Shown here piece after piece: positions 1-64,000 of a stretch of DNA of 64,000 nucleotides. This DNA is from Okamejei kenojei (Eukaryota). Position 1 is the stretch's first letter. Every line of letters begins with the position of its first letter. Below the pieces are notes generated by a model. The model saw nothing but the letters and a program-made list of their open reading frames with translations. It was not told the origin of the DNA and did not search any database. Position numbers and translations under genes: made by a program. The stretch covers positions 57,164,001-57,228,000 of the forward strand of contig CM069134.1 in the NCBI GenBank assembly GCA_035221665.1. Reading direction: 5' to 3'.

Positions 1-2822
1 AGATGTTGTTTTCTGCATTTGACGTAACTACCATTAGCAGTTGCTCCTCTTCGTCTTCTCTTCGTCATCCGGAACCCACCGAGGGCCCGTCTTCAGCTGC
101 CGAGTCCTCTCTCGGACGGCTCCGTCCGTCTTTCACATTCCCTGAGGGCCCAGCTCACTCTCTTTATCCATCTCGCTTGGGTGCCGAAATTGGGTCATGT
201 CATAACTATCTTTGCCACTTACTCCTCTTCTTCATCTTCTTTCCAGTACCCACTTCGGGGAAAGTCCAACCTCCGGCACCCACCGCAGACCCATCCTCAG
301 TTGCCAAATCTTCTCTTGAAAGGCACATCTTGTTCACTTTAACATCTTCGCTTGTGTTTCCCACCAACAAGCAGCATCAATTCTGATGCTCATGCTCTCC
401 TGTTTGGGCCTGGCTGGGCCTTTTCCTCCTCGTCATCACTGATGCTTTCTTTTAGTCAGTGTTGAATTGGCGATGGCTGCATCTTCAGTCAAAGATGCAT
501 CATTCCTGGAGATTCTGCCTTGCTAGTAGAGTCCTCCCTGAGCTGGTCAGGCCAGTTGACATCTTTCTTCCGGCTTTGCCCTTATGGTGAATCCAATGAC
601 ACTGCAAAGAGGAGACCAGCTTGGTTCCTAATCATCATTAGCTCCAGCTACTTCTGTTCAGTTGTGATGCCTTGGTTTTCACCAGTGACAATCCGTGGTA
701 GAGTTCTGATGCTCCTGTTCCTCCCATGTATGTTCCTTCCACATTTTGTCCAGTGTTGATTTGGGTGTGGGTTCTGTCATGTGACAAGGATAGGCTTCAT
801 TACCAGAGATTTCTTGGCTTTCAGGTGTCCCGTTCTGCATTTGTCGTAACTACCATTAGCAGTCGCTCCTCTTAGTCTTCTCTCCGTCCTCCGACACCCA
901 CCAAGGGGACCCGCCTTCGTCCAACTTCCGGCACCCACCGCGGGCCGGTCTTCAGCTGCCGTATCCTCTCTCGGACAGCACACCTTGCTCTCTTTAACAT
1001 CCTCACTTGTGTTTCCCACCAAGAAGCAGCGTTAGTTATGATACTCATGCTCTCCTGTTTGCTCCTGACCTGGTCTTTTCCTCCCCATCATCATCACTGG
1101 TGCTTTCTTTTATTCAGTGTTGAATTGGTGATGACTCCGTCTTCAGTCAAAAAGATGCAACATTCCTGGAGATTCCTAGAGTGATTCCAGAGTTAGTCAT
1201 GCTATTTGACGTCTTTCTTCTGGCTTAGCCCTGATGGTGAATCCAATGACACTGCCAATAGGAGTCCAGCTTGGTTCTCAGTCGTCGTTAGCTCCAGCTA
1301 CTACTGGTGAGTTGCGATGCCTTGTTTTTCCCAGAGACAATCTGTAGAGGGATTCTGATGCTCCTGTTCCTCCCATGCATGTTCCTCATTTTGTCCAGTG
1401 TTGACTTGGGTGTGGGTTCTGTTCTGTGACAAAGATAGGCTACATTACAAAAGATCCCTTGGCTTTCAAGTGTCGCATTTTGCATTTGTCGTAACTATCA
1501 TTGCCACTTGCTCCTAGCCATCTTCTCTCCGACCTCCAGCACCCGTCTTCAGCTGCCGAGTCCTCTCTTGGGCGGCTGTATCTCTCTGGACACAGCTCAT
1601 TCGCTTTAGCCGCGTTGCTTGGGTGACAAAAATGGGTAATTTGTCGTAACTATCTTTGCTTCTTGCTCCTCTTCTTCATCTTCTGTCCGGCACCCACCGC
1701 GGTAAGGTCCAACCTCCGGCACCCACCACAAGCCCGTCTTCAGCTGTCAAATCCTCTCTTGGACGACACAACTTGCTCTCTTTAACGTCCTTGCCTGTGC
1801 TTCCCACCAACAAGCAGCTTCAGTTATGAAGCTCATGATCACCTGTTTGGTCCTGGATGGGTCTTTTCCTCCTCGTGATCACTGGTAATTTCTTTTGTTC
1901 AGTGTTAAATTGGTGATGGCTCCATCTTCAGTCAAAAAGATGCATCATTCCTGGAGATTCTACCTTGCTAGCAGAGTCCTCCTCCAGCTGGTCAGGCAAT
2001 TTGACATATTTCTTCTGGTTTGCCCTTATGGTGAATCCAATGACACTGCAATAAGGAGACCAGCTTGGTTCCTAATCATCATTCGCTCCAGCTGCTTCTG
2101 GTCAGTTGTGATGCCTTGGCTTTCCCAGAGACAATCTGTAGTGGGGTTCTGATTCACCTGTTCCTCCCTTGTATGTTCCTTCCACATTTTGTCCAGTGTT
2201 GATTTGGGTGTGGGTTCTGTCCTGTGACAAGGATAGGCTTCATTACCAGCGATCCCTTGGATTTCAGGTGTTGCTTTCTGCATTTGACGTAACTACCATT
2301 GGCAGATGCTCCTCTTCGTCTTCTCTCCGTCCTCCGGCACCCACTGAGGGCCCGTCTTCATCCAACCTCCGGAACACACACGGGCCCGTCTTCAGCTGCT
2401 GAATCCTCTCTTGGACGGCATACCATGCACTCTTTACCCTCCTCACTTCTGTTTCACACCAACAAGTGGTGTCAGTTATGTTGCTCATGCTCTCCTGTTA
2501 AGTCCTAGCTGTTTCTTTTCCTCCTCATCATCATCACTCTTGCTTTCTTTTATTCAGTGTCGAATTGGTGAAGGTTTCATCTTCAGTCAAAAAGATGCAT
2601 CATTCCTGGAGATCCCTGGAGTTCTTCTACAGTTGGTCAGGCTATTTGACATATTTCTTCTAGCTTTGCCCTGATGGTGAATCCAATGACACTGCAAAGA
2701 AGAGACCAGCTTGCTTCTCAATCATCGTTAGCTCCAGCTCTGGTCAGTGGTGATGCCTTGGTTTTCCGTGGTAGTTTTCTGATATTCCTGTTCCATATTC
2801 CTGTATGTTCCTTCTTTCTTTT

Positions 2823-3365
2823 TTCTCAATTAAACAGAATGCATCTGTCAACTGTTAGATTTGCATCTGTTAGATTTCATAGAACCTCAACCTCCTCTAT
2901 CTTCTCTGCTTCATGTTCCCGCTCTTTTAAGGTCAAGCAAATCTTTCTACCCAGCCTGAAGATATAATGCTAGTCTGGACTTTACATGAAGGCTACATAT
3001 GCAAGCAAATAAAGTAATAAGGCATCCAGACTAAAAATGCAAATTGCAGCTCTTTATGGTGCCTCTTAAAAGACTCTCAGCAGCCCAAGGACTGGTCTTT
3101 CAAGGTTCAAGAACAGCATCTCCCCGTCAACCATCAGGTTCTTGAACCACATTACACCAGCAACACACTCCTTCTAAACCACAACAGACTGCATCACAAT
3201 GGCTGCTCCACAAAGATTGTTTTTGTATTATCATGGTCTACTTTCCTATAACTAATAATAACATAATGAGACAAGATATCCATTTGATTGCTGTAATGGA
3301 TATCAACTCCAATATATGCCAATATAACAATTTCTTTATTTCTTATTGCTTAGCATGTGCTTTCT
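2823..3365. repeat. AT-rich spacer module (representative copy) made of Tigger-derived and Rex/Babar-derived pieces
   Basis: Starts ctcaattaaacagaatgc and ends ttagcatgtgctttc. Other copies start near 6635, 8980, 13118, 16660, 19072 (truncated), 22790, 25150, 29015 (left end deleted), 33330, 35750, 38203 (truncated), 41910, 44372, 47490 (left end deleted), 51498 and 55800. Confidence 0.92.
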
Positions 3366-3638
3366 TTTGACTGGTTCAATTGGTGAGGGCTCCGTTCATT
3401 GGTAAAAAGATGCATCATTCCCAGAGATTCTATCTTGCCAGCAGAATCCTCCCCGAACTGGTCAAGCTGTTTGACATCTTTCTTCTGGCATTGCCCTCAT
3501 GGTGAATCCAATGACACTGCAAAGAGACCAGCTTGATTTTCAATCGGCGTTAGCTCCAGCTACTTCTGGTCAGTTGTGATGCCTCGATTTTCCCAGTGAC
3601 CATCCGTAGTAGGGTTCTGATGCTCCTGTTTCTCCCAT

Positions 3639-4931
3639 AGAACATAGAAAATTAGGTGCAGGAGTAGGTCATTCAGCCCTTCGAGCCTGCACCGCCATTC
3701 AATATGATCATGGCTGATCATCCAACTCAGTATCTCGTACCTGCCTACTCTCCATACCCTCTGATCCCCTTAGCCACAAGGGCCACATCCAACTCACTCT
3801 TAAATATAGCCAATGAACTGGCCTCACTCAACCCTCTGTGGCAGAGAGTTTCCAGAGACTCACCACTCTCTGTGTGAAAAAAGTCTTTCTCATCTCGGTC
3901 TTAAAGGATTTTCCCCTTATCCTTAAGCTGTGACCCCTTGTCCTGGACTTCCCCAACATCGGGAACAATCTTCCTGCATCTAGCCTGTCCAACCACTTAA
4001 GATTTTGTAAGTTTCTATAAGATCCCCTCTCAATCTCCTAACATTCGCAGAGAGTATACAACCCGAGTCTATCCAGTCTTTCCTTCATAAGACAGTCCTG
4101 ACATCCCAGGAATCAGTCTGGTGAACCTTCTCTGCACCCTCTATGGCAATAATGTCCTTCCATCAGATTTGGAGACCAAAAACTGTACGCAATATCCAGG
4201 TGTGGTCTCACCAAGATCCTGTACTCAAATCCTTTTGCTAGAAAGCTAACATACCATTCGCTTTTTTCACTGCCTGCTGCACCTGCTGCCTACTTTCAAT
4301 GACTGGTGTACCATGACACCCAGGTCTCGCTGCATCTCCCCTATTTCCTAATCGGCCACCTTTAAATAATAGTCTGCTTTCCTGTTTTTGCCACCAAAGT
4401 GGATAACCTCACATATTATCCACATTATACTGCATCTGCCAAACATTTGCCCACTCACCCAGCCTATCCAAGTCACCTTGCAGTCTCCTAGCATCCTCCT
4501 CACAGGCTAACACTGCCCCCAGCTTAGTGTCATCCGCAAACTTGAGATATGCCTTCAATTCCCTCATCCAGATCATTAATATATATTGTAAATAGCTGGG
4601 GTCCCAGCACTGAGCCCTGCGGTACCCCACTAGTCCACTGCCTGCCATTGTGAAAAGGACCCGTTTACTCCTACTCTTTGCTTCCTGTTTGCCAGCCAGT
4701 TCTCTATCCACATCAATACTGAACCCCTAATACCGTAAGCTTTAAGTTTGTATACTAATCTCTTAAGTGGGACCTTGTCGAAAGCCTTCTGGAAGTCCAG
4801 ATATACCACATCCACTGGTTCTTCCCTTATCCACGCTACTAGTTACATCCTCGAAAAATTCCACTAGATTCGTCAGACATGATTTACCTTTCGTAAATCC
4901 ATGCTGACTTTGTCCAATGATTTCACCACTT
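3639..4931 (-). mobile_element. 5'-truncated CR1-clade LINE (degenerate reverse transcriptase, 3' UTR and tail)
   Basis: Minus-strand peptides [29 protein letters not shown] (4630-4815) and [31 protein letters not shown] (4409-4711) are classic CR1 RT motifs, frameshifted relative to each other. Tail catagaacatagaa at 3636-3649. tcccat is duplicated at 3633-3638 and 4932-4937, and the satellite monomer resumes in register. Confidence 0.95.
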
Positions 4932-6092
4932 TCCCATGTATGTTCCTCGTTTTGTCCGGGTTGACTGATTTGGGTCCTGTCCTGTCACAAAGGTAGACTT
5001 CATTACCAGATATCCCTTGGGTTTCAGGTGTTTCTTTCTCATTTGCAGTAACAACCATTGGCAGTTGCTCCTTCTTCATCTTCTTTCCAACCTCCGGCAC
5101 CCAGCGCAGACCCATCCTCAGTTGCCAAATCTTCTCTTGAAAGGCACATCTTGTTCACTTTAACACCTTCGCTTGTGTTTCCCACCAACATGCAGCATCA
5201 ATTATGATACTCATGATCTCCTGTTTGGGCCTGGCTGGGTCTTTTCCTCCTCGTCATCACTGATGCTTTCTTTTATTCAGTGTTGAATTGGCGATGGCTC
5301 CATCTTCAGTCAAAGACGCATCATTCCTGCAGATTCTGTCCTTGTTGGTGAGAGTCCTCTATCATTGCCACTTGCTCCTATTCTTCTTCTCTCCGCCCTC
5401 CAGCACCAGTCTTCAGCTGCCGAGTCCTCTCTTGGGCGGGTGTATCCGTCTTCCTCGCTCCCCGAGTGCCCAGCTCACTCTCTTTAACCACCTTGCTTGG
5501 GTGACGAAAGTGGGTCATTTGTCGTAATTATCTTTGCTTCTTGCACCTCTTCTTCATCTTCTCTCCGGCACCCACCGCGGCAAGGTCCAAACTCCGGCAC
5601 CCACCTTGCCTGTGTTTCCCACCAACAAGAAGCTTCAGTTATGAAGCTCATGATAACGTTTCGTCCTGGATAGTTCTTTTCCTCCACGTCATCACTGGTA
5701 TTTTCTTTTGTTAAGTGTTAAATTGGTGATGGCTCCAACTTCAGTCAAAAAGATGCATAATTCCTGGAGATTCTGCCTTGCTAGCAGAGTCCTCCCCCCG
5801 CTGGTCAGGCTATTTGACATCTTTCTTCTGGCTTTGCCCTTCTGGTGAATCCAATGACACTGCAAAAAGGAGTCCAGCTTGGTTCTCAATCGTCGTTAGC
5901 TCCAGTTACGTCTGGTGAGTTGCAACGCCTTGGTTTTCCCAGAGACAATCTGTAGTAGGGTTCTGATGCTCCTCTTCCTCCCATGCAAATTCCTCATTTT
6001 TCCAGTGTTGACTTGGGTGTGGGATCTGTCCTGTGACAAAGATAGGCTTAATTACCAGCCATCCCTTGGATTTCAGCTGTATTTGACGTGAC

Positions 6093-6114
6093 GTATTATG
6101 CATATGCATAATAC
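6093..6114. repeat. Perfect 22-bp palindrome gtattatgcatatgcataatac
   Basis: Self-complementary on direct reading; contains ATGCATATGCAT. A second copy is at 22264-22285; only a half version is at ~41406-41421. Confidence 0.9.
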
Positions 6115-9100
6115 ATGACGTACTATGCATATGCGTTCTCTTTATCTTTTCTCCGTCCTCTTCCTCCTCCGGCACCCACTGAGGGCGCGTCTTCGTCCAA
6201 CCTCCGGAACCCACCGCGGGCCCATCTTCAGCTGCTGAATCCTCTCTTGGACGGCATACCTTGCTCTCTTTAATGTCCTCACTTGTGTTTCCCACCAACA
6301 AGCAGTATCAGTTATGATGCTCATCTCTCCTTTAAGTCCTGGCTGTGTCTTTCTCCTCCTCTCATCATCATCATCACTGTTGCTTTCTTTTATTCAGTTT
6401 GAATTGGTGAATCCATCTTCAGTCAAAAAGATGCATCATTTGGGGAGTTCCTTGAGGATTCTTCCATAGTTGGTCAGGCTGGAGGAATTTGACATCTTTC
6501 TTCTAGCTTTGCCCTGATGGTGAATCCAATGACACTGCAAAGAAGAGACCAGCATGTGATGCCTTGGTTTTCCAAGAGACAATCCGTGGTTGGGTTCTGA
6601 TGTTCATGGTCCTCAATGTATGTTCCTTCTTTTTTCTCAATTAAACAGAATGCAACTGGCAACTTTTAGATTTGCATCGGTTAGATGCCATAGAACCTCA
6701 ACCTCCTCTATCTTCTCTGCTTCATATTCCCACTCTTTTAAGGTCAAGCAAATCTTTCTAACCAGCCTGAAGATATAATGCTTGTCTGGACTTTACATGA
6801 AGACTACATGTGCAAGGCAATAAAGTAATAAGGCATCCAGACAAAAATGCAAATTGCAGCACTTTATGGTGCCTCTTAAAAGACTCTCAGCAACCCAAGG
6901 ACTGGTCTTTGAAGGTTCAAGAACAGCATCTCCTCGTCAACCATCAGGTTCTTGAACCACATTGCACCAGCAACACACTCCTTCTAAACCACATCGCAAT
7001 GGCTGCTCCACAAAGATTGTTTTTGTATTATCATGGTCTACTTTCCTATAACTAATAATAACATAATGAGACAAGATATCCATTCGATTGCTGTAATGGA
7101 TATAAACTCCAATATATGCCAATATAATAATTTCTTTATTTGTTATTGTTTAGCATGTGCTTTATTTTGACTGGTTGAATAAGTGAGGGCTCCGTTCATT
7201 GGTAAAAAGATGCGTAATTCCCAGAGATTCTATCTTGCCAGGAGAATCCTCACCGAACTGGTCAAGGTGTTTGACATCTTTCTTCTGGCTTTGCCCTTAT
7301 GCTGAATCCAATAACACTGCAAAGAGACCAGCTTGATTTTCAATCGCCGTTAGCTCCAGCTACTTCTGGTCAGTTGTGATGACTTGGTTTTCCCAGTGAC
7401 AATCCATGGTAGGGTGCTGATGCTGCTGTTCCTCCCCTGTATGTTCCTTCCTCATTTTGTCATGTGTTGACTTTGGTGTGGGTTCTGTCCTGTGACAAGG
7501 ATAGGCTTCATTACCAGTGGTACCTTGGCTTTCAGTTGTCGCGTTTTGCATTTGTCATAACTACCAATGGCACTTGATGCCGAATCTTCTCTTGGATGGC
7601 ACACCTTGCTCTCTTTAACATCCTCACTTGTGTTTCCCAACAACAAGCAATGTCAGTTATGATGCTCATGAATTCCTGCTTGTTCCTGGCTGGGTCTTTA
7701 TCTCCTCATCATCACTGGTGCTTTCTTTTATTCAGTGTTAAATTGGTGATGACTCCATCATCTGTCAAAAAGATGCATCATTCATGGAGATTCTGCCTAG
7801 AGTCCTTCCAGAGCTGGTCAGGCTATTTGACATCTTTCGTTGGGCTTTGTCCTGATGGTCTCGCTTGGGTGACGAAAGAGGGACATTTGTCGTAACTATC
7901 TTTGCTTCTCGCTCCTTTTCTTCATCTTCTCTCCAGCATCCAGTGCAGGTCCATCAAACATAGGGCACCCATCGCGGATCCGTCTACAGCTGCCGAATCT
8001 TCCCTTGGACACCTTGCTCTCTTGGGCGGCTGTATCCGTCTTTTCCTCCTTGTCATTACTGATATTTTCTTTAGTTCAGTGTTAAATTTGGTGATGGCTC
8101 CATCTTCAGTCAAAAAGATGCATCATTCCTGGACAATCTGCCTTGCTAGCAGAGTCCTCCCCCAGCTGGTAAGGCTATTTGACATCTTTCTTCTGGCTTC
8201 GCCCCTCTGGTGAATCCAATGACACTGCAAAAAGGAGTCCAGCTTGGTTCTCAATCGTCGTTAGCTCCAGCTACGTCTGGTGAGTTGGGATGCCTTGGTT
8301 TTCCCAGAGACAATCTGCAGAAGGATTCTGATGCTCCTGTTCCTCCCATGCATGTTCCTCAATTTTATCCAGTGTTGACTTGGCTGTGGGTTCTGTCCTG
8401 TGACAAAGATAGGCTTAATTACCAGTGATCCCTTGGATTTCAGGTGTTGCTCTCTGCATTTGACGTAACTACCATTGGCAGATGCTCCTCTTCGTCTTCT
8501 CTACGCCCTTTGGCACCCACTGAGGGTCCGTCTTCGTCCAACCTCCGGAACCCACCGCGTGCCCGTCTTCAGCTCTCTTTAACCCTCCTCACTTGTGTTT
8601 CCCACCAACAAGCAATGTCAGTTATGATGCTCATGCTCTCCTGTTAAGTCCTGGCTGTGTTGTATCCTCCTCCTCATCATCACTCTTGCTTTCTTTTATT
8701 CAGTGTCGGATTAGTGAAGGTTTCATCTTCAGTCAAAAAAATGCATCATTCCTGGAGATCCCTGGAGTTCTTCCAGAGTTGGTCAGGCTATTTGACATCT
8801 TTCTTCTAGCTTTTCCCTGATGGTGAATCCAATGACACTGCCAAGAAGAGACCAGCTTGCTTCTCAGTCATCGTTAGCTCCAGCTCTGGTCAGTTGTGAT
8901 GCCTTGGTTTTCCAAGAGACAATCCGTGGTAGGTTTCTGATATTCCTGTTCTTCAATGTATGTTCCTTCTTTCTTTTTTCTCAATTAAACAGAATGCATC
9001 TGTCAACTATTAGATTTGCATCTGTTAGGTTTAATAGAACCTCAACCTACTCTATCTTGTCTGTTTCATGTTCCCGCACTTTTAAGGTCAAGCAAATCTT

Positions 9101-12100
9101 TCTACCCAGCCTGAAGATAAAATGCTAGTCTGGACTTTACATGAAGGCTACATATGTAAGCAAATAAAGTAATAAGACATCCAGACTAAAAATGCAAATT
9201 GTAGCTCTATAAGGTGCCTCTTAAAAGACTCTCAGCAGCCCAAGGAATGGTCTTTCAAGGTTCAAGAAAAACATCTCCCAGTCAACCATCAGGTTCTTGA
9301 ACCACATTACACCAGCAACACACTCCTTCCAAACCACAACTGACTGCATCACAATGGCTGCTCCACAAAGATTATCATGGTCTACTTTCCTATATCTAAT
9401 AGTAACTTAATGAGACATCATATCCATTCGATTGCTGTAATGGATATCAACTCCAATATATGCCAATATAACAATTTATTTATTTGTTATTGTTTAGCAT
9501 GTGCTTTCTTTTGACTGGTTGAATTGGTGAGGACTCCGTTCATTGGTAAAAACATGCGTCATTCCCAGAGATTCTATCTTGCCAGCAGAATCCTCTCCAA
9601 ACTGCTCAAGCTGTTTGACATCTTTCTTCTGGCTTTGCCCTCATGGTGAATCCAATGACACTGCAAAGAGACCAGCTTGATTTTCAATCGCCGTTAGCTC
9701 CAGCTACTTCTGGTCAGTTGTGATGACTTGGTTTTCCCAGTGACAATCCATGGTAGGGTTCTGATGCTGCTGTTCCTCCCCTGTATGTTCCTTCCTCATT
9801 TTGTCATGTGTTGTCTTGGGTGTGGTTTCTGTTCTGTTACAAGGATAGGCTTCATTACCAGAGATACCTTGGCTTTCAGTTGTCGCGTTTTGCATTTGTC
9901 ATAAACATACCAATGGCACTTGCTGCCTAATCTTCTCTTGGATGGCACACCTTGCTCTCTTTAAAATCCTCACTTGTGTTTCCCAACAACAAGCGGCGTC
10001 AGTTATGATGCTCATGAACTCCTGCTTGGTCCTGGCTTGGGTCTTTTGCTCCTGGTCATCACTGGGGTGCTTTATTGTCTTCAGTGTTAAATTGGTGATG
10101 ACTCCATCATCTGTCAAAAAGATGCATCATTCATGAGATTCTGCCTTGCTAGCAGAGTCCCTTCCATAGCTGGGTCACGCTATTTGACATCTTTCTTTTG
10201 GCTTTGTCCTGATGGTCTCGCTTGTTGTGACAAAGAGGGTCATTTGTCATAACTATCTTTGCTTCTTGCTCCTTTTCTTCATCTTCTCTCCAGCATCCAC
10301 CACAGGTCCGTCAAACATCCGGCACCCATCGCAGGCTCGTCTTCAGCTGCCGAATCTTCTCTTGGACAGCACACCTTGCTCTCTATAACATCCTCGCTTG
10401 TGTTCCCCACCAACAAGCAGCGTCAGCTCTGATGCTCATGATCTCCTCTTTGGTTCTGGCTGGGGCATTTCCTCCTCGTCATCACCAGTGAATCCAATGA
10501 CACTGCAAAGATTAGCCCAGCTTGGTTCTCAATCGTCGTTAGCTTCAGCTACTTCTGGTCAGTTGTGATGCCTTGGTTTTCCCCAGTGACAATCCTAGTA
10601 GGGTTCTGGTGCTCCTGTTCCTCCCATGTATGTTCCTCCTCGTTTTCCCCTCCAGTGTTGATTTGAGTGTGGGTTCTGTCCTGTGACAAAGATAGACTTA
10701 ATTACCAGCGATCCTCTACGATTTCAGGTGTTGTTTTCTGCATTTGACGTAACTAACCATTGGCACGTTGCCCCCTCTTCGTCTTCTCTTCGACGCCTGG
10801 AACCCGCCGAGGGCACGTCTTCAGTTGCCGAGTCCTCTCTGAGACGGCTCCGTCTGTCTTTCAACGCTCGCTGAGGGCCTAGCTCACTCTCTTTATCCAT
10901 CTTGCTTGGTGACAAAATTGGTCATGTCATAACTATCTTTGCCACTTACTCCTCTTCATCCTCTTTCTGATATCTCCTCATTCTCTTGAAAAGGCACATC
11001 GTTGTTCACTTTAACATCTTCACTTGTGTTTCCCACCACCACAGCAGCATCAGTTCTGATGCTCCTATGTATGTTCCATTCACATTTTGCCCACCGGTGA
11101 TTTGGGTGTGGGTTCTGTCCTGTGACAAGCATAGGCTTCATTACCACGCTGAGATATCTTGGCTTTCAGGTGTCCCGTTCTGCATTTGTTGTAACTACCA
11201 TTGGCAGTTTCGCTCCTTTTTCGTCTTCTCTCTGTACTCCGGCTACCCACCAAGGGCCCCCGCCTTCGTCTTTCCAACCTGCGGCAACCCACTGCAGGCC
11301 CGTCCTTCAGCTTGCCATATCCTCGCTCAGAACAACACACCTTCCTCTCTTTAACATCTTCGCTTGTGTTTTCCCACCAAGAAGCAGCGTTAGTTATGAT
11401 GCTCATGCTCTCCTGTTTGCTCCTGTCCTGGTCTTTTCCTTCTCCATCCTCATCACTCGTGCTTTTCTTTTATTCAGTGTTGAATTGGTGATGGGCTTGT
11501 CTTCAGTCAACAAGATGCATCATTCCTGGAGATTTCTAGAGTCCTTCCAGTTAGTCATCCTATTTGACATCTGCTGTTATTTGTCACATACTGCTGTTCC
11601 TCAATGTATGTTCTACTTCGTTTCTTTGTCCAGTGTTGACTTGGGTGTGGGTTCTGTCCTGTGACAAAGATAGGATTCAGTACCAGAGATCCCTTGGATT
11701 TCAGGTGTCGCGTTTTGCATTTTACGTAACTATAATTGCCACTTGCTCCTATTCGTCTTCTCTCCGACCTCCAGCACCCGTCTTCAGCTGCCAAGTCCTC
11801 TATTGGGTCCAGCCGTAATCCGTCTTCTCGCTCCCTGAAGGGCCCAGCTCACTCTCTTTAAATTTAACCGCCTTGTCTTGGTGACGAAAGTGTGGTCATC
11901 GCTGTGTCGTAACTATCTTTGCTTCTTGCTCCTCTTCTTCATCTGTCTTCTGTCTGGAACCCACCTCAGTAAGTTCCAACCTCCGGAACTCACCAGTGGG
12001 GGGGGGGAAGGGGAGGGGGGGGGCAGGCCCGTCTTCAGCTGCCAAATCCTCTCTTGGATGACGCTCACTTGCTCTCTTCAACGTCTTTGCTTGTTTCCCA

Positions 12101-15100
12101 CCAACAAGCAGCTTCAGTTATGATGCTCATGCTTTCCTGTTTGGTCCTGGATGGGTCTTTCCTCCTCGGATCACTGGTATTTTCTTTTGTTCAGTGTAAA
12201 ATTGGGTGAACCATGACTTCTACTCCATCTTCAGTCAAAAAGATGCATAATTCCTGGAGATTCTGCCTTGCAGCTAGCAGAGTCCTCCCCCAGCTGGTCA
12301 GGCTGTTTGACATTCTTTTTTTCTGTCTTTGCCCTTCTGTGAATCCAATGCAAAAAGGAGTCGCAGCTTGGTTCTCATATCGTCATAGCTCCAGCTCTCT
12401 TGGTTTTCCCGTAGAGACAATTTGTAGTAGGGTTCTGATGCTCCTGTTCCTATTCCTCCCTGCATGTTCCTCATTTTGTCCAGTGTTGACTTGGGTGTGG
12501 GTTCTGTTCTGTGCGACAAAGTTAGGCTTAATTACCAGCGATGACTTGGATTTCAGGTGTTTGCTCCTTCCGCATTTGACGTAACTGCCATTGGCAGAGG
12601 CTTCTCTCAGTCTTCTCTCCATCCTCCGGCACCCACTGATTCCGTAGAGCCCGTCTTCGTCGCCAACCTCGCGGAACCCACAGCGGGCCCGTCTTCAGTT
12701 CTCTCAACCTCCTCACTTGTGTTTCCCACCAACAAGCTGCGCAGGTTTTGTCAGTTAGGAATGCTCAAGCTCTCCTGTTAAGATCCTGGCTGTGTCTTTT
12801 TCTCCTCACCATCATCACTGCTTCTTTCTTTTATTCAGTGTTGAATTGGTGAAGGTTCCATCTCCAGTCAAAAAGATGCGTCATTCCTGGAAATCCCTGA
12901 GTTCTTCCAGAGGTGGTCAGGCTATTTGACATCTTTCTTCTAGTTCTTTTTGCCCTGATGGTGAATCCAATGACACTGGAAAGAAGAGACAGCTTGTTTC
13001 TCAATTACGTCAGCTCCAGCTAAGTCTGGTCAGTTGCGATGCCTTGGTTTTCCAAGAGACAATCCTGGTAGGGTCCTAAGGTTCCTGTTCCTCAATGAAT
13101 GTTCCTTCTTTCTTTTTTCTCAATTAAACAGAATGCATCTGTCAACTGTTAGATTTCCATCTTTAGATTATCATAGAACCTCAACCACCTCCTCTATCTT
13201 CTCTGCTTCATGTTCCCAGCGCTTTAAAGGTCAAGCAAATCTTTCTACCCAGCCAGAAGATGAAATGCTAGTCTGGACTTTACATGAAGGCTACATATGT
13301 AAGCAAATGAAGTAATAAGGCATCCAGACTAAAAATGCAAATTGCAGCTCTTTATGGTGCCTCTTAAAAGACTCTCAGCAGCCCAAGGACTGGTCTTTCA
13401 AGGTTCAAGAACAGCATCTCCCCGTCAGCCTTCAGGTTCTTGAACCACATTGCACCAGCAACATACTCCTTCTAAACCACAACAGACTGCATCACAATGG
13501 CTCTCCACGAAAAAAAAAATTGTTTTTGTATTATCATGGTCTACTTTCCTAAAACTAATAATAACATACTGAGACAATGATGGTCTACTTTCCTATAACT
13601 AATAACATACTGAGACATTCGATTTGTGTGCTTTCTTTTGACTGGTTGAATATGGTGAGGGCTCCGTTTCTATTGTAAAAAGATGCACCATTCCCAGAGA
13701 AATCTATCTGCCCAGAAGCCTGTCCGAACAGGTCAAGCTGTTTGACATCTTTCTTCTGACTTTTGCCCTTATGCTGAATCCAATGCACGGGCAAAGAGAC
13801 CAAGCTTGATTTTCAATCGCCGTTAGCTCCAGCTGCTTCTGGTCATTGTGATGACTTGGTTTTCCCAGTGACAATCCATGGTATGGGTTCTGATCAAGCT
13901 GATCCTCCCCTGTATGTTCCTCGCCCTCATTTTGTCCAGTGTGACTTGGGTGTGGCTTCTGTCCTGTGACACGGATAGGCTTCATACTAGAGGTACCTTG
14001 GCTTTCAGTTTGTCGGGCATTTTGCATTCTTTTGACTGTTAATTGATTGGTTGATTTTCAATCGACGTTAGGCTCCCAGCTACTTCTGGTCAGTTGGGAA
14101 TGCTTGGTTTTCAACAGTGGCAATCCAATTGTAGTTCTCATGCTCCTGTTCCTCCCATGTATGTTCCTTCCACATTTTGTCCAGTTGATTTATTTGTGGG
14201 TTCTGTCCTGTGACAAGGATAGGCTTCCTTACCAGAGATTTCTTGACTTTCAGGTGTCCCGGTCTGCATTTGTCGTAACTACCATTGGCAGTCACTACTC
14301 TTCGTCTTCTCTCCGTCCTCCACCAAGGGCCCGCCTTCGTCCAACCTCCGGCACCCACCACAGGCCCGTCTTCAGCTGCCGTATCCTCTCTTGGACAGCA
14401 CACCTTGCTCTCTTTAGATCCTCGCTTGTGTTTCCCACCAAGAAGCAGCATTGGTTATGATGCTCATGCTCTCCTTTCATTCACCAGTGTTGAATTGGTG
14501 GTGGCTCCATCTTCAGTCAAAGATGCATGATTCCTGGAGATTCTGCCTTGCAAATAGAGTCCTCCCAGAGCTGGTCAGGCTAGTTGACGTCTTTCTTCTG
14601 GCTTTGCCCTAATGGTGAATCCAATGGCACTGCAAAGAGGAGACCAGCTTGGTTCCTAATCATCATTAGCTCCAGCTACTTTTGTTCAGTTGTGATGCTT
14701 TGGTTTTCACAGCGACAATCCGTGGTAGAGTTCTGATGCTCCTGTTCCTCCCATGTATGTTCCTTCCACATTTTGTCCAGTGTTGATTTGGGTGTGGGTC
14801 CTGACCTGTGACAAGGATAGGCTTCATTATCAGAAATTTCTTGGCTTTCAGGTGTCCCGTCTGCATTTGTCGTAACTACCATTGGCAGTCGCTCCTCTTC
14901 GTCTTCTCTCCGTCCTCTGCCACCCACCAAGGGCCAGCCTTCGTCCAACCTCCGGCACCCACAGCGGGCCTGTCTTCAGCTGCCGTATCCTATCTCGGAC
15001 AGCACACCTTGCTCTCTTTAACATCCTTGCTTGTGTTTCCCACCAAGAAGCAGCGTTAGTTATGATGCTCATGCTCTCCTGTTTGCTCCTGACTTGGTCT

Positions 15101-17159
15101 TTTCCTCCTCCTTCTCATCACTGGTAAATTTAATTTATTCAGTCTTGAAATGGTGATGGCTCCAGATATTCAGTTCAACAAAAAACATCATTCCTGGATA
15201 TTCCTAGAGTCCTTCCAGAGTTAGTCATGCTATTTGAGACATCTTTCTTCTGGCTTTGCCCTGATGGTGAATACAATGACACTGCAAAGTAGTCCAGCTT
15301 GGTTCTCGATTGCAGTTAGCTCCAGCTACGTCTGGTCAGAGTTGTGATGCCTTGGTTTTCAGAGACAATCCGTGTAGGGTTCTGATGCTGCTGTTCCTCA
15401 ATGTATGTTCCTTCTTTCTTTTTGTCCAGTGTTGACTTGGGTGTGGTTTCGTCCTGTGATTAAGATAGGCTTCATTACCAGAGATCCCTTGGATTTCAGG
15501 TGTCAAGTTTTGCATTTGTTGTAACTATCATTCCTCTTGCTCCTATTCGTCTGCTCTCCGAACTCCAGACTCAAACCCCACCCGTCTTCAGCTGTCAAAT
15601 CCTCTCTTCGACGACGCAACTTGCTCCTCTTCAAAACGTCGTTGCTTGTGTTTCCCACCAACAAGCAGCTTCACTAATGAAGCTCAATGATCACCTGTTT
15701 GGTCCAGGATGCGTCTTTTCCTCCTCGTCATCACTGTATTTTTTCATTTTGTTTCAGTGTAAAATGGTGATGCTCCAGCTTCAGTCAAAAAGATGCATCA
15801 TCCTGGACAGCTGCCTTGCTAGCAGAGTCCTCCCCCAGCTGGTCAGGCTATTTGACATCTTTCTTCTGGCTTTGTTTGCCCTTCTGGTGAATCCAATAGT
15901 ACACTGCAAAAAGGATTCCAGCTTGGTTTTCTCATCACCGTTAGCTCCAGCTACATCTGGTGAGTTGCGATGCCTTGGTTTTCCCAGAGACAATCTTAGT
16001 AGGGTTCTGATGCTCCTGTTCCTCCCATGCACGTTCTTCCTCATTTTGTCCAGTGTTGACTTGGGTGCGGGTTCTGTCCTGTGACAAATATAGGCATAAT
16101 TACCAGTGTTCCCTTGGGTTGCTTTCTGCATTGGACGTAACTGCCATTGGCAGATGCTTCTCTTCGTCTTCTCTCCGTCCGCCGGCACCCACTGAGGGCT
16201 CATCTTCGTCCAACCTCCAGAACCCACCGCGGGCCCGTCTTCAGCTCTCTTAAAACTCCACACTTGTGTTTCCCACCAACAAGCAGTGTCAGTTATGATG
16301 CTCAAGCTCTCCTGTTAAGTCCTGGCTGTGTCTTTTCCTCCTCATCATCATCACTGTTGCTTTCTTTTATTCAGTGTTGAATTGGTGAAGGTTCCATCTT
16401 CAGTCAAATAGATGCGTCATTCCTGGAGATCCCGGGAGTTCTCTTCCAGAGTTGGTCAGGCTATTTGACATCTTATAGCTGCTTTGCCCTGATGGTGAAT
16501 CCAATGACACTGCAAAGAAGATACCAGCTTGCTTCTCAATCATCATTAGCTCCAGCTAATTCTGGTCAGTTGTGATGCCTTGGTTTTCCAATAGACAATC
16601 CGTGGTAGGGTCCTAATGTTCCTGTTCCTCAATGTAAATGTTTCTCTTTCTTTCTTTTTCCTCAATTAAACAGAATGCATCTGTCAACCTGTTAGATTTC
16701 ATAGAACCTCAACCTCCTCTATCTTCTCTGCTTCATGTTCCCGCGCTTTTAAGGTCAAGCAAATCTTTCTACCCAGCCTGAAGATAAAATGCTAGTCTGG
16801 ACTTTACATGAAGGCTGCATACGTAAGCAAATGAAGTAATAAGGCATCCAGACTAAAAATGCAAATTGCAGCTCTTTATGGTGCCTCCTAAAAGACTCTC
16901 AGCAGCCCAAGGACTGGTCTTTCAAGGTTCAAGAACAGCATCTCCCCATCAACCACCAGATTCTTGAACCACATTACACCAGCAACACACTCCTTCTAAA
17001 CCACAACAGACTGCATCACAATGGCTGCTCCACAAACATTGCTTTTGTATTATCATGGTCTACTTTCCTAAAACTAATAATAACATAATGAGACAAGATA
17101 TCCATTCAATTGCTGTCCTGGATATCAACTCCAATATTTGCCAATATAACAATTTCTTT

Positions 17160-17224
17160 GAACCCGCCAGGTTACTCCAGCCTTTTGTGTAACCTCGATT
17201 CTCCAGCATCTGCAGTTCCTTCTT
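17160..17224 (+). mobile_element. 65-bp Penelope-like/short retroelement terminal fragment inserted in spacer D
   Basis: gaacccgccaggttactccagccttttgtgt...ccagcatctgcagttccttc is absent from other spacer types. It is flanked by a 13-bp direct repeat taacaatttcttt (17147-17159 and 17225-17237) and resembles the 3' part of the 42262 insert (cccgctgagtttctccagctttttg). Confidence 0.7.
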
Positions 17225-20200
17225 TAACAATTTCTTTATTTGTTTTTGCTTAGCATGTGCTTACTTTTGACTGGTTGAATTGGTAAGGGCTCCGTTGATT
17301 GGTAAAAGATGCATCATTCCCAGAGATTCTATCTTGCCAGCAGAATCCTCTCCGAACTGGACAAGCTGTTTGACATCTTTCTTCTGGCTTTGCCCTTATG
17401 GTGAATCCAATGCCACTGCAAAGAGACCAGCTTGATTTTCAATCGCCATTCGCTCCAGCTACTTCTGGTCAGTTGTGATGACTTGGTTTTCCCAGTGACA
17501 ATCCATGGTAGGGTTCTCCTCCCCTGTATGCTCCTGTTCCTCATTTTGTCCAGTGTTGACTTGGGTGTGGGTTTTGTCCTGTGACAAGGATAGGCTTCAT
17601 TACCAGAGATACCTTGGCTTTCAGTTGTCGCGTTTTGCATTTGTCGTAACTACCAATGGCACTTCCTGCCGAATCTTCTCTTGGATGGCACACCTTGCTC
17701 TCTTTAACATCCTCACTTGTGTTTCCCAACAACAAGCAGCGTCAGTTATGATGCTCATGAACTCCTGCTTGTTCCTGCTGGGTCTTCATCTCCTCGTCAT
17801 CACTGGTGCTTTCTTTTCTTCAGTGTTAAATTGGTGATGACTCCATCATCTGTCAAAAAGATGCATCATTCATGGAGATTCTGCCTTGCTAGCAGAGTCC
17901 TTCCAGAGCTGGTCAGGCTATTTGACATCTTTCTTTTGGCTTTGTACTGATGGTCTCGCTTGGGTGACAAAAGTTGGACATTTGTCGTAACTATCTTTGG
18001 TTCTCGCTCCTTTTCTTCATCTTCTCTCCAGCATCCACTGCAGGTCCATCAAACATAGGGCACCCATCGCGGGTCCGTCTTCAGCTGACGAATCTTCTCT
18101 TGGGCAGCACACCATGCTCTCTTGGGCGGCTGTATCCGTCTTTTCCTCCTTGTCATTACTGATATTTTCTTTAGTTCAGTGTTAAATTGGTGATGGCTCC
18201 ATCTTCAGTCAAAAAGATGCATCATTCCTGGACATTCTGCCTTGTTAGCAGAGTCCTCCCCCAGCTGGTCAGGCTATTTGACATCTTTCTTCCACCTTCG
18301 CTCTTCTGGTGAATCCAATGACACTGCAAAAAGGAGTCCAGCTTGGGTCTCAATCGTCGTTAGCTCCAGCTACGTCTGGTGAGTTGGCATGCCTTGGTTT
18401 TCCCAGAGACAATCTGCAGATTCTGATGCTCCTGTTCCTCCCATACTTGTTCCTCATTTTGTCCAGTGTTGACTTCGCTGTGGGTACTGTCCTGTGACAA
18501 AGATAGGCTTAATTACCAGCGATCCCTTGGATTTCAGGTGTTGCTTTCTGCATTTGATGTAAATACCATTGGCAGATGCTCCTCTTCGTCTTCTCTATGT
18601 CCTTCGGCATCCACAGAGAGTCCGTCTACGTGCAACCTCCGGAACCCACCGTGTGCCCGTCTTCAGCTCTCTTTACCCACCTCATTTGAGTTTCCCACCA
18701 ACAAGCAGTGTCAGTTATGATGCTCATGCTCTCCTGTTAGGTCCTGGCTGTGTCGTTTCCTCCTCATCATCATCACTCTTGCTTTCTTTTATTCAGTGTC
18801 GGATTGGTGAAGGTTTCATCTCCAGTCAAAAAGATGCATCATTCCTGGAGATCCCTGGATTTCTTCCAGAGTTGGTCAGGCTATTTGACATATTTCTTCT
18901 AGCTTTGCCCTGATGGTGAATCCAATGACACTGCAAAGAAGAGACCAGCTTGCTTCTCAATCATCTTTAGCTCCAGCTCTGGTCAGTTGTGATGCCTTGG
19001 TTTTCCAAGAGACAATCCGTGGTAGGTTTCTGATATTCCTGTCCCTCAATGAATGTTCCTTCTTTCTTTTTTCTCAATTAAACAGAATGCATCTATCAAC
19101 CGTTAAATTTGCATCTGTTAGATTTCATAGAACCTCAACCTCTTCTATCTTCTCTGCTTCATGTTCCCGCACTTTTAAGGTCCTGCAAATCTTAGTCAGT
19201 GTTAAATTGGTGATGTCTCCATCATCTGTCAAAAAGATGCATCATTCCTGGAGATTCTGCCTTGCTAGCTGCCTTCCAGAGCTGGTCAGTCTATTTGACA
19301 TCTTTCTTTTGGCTTTGTCCTTGTGGTCTCGCTTGGGTGATGAAAGAGGGTAATTTGTCGTAACTATCTTTGCTTCTTGCTCCTTTTCTTCATCTTCTCT
19401 CCAGCATCCACCACAGGTCCAACAAACATCCAGCACCCATCGCAGACCCGTCTTCCGCTGCCGAATCTTCTCTTGGACAGCACACCTTGATCTCTTTAAC
19501 ATCCTCGCTTGAGTTTCCCCACCAACAAGCAGCGTCAGTTCTGATGCTCATGATCTCCTCTTTGGTTCTGGCTGGGTCCTTTCCGCTTCGTCATCACCAG
19601 TGCTTTCTTTTCGTCATTGTTGAATTGGTGATGACTCCATCTACTGTCAAAAAGATGCATCATTCCTGGAGATTCTGCTTTGCTAGCAGAGTCCTCCCCC
19701 AGCTGGTCAGGCTATTTGACATCTTTCTCTGGCTTTGCCCTTCTGGTGAATCCAATGACACTGCAAAGAGGAGCCCAGCTTGGTTCTCAATCGTCATTAG
19801 CTCCAGCTACTTCTGGTCAGTTGTGATGCCTTAGTTTACCCAGTGACAATACGTAGTAGGGTTCTGATGCTCCTGTTCCTCCCATGTATGTTCCTTGTTT
19901 TGTCCAATGTTGACGAGTGTGGGATCTATCCTGTGACAAAGATAGACTTCATTACCAGATATCACTTGGGTTCCAGGTGTTGCTATCTGCATTTGCCGTA
20001 ACTACCATTGCCAGTTGCTTCTCTTCGTCGTCTCTTCGACATCCGGAACCCACCGAGGGCCCGTCTTCAACTGCTGATTCCTCTCTGGGACGGTTCAGTC
20101 CATCTTTCACACTCCCTGAGGGCCCAGCTCACTCTCTTTATCCATCTTGCATGGGTGACGAAATTGGGTCATGCCATAACTATCTTTGCCACTTGCACCT

Positions 20201-22263
20201 CTTCTTCATCTTCATTCTGGTACCCACTGCGGGGAAAGCCCAATTTTCTGGCACCCACTGCAGACCCATCCTCAGTGGCCAAATCTTCTCTTGAATGGCA
20301 CATCTTGTTCCCTTTAACATCTTCGCTTGTTTTTCCCACCAACAAGCAGCGTCAATTATGATGCTCATGCTCTCCTGTTTGGGCCTGGCTGGGTCTTTTC
20401 CTCCACGTCTTCACTGATGCTTTCTTTTATTCAGTGTTGAATTGGCGATGGTTCCATCTTCAGTCAATGATGCATCATTCTTGGAGATTCTGCCTTGCTA
20501 GTAGAGTCCTCCCAGAGCTGGTCAGGCTAGTTGACATCTTTCTTCTGGCTTTGTCCTTATGGTGAATCCAATGACACTGCAAAGAGGAGACCAGCTTGGT
20601 TCCTAATCATCATTAGCTCCAGATACTTCTGGTCATTTGTGATGCCTTGGTTTTTCACCAGTGACAATCCGTAGTAGAGTTCTGATGCTCCTGTTCCTCC
20701 CATGTATGTTCCTTCCACATTTTGTCCAGTGTTGATTTGGGTGTGGATTCTGTTCTGTGACAAGGATAGGCTTCATTACCAGAGATTTCTTGGCTTTCAG
20801 GTGTCCCGCTCTGCATGTGTCGTAACTACCATTGGCAATTGCTCCTCTTCATATTCTCTCCGTGCTCCGGCACCCACCAAGGGCCCGCCTTCGTCCAACC
20901 TCCGGCACCCACCGCGAGCCCGTATTCTGCTGCCGTATCCTCTCTCGGACAGCACACCTTGCTCTCTTTAACTTCCTCGCTTTTGTTTCCCACCAAGAAG
21001 CAGTGTTAGGTATGATGCTCATGCTCTCCTGTTTGCTCCTGACCTGGTCTTTTCCTCCTCTTCCTCATCACTGGTGCTTTCTTTTATTCAGTGTTGAATT
21101 GGTGATGGCTCCGTCTTCAGTCAAAAAGATGCATCATTCCTGGAGATTCCTAGTCCTTCCAGAGTTAGTCATGCTATTTGACATTTTTCTTCTGGCTTTG
21201 CCCTGATGGTGAATACAATGATAGTGCAAAGTGTCCAGCTTGGTTCTCAATCATCGTTAGCTCCAGCTACTTCTGGTCAGTTGTGATGCCTTGGTTTTCA
21301 AAGAGACAATCTGTGGTAGGGTTCCGATGCAGCTGTTCCTCAATGTATGTTCCGTCTTTCTTTTGTCCATTGTTGCCTTGGGTGTGGGTTCTGTCCTGTG
21401 ACAAAGATAGGCTTCATTACCAGATATCAGGTGTCGCGTTCTGCATTTGTCGTAACTATCATTGCCACTTGCTCCTATTCTTCTTCTCTCCGACCTCCAG
21501 CACCCGTCTTCAGCTGCCGAGTCCTCTCTTGGGCGGCTGTATCCGTCTTCCTCGATCCCTGAGTGCCCAGCTCACTCTCTTTAACCACCTTGCTTGGGTG
21601 ACAAAAGTGGGTCATTTATCGTAATTATCTTTGCTTCTTGCACCTCTTCTTCATCTTCTGTCCGGCACCCACCGTGGTAAGGTCCAAACTCCGGCACCCA
21701 CCGCGGGCCCGTCTTCAGCTGCCAAATCCTCTCTTGAACGACACAACTTGCTCTCTTCAACGTCCTTGCCTGTGTTTCCCACCAACAAGCAGCTTCAGTT
21801 ATGAAGCTCATGATAACGTTTCGTCCTGGATAGGTCTTTTCCTCCAAGTCATCACTGGTATTTTCTTTTGTTAAGTGTTAAATTGGTGATGGCTCCATCT
21901 TCAGTCAAAAAGGTGCATAATTCCTGGAGATTCTGCCTTGCTAGCAGAGTCCTCCCCCAGCTGATCAGGCTATTTGACATCTTTCTTCTGGCTTTGCCCA
22001 TCTGGTGAATCCAATGACACTGCAAAAAGGAGTCCAGCTTGGTTATCAATCGCCATTAGCTCCAGTTACGTCTGGTGAGTTGCAACGCCTTGGTTTTCCC
22101 AGAGACAACCTATAGTAGGGTGCTGATGCTCCTCTTCCTCCCATGCAAATTCCTCATTTTTTCCAGTGTTGACTTGGGTGTGGGCTCTGTCTTGTGACAA
22201 AGATAGGCTTAATTACCAGCGATCCCTTGGATTTCAGCTGTTGCTTTATGCATTTGACGTGAC

Positions 22264-22285
22264 GTATTATGCATATGCATAATAC
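22264..22285. repeat. Perfect 22-bp palindrome (HOR copy 2)
   Basis: Identical to 6093-6114. Confidence 0.9.
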
Positions 22286-25200
22286 ATGACGTATTATGCA
22301 TATGCGTTCTCTTTATCTTCTCTCCGTCCTCCGGCACCCACTGAGGGCGCGTCTTCGTCCAACCACCGGAACCCTCCGCGGGCCCATCTTCAGCTGCTGA
22401 ATCCTCTCTTGGACGGCATACCTTGCACTCTTAACCTCCTCACTTGTGTTTCCCACCAACAAGCAGTGTCAGCTATGATGCTCATGATCTCCTGTTAAGT
22501 CCTGGCTGTGTCTTTTCCTCCTCCTCATCATCATCACTGTTGCTTTCTTTTATTCAGTGTTGAATTGGTAAAGGTTTCATCTTCAGTTAAAAAGATGCAT
22601 CATTCCTGGAGATCCTTGAGTTCTTTCATAGTTGGTCAGGCTATTTGACATCTTTCTTCTAGCTTTGCCCTGATGGTGAATCCAATGACACTGCAAAGAA
22701 GAGACCAGCATGTGATGCCTTGGTTTTCCAAGAGACAATCCGTGGTTGGGTTCTGATGTTCCTGGTCCTCAATGTATGTTCCTTCTTTATTCTCAATTAA
22801 ACTGAATGCATCTGTCATCTTTTGGATTTGCATCGGTTAGATGTCCTAGAACCTCAACCTCCTCTATCTTCTCTGCTTCATAATCACGCTCTTTTAAGGT
22901 CAAGCAAATCTTTGTAACCAGCCTGAAGATATAATGCTAGTCTGGACTTTACATGAAGGCTACATATGCAATCAAATAAAGTAATAAGGCATCCAGACTA
23001 AAAATGCAAATTGCAATACTTTATGGTGTCTCTTAAAAGACTCTCAGCAACCCAAGGACTGGTCTTTGAAGGTTCAAGAACAGCCTCTCCCCGTCAACCA
23101 TCAGGTTCTTGAACCACATTACACCAGCAACACACTCCTTCCAAACCACAACTGACTGCATCACAATGGCTGCTCCACAAAGATTGTTTTTGTATTATCA
23201 TGGTCTACTTTCCTATAATTAATAATAACATAATGAGACAAGATATCCATTCGATTGCTGTAATGGATATAAACTCCAATATATGCCAATATAACAATTT
23301 CTTTATTTGTCATTGTTTAGCATGTGCTTTCTTTTGACTGGTTGAATAAGTGAGGGCTCCGTTCATTGGTAAAAAGATGCGTAATTCCCAGAGATTCTAT
23401 CTTGCCAGCAGAATCCTCACCGAACTGGTCAAGCTGTTTGACATCTTTCTTCTGGCTTTGCCCTTATGCTGAATCCAATGACACTGCAAAGAGACCAGCT
23501 TGATTTTCAATCAATGTTAGCTCCAGCTACTTCTGGTCAGTTGTGATGACTTGGTTTTCCCAGTGACAATCCATGGTAGGGTTCTGATGCTGCTGTTCCT
23601 CCACTGTATGTTCCTTCCTCATTTTGTCCTGTGTTGACTTGGGTGTGGGTTCTGTCCTGTGACAAGGATAGGCTTCATTACCAGTGGTACCATGGCTTTC
23701 AGTTGTCGCGTTTTGCATTTGTCGTAACTACCAATGGCACTTGATGCCGAATCTTCTCTTGGATGGCACACCTTGCTCTCTTTAACATCCTCACTTGTGT
23801 TTCCCAACAACAAGCAGCGTCAGTTATGATGCTCATGAACTCCTGCTTGTTCCTGCTGGGTCTTCATCTCCTCGTCATCACTGGTGCTTTCTTTTCTCCA
23901 GTGTTAAATTGGTGATGACTCCATCATCTGTCAAAAAGATGCATCATTCATGGAGATTCTGCCTTGCCAGCAGAGTCCTTCCACAGCTGGTCAGGCTATT
24001 TGACATCTTTCTTTTGGCTTTGTCCTGATGGTCTCGCTTGGGTGGTGAAAGAGGGACATTTGTCGTAACTATCTTTGCTTCTCGCTCCTTTTCTTCATCT
24101 TCTCTCCAGCATCCACTGCAGGTCCATCAAACATAGGGCACCCATCGCGGGTTTGTCTTCATCTGCCGAATATTCTCTTGGACAGCACACCTTGCTCTCT
24201 TGGGCGGCTGTATCCGTCTTTTCCTCCTTGTCATTACTGATATTTTCTTTAGTTCAGTGTTAAATTGGTGATGGCTCCATCTTCAGTCAAAAAGATGCAT
24301 CATTCCTGGACATTCTGCCTTGCTAGCAGAGTCCTCCCCCAGCTGGTCAGGCTATTTGACATCTTTCTTCTGGCTTCGCCCTTCTGGTGAATCCAATGAC
24401 ACTGCAAAAAGGAGTCCAGCTTGGTTCTGAATCGTCGTTAGCTCCAGCTACGTCTGGTGAGTTGGCATGCCTTGGTTTTCCCAGAGACAATCTGCAGAAG
24501 GATTCTGATGCTCCTGTTCCTCCCATGCATGTTCCTCATTTTGTCCAGTGTTGACTTGGCTGTGGGTTCTGTCCTGTGACAAAGATAGGCTTAATTACCA
24601 GCGATCCCTTGGATTTCAGGTGTTGCTTTCTGCATTTGATGTAAATACCATTGGCAGATGCTCCTCTTCGTCTTCTCTACGCCCTTTGCCACCCACTGAG
24701 GGTCCGTCTTCGTCCAACCTCCGGAACCCACCGCGTGCCCGTCTTCAGCTCTCTTTAACCTCCTCATTTGAGTTTCCCACCAACAATGTCAGTTATGATG
24801 CTCATGCTCTCCTGTTAGGTCCTGGCTGTGTCGTTTCCTCCTCATCATCATCACTCTTGCTTTCTTTTATTCAGTGTCGGATTGGTGAAGGTTTCATCTT
24901 CAGTCAAAAAGATGCATCATTCCTGGAGATCCCTGGAGTTCTTCCAGAGTTGGTCAGGCTATTTGACATATTTCTTCTAGCTTTGCCCTGATAGTGAATC
25001 CAATGACACTGCAAAGAAGAGACCAGCTTGCTTCTCAATCATCTTTAGATTCGGCTCTGGTCAGTTGTGATGGCTTGGTTTTCCAAGAGACAATCCGTGG
25101 TAGGTTTCTGATATTCCTGTTCCTTAATGTATTTTCCTTCTTTCTTTTTTCTCAATTAACCAGAAAGCTTCTGTCAACTTTTACATTTGCTTCTGTTAGA

Positions 25201-28200
25201 TTTCATAGAATCTCAACCTCCTCTATCTTCTCTGCTTCATGTTCCCGCACTTTTAAGGTCCAGCAAATCTTTCTACCCAGCCTGAAGATAAAATGCTAGT
25301 CTGGACTTTACATGAAGGCTACATATGTAAGCAGATAAAGTAATAAGACATCCAGACTAAAAATGCAAATTGTAGCTCTATATGGTGCCTCTTAAAAGAC
25401 TCTCAGCAGCCCAAGGAATGGTCTTTCAAGGTTCAAGAACAACATCTCCCAGTCAACCATCAGGTTCTTGAACCACATTACACCAGCAACACACTCCTTC
25501 CAAACCACAACCGACTGCATCACAATGGCTGCTCCACAAAGATTGTTTTAGTATTATCATGGTCTACTTTCCCATATTTAATAGTAACTTAATGAGACAA
25601 CATATCCATTCTATTGCTGTAATGGATATCAACTCCAATATATGCCAATATAACAATTCATTTATTTGTTATTGTTTAGCATGTGCTTTCTTTTGACTGG
25701 TTGAATTGGTGAGGACTCCGTTCATTGGTAAAAACATGCGTCATTCCCAGAGATTCTATCTTGCCAGCAGAATCCTCTCCAAACTGGTCAAGCTGTTTGA
25801 CATCTGTCTTCTGGCTTTGCCCTCATAGTGAATCCAATAACACTGCAAAGAGACCAGCTTGATTTTCAATCGCCGTTAGCTCCAGCTACTTCTGGTCAGT
25901 TGTGATGACTTGGTTTTCCCAGTGACAATCCATGGTAGGGTTCCGATGCTGCTGTTCCTCCCCTGTATGTTCCTTCCTCATTTTGTCATGTGTTGACTTG
26001 GGTGCGGGTTCTGTCCTGTGACAAGGATAGGCTTCATTACCAGAGATACCTTGGCTTTCAGTTGTCGCGTTTTGCATTTGTCATAACTACCAATGGCACT
26101 TGCTGCCTAATCTTCTCTTGGATGCCACACTTGCTCTCTTTAAAATCCTCACTTGTGTTTCCCAACAACAAGCGGCGTCAGTTATGGTGCTCATGAACTC
26201 CTGCTTGGTCCTGGCTGGGTTTTTTCTTCCTGGTCATCACTGGTGCTTTATTGTCTTCAGTGTTAAATTGGTGATGACTCCATCATCTGTCAAAAAGATT
26301 CATCAGTGCTGGAGATTCTGCCTTGCTAGCAGAGTCCTTCCACAGCTGGTCAGGCTATTTGACAACTTTCTTTTGGCTTTGTCCTGATGGTCTCGCTTGG
26401 GTGACGAAAGAGGGTCATTTGTCGTAACTATCTTTGCTTCTTGCTCCTTTTCTTCATCTTCTCTCCAGCATCCACCACAGGTCCGTCAAACGTCCGGCAC
26501 CCATCGCATGCTCATCTTCAGCTGCCGAATCTTCTCTTGGACAGCACACCTTGCTCTCTGTAACATCCTCGCTTGTGTTCCCCACCAACAAGCAGCGTCA
26601 GTTCTGATGCTCATGATCTTCTCTTTGGTTAGCTTCAGCTACTTCTGGTCAGTTGTGATGCCTTGGTTTTCCCAGTGACAATCCGTAGTAGGGTTCTGAT
26701 GCTCCTGTACGTATGTTCCTCGTTTTGTCCAGTGTTGATTTGAGTGTGGGTTCTATCCTGTGACAAAGATAGACTTCATTACCAGCGATCCCTTGGATTT
26801 CAGGTGTTGTTTTCTGCATTTGACGTAACTACCATTGGCAGTTGCCCCTCTTCATCTTCTCTTCGACACCTGGAACCCGCCGAGGGCACGTCTTCAGTTG
26901 CCGAGTCCTCTCTGGGACGGCTCCGTCAGTCTTTCACGCTCGCTGAGGGCCTAGCTCACTCTCTTTATCCATCTTGCTTGGGTGACAAAATTGGGTCATG
27001 TCATAACTATCTTTGCCACTTACTCCTCTTCATCTTATTTCCGATATCTCCTCTTCTCTTGAAAGGCACATCTTGTTCAGTTTAACATCTTCACTTGTGT
27101 TTCCCACCACCAAGCAGCATCAGTTCTGATGCTCCTATGTATGTTCCTTTCACATTTTGTCCACTGTTGATTTGGGTGTGGGTTCTGTCCTGTGACAAGC
27201 ATAGGCTTCATTACCAGAGATATCTTGGCTTTCAGGTGTCCCGTTCTGCATTTGTCGTAACTACCATTGGCAGTCACTCCTTTTCGTCTTCTCTCTGTAC
27301 TCCGGCTCCCACCAAGGGCCCGCCTTCGTCCAACCTGCGGCACCCACTGCAGGCCCGTCTTCAGCTGCCATATCCTCTCTCAGACAACACACCTTCCTCT
27401 CTTTAACATCTTCGCTTGTGTTTCCCACCAAGAAGCAGCGTTAGTTATGATGCTCATGCTCTCCTGTTTGACTCCTGACCTGCTCTTTTCCTCCTCCTCG
27501 TCATCATTGGTGCTTTCTTTTATTCAGTGTTGAAATGGTGATGGCTCTATCTTCGATCAACAAGATGCATCATTCCTGGAGATTTCTAGAGTCCTTCCAG
27601 TTAGTCATCCTATTTGACATCTGCTGTTATTTGTCACATACTGCTGTTCCTCAATGTATGTTCCTTCGTTCTTTTGTCCAGTGTTGACTTGGGTGTGGGT
27701 TCTGTCCTGTGACAAAGATAGGATTCAGTACCAGAGATCCCTTGGATTTCAGGTGTCGCGTTTTGCATTTTACGTAACTATAATTGCCACTTGCTCCTAT
27801 TCGTCTTCTCTCCGACCTCCAGCACCCGTCTTCAGCTGCCAAGTCCTCTATTTGGCTGCCGTCTTCCTCGCTCCCTGAGGGCCCAGCTCACTCTCTTTAA
27901 CCGCCTTGCTTGGGTGACGAAAGTGGGTCATGTGTCGTAACTATCTTTGCTTCTTGCTCCTCTTCTTCATCTTCTGTCTGGAACCCACCTCAGTAAGTTC
28001 CAACCTCCGGAACTCACCACAGGCCCGTCTTCAGCTTCCAAATCCTCTCTTGGACGACGCAACTTGCTCTCTTCAACGTCCTTGCTTGTTTCCCACCAAC
28101 AAGCAGCTTCAGTTATGAAGCTCATGATCACCTGTTTGGTCCTGGATGGGTCTTTTCCTCCTCGGCATCACTGGTATTTTTTTTTGTTCAGTGTAAAATT

Positions 28201-31200
28201 GGTGATGGCTCCATCTTCAGTCAAAAAGATGTATAATTCCTGCAGATTCTGCCTTGCTAGCAGAGTCCTCCCCCAGCTGGTCAGGCTGTTTGACATCTTA
28301 TTCTGTCTTTGCCCTTCTGTGAATCCAATGCAAAAAGGAGTCCAGCTTGGTTCTCAATCGTCATTAGCTCCAGCTCTCTTGGTTTTCCCAGAGACAATTT
28401 GTAGTAGGGTTCTGATGCTCCTGTTCCTCCCATGCATGTTCCTCATTTTGTCCAGTGTTGACGGGTGTGGGTTCTGTTCTGTGACAAAGTTAGGCTTAAT
28501 TACCAGCAATGACTTGGATTTCAGCTCTTGCTTTCCGCATTTGACGTAACTGCCATTGGCAGAGGCTTCTCTTAGTCTTCTCTCCATCCTCCGGCACCCA
28601 CTGAGAGCCCGTCTTCGTCCAACCTCCGGAACCCACAGCGGGCCCGTCTTCGGTTCTCTTTAACCTCCTCACTTGTGTTTCCCACCAACAAGCAGTGTCA
28701 GTTATGATGCTCAAACTCTCCTGTTAAGTCCTGGCTGTGTCTTTTCCTCCTCATCATCATCACTGCTTCTTTCTTTTATTCAGTGTTGAATTGGTGAAGG
28801 TTCCATCTCCAGTCAAAAAGATGCGTCATTCCTGGAAATCCCTGGAGTTCTTCCAGAGTTGGTCAGGCTATTTGACCTCTTTCTTCTAGTTTTGCCCTGA
28901 TGTTGAATCCAATGACACTGCAAAGAAGAGATCAGCTTGCTTCTCAATCATCTTTAACTCCAGCTCTGGTCAGTTGTGATGCCTTAGTTTTCCAAGAGAC
29001 AATCCGTGATAGGGTCAACTGTTAGATTTCCATCTGTTAGATTTCATAGAACCTCAACCTCCTCTATCTTCTCTGCTTCATGTTCCCGCGCTTTTAAGGT
29101 CAAGCAAATCTTTCTTCCCAGCCTGAAGATAAAATGCTAGTCTGGACTTTACATGAAGGCTACATATGTAAGCAAATAAAATAATAAGACATCCTGACTA
29201 AAAATGCAAATTGCAGCTCTTTATGGTGCCTCTCAAAAGACTCTCAGCAGCCCAAGGACTGGTCTTTCAAGGTTCAAGAACAGCATCTCCCCGTCAGCCT
29301 TCAGGTTCTTGAACCACATTGCACCAGCAACATACTCCTTCTAAACCACAACAGACTGCATCACAATGGCTGCTCCACAAAAATTGTTTTTGTATTATCA
29401 TGGTCTACTTTCCTATAACTAATAACATACTGAGACATTCGATTGCTGTGATGGATATCAACTCCAATATATGCCAATATAACAATTTATTTATTTGTTA
29501 TTGTTTAGTATGTGCTTTCTTTTGACTGGTTGAATTGGTGAGGGCTCCGTTCATTGGTAAAAAGATGCACCATTCCCAGAGATTCTATCTTGCCAGCAGA
29601 ATCCTCTCCGAACAGGTCAAGCTGTTTGACATCTTTCTTCTGGCTTTGCCCGTATCGTGAATCCAATGACACTGCAAAGAGACCAGCTTGATTTTCAATC
29701 GCCGTTAGCTCCAGCAGCTTCTGGTCAGTTGTGATGACTTGGTTTTCCCAGTGACAATCCATGGTAGGGTTCTGATGCTGCTGTTCCTCCCCTGTATGTT
29801 CCTTCCTCATTTTGTCCAGTGTTGACTTGGGTGTGGCTTCTGTCCTGTGACAAGGATAGGCTTCATTACTGGAGGTACCTTGGCTTTCAGTTGTCGCATT
29901 TTGCATTCTTTTGACTGGTTGAATTGGTTGATTTTCAATCGACGTTAGCTCCAGCTACTTCTGGTCAGTTGGGATGCTTTGGTTTTCAACAGTGACAATC
30001 CATTGTAGTTCTCATGCTCCTGTTCCTCCCATGTATGTTCCTTCCACATTTTGTCCGGTGTTGATTTAGTTGTGGGTTCTGTCCGGTGACAAGGATAGGC
30101 TTCCTTACCAGAGATTTCTTGGCTTTCAGGTGTCCGGTCTGCATTTGTCGTAACTACCATTGGCAGTCGCTACTCTTCGTCTTCTCTCCGTCCTCCACCA
30201 AGGGCCCGCCTTCGTCCAACCTCCGGCACCCACCACAGGCCCGTCTTCAGCTGCCGTATCCTCTCTTGGACAGCACACCTTGCTCTCTTTAGATCCTCGC
30301 TTGTGTTTCCCACCAAGAAGCAGCGTTAGTTATGATGCTCATGCTCTCCTGTTTGCTCCTGACCTGGTCTTTTCCTCCTCCTCGTCATCACTGGTGCTTT
30401 CTTTTATTCAGTTTTGAATTGGTGATGGCTCAGTCTTCAGTCAAAAAGATGCATCATTCCTGGAGATTCTTAGAGTCTTTCCAGTTAGTCATGCTATTTG
30501 ACATCTTTCTTCAGGCTTTGCCCTGATGGTGAATACAATGACACTGCAAAGATTCTAGCTTGGTTCTCAATTGCCGTTACCTCCAGCTACTTCTGGTCAG
30601 TTGTGGTGCCTAGGTTTTCAAAGAGACAATCCGTGGTAGGGTTCTGATGCTGTTGTTCCTCAATGTATGTTCCTTCTTTCTTTTGTCCAGTGTTGACTTG
30701 GGTGTGGGTTCTGTCCTGTGACAAAGATAGGCTTCATTACCAGAGATCCCTTGGCTTTCAGGTGTCGCGTTTTGCATTTGTCGTAACTATCATTGCCTCT
30801 TGCTGCTATTTATCTCCTCTCCGACCTCCAGCACCCGTCTTCAGCTGCCGAGCCCTCTCTTGGGCGGCTATATCCGTCTTCCTCGCTCCTTGAGGGCGCA
30901 GCTCACTCTCTTTATCCATCTAGCTTGGGTGACGAAATTGGGTCATGTCGTAACTATCTTTGCTTCTTGCTCCTCTTCTTCATCTTCTTTCCGGTATGCA
31001 CTGTGTGCAAAGTCCAACCTCCGGCACCCACCACAGACCCATCCTCAGTTGCCAAATGCACATCTTCATCACTTTAACATCTTGACTTGTGTTTCCCACC
31101 AACAAGCAGTGTCAATTCTGATGCTCATGCTCTCCTGTTTGGGTCTGGCTGGGTCTTTTCCTCCTCGTCTTCACTGATGCTTTCTTTTATTCAGTGTTGA

Positions 31201-33831
31201 ATTGGTGGTGGCTCCATCTTCAGTCAAAGATGCATCATTCCTGGAGATTCTGCCTTGCAAGTAGAGTCCTCCCAGAGCTGGTCAGGCTAGTTGACGTCTT
31301 TCTTCTGGCTTTGCCCTTATGGTGAATCCAATGGCACTGCAAAGAGGAGACCAGCTTGGTTCCTAATCATCATTAGCTCCAGCTACTTCTGTTCAGTTGT
31401 GATGCTTTGGTTTTCACCAGCGACAATCCGTGGTAGAGTTCTGATGCTCCTGTTCCTCCCATGTATGTTCCTTCCACATTTTGTCCAGTGTTGATTTGGG
31501 TGTGGGTCCTGACCTGTGACAAGGATAGGCTTCATTACCAGAGATTTCTTGGCTTTCAGGTGTCCCGTTCTGCATTTGTCGTAACTACCATTGGCAGTCG
31601 CTCCTCTTCGTCTTCTCTCCGTCCTCTGCCACCCACCAAGGGCCAGCCTTCGTCCAACCTCCGGCACCCACAGCGGGCCCGTCTTCAGCAGCCGTATCCT
31701 ATCTCGGACAGCACACCTTGCTCTCTTTAACATCCTTGCTTGTGTTTCCCACCAAGAAGCAGCGTTAGTTATGATGCTCATGCTCTCCTGTTTGCTCCTG
31801 ACTTGGTCTTTTCCTTCTCCTTGTCATCACTGTTAACTTATTTTATTCAGTCTTGAATTGGTGATGGCTCCATATTCAGTCAACAAAATACATCATTCCT
31901 GGAGATTCCTAGAGTCCTTCCAGAGTTAGTCATGCTATTTGACATCTTTCTTCTGGCTTTGCCCTGATGGTGAATACAATGACACTGCAAAGAGTCCAGC
32001 TTGGTTCTCGATTGCAGTTAGCTCCAGCTACGTCTGGTCAGTTGTGATGCCTTTGTTTTCAGAGACAATCCGTGGTAGGGTTCTGATGCTGCTGTTCCTC
32101 AATGTATGTTCCTTCTTTCTTTTGTCCAGTGTTGACTTGGGTGTGGTTTCTGCCCTGTGATTAAGATAGGCTTCATTACCAGAGATCCCTTGGCTTTCAG
32201 GTGCAAGTTTGCATTTTGTTGTAACTATCATTGCCTCTTGCTCCTATTCGTCTGCTCTCCGAACTCCAGCACCCGTCTTCACCTGCCAATCCTCTCTTCG
32301 ACGACGCAACTTGCTCTCTTCAACGTCGTTGCTTGTGTTTCCCACCAACAAGCAGCTTCACTAATGAAGCTCATGATCACCTGTTTGGTCCTGGATGCAT
32401 CTTTTCCTCCTCGTCATCACTGGTATTTTCTTTTGTTCAGTGTAAAATTGGTGATGGCTCCAGCTTCAGTCAAAAAGATGCATTATTCATGGAGATGCTG
32501 CCTTGCTAGCAGAGTCCTCCCCCAGCTGGTCAGGCTATTTGACATCTTTATTCTGGCTTTGCCCTTCTGGTGAATCCAATGACACTGCAAAAAGGATTCC
32601 AGCTTGGTTCTCAATCGCCGTTAGCTCCAGCTACATCTGGTGAGTTGCGATGCCTTGGTTTTCCCAGAGACAATCTGTAGTAGGGTTCTGATGCTCCTGT
32701 TCCTCCCATGCACGTTCCTCATTTTGTCCAGTGTTGACTTGGGTGCGGGTTCTGTCCTGTGACAAATATAGGCATAATTACCAGTGTTCCCTTGGGTTGC
32801 TTTCTGCATTGGACGTAACTGCCATTGGCAGATGCTTCTCTTCGTCTTCTCTCCGTCCGCCGGCACCCACTGAGGGCTCATCTTCGTCCAACCTCCAGAA
32901 CCCACCGCGGGCCCGTCTTCAGCTCTCTTAAAACTCCACACTTGTGTTTCCCACCAACAAGCAGTGTCAGTTATGATGCTCAAGCTCTCCTGTTAAGTCC
33001 TGGCTGTGTCTTTTCCTCCTCATCATCATCACTGTTGCTTTCTTTTATTCAGTGTTGAATTGGTGAAGGTTCCATCTTCAGTCAAATAGATGCGTCATTC
33101 CTGGAGATCCCGGGAGTTCTTCCAGAGTTGGTCAGGCTATTTGACATCTTCTAGCTTTGCCCTGATGGTGAATCCAATGACACTGCAAAGAAGATACCAG
33201 CTTGCTTCTCAATCATCATTAGCTCCAGCTAATTCTGGTCAGTTGTGATGCCTTGGTTTTCCAAAAGACAATCCGTGGTAGGGTCCTAAGGTTCCTGTTC
33301 CTCAATGTATGTTCTCTTTCTTTCTTTTGCCTCAATTAAACAGAATGCATCTGTCAACTGTTAGATTTCATAGAACCTCAACCTCCTCTATCTTCTCTGC
33401 TTCATGTTCCCGCGCTTTTAAGGTCAAGCAAATCTTTCTACCCAGCCGGAAGATAAAATGCTAGTCTGGACTTTACATGAAGGCTGCATACGTAAGCAAA
33501 TGAAGTAATAAGGCATCCAGACTAAAAATGCAAATTGCAGCTCTTTATGGTGCCTCCTAAAAGACTCTCAGCAGCCCAAGGACTGGTCTTTCAAGGTTTC
33601 AAAGAAACAGCATCTCCCCATCAACCACCAGATTCTTGAACCACATTACACCAGCAACACACTCCTTCTAAACCACAACAGACTGCATCACAATGGCTGC
33701 TCCACAAAGATTGTTTTTGTATTATCATGGTCTACTTTCCTAAAACTAATAATAACATAATGAGACAAGATATCCATTCGATTGCTGTCCTGGATATCAA
33801 CTCCAATATTTGCCAATATAACAATTTCTTT

Positions 33832-33894
33832 GAACCCGCCAGGTTACTCCAGCCTTTTGTGTAACCTCGATTCTCCAGCATTGCAGTTCCTTCT
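33832..33894 (+). mobile_element. Copy of the 65-bp insert in spacer D (HOR2)
   Basis: Near-identical sequence and same junctions as 17160-17224. Confidence 0.7.
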
Positions 33895-36269
33895 TAACAA
33901 TTTCTTTATTTGTTTTTGCTTAGCATGTGCTTACTTTTGACTGGTTGAATTGGTAAGGGCTCCGTTGATTGGTAAAAATATGTGTAATTCCCAGAGATTC
34001 TACCTTGCCAGCAGAATCCTCTCCAAACTGCTCAAGCTGTTTGACATCTTTCTTCTGGCTTTGCCCTTATGGTGAATCCAATGCCACTGCAAAGAGACCA
34101 GCTTGATTTTCAATCGCCGTTAGCTCCAGCTACTTCTGGTCAGTTGTGATGACTTGGTTTTCCCAGTGACAATCCATGGTAGGGTTCTGATGCTGCTGTT
34201 CCTCCCCTGTATGCTCCTGTTCCTCATTTTGTCCAGTGTTGACTTGGGTGTGGGTTCTGTCCTGTGACAAGGATAGGCTTCATTACCAGAGATACCTTGG
34301 CTTTCAGTTGTCGCGTTTTGCATTTGTCGTAACTACCAATGGCACTTCCTGCCGAATCTTCTCTTGGATGGCACACCTTGCTCTCTTTAACATCCTCACT
34401 TGTGTTTCCCAACAACAAGCAGCGTCAGTTATGATGCTCATGAACTCCTGCTTGTTCCTGCTGGGTCTTCATCTCCTCGTCATCACTGGTGCTTTCTTTT
34501 CTTCAGTGTTAAATTGGTGATGACTCCATCATCTGTCAAAAAGATGCATCATTCATGGAGATTCTGCCTTGCCAGCAGAGTCCTTCCACAGCTGGTCAGG
34601 CTATTTGACATCTTTCTTTTGGCTTTGTACTGATGGTCTCGCTTGGGTGACGAAAGTGGGACATTTGTTGTATCTATCTTTGGTTCTCGCTCCTTTTCTT
34701 CATCTTCTCTCCAGCATCCACTGCAGGTCCATAAAACATAGGGCACCCATCGCGGGTCCGTCTTCAGCTGCCGAATCTTCTCTTGGACAGCACACCTTGC
34801 TCTCTTGGGCGGCTGTATCCGTCTTTTCCTCCTTGTCATTACTGATATTTTCTTTAGTTCAGTGTTAAATTGGTGATGGCTCCATCTTCAGTCAAAAAGA
34901 TGCATCATTCCTGGACATTATGCCTTGCTAGCAGAGTCCTCCCCCAGCTGGTCAGGCTATTTGACATATTTCTTCCGCTCTTCTGGTGAATCCAATGACA
35001 CTGCAAAAAGGAGTCCAGCTTGGGTCTCAATCGTCGTTAGCTCCAGCTACGTCTGGTGAGTTGGCATGCCTTGGTTTTCCCAGAGACAATCTGCAGAAGG
35101 ATTCTGATGCTCCTGTTCCTCCCATACATGTTCCTTATTTGTCCAGTGTTGACTTGGCTGTGGGTTCTGTCCTGTGACAAAGATAGGCATAATTACCAGT
35201 GTTCCCTTGGGTTTGCTTTCTGCATTGGACGTAACTGCCATTGGCAGATGCTTCTCTTCGTCTTCTCTCCGTCCTCCGGCACCACTGAGGGCCATCTTCG
35301 TCCAACCTCCAGAACCCACCGCGGGCGGGCCACGTTCTTCAGCTCTCTTAAAACTCCAAACTTGTGTTTCCCAAAACATACAGTGTCAGTTATGATGCTC
35401 AAGCTCTCCTGTTTAAGTCCTGGCTGTGTCTTTTCCTCCTCATCATCATCACTGTTGCTTTCTTTTTATTCAGTGTTGAATTGGTGAAGGTTCCATCTTC
35501 AGTCAAATGATGCGTCATTCCTGGAGATCCCGGGAGTTCTTCCAGAGTTGGTCAGGTATTTGACATCTTCTAGCTTTGCCCTGATGGTGAATCCAATGAC
35601 ACTGCAAAGAATTGGTACCAGCTTGCTTCTCAATCATCATTAGCTCCAGCTAATTCTGGTCAGTTGTGATGCCTTGGTTTTCCAAAAGACAATCCGTGGT
35701 AGGGTCCTAAGGTTCCTGTTCTCAATGTATGTTCTCTTTCTTTCTTTTTCCTCAATTAAACAGAATGCATCTGTCAACTGTTAGATTCATAGAACCTCAA
35801 CCTCCTCTATCTTCTCTGCTTCATGTTCCCACTGTTAAGGTCAAGCAAATCTTTCTACCCAGCCTGAAGATAAAATGCTAGTCTGGACTTTACATGAAGG
35901 CTGCATACGTAAGCAAATGAAGTAATAAGGCATCCAGACTAAAAAAATGCAAATTGCAGCTCTTTATGGTGCCTCTTAAAAGACTTCAGCAGTCCAAGGA
36001 CTGGTCTTTCAAGGTTCAAGAACAGCATTCCCCATCAAACACCAGATTCTTGAAAGCACATTACACCAGCAACACACTCTTCTAAACCACAACAGACTGC
36101 ATCACAATGGCTGCTCACAAACATTGTTTTTGTATTAATCATGGTCTACTTTCCTAAACTAATATAACATAATGAACAAGATATCCATTCGATTGCTGTC
36201 CTGGATATCAACTCCAAGGTGGAGGGGGGGGGTGGGGGGTTGCGGGGCGGAATTATCGACATTTTCTTT

Positions 36270-36335
36270 GAACCCGCCGGGTTACTCCAGCCTTTTGTGT
36301 AACCTCGATTCTCCAGCATCTGCAGTATCCTTCTT
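36270..36335 (+). mobile_element. Copy of the 65-bp insert in duplicated spacer D'
   Basis: Near-identical to 17160-17224; the left flank is corrupted by a G-rich run. Confidence 0.65.
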
Positions 36336-39300
36336 TAACAATTTCTTTATTGTTTTTGCTTAGCAAAGTTGCTTACTTTTGACTGGTTGAATTGGTAAGG
36401 GCTCCGTTGATTGGTAAAAAGATGCCGTAATTCCAGAGATTCTATCTTGCCAGCAGAATCCTCTCCAAACTGCTTCAAGCTGTTTGACATCTTTCTTCTG
36501 CTTTTTGCCCTTAATGGTGAATCCAATGCCACTGCAAAGAGACCAGCTTGATTTTCAATCGCCGTTAGCTCCAGCTACTTTTGGTCAGTTTGTGATGACT
36601 GGTTTTCCCAGTGACAATCCATGGTAGGGTTCTGATGCTGCCTGTTCCTCCCCCTGTATGCTCCTGTTCCTCATTTTGTCCAGTGTTGATTGGGTGTGGG
36701 TTCTGTCCTGTAACAAGGATAGGCTTCATTACAGAGATACTTGGCTTTCAGTTGTCGCGTTTTTTGCATTTGTCGTAACTACCCAATGGCACATCCTGCC
36801 GAATCTTCTCTTGGATGGCACACCTTGCTCTCTTTAACATCCTCACTTGTGTTTCCCAACAAGCAGCGTCAGTTATGATGCTCCATGCACTCCTGCTTGT
36901 TCTGCTGGGTCTTCATCTCCTCGTCATCACTGTTGCTTTCTTTTCTTCAGTGTTAAATTGGTGATGACTCATCATCTGTCAAAAAGATGCATCATTCATG
37001 GAGATTCTGCCTTGCAGCAGAGTCCTTCCACAGCTGGTCCAGGCTATTTGACATCTTTCTTTTGGCTTTGTACTGATGGTCTCGCTTGGGTGACGAAAGT
37101 GGGACATTTGTCGTATCTATCTTTTGGTTCTCGCTCCTTTTCTTCATCTTCTCTCCAGCATACCACTGCAGGTCCATCAAACATAGGGCACCCATCGCGG
37201 GTCCGTCTTCAGCTGCCAAATCTTCTCTTGGACAAGCACACTTGCTCTCTTGGGCGGCTGTATCCGTCTTTTCCTCCTTGTCATTACTGATATTTTCTTT
37301 AGTTCAGTGTTAAATTGGTGATGGCTCCATCTTCAGTCAAAAAGATGCATAATTCCTGGACATTATGCCTTGCTAGCAGAGTCCTCCCCCAGCTGGTCAG
37401 GCTATTTGACATCTTTCTTCGCTCTTATGGTGAATCCAATCACACTGCAAAAAGGAGTCCCAGCTTGGGTCTCCATCGTCGTTAGCTCCCAGCTAGTCTG
37501 GTGAGTTGGCATGCCTTGGTTTTCCCAGAGACAATCTGCAGAAGGGATTCTGATGCTCTGTTCCTCCCATTACATGTTCTTATTTTGTCCCAGTGTTGAC
37601 TTGGCTGTGGGTTCTGTCCTGTGACAAAGATAGGCTTAATTACCAGCGATCCCTTGGATTTCAGGTGTTGCTTTCTGCATTTGATGTAAATACCATTGGC
37701 AGATGCTCCTCTTCGTCTTCTCTATTTCCTTCGGCACCCACAGAGCGTCCGTCTACGTGCAACCTCCGGAACCCACTGCTGGTGCCCGTCTTCAGCTCTC
37801 TTTTTAACCTCCTCATTTGAGTTTCCCACCAACAAGCAGTGTCAGTTTATGATGCTCATGCTCACTTGTTAGGTCCTGGCTGTGTCGTTTCCTCCTCATC
37901 ATCACACTCTTGCTTTCTTTTATTCAGTGTCGAATTGGTGAAGGTTTCATCTTCAGTCAAAAAGATGCATAATTCCTGGAGATCCCGGGAGTTCTTCCAC
38001 AGTTGGTCAGGCTATTTGACATATTTCTTCTAGCTTTGCCCTGATGGTGAATCCAATGACACTGCAAAGAAGAGACCAGCTTGCTTCTCAATCATCGTTA
38101 GCTCCAGCTCTGGTCAGTTGTGATGCCTTGGTTTTCCAAGAGACAATCCGTGGTAGGTTTCTGATATTCCTGTTCCTCAATGCATGTTCCTTCTTTCTTT
38201 TTTCTCAATTGAACAGAATGCATCTGTAAACTGTTAGATTTGCATCTGTTAGATTTCATAGAACCTCAACCTCCTCTATCTTCTCTGCTTCATGTTCCCG
38301 CACTTTTAAGGTCCAGCAAATCTAAGTCAGTGTTAAATTGGTGATGTCTCCATCATCTGTCAAAAAGATGCATCATTCCTGGAGATTCTGCCTTGCTAGC
38401 TGCCTTCAGAGCTGGTCAGTCTATTTGACATCCTTCTTTTGGCTTTGTCCTTGTGGTCTCGCTTGGGTGATGAAAGAGGGTAATTTGTCGTAACTATCTT
38501 TGCTTTCTTGCTCCTTTCTTCATCTTCTCTCCAGCATCACCACAGGTCCAACAAACACTCCTTCTCCAGCAACCCATCGCAGGCCGTCTTCCGTGCCGAA
38601 TCTCTTTGGACAGCGCACCTCGATCTCTTTAACATCCTTGCTTGAGTTACCCACCAACAAGCAGCGTCAGTTCTGATGCTCATGATCTCCTCTTTGGTTC
38701 TGGCTGGGTCCTTTCCGCCTCGTCATCACAGTGCTTTCCTTTTCTTCATTGTTGAATTGGTGATGACTCCATCTACTGTCAAAAAAGATGCATCATTCCT
38801 GGAGATTCTGCTTTGCTAGCAGAGTCCTCCCCGAGCTGGTCAGGCTATTTGACATCTTTCTTCTGGCTTTGCCCTTCTGGTGAATCCAATGACACTGCAA
38901 AGAGGAGTCCAGCTTGGTTCTCAATCGTCGTTAGCTCCAGCTACTTCTGGTCAGTTGTGATGCCTTGGTTTTACCAGTGACAATACGTAGTAGGGCTCTG
39001 ATGCTCCTGTTCCTCCATGTATGTTCCTTGTTTTGTCCAATGTTGACGAGTGTGGGTTCTGTCCTGTGACAAAGATAGACTTCATTACCAGATATCCCTT
39101 GGGTTCCAGGTGTTGCTATCTGCATTTGCCGTAACTACCATTGCCAGTTGCTTCTCTTCGTCGTCTCTTCGACATCTGGAACCCACCGAGGGCCCGTCTT
39201 CAACTGCTGATTCCTCTCTGGGACGGCTCAGTCCATCTTTCACACTCCCTGAGGGCCAGCTCACATCTCTTTATCCATCTTGCATGGGTGACGAAATTGG

Positions 39301-42261
39301 GTCATGTCATAACTATCTTTGCCACTTACACCTCTTCTCTTCATCTTCATTCTGATACCCACTGCGGGGAAAGCCCAATTTTCTGGCACCCTCTGCAGAC
39401 CTATCCTCAGTGGCCAAATCTTCTCTTGTATGGCACAATCTTGTTCCTTTTAACATCTTCCGCTTGTATTTCCCACCAACAAGCAGCGTCAATTATTATG
39501 CTCATGCTCCCTGTTTGGGCCTGGCTGGGTTCTTTTCCTCCTCGTCTTCACTGATGCTTTCTTTTTATTCAGTGTTGAATTGGCGATGGCTCCATCTTCA
39601 GTCAAAGATGCATCATTCCTGGAGATTCTGCCTTGCTAGTAGAGTCCTCCCAGAGCTGGTCAGGCTAGTTGACATCTTTCTTCCGGCTTTGCCCTTATGG
39701 TGAATCCAATGACACTGCAAAGAGGAGACCAGCTTGGTTCCTAATCATCATTAGCTCCAGCTACTTCTGGTCAGTTGTGATGCCTTGGTTTTCACCAGTG
39801 ACAATCCGTGGTAGAGTTCTGATGCTCCTGTTCCTCCCATGTATGTTCCTTCCACATTTTATCCAGTGTTGATTTGGGTGCGAGTTCTGTCCTGTGACAA
39901 GGATAGGCTTCATTACCAGAGATTTCTTGGCTTTCAGGTGTCCCGTTCTGCATGTGTCGTAACTACCACTGGCAATTGCTCCTCTTCGTATTCTCTCCGT
40001 GCTCCGGCACCCACCAAGGGCCCGCCTTCGTCCAACCTCCGGCACCCACCGCCAGCCCGTATTCTGCTGCCGTATCCTCTCTCGGACAGCACACCTTGCT
40101 CTCTTTAACATCCTCGCTTGTGTTTCCCACCAAGAAGCAGTGTTAGGTATGATGCTCATGCTCTCCTGTTTGCTCCTGACCTGGTCTTTTCCTCCTCTTC
40201 CTCATCACTGGTGCTTTCTTTTATTCAGTGTTGAATTGGTGATGGCTCCGTCTTCAGTCAAAAAGATGCATCATTCCTGGAGATTCCTAGTGCTTCCAGG
40301 GTTAGTCATGCTATTTGACATTTTTCTTCTGGCTTTGCCCTGATGGTGAATACAATGACACTGCAAAGTGTCCAGCTTGGTTCTCAATCATCGTTAGCTC
40401 CAGCTACTTCTGGTCAGTTGTGATGCCTTGGTTTTCAAAGAGACAATCTGTGGTAGGGTTCCGATGCTGCTGTTCCTCAATGTATGTTCCTTCTTTCTTT
40501 TGTCCAGTGTTGACTTGGGTGTGGGTTCTGTGACAAAGATAGGCTTCATTACCAGATATCCCTTGGCTTTCAGGTGTGGCGTTCTGCATTTGTCGTAACT
40601 ATCATTGCCACTTGCTCCTATTCTTCTTCTCTCCGACCTCCAGCACCCGTCTTCAGCTGCCGAGTCCTCTCTTGGGCGGCTGTATCCGTCTTCCTCGCTC
40701 CCTGAGTGCCCAGCTCACTCTCTTTAACCGCCTTGCTTGGGTGACGAAAGTGGGTCATTTGTCGTAATTATCTTTGCTACTTGCACTTCTACTTCATCTT
40801 CTGTACGGCACCACCGTGGTAAGGTCCAAACTCCGGCATGCCACCACGGGGCCCGTCTTCAGCTGCCAAATCCTCTCTTGAACGGACACATTGCTCTCTT
40901 CAACGTCCTTGCCTGTGTTTCCCACCAACAAGCAGCTTCAGTTCTGAAGCTCATGATAACGTTTCGTCCTGGATAGGTCTTTTCCTCCAAGTCATCACTG
41001 TATTTTCTTTTATTAAGTGTTAGAATTGGTGATGGCTCCATCTTCAGTCAAAAAGGTTCATAATTCCTGGAGATTCTGCCTTGCTAAGCAGAGTCCTCCC
41101 CAGCTGGTCAGGCTATTTGACATCTTTCTTCTGGCTTTGCCCTTCTGGTGAATCCAATGACACTGCAAAAAGGAGCCCAGCTTGGTTCTCAATCGTCGTT
41201 AGCTCCAGTTACGTCTGGTGAGTTGCAACGCCTTGGTTTTCCCAGAGACAATCTGTAGTAGGGTTCTGATGCTCCTCTTCCTCCCATGCAAATTCCTCAT
41301 TTTTTCCAGTGTAGACTTGGGTGTGGGATCTGTCCTGTGACAAAGATAGGCTTAATTACCAGCGATCCCTTGGATTTCAGCTGTTGCATTATGCATTTGA
41401 GGTGACGTATTATGCATATGCGTTCTCTTTATCTTCTCTCCGTCCTCCGGCACCCACTGAGGGCGCGTCTTCGTCCAACCTCCGGAACCCACCGCGGGCC
41501 CATCTTCAGCTGCTGAATCCTCTCTTGGACGGCATACCTTGCTCTCTTTAATGTCCTCACTTGTGTTTCCCACCAACAAGCAGTATCAGTTATGATGCTC
41601 ATGCTCTCCTGTTAAGTCCTGGCTGTCTTTTCCTCCTCATCATCATCATCATCACTGTTGCTTTCTTTTATTCAGTGTTGAATTGGTGAAGGTTCTATCT
41701 TCAGTCAAAAAGATGCATCATTCCTGGAGATCCTTGAGTTCTTCCATAGTTGGTCAGGCTATTTGACATCTTTCTTCTAGCTTTGCCCTGATGGTGAATC
41801 CAATGACACTGCAAAGAAGAGACCAGCATGTGATGCCTTGGTTTTCCAAGAGACAATCCGTGGTTGGGTTCTGATGTTCCTGGTCCTCAATGTATGTTCC
41901 TTCTTTTTTCTCAATTAAACAGAATGCATCTGTCAACTTTTAGATTTGCATCGGTTAGATGTCATAGAACCTCAACCTCCTCTATCTTCTCTGCTTCATA
42001 TTCCCGCTCTTTTAAGGTCAAGCAAATCTTTCTAACCAGCCTGAAGATATAATGCTAGTCTGGACTTTACATGAAGGCTACATATGCAAGCAAATAAAGT
42101 AATAAGGCATCCAGACTAAAAATGCAAATTGCAGCACTTTATGGTGTCTCTTAAAAGACTCTCAGCAACCCAAGGACTGGTCTTTGAAGGTTCAAGAACA
42201 GCATCTCCCCATCAACCATCAGGTTCTTGAACCACATTACACAGCAACACACACTCCTTCC

Positions 42262-42354
42262 TGTCTGAAGAAGGGGCTCGACCCGAAACGTCGCCTATCT
42301 CCTTCGCTCCTTAGATGCTGCTGCACCCGCTGAGTTTCTCCAGCTTTTTGTCCA
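42262..42354 (+). mobile_element. 93-bp Penelope-like terminal-repeat fragment, single-copy insertion in spacer A of HOR3
   Basis: tgtctgaagaaggggctcgacccgaaacgtcgcctatctccttcgctccttagatgctgctgcacccgctgagtttctccagc.... ccttcc is duplicated at 42256-42261 and 42355-42360. The insert is absent at the paralogous sites ~6980 and ~23140. Confidence 0.8.
42263..42294 (+). ncRNA. Minimal type I hammerhead ribozyme core (Penelope-type), stem I truncated
   Basis: CTGAAGA at 42265-42271, stem II ggg..ccc at 42273-42284, GAAA at 42285-42288, palindromic ACGT, then C at 42292 as the putative cleavage nucleotide. Confidence 0.6.
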
Positions 42355-45300
42355 CCTTCCAAACCACAACTGACTGCATCACAATGGCTGCTCACAAAGA
42401 TTGTTTTTGTATTATCATGGTCTACTTTCCTATAACTAATAATAACATAATGAGTCAAGATATCCATTCGATTGCTGTAATGGATATAAACTCCAATATA
42501 TGCCAATATAACAATTTCTTTATTTGTTATTGTTTAGCATGTGCTTTCTTTTGACTGGTTGAATAAGTGAGGGCTCCGTTCATTGTTAAAAGTTGCGTAA
42601 TTCCCAGAGATTCTATCTTGCCAGCAGAATCCTCACCGAACTGGTCAAGCTGTTTGACATCTTTCTTCTGGCTTTGCCCTTATGCTGAATCCAATGACAC
42701 TGCAAAGAGACCAGCTTGATTTTCAATCACCGTTAGCTCCAGCTACTTCTGGTCAGTTGTGATGACTTGGTTTTCCCAGTGACAATCCATGGTAGGGTTC
42801 TGATGCTGCTGTTCCTCCCCTGTATGTTCCTTCCTCATTTTGTCATGTGTTGACTTGGGTGTGGGTTCTGTCCTGTGACAAGGATAGGCTTCATTACCAG
42901 TGGTAACTTGGCTTTCAGTTGTCGCGTTTTGCATTTGTCATAACTACCAATGGCACTTGCTGCCTAATCTTCTCTTGGATGGCACACCTTGCTCTCTTTA
43001 ACATCCTCACTTGTGTTTCCCAACAACAAGCAGCGTCAGTTATGATGCTCATGAACTCCTGCTTGTTCCTGGCTGGGTCATTATCTCCTCGTCATCACTG
43101 GTGCTTTCTTTTATTCAGTGTTAAATTGGTGATGACTCCATCATCTGTCAAAAAGATGCATCATTCATGGAGATTCTGCCTTGCCAGCAGAGTCCGTCCA
43201 GAGCTGGTCAGGCTATTTGACATCTTTCTTTTGGCTTTGTCCTGATGGTCTCGCTTGGGTGACGAAAGAGGGACATTTGTCATAACTATCTTTGCTTCTC
43301 GCTCCTTTTCTTCATCTTCTCTCCAGCATCCAGTGCAGGTCCATCAAACATAGGGCACCCATCGCGGGTCCGTCTTCAGCTGCCGAATCTTCTCTTGGAC
43401 AGCACACCTTGCTCTCTTGGGCGGCTGTATCCGTCTTTTCCTCCTTGTCATTACTGATATTTTCTTTAGTTCAGTGTTAAATTGGTGATGGCTCCATCTT
43501 CAGTCAAAAAGATGCATAATTCCTGGACATTATGCCTTGCTAGCAGAGACCTCCCCCAGCTGGTCAGGCTATTTGACATCTTTCTTCTGGCTTCGCCCTT
43601 CTGGTGAATCCAATGACACTGCAAAAAGGAGTCCAGCTTGGTTCTCAATCGTCGTTAGCTCCAGCTACGTCTGGTGAGTTGGCATTGCCTTGGTTTTCCC
43701 AGAGACAATCTGCAGAAGGATTCTGATGCTCCTGTTCCTCCCATGCATGTTCCTCATTTTGTCCAGTGTTGACTTGGCTGTGGGTTCTGTCCTGTGACAA
43801 AGATAGGCTTAATTACCAGCGATCCCTTGGATTTCAGGTGTTGCTTTCTGCATTTGACGTAAATACCATTGGCAGTTGCTCCTCTTCGTCTTCTCTACGT
43901 CCTTCGGCACCCACAGAGGGTCCGTCTTCGTCCAACCTCCGGAACCCACCGCGTGCCCGTCTTCAGCTCTCTTTAACCTCCTCACTTGTGTTTCCCACCA
44001 ACAAGCATTGTCAGTCATGATGCTCATGCTCTCCTGTTAAGTCCTGGCTGTGTCGTTTCCTCCTCATCATCATCACTCTTGCTTTCTTTTATTCAGTGTC
44101 GGATTGGTGAAGGTTTCATCTTCAGTCAAAAAGATGCATCATTCCTGGAGATCCCTGGAGTTCTTCCAGAGTTGGTCAGGCTATTTGACATCTTTCTTCT
44201 AGCTTTGCCCTGATGGTGAATCCAATGAAACTGCAGAGAAGAGACCAGCTTGCTTCTCAATCATCTTTAGCTCCGGCTCTGGTCAGTTGTGATGCCTTGG
44301 TTTTCCAAGAGACAATCCGTGGTAGGTTTCTGATATTCCTGTTCCTCAATGTATTTTCCTTCTTTCTTTTTTCTCAATTAAACAGAATGCTTCTGTCAAC
44401 TTTTACATTTGCATCTGTTAGATTTCATAGAACCTCAACCTCCTCTATCTTCTCTGCTTCATGTTCCCGCACTTTTAAGGTCCAGCAAATCTTTCTACCC
44501 AGCCTGAAGATAAAATGCTAGTCTGGACTTTACATGAAGGCTACATATGTAAGCAGATAAAGTAATAAGACATCCAGACTAAAAATGCAAATTGCAGCTC
44601 TATATGGTGCCTCTTAAAAGACTCTCAGCAGCCCAAGGAATGGTCTTTCAAGGTTCAAGAACAACATCTCGCAGTCAACCATCAGGTTCTTGAACCACAT
44701 TACACCAGCAACACACTCCTTCCAAACCACAACTGACTGCATCACAATGGCTGCTCCACAAAGATTGTTTTAGTATTATCATGGTCTACTTTCCCATATT
44801 TAATAGTAACTTAATGAGACAACATATCCATTCGATTGCTGTAATGGATATCAACTCCAATATATGCCAATATAACAATTCATTTATTTGTTATTGTTTA
44901 GCATGTGCTTTCTTTTGACTGGTTGAATTGGTGAGGACTCCGTTCATTGGTAAAAACATGCGTCATTCCCAGAGATTCTATCTTGCCAGCAGAATCCTCT
45001 CCAAACTGCTCAAGCTTTATTGTCTTCAATGTTAAAATTGGTGATGACTCCATCATCTGTCAAAAAGATTCATCAGTGCTGGAGATTCTGCCTTGCTAGC
45101 AGAGTCCTTCCATAGCTGGTCAGGCTATTTGACATCTTTCTTTTGGCTTTGTCCTGATGGTCTCGCTTGGGTGACGAAAGAGGTTCATTTGTCGTAACTA
45201 TCTTTGCTTCTTGCTCCTTTTCTTCATTTCTCTCCACATCCACCACAGGTCCGTCAAACTTCGGCACCCATCGCAGGCTCATCTTCAGCTGCCGAATCTT

Positions 45301-48300
45301 CTCTTGGACAGCACACCTTGCTCTCTGTAACATCCTCGCTTGTGTTCCCCACCAACAAGCAGTGTCAGTTCTGATGCTCATGATCTTCTCTTTGGTTCTG
45401 GCTGGGTCATTTCCTCCTCGTCATCACCAGTGAATCCAATGACACTGCAAAGATGAGCCCAGCTGTGTTCTCAATCGTCGTTAGCTTCAGCTACTTCTGG
45501 TCAGTTGTGATGCCTTGGTTTTCCCAGTGACAATCCGTAGTAGGGTTCTGATGCTCCTGTTCCTCCCATGTATGTTCCTCATTTTGTCCAGTGTTGATTT
45601 GAGTGTGGGTTCTATCCTGTGACAAAGATAGACTTCATTACCAGCGATCCCTTGGATTTCAGGTGTTGTTTTCTGCATTTGACGTAACTACCATTGGCAG
45701 TTGCCCCTCTTCATCTTCTCTTCGACACCTGGAACCCGCCGAGGGCACGTCTTCAGCTGCCGAGTCCTCTCTGGGACGGCTCCGTCCGTCTTTCACGCTC
45801 GCTGAGGGCCTAGCTCACTCTCTTTATCCATCTTGCTTGGGTGACAAAATTGGGTCATGTCATAACTATCTTTGCCACTTACTCCTCTTCATCTTATTTC
45901 CGATATCTCCTCTTCTCTTGAAAGGCACATCTTGTTCAGTTTAACATCTTCACTTGTGTTTCCCACCAGCAAGCAGCATCAGTTCTGATGCTCCTATGTA
46001 TGTTTCCTTTCACATTTTGTCCACTGTTGATTTGGGTGTGGGTTCTGTCCTGTGACAAGCATAGGCTTCATTACCAGAGATATCTTGGCTTTCAGGTGTC
46101 CCGTTCTGCATTTGTCGTAACTACCATTGGCAGTCGCTGCTTTTCGTCTTCTCTCTGTACTCACGGCCCCACCAAGGGCCCGCCTTTCCAACCTCGGCAC
46201 CCACTGCAGGCCCGTCTTCAGCTGCCATATCCTCGCGACAACAGACACCTTCCTCTCTTTACATCTTCGCTTGTGTTTCCCACCAAGAAGCAGCGTTAGT
46301 TATGATGCTCATGCTCTCCTTTTTGCTCCTGACTGCTCTTTTCCTCCTCGTCGTCATCATTGGTGCTTTCTTTTATTCAGTGTTGAATTGGTGATGGCTC
46401 TATCTTCGGTCAACAAGATGCATCTTGCTCCTCTTCTTATCTTCTGTCTGGAACCCACCTCGTAAGTTCCAACCTCCGGAACTCACCACAGGCCGTCTTC
46501 ATCTGCCAAATCCTCTCTTGGACGACGCAACTTGCTCTCTTCAACGTCCTTGCTTGTTTCCAACCAACAAGCAGCTTCAGTTATGAAGCTCATGATCACC
46601 TGTTTTGGGTCCTGGATGGGTCCCTTTCCTCCTCGGCATCACTGGTATTTTCTTTTGTTCAGTGTAAAATTGGTGATGGCTCCATCTTCAGTCAAAAAGA
46701 TGCATAATTCCTGCAGATTCTGCCTTGCTAGCAGAGTCCTCCCCCAGCTGGTCAGGCTGTTTGACATCTTTTTCTGTCTTTGCCCTTCTGTGAATCCAAT
46801 GATGCTGCAAAAAGGAGTCCAGTTTGGTTCTCAATCGTCATTAGCTCCAGCTCTCTTGGTTTTCCCAGAGACAATTTGTAGTAGGGTTCTGATGCTCCTG
46901 CTCGTCCCATGCATGTTCCTCATTTTGTCCAGTGTTGACTTGGGTGTGGGTTCTGTTCTGTGACAAAGTTAGGCTTAATTACCAGCGATGTCTTGGATTT
47001 CAGCTGTTGCTTTCCGCATTTGACGTAACTGCCATTGGCAGAGGCTTCTCTTAGTCTTCTCTCCATCCTCCGGCACCCACTGAGAGCCCGTCTTCGTCCA
47101 ACCTCCGGAACCCACAGTGGGCCCGTCTTTGGTTCTCTTTAACCTCCTCACTTGTGTTTCCCACCAACAAGCAGTGTCAGTTATGATGCTCAAACTCTCC
47201 TGTTAAGTCCTGGCTGTGTCTTTTCTCCTCATCATCATCACTGCTTCTTCTTTTTATTCATGTTGAATTGGGAAGGTTCCATCTCCAGTCAAAAAGATGC
47301 GTCATTCCTGGAAATCCCTGGAGTTCTTCCAGAGTTGGTCAGGCTATTTGACATCTTTCTTCTAGTTTGCCCTGATTGGTTGAATCCAAAGACACTGCAA
47401 AGAAAGAGATCAGCTTGCTTCTCAATCATCTTTAACTCCAGCTCTGTCAGTTGAGATGCTTAGTTTTCCAAAGACATCCCGTGGATAGGGTCAACTGTTA
47501 GATTTCCATCTGTTAGATTTCATAGAACCTCAACCTCCTCTATTTCTCTGCTTCATGTTCCCGCGCTTTTAAGGTCAAGCAAATCTTTTTCCCAGCCTGA
47601 AGATAAAATGCTAGTCTGGACTTTAATGAAGGCTACATATGTAAGCAAATAAAATAATAAGACATCCTGACTAAAAATGCAAATTGCAGCTCTTTATGGT
47701 GCCTCTCAAAAGACTCTCAGCAGCCCAAGGACTGGTCTTTCAAGGTTCAAGAACAGCATCTCCCCGTCAGCCTTCAGGTTCTTGAACCACATTGCACCAG
47801 CAACATACTCCTTCTAAACCACAACAGACTGCATCACGATGGCTGCTCCACAAAAATTGTTTTTGTATTATCATGGTCTACTTTCCTAAAACTAATAATA
47901 ACATACTGAGACAATGATGGTCTACTTTCCTATAACTAATAACATACTGAGACATTTGATTGCTGTGATGGATATCAACTCCAATATATGCCAATATAAC
48001 AATTTATTTATTTGTTATTGTTTAGTATGTGCTTTCTTTTGACTGGTTGAATTGGTGAGGGCTCCGTTCATTGGTAAAAAGATGCACCATTCCCAGAGAT
48101 TCTATCTTGCCAGCAGAATCCTCTCCGAACAGGTCAAGCTGTTTGACATCTTTCTTCTGGCTTTGCCCGTATCGTGAATCCAATGACACTGCAAAGAGAT
48201 CAGCTTGATTTCAATCACCGTTGCTCCAGCTACTTCTGTCAGTTGGGATGCTTTGGTTTTCAACAGTGACAATCCATTGTAGTTCTCATGCTCCGGTTCC

Positions 48301-51300
48301 TCCCATGTATGTTCCTTCCACATTTTGTCCAGTGTTGATTTAGTTGTGGGTTCTGTCCGGTGACAAGGATAGGCTTCCTTACCAGAGATTTCTTGGCTTT
48401 CAGGTGTCACGGTCTGCATTTGTCGTAACTACCATTGGCAGTCGCTACTCTTCGTCTTCTCTCCGTCCTCCACCAAGGGCCCGCCTTCGTCCAACCTCCG
48501 GCACCCACCACAGGCCTGTCGTCAGCTGCCGTTACCTATCTTGGACAGCCACACCTTGGCTCTCTTAGATCCTCGCTTGTGTTTCCCACCAAGAAGCAGC
48601 GTTAGTTATGATGCTCATGCTCTCCTGTTTGCTCCTGACCTGGTCTTTTCCTCCTCCTCGTCATCACTGGTGCTTTCTTTTATTCAGTTTTGAATTGGTG
48701 ATGGCTCAGTCTTCAGTCAAAAAGATGCATCATTCCTGGAGATTCCTAGAGTCCTTCCAGTTAGTCATGCTATTTGACATCTTTCTTCAGGCTTTGCCCT
48801 GATGGTGAATACAATGACACTGCAAAGATTCTAGCTTGGTTCTCAATTGCCGTTAGCTCCAGCTACTTCTGGTCAGTTGTGGTGCCTTGGTTTTTCAAAG
48901 AGCCAAGATCCCATGGCTTTCAAGGTGTCGCGTTTTGCATTTGTCGTAACTATCATTGCCTCTTGCTGCTATTCATCTCCTCTCCGACCTCCAGCACCCG
49001 TCTTCAGCTGCTGAGCCCTCTCTTGGGCGGCTATATCCGTCTTCCTCGCTCCTTGAGGGCGCAGCTCACTCTCTTTATCCATCTAGCTTGGGTGACGAAA
49101 TTGGGTCATGTCGTAACTATCTTTGCTTCTTGCTCCTCTTCTTCATCTTCTTTCCGGTATGCACTGTGTGCAAAGTCCAACCTCCGGCACCCACCACAGA
49201 CCCATCCTCAGTTGCCAAATGCACATCTTCATCACTTTAACATCTTGACTTGTGTTTCCCACCAACAAGCAGTGTCAATTCTGATGCTCATGCTCTCCTG
49301 TTTGGGTCTGCTGGGTTCTTTTCCTCCTCGTCTTCACTGATGCTTTCTTTTAATTCAGTGTGAAGTGGTGGCTCCATCATCTTCAGTCAAAGATGCATCA
49401 TTCCTGGAGATTCTGCCTTGCAAGTAGAGTCCTCCCAGAGCTGGTCAGGCTAGTTGACGTCTTTCTTCTGGCTTTGCCCTTATGGTGAATCCAATGGCAC
49501 TGCAAAGAGGAGACCAGCTTGGTTCTCAATCGTCATTAGCTCCAGCTACTTCTGTTCAGTTGTGATGCTTTGGTTTTCACCAGCGACAATCCGTGGTAGA
49601 GTTCTGATGCTCCTGTTCCTCCCATGTATGTTCCTTCCACATTTTGTCCAGTGTTGATTTGGGTGTGGGTCCTGACCTGTGACAAGGATAGGCTTCATTA
49701 CCAGAGATTTCTTGGCTTTCAGGTGTCCCGTTCTGCATTTGTCGTAACTACCATTGGCAGTCGCTCCTCTTCGTCTTCTCTCCGTCCTCTGCCACCCACC
49801 AAGGGCCAGCCTTCGTCCAACCTCCGGCACCCACAGTGGGCCCGTCTTCAGCTGCCGTATCCTATCTCGGACAGCACACCTTGCTCTCTTTAACATCCTT
49901 GCTTGTGTTTCCCACCAAGAAGCAGCGTTACTTATGATGCTCATGCTCTCCTGTTTGCTCCCGACTTGGTATTTTCCTCCTCCTTGTCATCACTGGTAAT
50001 TTATTTTATTCAGTCTTGAATTGGTGATGGCTCCATATTCAGTCAACAAAATACATCATTCCTGGAGATTCCTAGAGTCCTTCCAGAGTTAGTCATGCTA
50101 TTTGACATCTTTCTTCTGGCTTTGCCCTGATGGTGAATACAATGACACTGCAAAGAGTCCAGCTTGGTTCTCGATTGCAGTTAGCTCCAGCTACGTCTGG
50201 TCAGTTGTGATGCCTTGGTTTTCAAAGCGACAATCCGTGGTAGGGTTCTGATGCTGCTGTTCCTCAATGTATGTTCCTTCTTTCTTTTGTCCAGTGTTGA
50301 CTTGGGTGTGGTTTCTGTCCTGTGACTAAGATAGGCTTCATTACCAGAGATCCCTTGGCTTTCAGGTGTCGAGTTTTGCATTTGTTGTAACTATCATTGC
50401 CTCTTGCTCCTATTCGTCTGCTCTCCGAACTCCAGCACCCGTCTTCAGCTGTCAAATCCTCTCTTCGACGACGCAACTTGCTCTCTTCAACGTCGTTGCT
50501 TGTGTTTCCCACCAACAAGCAGCTTCACTAATGAAGCTCATGATCACCTGTTTGGTCCTGGATGCATCTTTTCCTCCTCGTCATCACTGGTATTTTCTTT
50601 TGTTCAGTGTAAAATTGGTGATGGCTCCAGCTTCAGTCAAAAAGATGCATTATTCATGGAGATGCTGCCTTGCTAGCAGAGTCCTCCCCCAGCTGGTCAG
50701 GCTATTTGACATCTTTATTCTGGCTTTGCCCTTCTGGTGAATCCAATGACACTGCAAAAAGGATTCCAGCTTGGTTCTCAATCGCCGTTAGCTCCAGCTA
50801 CATCTGGTGAGTTGCGATGCCTTGGTTTTCCCAGAGACAATCTGTATAGGGTTCTGATGCTCCCTGTTCCTCCCATGCATGTTCCTCATTTTGTCCAGTG
50901 TTGACTTGGGTGCGGGTTCTGTCCTGTGACAAATATAGGCATAATTACCAGTGTTCCCTTGGGTTGCTTTCTGCATTGGACGTAACTGCCATTGGCAGAT
51001 GCTTCTCTTCGTCTTCTCTCCGTCCGCCGGCACCCACTGAGGGCTCATCTTCGTCCAACCTCCAAACCCACCGCGGGCCCGTCTTCAGCTCTCTTAAAAC
51101 TCCACACTTGTGTTTCCCACCAACAAGCAGTGTCAGTTATGATGCTCAAGCTCTCCTGTTAAGTCCTGGCTGTGTCTTTTCCTCCTCATCATCATCACTG
51201 TTGCTTTCTTTTATTCAGTGTTGAATTGGTGAAGGTTCCATCTTCAGTCAAATAGATGCGTCATTCCTGGAGATCCCGGGAGTTCTTCCAGAGTTGGTCA

Positions 51301-51997
51301 GGCTATTTGACATCTTCTAGCTTTGCCCTGATGGTGAATCCAATGACACTGCAAAGAAGATACCAGCTTGCTTCTCAATCATCATTAGCTCCAGCTAATT
51401 CTGGTCAGTTGTGAATGCCTTGGTTTTCCAAGAGACAATCCGTGGTAGGGTCCTAAGGTTCCAAGTTCCTCAATGTATGTTCTCATTCTTTCTTTTTCCT
51501 CAATTAAACAGAATGCCATCTGTCAACTGTTAGATTTCATAGAACCTCAACCTCCTCTATCTTCTCTGCTTCATGTTCCCGCGCTTTTAAGGTCAAGCAA
51601 ATCTTTCTACCCAGCCGGAAGATAAAATGCTAGTCTGAACTTTACATGAAGGCTGCATACCTAAGCAAATGAAGTAATAAGGCATCCAGACTAAAATGCA
51701 ATTGCAGCTCTTTATGGTGCCTCCTAAAAGACTCTCAGCAGCCCAAGGACTGGTCTTTCAAGGTTCAAGAACAGCATCTCCCCATCAACCACCAGATTCT
51801 TGAACCACATTACACCAGCAACACACTCCTTCTAAACCACAACAGACTGCATCACAATGGCTGCTCCACAAACATTGCTTTTGTATTATCATGGTCTACT
51901 TTCCTAAAACTAATAATAACATAAATGAGAACAAGATATCCATTCGATTGCTGTCCTGGATATCAACTCCAATATTTGCCAATATAGCAATTTCTTT

Positions 51998-52062
51998 GAA
52001 CCCGCCGAGTTACTCCAGCCTTTTGTGTAACCTCGATTCTCCAGCATCTGCAGTTCCTTCTT
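51998..52062 (+). mobile_element. Copy of the 65-bp insert in spacer D (HOR3)
   Basis: Near-identical sequence and same junctions as 17160-17224. Confidence 0.7.
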
Positions 52063-55000
52063 TAACAATTTCTTTATTTGTTTTTGCTTAGCATGTGCTT
52101 ACTTTTGACTGGTTGAATTGGTAAGGGCTCTGTTGATTGGTAAAAAGATGCGTAATTCCCAGAGATTCTATCTTGCCAGCAGAATCCTCTCCGAACTGGA
52201 CAAGCTGTTTGACATCTTTCTTCCGGCTTTGCCCTTATGGTGAATCCAATGACACTGCAAAGAGACCAGCTTGATTTTCAATCGCCATTCGCTCCAGCTA
52301 CTTCTGGTCAGTTGTGATGACTTAGTTTTCCCAGTGACAATCCATGGTAGGGTTCTGATGCTGCTGTTCCTCCCCTGTATGTTCCTTCCTCATTTTGTCC
52401 AGTGTTGACCTGGGTGTGGGTTCTGTCCTGTGACAAGGATAGGCTTCATTACCAGAGGTACCTTGGCTTTCAGTTGCCGCATTTTGCATTTGTCATAACT
52501 ACCAATGGCACTTGCTGCCGAATCTTCTCTTGGACGGCACACCTTGCTCTCTTTACAACAATCAGCGTCAGTTATGATGCTCATGAACTCCTGCTTGGTC
52601 CTGGCTGGCTCTTTTCTTGCTCGTCATCACTGGTGCTTTCTTTTCTTCAGTGTTGAATTGGTGATGACTCCACCTTCAGTCAAAATGATGCAACATTCCT
52701 GGAGAATCTGCTTTGCTAGTAGAGTCCTACCCGAGCTGGTCAGGCTATTTAACATCTTTCTTCTGGCTTTGCCCTTCTGGTGAATCCAATGACACTGCAA
52801 AGAAGAGTCCAGCTTGGTTCTCAAACGTCGTTTGCTCCAGCTACTTCTGGTCAGTTGTGATGCCTTGGTTTTCCCTGTGACAAACCGTAGTAGGGTTCTG
52901 ATGCTCCTGTTCCTCCCAAGTATGTTCCTCATTTTGTCCAGTGTTGACTAGAGTGTGGGTTCTGTCCTGTGACAAAGATAGACTCCATTACCAGATATCC
53001 CTTGGGTTTCAGGAGTTGCTTTCTGCATTTGTCGTAACTAATATTAGCAGTTGCTCCTCTTCGTCATCCGGAACCCACTGAGGGCCCGTCTTCAGCTGCC
53101 GAGTCCTCTCTGGGACGGCTCCATCCGTCTTTCACGCTCCCCGAGGGCCCAGCTCACTCTCTTTATCCATCTCGCTTGGGTGACAAAATTGGGTCATGTC
53201 ATAACTATCTTTGCCACTTGCCCCTCTTCTTCTTCTTTCCGATACCCACTGCGGGGAAAGTCCAACCTCCGGCACGCACCGCAGACCCATCTTCAGCTGC
53301 CATATCCTCTCTCAGACAGCACATCTTGATCACGTTAACATCTTCGCTTGTGTTTCCCACCAACAAGCAGCGTCAATTATGATGCTCATGCTCTCCTGTT
53401 TGGGCCTGGCTGGGTCTTTTCCTCCTCGTCATCACTGATGCTTTCTTTTGTTCAGTGATGAATTGGTGATGGCTCCATCTTCAGTCAAAGGTGCATCATT
53501 CCTGGAGATTCTGCCTTGCAAGTAGAGTCCTCCCAGAGCTGGTCAAGCTAGTTGACATCTCTCTTCTGACTTTCCCTTATGGTGAATCCAATGGCACTGC
53601 AAAGAGGAGACCAGCTTGGTTCCTAATCATCATTAGCTCCAGCTACTTCTGTTCAGTTGTGATGCCTTGGTTTTCACCAGTGCCAATTCGTGGTAGAGTT
53701 CTGATGTTCCTACTGTTCCTCCCATGTATGTTCCTTCCACATTTTGTCCAGTGTTGATTTGGGTGTGGGTCCTGACCTGTGACAAGGATAGGCTTCATTA
53801 CCAGAGATTTCTTGGCTTTCAGGTGTCCCGTTCTGCATTTGTCGTAACTACCATTGGCAGTCGCTCCTCTTCGTCTTCTCTCCGTCCTCTGCCACCCACC
53901 AAGGGCCAGCCTTCATCCAACCTCCGGCACCCACAGCGGGCCCGTCTTCAGCTGCCATATCCTCTCTCAGACAGCACACCTTGCTCTCTTTAACATCCTC
54001 ACTTGTGTTTCCCACCAAGAAGCAGCATTAGTTATGATGCTCATGCTCTCCTGTTTGCTCCTGTCCTGGTATTTTCCTTCTCCTCCTCATCACTCGTGCT
54101 TTCTTTTATTCAGTGTTGAATTCAGTGTTGAATTGGTGATGGCTCTGTCTTCAGTCAACAAGATGCATCATTCCTGGTGATTGCTCGAGTCCTTCCAGAG
54201 TTAGTCATGCTATTTGACATCTTTCTTCTGGCTTTGCCCTGCCGGTGAATACAATGAAACTGCAAAGATTCCAGCTTCTTTCTCAATTGCCGTTAGCTCC
54301 AGCTACTTCTGGTCAGCTGTGGTGCCTCGGTTTTCAAAGCGACAATCCGTGGTAAGGTTTCTCAACGTATGTTCCTTCTTTCTTTTGTCCAGTGTTGACT
54401 TGGGTGTGGGTTCTGTCCTGTGACAAAGATAGCCTTCATTATCAGCGATCCCTTGGCTTTCAGGTGTCGCGTTTTGCATTTGTCGTAACTATCATTGCCA
54501 CTTGCTCCTATTCGTCTTCGCTCCGACCTCCAGCACTCGTCTTCAGATGCCGAGTCCTCTCTTGGGCGGCTGTATCCGTCTTCCTCGCTCCCTGAGGGCC
54601 CAGCTCCCTCTCTTTAACCACCTTGCTTGGGTGACGAAAGTGGGACATTTGTCATAACTATCTTTGCTTCTTGCTCCTCTTCTTCATCTTCTGTCCGGCA
54701 CCCACCGCGGTAAGGTCCAATCTCCGGCACCCACCACAGGCCCGTCTTCAGCTGCCAAATCCTCTCTTGGACGATACAACCTGCTCTCTTCAACATCCTT
54801 GCTTGTGTTTCCCACCAACAAGCAGCTTCAGTTATGAAGCTCATGATCACCTGTTTGGTCCTGGATGGGTCCTCGTCATCACTGGTATTTTCATTTGTTC
54901 AGTGTTAAATTGGTGATGGCTCCATCTTCAGTCAAAAAGATGCATCATTCTTGGAGATTCTGCCTTGTTAGCAGAGTCCTCCCCCAGCTGGTCAGGCTAT

Positions 55001-58000
55001 TTGACATCGTTCTTGTCTTAGCCCTTCTGGTGAATCCAATGACACTGCAAAAAGAAGTCCAGCTTGGTTCTCAATCGTTGTTAGCTCCAGCTACGTCTGG
55101 TGAGTTGCAATGCCTTGGTGTTCCCAGAGACAATCTGTAGTAGGGTTCTGATGCTCCTGTTCCTCCCATGCATGTTCCCCATTTTGTCCAGTGTTGACTT
55201 GGGTGTGGGTTCTGTCCTGTGACAAAGATAGGCTTAATTAGCAGCGATCCCTTGGATTTCAGGTGTTGCTCTCTGCATTTGACGTAACTACCATTGGCAG
55301 GTGCTCCTCTTCGTCTTCTCTCCATCCTCCATCACCCACTGAGGGCCCATCTTCGTCCAACCTCCAGAACCCACCGCGGGCTCGTCTTCAGCTCTCTTTA
55401 AACACCTCACTTGTGTTTTCCACCAACAAGCTGTGTCAGTTACTATGCTCATGCTCTCCTGTTAAGTCCTGGCTGTGTCTTTTCCTCCTCATCATCATCA
55501 CTGTTGCTTTCTTTTATTCTGTGTTGAATTGGTGAAGGTTTCATCTTCAGTCAGAAAGATGCATAATTCCTGGAGATCCCTGGAGTTCTTCCACAGTTGG
55601 TCAGGCTATTTGGCATCTTTCTTCTAGCTTTGCCCTGATGGTGAATCCAATGACACTGCAAAGAAGAGACCAGCTTGCGTCTCAATCATCGTTAGCTCCT
55701 GCTAATTCTGGTCAGTTGTGATGCCATGGTTTACCAAGAGACAATCCGTGGTAGGGTTCTCATGTTCCTGTTCCTCAATGTACGTTCCTTTTTTTCTTTT
55801 TTCTCAATTAAACAGATTGCATCTGTCAACTGTTAGATTTGCATCTGTTAGATTTCATAGAACCTCAACCTTCTCTGCTTCACGTTCCCGTGCTTTTCAG
55901 GACAAGCAAATCTTTCTACCCAGCCTGAAGATAAAATGCTAGTCTGGATTTTACATGAAGGCTACATATGTAAGCAAATAAAGTAATAAGGCATCCAGAC
56001 TAAAAATGCAAATTGCTGCTCTTTATGGTGCCTCTTAAAAGACTCAGCAGCCCAAGGACTGTTCTTTCAAGGTTCAAGAACAGCATCTCCCCGTCAACCA
56101 ACAGGTTCTTCAACCACATTACATTAGCAACACACTCCTTCTAAACCACAACAGACTGCATCACAATGGCTGCTCCACAAAGATTGTTTTTGTATTATCA
56201 TGGTCTACTTTCCTATAACTAATAATAACATAATGAGACAAGATATCCATCCGATTGCTGTGATGGATATCAACTCCAATAGATGTGAATATGATAATTT
56301 AATTATTTGTTATTGCTTAGCATGTGCTTTGTTTTGACTGGTTCAATTGGTATGGGCACCATTCATTGGTAAAAAGATGCGTCATTCACCGAGATTCTAT
56401 CTTGCCAGCAGAATCTTCTCTGAACTGGTCAAGCTGTTTGACATCTTTCTTCTGGCTTTACCCTTATGGCGAATCCAATGACACTGCAAAGTGACCAGCT
56501 TGAATTTCAATCGCCGTTAGTTCCAGCTACTTCTGGTCAGTTGTGATGACTTGGTTTTCCCAGTGACAATCCATGGTAGGGTTCTGATGCTGCTGTTCCA
56601 ACCCCTGTATGTTCCTTCCTCATTTTGTCCAGTGTTGACTTGAGTGTGGGTTCTGTCCTGTGACAAGGATAGGCTTCATTACCAGCGATACCTTGGCTTT
56701 CAGTTGTCGCCTTTCACATTTGTCATAACTACCGATGGCACTTGCTGCCGAATCTTCTCTTGGATGGCACACCTTGCTCTCTTTAACATCCTCACTTGTG
56801 TTTCCCAACAACAAGCAGTGTCAGTTATGATGCTCATGAACTCCTGCTTGGTCCTGGCTGGGCCTTTTCCTCCTGGTCATCACTGGTGCTTTTTTTCCTT
56901 CAGTGTTAAATTGGTGATGACTTCATCATCTGTCAAAAAGATGCATCATTCCTGGAGATTCTGCCTTGCTAGCAGAGTCCTTCAGAGCTGGTCAGGCTAT
57001 TTGACATCTTTCTTTTGGCTTTGTCCCGATGGTCTCGCTTGGGTGATGAAAGAGGGTCATTTGTCGTAACTATCTTTGATTCTTGCTCCTTTTTTTCATC
57101 TTCTCTCCAGCATCCAACGCAGGTCCGTCAAACGTCCGGCGCCCATCGCAGGCCCGTCTTCAGCTGCCGAATCTTCTCTTTGACAGCACACCTAGGCCTC
57201 TTTAACATCCTCGCTTGAGTTTCCCAACCAACAAGCAGCGTCAGTTCTCATGCTTATGATCTCCTCTTTTGTTCTGGCTGGGTCCTTCCCTCCTCGTCAT
57301 CACTAGTGCTTTCTTTTCTTCAGTGTTGAATTGGTGATGGCTCAATCTTCAGTCAAAAAGATGCATCATTCCTGGAGATTTGCTAGCAGAGTCCACCCCG
57401 AGCTGGTCAGGTTATTTGACATCTTTCAGCTTGGTTCTCAATCGTCGTTAGCTCCAGCTGCATCTGGTCAGTTGTGATGCCTTGGTTTTCCTAGTGACAA
57501 TCCATAGTACGGTTCTGATGCTCCTGTTCCTCCCATGTATGTTCCTCATTTAATCCAGTGTTGACTTGAGTGTGGGTTCTGTCCTGTGACAACGATAGAC
57601 TTCATTACCAGATATCCCTTGGGTTTCAGGTGTTGCTTTCTGCATTTGCCGTAACTACCATTGGCAGTTGCTCCACTTCGTCTTCTCTTCGACATCCGGA
57701 ACACACCGAGGGCCCGTCTTCAGCTGTCGATTCCTCTCTGGGACGGCTCCGTCCGTCTTTCACGCTCCCCGAAGGCCCAGCTCACTCTCTTTATCCATCT
57801 CGCTTGGGTGTCGAAATTGGGTCATGTAATAACGATCTTTGCCACTTGCTCCTCTTCTTCATCCTCTCCCCGGTACCCACTGCGGGCAAAGTCCAACCTC
57901 CGGCACCCACCGCAGTCCCATCCTCAGTTGCCAAATCTTCTCTTGAACGGCACATCTTGATCACTTCAACATCTTCGCTTGTGTTTCCCACCAACAAGCA

Positions 58001-61000
58001 GCGTCAATTCTAATGCCCATGCTCTCCTGTTTGGGCCTGGCTGGGTCTTATCCTCCTCGTCATCACTGATGCTTTCTTTTATTCAGTGTTGAATTGGTGA
58101 TGGCTCTGTCTTCAGTAAACAAGATGCATCATTCCAGGAGATTCCTAGAGTCCTTCCAGAATTAGTCATGCTATTTGACATCTTTCTTCTGGCTTTGCCC
58201 TGATGGTGAATACAATGACACTGCAAAGAGCCCAGCTTGGTTCTCAATTGCCATTAGCTCCAACTACTTCAGGCCTTGGTTTTCAAAGAGACAATCCGTG
58301 GTAGGGTTCTGATGCTGCTGTTCCTCAATGTATGTTCCTTCTTTCTTTTGTCCAGTGTTGACTTGGGTGTGGGTTCTGTCTTGTGACAAAGATAGGCTTC
58401 ATTACCAGAGATCCCTTGGCTTTCAGATGTCGCGTTTTGCATTTGTCATAACTATCATTGCCACTTGCTCCTCTTCGTCTTCTCTCCAACCTCCAGCACG
58501 CGTCTTCAGCGGCCGAGTCCTCTCTTGGGCGGCTGTATCCATCTTCCTCGCTCCCTGAGGGACCAGCTCACTCTCTTTAACCACCTTGCTTGGTTGACGG
58601 AAGTGGGTCAATTGTCGTAACTATCTTTGCTTCTTGCTCCTCTTCTTCATCTTCGATCCGGCACCCACCGCGGTAAGGTCCAACCTCCGGCACCCACCGC
58701 GGGCCCGTCTTCAGCTGCCAAATCCTCTCTTCGACGATGCAACTAGCTCTCTTCAACATCTTGTCTGTGTTTCCCACCAACAAGCAGCTTCAGTTGTGAA
58801 GCTCATGATCACCTGTTTGGTCCTGGATGGTTCTTTTCCTCATCGTCATTACTGGTATTTTCTTTTGTTCAGTGTTAAATTGGTGATGGCTCCATCTTCA
58901 GTCAAAAAGATGCATCATTCCTGGAGATTCTGCTTTGCTAGCAGAGTCCTCCCCCGGCTGGTCAGGCTATTTGACATCTTTCTTCTGCATTTGCCCTTCT
59001 GGTAACTCCAATGACACTGCAAAAAGGAGTCCAGCTTGGTTCTCAATTGTCATTAGCTCCAGGTACGTCTGGTGAGTTGCGATGCCTTGGTTTTCCCATA
59101 GACAATCTGTAGTAGGGTTCTGATGCTCCTGTTCCTCCCATGCATGTTCCTCATTTTGTCCAGTGTTGACTTGGGTGTGGGTTCTGTCATGTGGCAAAGA
59201 ATAGCTTAATTACCAGCGATCCCTTGGATTTCAGGTGTTACTTTCTGCATTTGACGTAACTACCATTGGTAGATGCTTCTCTTCGTCTTCTCTCCGTCCT
59301 CTGGTACCCACTGAGGGCCGGTCTTCGTACAAACTCCGGAAACCAACGTGGACCCGTCTTCAACCAACAAGCAGTAGCAGTTATGATGCTCATGCTGTCC
59401 TGTTAAGTCCTGGCTGTGTCTTTTCCTCCTCCATCATCATCACTGTTGCTTTCTTTTAGTCAGTGTTGAATTGGTGAAGGTTCCATCTTCAGTCAAAAAG
59501 ATGCATCATTCCTGGAGTTCATCCAGAGTTGGTCAGGCTAGTCGACATCTTTCTTCTGGCTTTGCCCTTATGGTGAATCCAATGGCACTGCAAAGAGGAG
59601 ACCTGCTTGGTTCTCAATCATCGTTAGCTCCAGCTACTTATGGTCATTTGTGATGCCTTGGTTTTCACCAGTGACAATCCGTGGTAGAGTTCTGATGCTG
59701 CTGTTCCTTCCACATGTATGTTCCTTCCACATTTTGTCCAGTATTGATTTGGGTGTGGGTTCTGACCTGTGACTAGGATAGGCTTCATTACCAGAGAATT
59801 CTTGGCTTTCAGGTGTCCCGTTCTGCATTTGTTGTAACTACGATTTGCAGTTGCTCCTCTTCGTCTTCTCTCCGTCCTCCGGCACCCACCAAGGGCCCGC
59901 ATTCGTCCAACCTCCGGCACCACTGCGGGCCCGTCTTCAGCTGCTGTATCCTCTCTCGGACAGCACATCTTGCTCTCTTTAACTTCCTCGCTTGTGTTTC
60001 CCGCCAAGAAGCAGCATCAGTTATGATGCTCATGCACTCCTGTTTGCTCCTGACCTGGTCTTTTCCTCCTCCTCGTCATCACTGGTGCTTTCTTTTATTC
60101 AGTGTTGAATTGGTGACGGCTCCGTCTTCAGTCGTCAGTCAAAAAGATGCATCATTCCTGGAGATTCCTAGAGTCCTTCCAGAGTTAGTCATGCTATTTG
60201 ACATCTTTCTTCTGGCTTTGCCCTGAATACAATGACACTGTAAAGAGTCCAGCTTGGTTCTCAATTGTCGTTAGCTCCAGCTACTTCTGGTTAGCTGTGA
60301 TGCCTCGGTTTTCAAAGCGACAATCCGTGGTAAGGTTTCTCAACGTATGTTCCTTCTTTCTTTTGTCCAGTGTTGACTTGGGTGTGGGTTCTGTCCTGTG
60401 ACAAAGATAGCCTTCATTATCAGCGATCCCTTGGCTTTCAGGTGTCGCGTTTTGCATTTGTCGTAACTATCATTGCCACTTGCTCCTATTCATCTTCTCT
60501 CCGACCTCCAGCACCCATCTTCAGCTGCCAAGTCCTCTCTTGGGCGGCTGTATCCGTCTTCCTCGCTCCCTGAGGGACCAGCTCACTCTCTTTAACCGCC
60601 TTGCTTGGGTGACAAAAGTGGGCCATTTGTCGTAACTATCTTTGCTTCTTGCTCCTCTTCTTCATCTTCTGTCCGGCACCCACCGCTGTAAGGTCCAAAC
60701 TTCGGCACCCACCGCACGCCCGTCTTCAGCTGCTGGATCCTCTCTTGGACGGCATACCTTACTCTCTTTAACCTCCTCAGTTGTGTTTCCCGACAACAAG
60801 CAGCGTCAGTTATGATGCTCATGAACTCATTGGTCCTGGCTGGGTCTTTTCCTGGTCATCACTTCTTTGCTTCTTGCTCCTTTTCTTCATCTTCTCTCCA
60901 GCATCCACCACAGGTCCGTCAAACATCCGGCACCCATCGTGGGCCCGTCTTCAGCTGCCGAATCTTCTCTTGGACAGCACACCTTGCTCTCTTTGACATC

Positions 61001-61575
61001 CTAGCTTGTGTTTCCCCACCAACAAACAGAGTCAGTTCTGATGCTCCAGTATGGTCATGGCTGGGTCTTTTCCTCCTCGTCATCACTGGTGGTTTCTTTT
61101 GTTCAGTGTTGAATTGGTGATGGCTCCATCTTCAAGCAAATAGATGCATTATTCCTGGAGATTCTGCCTTGCTTGCACAGCCCTTTCAGACATCTTTCTT
61201 CTGGCTTTGCCCTGATGTTGAATCCACTGTCACTGCAAAGAACAGTCCAGCTTGGTTCCCCATCGGCGTTAGCTCCAGCTACGTCTGGTCAGTTGTGTTG
61301 TCTTGGTTTTCCCCAGAGACAATCTGTGGTAGGGTTCTGTTGCTGCTGTTCTCCCATGTATGTTTTCTGCTCGGTCATTTCCTCCTCCTTTTGTCTAGTG
61401 TTGACTTGGATGTGGTGTTTGTCCTCTGACAAGGATAGGCTTCATTACCAGAGATCCCTTGGCTTTCAGGTGTCACTTTCAACTTTTATTGTACCTATTG
61501 CAACATGCTCCTCTTCTTTATCTTCTCTGTGACAACCACTGTGGGCCAGTCAGCAACCCGACAATTGTTTTTTCT

Positions 61576-61640
61576 AGGTTCAAGAACATCTTCCCATCAA
61601 CCATCAGTTTCTTGAACCACATTGCACCAGCAACACATTT
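61576..61640 (+). mobile_element. 3'-end fragment of a Rex1/Babar-type LINE (terminal copy; homologs in all full spacers, e.g. 3103-3180)
   Basis: Translates SRFKNIFPSTISFLN here and RFKNSISPSTIRFLN in the spacers, matching the RxxNSFFPxxIRLLN C-terminal motif of Rex1/Babar-like ORF2 (DUF1891). Confidence 0.6.
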
Positions 61641-62580
61641 CAGAACCGAAAGCACAATTCTACTCACTTTTGCATTATGTTCATTATTTGTTTGGTCTTC
61701 ATCAAAATAGCCGAAACCCTCTCAATAAAACAGAATGCATCTGTCAACCACTTGGCTGTTAGATTTCATAGAACCTCAACCTCCTCTGCTTCATGTTCCC
61801 GCGCTTTTAAGGTCAAGCAAATCTTGAGGCGACAATTATCTTTAATGAGTCTAATAACTTCTGCATGTCTTCAAACTCACCTCTTCACAACCTACTTTCT
61901 AAGCCAAACTCAACCTTTTCCTCTGGTTTTACATAGTCCATTACCAACCCTAAAACCTCTCAGGTCAGGCACTATATGCAGGCACAGGTTTTATCAAACA
62001 CCAATAACACGCCAATTGTGTCCCATGCATTACGAGCAAGCATTATGAAGTATCTAATGTTAAGATTTCCAGACATCTTGAACAGTCATGTTATAATCAC
62101 CAGTGGCCTTCATTACAGCATCAAATGCTTTGTTGAGATAATAAAAATTAAACATGCTAATCACACCCAGATCCATAAGTTGGAGGAGGGATGTAGTGTT
62201 CAACTTGAATATTTCTGTTCCTGCAATTTATGTTCTCACAATGACATTACTAATAAATTATGACACATGCTACAAAGTCTGAACATCGATTCTTCATCTG
62301 AACTATACTTGCATGTTTCTTAATTAAGCATTACAAAAATCGAGAAATAGGACATCCTGACATAAAAAATGCAAACAGCAGACTTAGGGAGTAAAATATT
62401 CAGCAGCTCTTACCAGACCTTTAGCTGTTCTGGACGAAGGAATGTTGTAGATGTACTTCATCTTCTCGGACAGGGGACAATTATCTCCCTGGACGGATCA
62501 CGTGCAAAATCTGGTCAAGTTAAGTTCACTGACCTTCAGTGAGTTTGACAGCTGAGGACTGGTAGCACTGATCTCACTCT
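61640..62580 (-). pseudogene. Decayed Tigger/pogo-family DDE transposase (TIGD1-like), with many frameshifts and stops
   Basis: Manual minus-strand translation gives, in the expected order: NIQV / LNTTSLLQLMDLGVISMFNFYYL (starting 62203; compare PNTTSLLQPMDQGVI) / VQDVWKS / NIRYFIMLARNAWDTI / NLCLHIVPDLRGF / KVGCEEV / EDMQKLLDS / LSPQDLLDL / AREHEAEEVEVL*NLTAKWLTDAFCFIE / DEDQTNNEHNAKVSR. Support upstream of ~62270 is weak and no TIRs were seen. Confidence 0.78.
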
Positions 62581-62591
62581 TCAGATTAATC

Positions 62592-63959
62592 CAAAAGGGA
62601 CACACAGTTGCAAACGGGGCACACAGTTGCAAACGGGGCACACAGTTGCAAACGGGGCACACAGTTGCAAAAGGGGCACACAGTTGCAAAAGGGGCACAC
62701 AGTTGCAAAAGGGGCACACAGTTGCAAAAGGGGCACACAGTTGCAAAAGGGGCACACAGTTACAAAAGGGGCACACAGTTGCAAAAGGGGCACACAGTTG
62801 CAAAAGGGGCACACAGTTGCAAAAGGGGCACACAGTTGCAAAAGGGGCACACAGTTGCAAAAGGGGCACACAGTTGCAAAAGGGGCACACAGTTTGCAAA
62901 AGGGGCACACAGTTGCAAAAGGGGCACACAGTTTGCAAAAGGGGCACACAGTTGCAAAAGGGGCACACAGTTACAAAAGGGGCACACAGTTACAAAAGGG
63001 GCAGCACAGATTCAAAAGGGGCACACAGTTGCAAAAGGGGCACACAGTTGCAAAAGGGGCACACAGTTGCAAAAGGGGCACACAGTTGCACACAGTTGCA
63101 AAAGGGGCACACAGTTGCAAAAGGGGCACACAGTTGCAAAAGGGGCACACAGTTGCAAAAAGGGGCACACAGTTGCAAAAGGGGCACACAGTTGCAAAAG
63201 GGGCACACAGTTGCAAAAGGGGCACACAGTTGCAAAAGGGGCACACAGTTGCAAAAGGCAACAGTTACAAAAGGGCACACAGTTGCAAAAGGCGCACACC
63301 AGTTGCAAAAGGGGCACACAGTTGCAAAAGGGGCACACAGTGCAAAAGGGGCACACAGTTGCAAAAGGGGCACACAGTTGCAAAAGGGGCACACAGTTGC
63401 AAAAGGGGCACACAGTTGCAAAAGGGGCACACAGTTGCAAAAGGGGCACACAGTTGCAAAAGGGGCACACAGTTGCAAAAGGGGCACACAGTTGCAAAAG
63501 GGGCACACAGTTGCAAAAGGAGCACACAGTTGCAAAAGGGGCACACAGTTGCAAATGGGGCACACAGTTGCAAAAGGGGCACACAGTTACAAAAGGGGCA
63601 CACAGTTACAAAAGGGGCACACAGTTACAAAAGGGGCACACAGTTACAAAAGGGCACACAGTTTACAAAAGGGGCACACAGTTACAAAAGGGGCACACAG
63701 TTGCAAAAGGGGCACAGTTGCAAAAGGGGCACACAGTTACAAAAGGGGCACACAGTTACAAAAGGGGCACACAGTTACAAAAGGGGCACACAGTTACAAA
63801 AGGGGCACACAGTTACAAAAGGGGCACACAGTTACAAAAGGGGCACACAGTTACAAAAGGGGCACACAGTTACAAAAGGGGCACACAGTTGCAAAAGGGG
63901 TACAGTTGCAAAAGAAGCACACAGTTGCAAAAGGCGCACACAGTTGCAAAAGGCACACA
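62592..63959. repeat. 19-bp minisatellite (gcaaaaggggcacacagtt)n, ~70 copies
   Basis: Directly visible. Variants are gcaaacgggg (first few units), acaaaagggg (clustered after ~63590) and degenerate units at the ends. Confidence 0.98.
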
Positions 63960-63961
63960 TT

Positions 63962-64000
63962 TCAATAGTCAAGTCACTTTTATTTCTATAGCACATTTAA
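63962..64000 (-). mobile_element. Possible 3' terminus of a LINE (L2-like) running off the window
   Basis: The minus strand reads ...gctatagaAATAAAagtgacttgactattga: a poly(A)-like signal followed by a short (acttg)-type tail. Only 39 bp are visible. Confidence 0.35.

Follow-up and report, generated by a model that had tools for sequence, protein, structure and literature searches.

The window analysed here is a 64,000-nucleotide stretch of the Okamejei kenojei genome (C4:57164001-57228000; genome size 2.76 Gb). Unprefixed positions, both in the initial annotation of this DNA and in the present report, are window coordinates, and C1, C4, C35 and similar labels denote contigs of the same genome. 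The window holds a long array of non-coding tandem repeats, which ends against a transposase fossil and is followed by a minisatellite. Its features, together with one module lying upstream, are as follows.

1-61525, plus strand: array of non-coding 685-bp monomers, diverged from one another and grouped between spacers into units of 2.3-5.9 kb; starts 3.7 kb upstream of the window
2824-2945, unstranded: spacer piece 1, example copy
2945-3360, unstranded: spacer module B, example copy; present in 15 of the 17 spacers
60862-61525, plus strand: terminal monomer, 93% like its counterpart in the copy at C4:26.97 Mb
61530-61637, unstranded: remnant of another module B paralog, joined to the transposase end
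61635-62200, minus strand: decayed Tigger/TIGD1-like (DDE_1) transposase, C-terminal third, with many frameshifts and stops
61720-61825, minus strand: donor of spacer piece 1, in the transposase C-terminal region behind the catalytic domain
62215-62400, unstranded: non-transposase module, an old paralog (70-75%) of the second piece of the spacer; contains 62347-62382
62592-63953, plus strand: 19-bp minisatellite, 72 copies
C4:57159887-57160288: left-edge module (a module B copy without piece 1), ~4.1 kb upstream of the window
Starts of spacer piece 1 (n = 17): 2824, 6635, 8979, 13118, 16661, 19072, 22791, 25150, 29034, 33331, 35751, 38203, 41909, 44372, 47510, 51499, 55802

With the part upstream of the window included, the whole array measures ~65 kb. 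One further copy of spacer piece 1 lies 2 kb upstream of the window, bringing the number in the array to 18. Two of the 17 spacers (19072 and 38203) lack the second and third pieces. Within the window, the array is organised in higher-order blocks of 16-19 kb with 93-97% identity, and a CR1-like LINE insertion interrupts it at 3639-4931. The terminal monomer is unlike the monomers preceding spacer piece 1 (81-86%), and the core of the remnant at 61530-61637 is a dispersed repeat found elsewhere in the genome. A second partial copy of the fossil lies just outside the window, after the 19-bp minisatellite. This minisatellite also adjoins the fossil at C9, C11 and two C1 copies; it occurs in five of ten array-bearing stretches and is absent at C35.

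The minus-strand segment 61635-62200 corresponds by its sequence to the C-terminal third, in decayed form, of a Tigger/TIGD1-like transposase. The initial annotation had recognised it from a Tigger/pogo motif, and NTTSLLQLMD is indeed read at 62200 on the minus strand. The frameshift-aware alignment that it proposed as a check, running from 62200 to 61635, scored 86.0 bits over profile positions 333-531 of 564, against 15.1 ± 1.0 and at most 16.8 in 20 shuffles; a smaller profile returned 70.2 bits. None of the six whole-frame Pfam scans of the window gave a match, because the fossil is too decayed. The window piece alone scored 14.9 bits against DDE_1, under the cut-off of 22, and its C35 paralog scored 35.8 bits (E 7.5e-9), over the same cut-off. 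Intact DDE_1 genes of the same genome match the window at E 1.5e-5, and the best named matches are TIGD1-like proteins of coelacanth and echidna. Only the last 35-40% of the transposase is covered, in broken form, with non-transposase modules truncating the fossil at either end. For the N-terminal half (CENP-B_N and HTH_Tnp_Tc5 domains), no profile match before position 297 was found in the eight regions scanned. A whole Tigger/pogo element carries terminal inverted repeats and a TA target duplication; 60800-64000 holds no inverted pair of 14 bp or more. Compared with Tigger/TIGD1-like transposases, the fossil has the C-terminal part of the DDE_1 domain and a helical tail, but lacks the DNA-binding domains and the terminal repeats.

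An older, less frameshifted transposase fragment, seen only at C35 (C35:23.9006-23.9013 Mb), is directly joined to a monomer piece. It is 68% like the window fossil. A full HMMER protein search with this copy returned 23 matches, the named ones mostly TIGD1-like, and DDE_1 was present in all 11 of the top matches scanned; a word-indexed protein search gave 0 of 403 candidates. Elsewhere in the genome, DDE_1 (TIGD-like) sequences form nine long open frames, 552-618 residues in length.

Paralogs of the fossil were found on C1, C5, C9, C11, C13, C35 and at C4:26.97 Mb; every one of them adjoins a separate array, and these arrays span 4 to 65 kb. Counted as lower bounds, the array-bearing stretches number at least ten on seven contigs, three of them neighbours on C1, and two further stretches, the C6 copy and a fourth one on C1, consist of flank only (array in 10 of 12 stretches); C6 also lacks the fossil. 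The common block is ragged, 10-70 kb long and ~86-92% alike between contigs, so that its copies lie at and below the identity of at least 90% that we take as the working threshold for segmental duplications. In nine array-bearing copies, the flanks align collinearly with C35 over 11.6-36.4 kb. The collinear sequence includes more than 1 kb of non-repeat sequence with intron-exon structure on other chromosomes, as in an interchromosomal segmental duplication. The flank tree is star-shaped, with inner branches of 0.002-0.006 against tips of 0.045-0.07, and in its unrooted form C35 does not fall outside the copies. No circular permutation was seen in the comparison of block copies.

Pieces of the fossil also recur inside the arrays of other loci. 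They run from 61635 to 61779-61807 at C11 (4), C13 (2) and C1 (9) and as far as 62165 at C5 (2); the array at C35 contains a second, complete copy, and none was found inside the C9 array. These locus-specific internal pieces indicate that the fossil end entered the repeat unit via three or more types of junction, which is what duplications overrunning the edge of the array would be expected to produce. The unit combines module B with its dispersed-repeat core, a monomer run and a transposase piece, which corresponds to the T2T definition of a composite repeat, and the structure as a whole, a composite macrosatellite carried by an old interchromosomal segmental duplication, is of a known kind.

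Further arrangements were observed among the copies. At C9:74.532-74.595 Mb, a 63-kb sister array has spacers without the Tigger piece, some of them with pieces matching a hAT element and an insertion found in it. Four neighbouring partial block copies at C1:67.80-68.02 Mb are up to 99% alike, some of this sequence being noisy. A second, degenerate tandem region with weak monomer matches lies between the fossil and the kinase gene at C35:23.917-23.927 Mb and in the copies of that region.

The right flank of the block carries this gene, an IKK-family kinase whose best solved match is IKK-alpha (66.3 vs 62.8 bits). Seven kinase exons are open at C35:23.930-23.951 Mb, and later exons extend up to 23.987 Mb; apart from C35, these later exons occur only in a second IKK on C38. 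In the copies at the window locus, C9, C11 and C5, some kinase exons bear stops or frameshifts, and the first-exon region is also present at C6; broken first exons are seen in five copies, the window locus among them. The broken IKK-alpha-like first exons of the window locus lie at C4:57243810-57258829, 80-95 kb from the window start. A genome search with exon 2 gave four candidates, all within the block family. Because the only complete IKK-alpha-like gene is at C35 and the exons in the copies are broken, C35, upstream of this gene, is likely the source of the block, judging from its gene content. In exons 1 and 3, the copies have residues in common that differ from those of C35, which fits either a common intermediate or a C35-specific change. 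The nearest gene found to the left of the likely source array encodes a PH and SEC7 domain (PSD-like) protein and is seen as an exon at C35:23.822 Mb, on the minus strand. A gene beside one of the paralogous loci matches ray proteins best and shark proteins next, in line with a batoid host. Synteny probes had no match on C35, with CwfJ matches on C6 and C21 and Band_7 matches on C12 and C33.

In the C4 copy as in the C6 copy, an intact hAT terminal repeat marks the start of the C35-like sequence, which falls on an identical base in the two, and the sequence that they have in common ends within the hAT element, 26 bases from its far end in C6. This single hAT insertion is common to C4 (C4:57.114-57.117 Mb) and C6 (C6:46.733-46.737 Mb) and absent from C35 and C1. 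Beyond the element, C4 and C6 share nothing with each other or with C35 over the 8-9 kb examined. The same C35 start base and the same hAT end, with nothing common beyond, indicate that C4 and C6 descend from one intermediate. A full-length relative of the element has terminal repeats and an 8-bp target duplication.

It could be argued from this boundary that the block moved as a transposon-driven unit, in which a left-end hAT with a since-lost partner carried tens of kb in a burst. Besides the common start at an intact terminal repeat and the stop of the shared sequence within the element, this would accord with the Pfam hAT dimerisation match (21.9 bits), with a hAT family of at least 40 copies that are 86-91% alike, a range similar to that of the block copies, and with the star-shaped flank tree. 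However, a hAT end is found in only 2 of the 11 non-source stretches, the outer repeat is missing in both C4 and C6, and no hAT end occurs at any of the nine right block boundaries inspected. Moreover, the block ends are ragged, the C1 copies pass the site without the element, and the same pattern results if hAT copies recombine or if a deletion starts at a hAT end. A hAT macro-transposon would have ends on both sides and an 8-bp target duplication round the block, whereas one inner end in two copies is all that was seen, and we consider transport of this kind quite unlikely. A wider proposal holds that the block beside the IKK-alpha gene is a cartilaginous-fish core duplicon, which a single hAT-driven burst carried, together with first exons, to seven or more further chromosomal sites, each site then growing its own composite macrosatellite and independently taking in the end of the Tigger fossil; as a whole, this appears unlikely.

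At the window locus, the initial annotation had the satellite partly built from the fossil at its own edge, and the first spacer piece bears this out. The spacer copy at 2824-2945 aligns with 61720-61825 at 82.8% with gaps (E 9e-31), and piece 1 scored 127-168 in all 17 spacers, against 30.9 ± 4.3 and a maximum of 49 in 200 shuffles of the terminal segment. As had been claimed, it falls in the C-terminal region behind the catalytic domain, at profile positions ~463-503. Taken alone as transposase, piece 1 reached 15.4 bits against a shuffle maximum of 13.9, and the spacer copies 11.8-13.1; being barely or not above shuffles, it owes its transposase identity to the whole alignment. Its origin from this locus's own copy is also upheld, by one site and by mean identity: a private base is shared by 19 of 19 C4 rows and absent from 26 of 26 other rows of the piece 1 alignment, and the mean identity is 93.5% to the window's terminal copy and 92.5, 91 and 88-89% to the seven other terminal copies (15 of the 17 spacers compared). 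The idea that the terminal copy is an unchanged seed has to be given up. It carries a 9-bp deletion absent from 17 of the 18 spacer copies, and thus has since lost nine bases that were present when it donated piece 1. The spacers share an 8-base loss, and most also share a 15-base doubling. The contribution of the fossil to the satellite is small, however, with only 3.1% of the array (1,916 of 61,530 bases) derived from the transposase and no transposase signal in profile alignment of the 685-bp main monomer.

The second spacer piece had been assigned to the same terminal fossil from a resemblance between ~29183 and 62347-62382. This resemblance is real, with scores of 55-75 in 15 of 15 spacers tested against a null maximum of 36 (300 shuffles), and the match to the terminal segment spans 62270-62381; it is the weaker one, however, since the same second pieces score 191-220 against the left-edge module. 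In all 16 spacers compared, module B is 90.6-94.8% like the left-edge copy and 69.9-75.2% like 62215-62420, and a terminal-type piece 2 was found in none of the 16. Neither module B nor 62215-62590 gave a transposase signal, the latter scoring 11.8 bits against the transposase profile with a null maximum of 20.8. A third shared piece, missed by the initial annotation, pairs 61550-61637 with spacer positions 3077-3167. Its core is dispersed (256 candidates, with matches on C17, C22 and C4:2.4 Mb). Its motif would fit a LINE tail, but DNA alignment to one such tail did not exceed the shuffles (22 against a maximum of 31).

The spacer had been read as an internally deleted Tigger element, with pieces 1 and 2 both from the terminal copy, which was captured and amplified. 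In its favour, the pieces stand in the same order as in the terminal segment, both beat shuffles, and piece 1 comes from this locus's copy; but piece 2 is 91-95% like the left-edge module as opposed to 70-75% like the terminal one, neither candidate donor of piece 2 has a transposase signal, and the spacer runs on into sequence absent from the terminal segment and into the left-edge monomer register. This reading is therefore very unlikely. The two pieces have separate donors, and, as the second piece is neither transposase nor from the terminal copy, the spacer is better described as a junction. An internally deleted Tigger derivative or MITE as the satellite unit, with both pieces from one element and the ends kept, was likewise rejected. 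The transposon piece that makes up 3% of the array has no terminal repeats.

The second piece matches the left-edge module and the array restarts as at the left edge, so that the spacer is likely a junction between the right and left ends of a duplication. We accordingly think it probable that the spacer is the scar of one head-to-tail duplication junction, leading from a fossil piece of ~105 bases to the left-edge module, and that it was then multiplied passively. In 15 of 15 spacers with module B, the array resumes at monomer profile position 241-246, compared with 246 at the left edge, and spacer module B extends to 3360 like the left-edge copies, while right-hand copies at C11 and C1 end at 3258-3263. 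The join of piece 1 and module B has 3-7 bases of microhomology. In the module B tree, the spacers form one group (81/84), with one change in 79% of bootstrap trees, which gives moderate support to a single origin of their module B; the left-edge module B is not clearly closer to the spacers than the C9 or C1 copies of B. Before piece 1, the array stops at monomer position 547-555 in 15 of 17 spacers. The monomer there is not the terminal one, so that a plain duplication needs an extra deletion.

A possible course of events would start on C35, where non-coding repeats upstream of the IKK-alpha-like gene harboured an old TIGD1-like fragment. A short burst of duplication may then have placed copies of the 10-70 kb around this fragment on other chromosomes, at least some of them via an intermediate copy. 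At the window locus, a junction would have arisen that led from an internal monomer into the C-terminal piece of the fossil and on into the left-edge module, either by one template-switch event or by duplication followed by deletion. Unequal crossover would have raised this unit to 18 copies, and the 16-19 kb blocks at 93-97% identity would be the record of later amplification rounds. Function is neither needed nor indicated for the spacer or the array.

The monomer itself was also considered as coding or transposase-derived sequence, and this was rejected. The consensus of 175 near-full copies contains no open frame, the monomer lacks codon periodicity (p 0.50-0.83), frame-keeping deletions are not in excess (81 of 411), and a transposase match is lacking. 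The same results weigh against the view that fossil and array are the remains of a once-functional fusion gene, made up of a transposase exon and repeated exons and placed head to head with the IKK-alpha-like gene. At C35, the fossil and monomers do lie on the strand opposite to the kinase gene, 13-29 kb upstream of it, and the older copy abuts a monomer piece; in addition, the minus strand is purine-rich, and TIGD1-like fusions are among the protein matches. Given the non-coding monomer, and given that no intact relative or parent of the older copy was found in the genome (1 self match), such a gene is highly improbable. A search with the CENP-B box motif gave 0 exact matches and 13 one-mismatch hits, 12 of which are one repeated site. 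There is next to no chance that the repeats are assembly or sequencing artefacts, for although some C1 copies are noisy, the copies differ by 3-25%, have a nested tree-like structure and carry copy-specific insertions, and short contigs from three independent runs extend along the array.

According to the human T2T repeat study, composite repeats such as TELO_Comp, LSAU-BETA and AluSx-WaluSat are tandem units of at least three repeated parts, including transposon pieces, which spread to several chromosomes by segmental duplication before their arrays grew to site-specific sizes (10.1101/2021.07.12.451456). The present structure resembles them in its tandem unit of at least three parts, its spread by segmental duplication and its local expansion. 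On the other hand, its transposon part is a ~110-base scrap of transposase coding sequence gained at an end-to-end junction, separately at several loci, its copies are older (86-92%), and its host is a cartilaginous fish. The ape core duplicons (DA/Xiao; PMC5088589) are similar in having one ancestral locus, a satellite-bearing core, gene fragments, many chromosomes and ragged flanks, but the block described here is far more diverged, and its C6 copy lost both array and fossil. Core duplicons have one core common to all blocks and are enriched at evolutionary rearrangement breakpoints; the likeness seen here is one of structure, with the array in 10 of 12 stretches. The mechanism of core duplications is called open in that source (PMC5088589). 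Transposon pieces in satellites are well known, and in the 'first steps' model (PMC6947457), duplication and unequal crossover fix part of a transposon within a tandem unit. This is also the case here, except that the monomer has no transposon origin and the transposon piece is a minor, terminal-repeat-free component. No Tigger/pogo coding-region case among satellites appears in the part of Table 1 of PMC6947457 that was compared. In a literature search, no report of this locus, or of such duplications in sharks and skates, was found beyond general assembly work.

Taken together, these loci form a readable natural series, in which one ancestral array is found at ~10 sites in lengths of 4 to 65 kb, each with its own junctions. 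It illustrates how DNA from the flank of an array, in this instance a scrap of transposase, becomes part of a satellite unit with no contribution from the transposon as such. The broken IKK-alpha-like exons dispersed with the block can mislead annotation and read mapping. More generally, the block extends ape-style dispersed duplications with gene fragments to a cartilaginous fish and, if the hAT link is true, it would provide a mechanism for such duplications.
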